Positions 1-1,400 of a stretch of DNA of 1,400 nt are shown here, piece by piece. Where the stretch lies: the NCBI GenBank assembly GCA_000004985.1, contig GG739430.1; one strand, written 5' to 3'. Source of the stretch: Naegleria gruberi. Taxonomy: Eukaryota. The notes beneath the pieces were generated by a model, which saw only the letters and a list, made by a program, of their open reading frames with translations, did no database searches and had not been told where the DNA came from. Numbering within the stretch: position 1 is the first letter of the stretch; the number at the start of each line of letters is the position of its first letter. Made by a program: the position numbers and the translations under genes.

Positions 1-349
1 TCAATTTAAATCACAACATTACATGTCTAAATATATTAATGAAAAAAATAAAAATTTAAATTAAATGTGAGAGACTCGATTTGTTTTGATATATATTTGG
101 ATAATCTGTTTATATTTCAAACTTTCATGAATGAATGGCAAAGCATTGTTTTAAATAGAATGATTTATGTACAATTATTCCCTCTCTCATTAAATCTATA
201 TTATCCATCCATGTAAGATATTATTACTCGAATCAACAACTACAGTAAATAGAAAGATTAACAAAAATATCTTAATGGTTATTATTGTCAATGATGATTA
301 AACACGTGTTTATTGTTGTGTACAATAATAACAGAACATTTAATAAAAA
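1..349 (+). promoter_or_regulatory. AT-rich upstream or 5' flanking region of the RING E3 gene, presumed to hold the promoter and 5' UTR.
   Basis: No ORF on either strand. Extreme A/T content with homopolymer A/T runs is typical of Dictyostelium intergenic DNA. The A-run immediately precedes the ATG. Confidence 0.5.
299..312. promoter_or_regulatory. 14-bp perfect palindrome TAAACACGTGTTTA with a CACGTG (E-box/G-box type) core, 38-51 bp upstream of the start codon.
   Basis: The reverse complement is identical. It is a GC-containing palindrome in an otherwise almost pure A/T upstream region. A transcription-factor binding function is inferred only. Confidence 0.3.
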
Positions 350-991
350 ATGATTTCATCATCATCAACTGCCACTACTAGTAATAATAATATGTTATCA
401 TCATCATCACCATCATCACAAATGAATGAATTAGATGATGATCCAATAATAGTTGATTATGTATCAGATATATCAGATAGTGAAGATTTACATTATCAAA
501 ATATTAATACAAATCAATCTACTTTTATTAATGAAATTAATCAATCATCATCATCATCTACCACCAACAATAACACCTCCTCCTCCTCCGATAGTACTAA
601 TAATAATGAATTAAATAATAATAATATAAATAATACAACAACAACAAGTATAATCAATCCATCGTCATCATCTCCGTCATCATCAACCATTGAAACATTA
701 AAATCATCATCCAATTCTACAAATACACAACAACAAGAAGAAAATGATGATGATAATATGTGGTCATGTAATATATGTTTTGATACAGCAAGTGAACCAG
801 TTATAACACAATGTGGACATTTATATTGTTGGTCTTGTATATATAGATGGATGCAAAGTCATTCAACTCAAAATTTACAATGTCCTGTTTGTAAAGCAGG
901 TATTCAACAAGATAAATTAATTCCTATTTATGGTAGAGGTCATTCAAATAATTCATCATCTAATAATAATAATTCTAATTCATCAATCTAA
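350..991 (+). CDS. N-terminal segment in frame 2: a Ser/Asn/Thr-rich low-complexity extension of about 135 aa followed by a complete C3HC4 RING finger and the YGRG motif. It ends at TAA 989-991.
   Basis: ORF from the supplied track. ATG 350 sits in an A-run (taataaaaaaATGa) with an in-frame TAA at 341-343 immediately upstream. Codon usage is strongly A/T at the third position. The RING spacing and flanking motifs match the RNF5/RNF185 family. Confidence 0.85.
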
Positions 992-1370
992 TAATAATAA
1001 TAATAATACTCATTCAAATATACCACAAAGACCTAGAGGACAATATACAGATAGTAGAACAACACCAAATCCAAATTATAATCCATTTCATAATATGACT
1101 AATTTATTTGGTAATTTTAATACAAATACAAATATTGGTGGTGGTTTTACTTCATCTGGTAATCAATTTTTATTTTCAGATGCTTTTAGATTCTTTCCAT
1201 TCTTTGATTTAGCTTCTAATAATTTAAATAATAATAATTTAAATAATTTAAATAATAGAAATCATCCACTTGTACCTCCACCAATTGAACAAGAAGAATT
1301 ACAAGGTTTTGTTAGAAGATTAGCTCTATTTTTAGGTTTTATTTTATTATTTTATATTATTTTTGTTTAA
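350..1370 (+). CDS. RNF5/RNF185-family membrane-anchored RING (C3HC4) E3 ubiquitin ligase, gene-level span. The reading frame is interrupted: frame 2 runs 350-991 and frame 0 runs about 990-1370.
   Basis: The two six-frame ORFs together reconstruct the whole RNF5 architecture. The N-terminal part has the RING C-x2-C-x11-C-x-H-x2-C-x2-C-x14-C-x2-C followed by [20 protein letters not shown] (human RNF5 has [20 protein letters not shown]). The C-terminal part has PQRPRGQ (human PRPQGQRP), a Gly/Phe-rich hydrophobic stretch and a terminal hydrophobic anchor [16 protein letters not shown] (human LFLFLAIFFFFWLLSI). The homology is recalled from memory, not searched. Confidence 0.75.
545..589 (+). 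repeat. Codon-level simple repeat encoding [15 protein letters not shown]; codon choice switches from (TCA)n to (ACC)/(TCC)n.
   Basis: Sequence tcatcatcatcatct accacc aacaataac acc tcctcctcctcc. A second (TCA)n Ser run lies at 398-418, and an (AAT)n Asn run at about 600-640. Confidence 0.8.
767..892 (+). other. RING-HC (C3HC4) zinc-finger domain: [42 protein letters not shown].
   Basis: Eight metal ligands sit at canonical spacing: C140, C143, C155, H157, C160, C163, C178, C181 of the frame-2 protein. tgt codons 767-769 and 890-892 were verified by hand. Confidence 0.9.
941..1029 (+). repeat. G-free (AAT)n/(TCA)n coding microsatellite tract that spans the frame discontinuity.
   Basis: There is no G between 941 and 1029. 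It contains the runs taataataataat and ctaataataataataataatact. Both overlapping frames are open across 930-991. Confidence 0.8.
990..1370 (+). CDS. C-terminal segment in frame 0, part of six-frame ORF 930-1370. It carries a poly-Asn linker, the RPRGQ motif, a GGGF/FxF-rich hydrophobic region, a poly-Asn/Leu insert and a C-terminal transmembrane helix. It ends at TAA 1368-1370.
   Basis: Frame-0 translation from about 990 ([23 protein letters not shown]...) aligns with the RNF5 C-terminal half. The 930-983 part of the track ORF ([18 protein letters not shown]) overlaps the conserved YGRG codons of the other frame and is probably not translated. The exact start of frame-0 coding is uncertain (about 975-1020). 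Confidence 0.7.
   Translation, partial: NNNNNNTHSNIPQRPRGQYTDSRTTPNPNYNPFHNMTNLFGNFNTNTNIGGGFTSSGNQFLFSDAFRFFPFFDLASNNLNNNNLNNLNNRNHPLVPPPIEQEELQGFVRRLALFLGFILLFYIIFV
1137..1217 (+). other. Gly/Phe-rich semi-hydrophobic region ([26 protein letters not shown]), the counterpart of the RNF5 first membrane-associated segment.
   Basis: Resembles human RNF5 GGFQPFGDTGGFHFSFGVGAFPFGFFTTVF. It contains D and R, so it may be amphipathic or re-entrant rather than a clean TM helix. Confidence 0.45.
1320..1367 (+). other. Predicted C-terminal transmembrane anchor ([16 protein letters not shown]), tail-anchor type as in RNF5/RNF185.
   Basis: An uninterrupted run of 16 hydrophobic residues at the extreme C-terminus, encoded by a T-rich tract (TTT/ATT/TTA codons). 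The position matches the RNF5 membrane anchor. Confidence 0.7.
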
Positions 1371-1400
1371 TTGAATCGAAATATTTTTAAATGAAATTAA

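Follow-up and report, generated by a model that had tools for sequence, protein, structure and literature searches.

How the two halves of what appears to be one conserved gene come to stand in different reading frames is the question that this locus raises. Within the window, by which we mean the whole 1,400-nt stretch of DNA analysed (24% G+C), the ORF that starts at the ATG at 350 in frame 2 (350..991) stops at a TAA at 989-991, and frame 0 is open from 921 to a stop at 1368-1370, giving a C-terminus of ...LFYIIFV. The switch from frame 2 to frame 0 falls between 941 and 988, inside a G-free tract (941..1019) that encodes a linker of Asn, Ser, His and Thr residues whose length and sequence vary among relatives. 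The bases that read as six TAA codons in a row in frame 2 (989..1006) are (AAT)n, and thus poly-Asn, in frame 0. (All window features given here lie on the plus strand, apart from the upstream ACGT-core motif, which is given without a strand.) An earlier note on this DNA had described the same split, with IPIYGRG in frame 2 ahead of the TAA at 989-991 and frame 0 open, and its coordinates and sequence statements were right; a base check likewise bore out its statement that 941-1029 contain no G. The G-free run as a whole (940-1029, 90 nt) is the longest in the window but is no signal in itself, because it follows from the codons used, which are AAT, TCA, TCT, CAT and ACT.

Gene identity, relatives and origin

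The first half of the coding sequence (350..940, frame 2), as delimited by the ORF listing and our alignment A2, comprises a low-complexity N-terminus, a C3HC4 RING finger and IPIYGRG. The RING finger (767..895, ORF1 residues 140-182) was identified with Pfam, where zf-C3HC4 (PF00097; E 4.7e-11, 42.8 bits against a cut-off of 21) and zf-RING_UBOX (PF13445; E 2.6e-11) both match ORF1 residues 140-181 and both exceed the curated cut-offs; a PDB sequence search returned generic RING domains only. IPIYGRG lies directly 3' of the RING finger (920-940, frame 2) and is invariant in nine of nine sequences in alignment A2, and the motif IP[IL]YGRG is also found in metagenome relatives. The second half (1020..1370, frame 0, stop at 1368-1370) carries, after the variable linker, PQRPRGQ at 1023-1043, a P-x-R-P-x-G(Q) motif in which P225, R227 and P228 of P-x-R-P are invariant in the alignment. 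It ends in a hydrophobic tail (1308..1367) that aligns with the hydrophobic C-termini of relatives and has a mean Kyte-Doolittle hydropathy of 2.95 over its last 15 residues; we call it a putative membrane anchor by this simple hydropathy measure alone. Homologues are named at source as RNF5 (P0004, P0005 and P0009), as RMA1 or RMA1H1 (P0015, P0016 and P0077) or as RING-type E3 ubiquitin transferase, and it is because of these names and the common order of motifs that we place the gene in the RNF5/RNF185/RMA1 group. Judged from its sequence, the gene is a single-exon, membrane-anchored RING E3 ubiquitin ligase of this type, with anchor and activity predicted. RING and anchor do not, as the DNA is written, stand in one continuous coding sequence, the product being a RING-only protein of 213 aa.

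A protein search with the frame-corrected product found the best matches in Naegleria lovaniensis (C9374_006744, XP_044546889.1, our P0001, encoded on PYSW02000028.1, hereafter L001) and Willaertia magna (P0002, locus L002), with dictyostelids clearly more distant. When the frame-0 half was searched exhaustively with HMMER, only five relatives came up, among them P0103, which is encoded on two metagenome contigs, L003 (ENA ERZ27315067, k141_551649) and L004 (JGI 3300002220, MLSBCLC_10382790). ORF1 matches residues 104-169 of the L003 protein, its RING region, with 86% identity (E 1e-47), and by BLASTP the frame-0 product matches residues 185-298 (E 4e-40), so that the two halves match consecutive parts of one protein, as expected from the earlier proposal that both motifs belong to a single protein of the RNF5/RNF185 type. 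The orthologues are single uninterrupted ORFs in W. magna (L002 3001-3672), on L003 (1939-2835, 298 aa) and on L004 (1956-2864, 302 aa), and the N. lovaniensis gene is colinear across the linker, with a separate frame break near its C-terminus. Among 14 more distant metagenome relatives, 11 have IPIYGR, P.RP.G and a hydrophobic tail within one ORF. Between the window and N. lovaniensis, 50 of 65 RING-region codons are identical, and third-position G+C is 3-11% in the window and 22% in N. lovaniensis.

The window also holds the 3' end of an upstream neighbour gene (2..64, QFKSQHYMSKYINEKNKNLN, stop at 62-64), which matches the C-termini encoded at L001, L003 and L004; the C-terminus of this neighbour reads ..QYRTSHYMAKYIHEKNKN.. 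in L001 and ..QYKTQHYMTKYIALKNKT.. in L003 and L004, and the N. lovaniensis product has no Pfam match on record. Because the nearest relatives are of this kind and the neighbour gene is common to Naegleria loci, the window comes from a Naegleria-like heterolobosean amoeba. The earlier description of the linker as typical of Dictyostelium is contradicted by these matches to N. lovaniensis, Naegleria-like metagenome contigs and Willaertia and by the synteny with L001, L003 and L004, and a dictyostelid origin was ruled out on the same grounds. The check by orthologue comparison that had been suggested was informative with Naegleria- and Willaertia-type loci, which are colinear across the linker; comparisons with dictyostelids and their ESTs would have been uninformative, since dictyostelid orthologues are clearly more distant. 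We note that the two metagenome contigs have 44% G+C and carry the Naegleria-type pair of syntenic neighbour and RNF5-like gene, and that prokaryote-style gene calling fragmented this pair; of the 298-aa ligase, for instance, no more than a C-terminal stretch of 76 aa was called (P0103).

The half of the gene downstream of the break bears the marks of a translated sequence. Past the linker, frame 0 runs on without a stop for 116 codons and reaches the C-terminus usual in the family; at this base composition the chance probability of this is about 3e-5. Over 102 codons aligned with L003, 41 are identical, 31 differ only synonymously and 30 carry a replacement, and the differences in this half are concentrated at third positions (30, 21 and 53 at codon positions one to three). 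One conserved Ser is encoded by AGT in the window and by TCT in N. lovaniensis. Such protein-level constraint excludes an old pseudogene: the downstream half has evolved as a frame-0 protein until now or until very recently. With the downstream frame intact, any real lesion could only be of very recent date, and this speaks for an artefact.

The repeat tract and the place of the extra base

Within the linker lies an imperfect tandem duplication (947..1007), reported by Tandem Repeats Finder (TRF) with a period of 28, 2.2 copies, a score of 99 and a 27-nt consensus, AATAATTCATCATCTAATAATAATAAT, equal to nine codons. Copy 1 (947-973, 27 nt) is identical to this consensus, copy 2 (974-1001, 28 nt) reads TCTAATTCATCAATCTAATAATAATAAT, and a partial third copy follows. 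The first three bases aside, the only difference between copies 1 and 2 is an additional A at 985 or 986 (TCATCAATCT in copy 2 against TCATCATCT in copy 1), so one of the two A's at 985..986 is the likeliest extra base and would most parsimoniously explain the shift. Deletion of either A yields a continuous protein of 339 aa. A scan of single-base deletions agrees as to the region: only those at about 976-988 give a hydrophilic Ser/Asn linker like that of relatives, and those placed 5' of this interval give a linker peptide unlike that of any relative. A 2-nt insertion within 976-988 also restores the hydrophilic linker, and a 2-nt deletion at 985/986 would be equivalent. The earlier suggestion that a single extra base around 975-990 is the simplest account is thus supported and narrowed to 976-988; the placement at 985/986 is not certain, because codon bias in a Ser/Asn tract could partly explain the similarity of the two copies. 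We also considered, and ruled out, that a clean duplication of 28 nt had shifted the frame, for the two repeat blocks are offset by 27 nt and 28 nt respectively, from which it follows that the unit is 27 nt plus a 1-nt indel.

Other codon repeats occur in the gene (350-760 and 1213-1260). These include (ATC/TCA)n runs encoding Ser at 397-418 and 544-558, an (AAT)n run at 598-635, and a 15-nt unit, TAATAATTTAAATAA, present twice at 1217-1247 and encoding NNLNN repeats. Low-complexity tracts of recent expansion abound throughout the protein, and the codon repeats named here are all in frame, unlike 974-1001.

The N. lovaniensis orthologue has a frame break of its own (L001 3880-4014, C9374_006744). 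Its annotated frame ends ...GMAQQQVVFIHLLLNKKNFKALFDDWHSFLDFYYSFTLYL at the stop, and the conserved tail is encoded in the -1 frame from L001 3888, so the annotated C-terminus of XP_044546889.1 is out of frame. The junction falls within 3888-3915 and starts at T_TTG_GGA, that is, at two short homopolymers (TTT/GGG) that formally make up an X_XXY_YYZ heptamer, and the -1 frame ORF extends 27 codons beyond the usual ...IIFV end. The N. lovaniensis assembly is listed as PacBio (PMC9928731, Table 1), and a 1-nt deletion error is therefore likely to lie behind this break. To judge by this case, assembly-level indels in low-complexity linkers of the RNF5-like gene seem to occur.

Accounts of the frame change

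A spliceosomal intron could in principle join the two frames, for example from GT939 to AG1038 (100 nt), giving ...IPIYGRG|QYTDSRTT..., and four GT-AG pairs with donors at 933 or 939, together with several more that use upstream donors, do have the right phase and leave the frame open. The earlier note had named 933..1038 and 939..1038; their phase is correct but they are not the only such pairs, since 933 and 939 can also be paired with 1050 and donors at 882, 891 and 900 serve as well. Its conclusion that no canonical intron bridges the frames nonetheless holds for the longer list, because every phase-correct GT-AG pair deletes either the invariant P-x-R-P or residues of GRG or the RING finger, and both GTCATT and GTAGAG make poor donors. 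When all GT/GC..AG and AT..AC pairs were enumerated none preserved the conserved motifs, and a search of the window for the U12-type consensus found none. An intron that spared the motifs would have to fit within 941-1019, which, being G-free, offers neither a GT or GC donor nor an AG acceptor. The close orthologues all lack an intron here (those of N. lovaniensis and W. magna are annotated as single-exon genes and those on L003 and L004 are single ORFs), and since relatives are colinear and intronless across the linker an intron at this place is highly improbable. Programmed +1 frameshifting at AUC-UAA (986-991), in which the ribosome would pause at the stop, skip U989 and read AAU in frame 0, would produce a full-length ligase from the sequence as written, in a manner resembling antizyme, Ty3 or Euplotes. 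An original-frame stop codon is a known stimulator of +1 frameshifting, and one is present at the shift point (ATC TAA, 986-991), exactly where frame 0 turns into a plausible linker; deletion of C988 gives ...SNSSINNNNNN..., which is identical to the product of a shift after AUC, and the orthologue in N. lovaniensis likewise requires a change of frame, of -1, from the heptamer at L001 3888-3894. The stop does, however, follow trivially from an out-of-frame reading of (AAT)n. A shift at this position is missing in four of four close relatives (L002, L003 and L004 are continuous, and L001 is continuous here), and the N. lovaniensis break is in a different place and in the opposite direction. AUC is unable to re-pair after a +1 slip, the first stop is succeeded by five more TAA codons in its own frame, and the minimum free energy of window positions 975-1110 is -1.5 kcal/mol, weaker than in all 200 shuffles (z +2.48). 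Taken together, the lack of a downstream RNA structure, of a conserved shift and of a long homopolymer argues against recoding, and a literature search found nothing linking Naegleria with programmed frameshifting or with RNF5. We regard a shift at AUC-UAA of this antizyme-like kind as very unlikely, and give slighter credence still to the wider suggestion that the extra base is real and bypassed in this way and that, with the -1-type break of N. lovaniensis as a second instance, Naegleria recodes or tolerates recoding in low-complexity linkers of this ERAD ligase. If recoding did operate, it may set the ratio of a soluble, RING-only ligase to a membrane-anchored ERAD ligase. That transcriptional slippage or RNA editing drops one base from the mRNA is scarcely credible: nothing direct speaks for it beyond the repetitiveness of the tract, and homopolymers in 941-1019 reach 3 nt at most, far short of runs that support slippage. 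Heterolobosean RNA editing is known as mitochondrial C-to-U substitution, not as nuclear deletion.

What is left is an ordinary single-base indel, due either to faulty sequencing or to a recent mutation; this would call for no new mechanism. We propose that copy 2 of the 27-nt in-frame duplication encoding the Asn/Ser linker has one nucleotide too many, which puts the remainder of the gene into frame 0 instead of frame 2; that this base is probably confined to the deposited sequence, where an error of base calling, consensus building or polishing in a very AT-rich tandem repeat would have introduced it; and that the organism would make one continuous protein of about 339 aa with RING, linker, P-x-R-P-x-G motif and hydrophobic tail. 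A single-exon RNF5-type gene split by one extra base, most likely through a sequence artefact, is accordingly the reading we prefer, with about an even chance of being correct as a whole. The frame change, the orthology, the colinearity of four of four close relatives over this linker, the lack of usable splice sites and the constraint acting downstream are shown by the data; we infer both the artefact status and the exact position. An artefact is favoured because the gene is otherwise flawless and the break falls in a tandem repeat in DNA of 15% G+C, where consensus building and polishing are weakest. Against it, a duplication of A to AA is unlike the classic long-homopolymer error of long-read platforms. 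It is possible, though it falls short of an even chance, that the extra base is genuine and marks a recent frameshift allele, strain-specific or confined to one haplotype, that is, a nascent pseudogene or null allele; the ligase may then be truncated after the RING finger, at 213 aa and lacking its membrane anchor, in a clonal, possibly polyploid amoeba. Such an allele is what the sequence as given carries, single-base insertions in repeat-rich tracts are a common spontaneous mutation, platform-specific errors do not typically take the form of A to AA, and an intact copy was not found in the public protein collections searched. There, exact look-ups of ORF1, ORF2, three internal-start ORFs and a 77-aa RING fragment gave no match, nor did those of 17 frame-restored proteins and eight spliced models. 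The failed look-ups weigh little against an artefact, since the source species itself seems not to be represented there at all. Absence from the word-indexed protein searches is also weak evidence, because the index is incomplete: P0001 was recovered in one search and missed in another, and a chimeric 103-aa query that included the C-terminus of the upstream gene gave no matches, missing N. lovaniensis itself. A metagenome scan for a second copy of the locus returned only relatives of at most 43% identity, and the collections searched held no independent copy of it as reads, transcripts or a second assembly. A genuine allele must, moreover, be reconciled with a gene conserved across Heterolobosea and beyond, in which at least 116 downstream codons are intact, conserved to the last residue and different from relatives mainly at synonymous sites, so that such a lesion could only have arisen very recently.

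Upstream motif, significance and known systems

Upstream of the gene, 47 nt before its ATG, lies a motif with an ACGT core (AAACACGTGTTT, 300..311). The pattern A[CT]ACGT[GA]T occurs exactly once per locus of 3-7 kb, always at a distance of 47-73 nt before the RNF5-like ATG. This holds for the window and for L001-L004, where the motif is found at L001 2930-2941, L002 about 2925-2936, L003 about 1879-1890 and L004 about 1896-1907. Its variants are AAACACGTGTT, ATACGTGTTT (L003 and L004) and AAACACGTATT (Willaertia). We take this motif to resemble bZIP sites, for example UPRE-2 (TACGTGT) of yeast Hac1, and a likeness to UPRE-2 would fit control of an ERAD ligase by the unfolded protein response, for which it is a candidate element.

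The case matters mainly for annotation, as a gene caller would either truncate this RNF5-like gene or invent an intron in it. Neither homology searches nor exact look-ups found this conserved RNF5/RMA1-type ERAD ligase in the public protein sets searched, and the RefSeq orthologue of N. lovaniensis has a wrong C-terminus for similar reasons; fixing both genes would complete the Naegleria inventory of ERAD E3 ligases. Should the frameshift be real, the locus would offer a natural truncation allele in which the RING finger is parted from its membrane anchor, and as such be of modest interest.

The gene in the window is like animal RNF5 and RNF185 and plant RMA1, which are ERAD RING E3 ligases of the ER membrane, in that a C3HC4 RING of the form CNICF..EPV.T.CGHLYCW.C is followed directly by IPIYGRG and then by a variable hydrophilic linker, P-x-R-P-x-G-Q, a hydrophobic segment rich in aromatic residues and Gly, and a hydrophobic C-terminal tail. 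It is unlike them in having a low-complexity N-terminal extension of about 135 aa and an Asn/Ser linker, and in that its frame is broken once. With the N. lovaniensis gene C9374_006744 and the orthologues on L003 and L004 it shares the upstream neighbour, the upstream ACGT-core motif, the domain order and the absence of an intron, but in those genes the linker is in frame, and the break in N. lovaniensis lies further downstream. As in stop-dependent +1 frameshifting, for which antizyme (UCC-UGA-U) and Euplotes (AAA-UAA) are the models, a stop in the original frame, here frame 2, stands where the +1 frame continues the protein; the window differs from both in that the shift is not conserved and is accompanied neither by a stimulatory structure nor by a slippery or re-pairing P-site codon.
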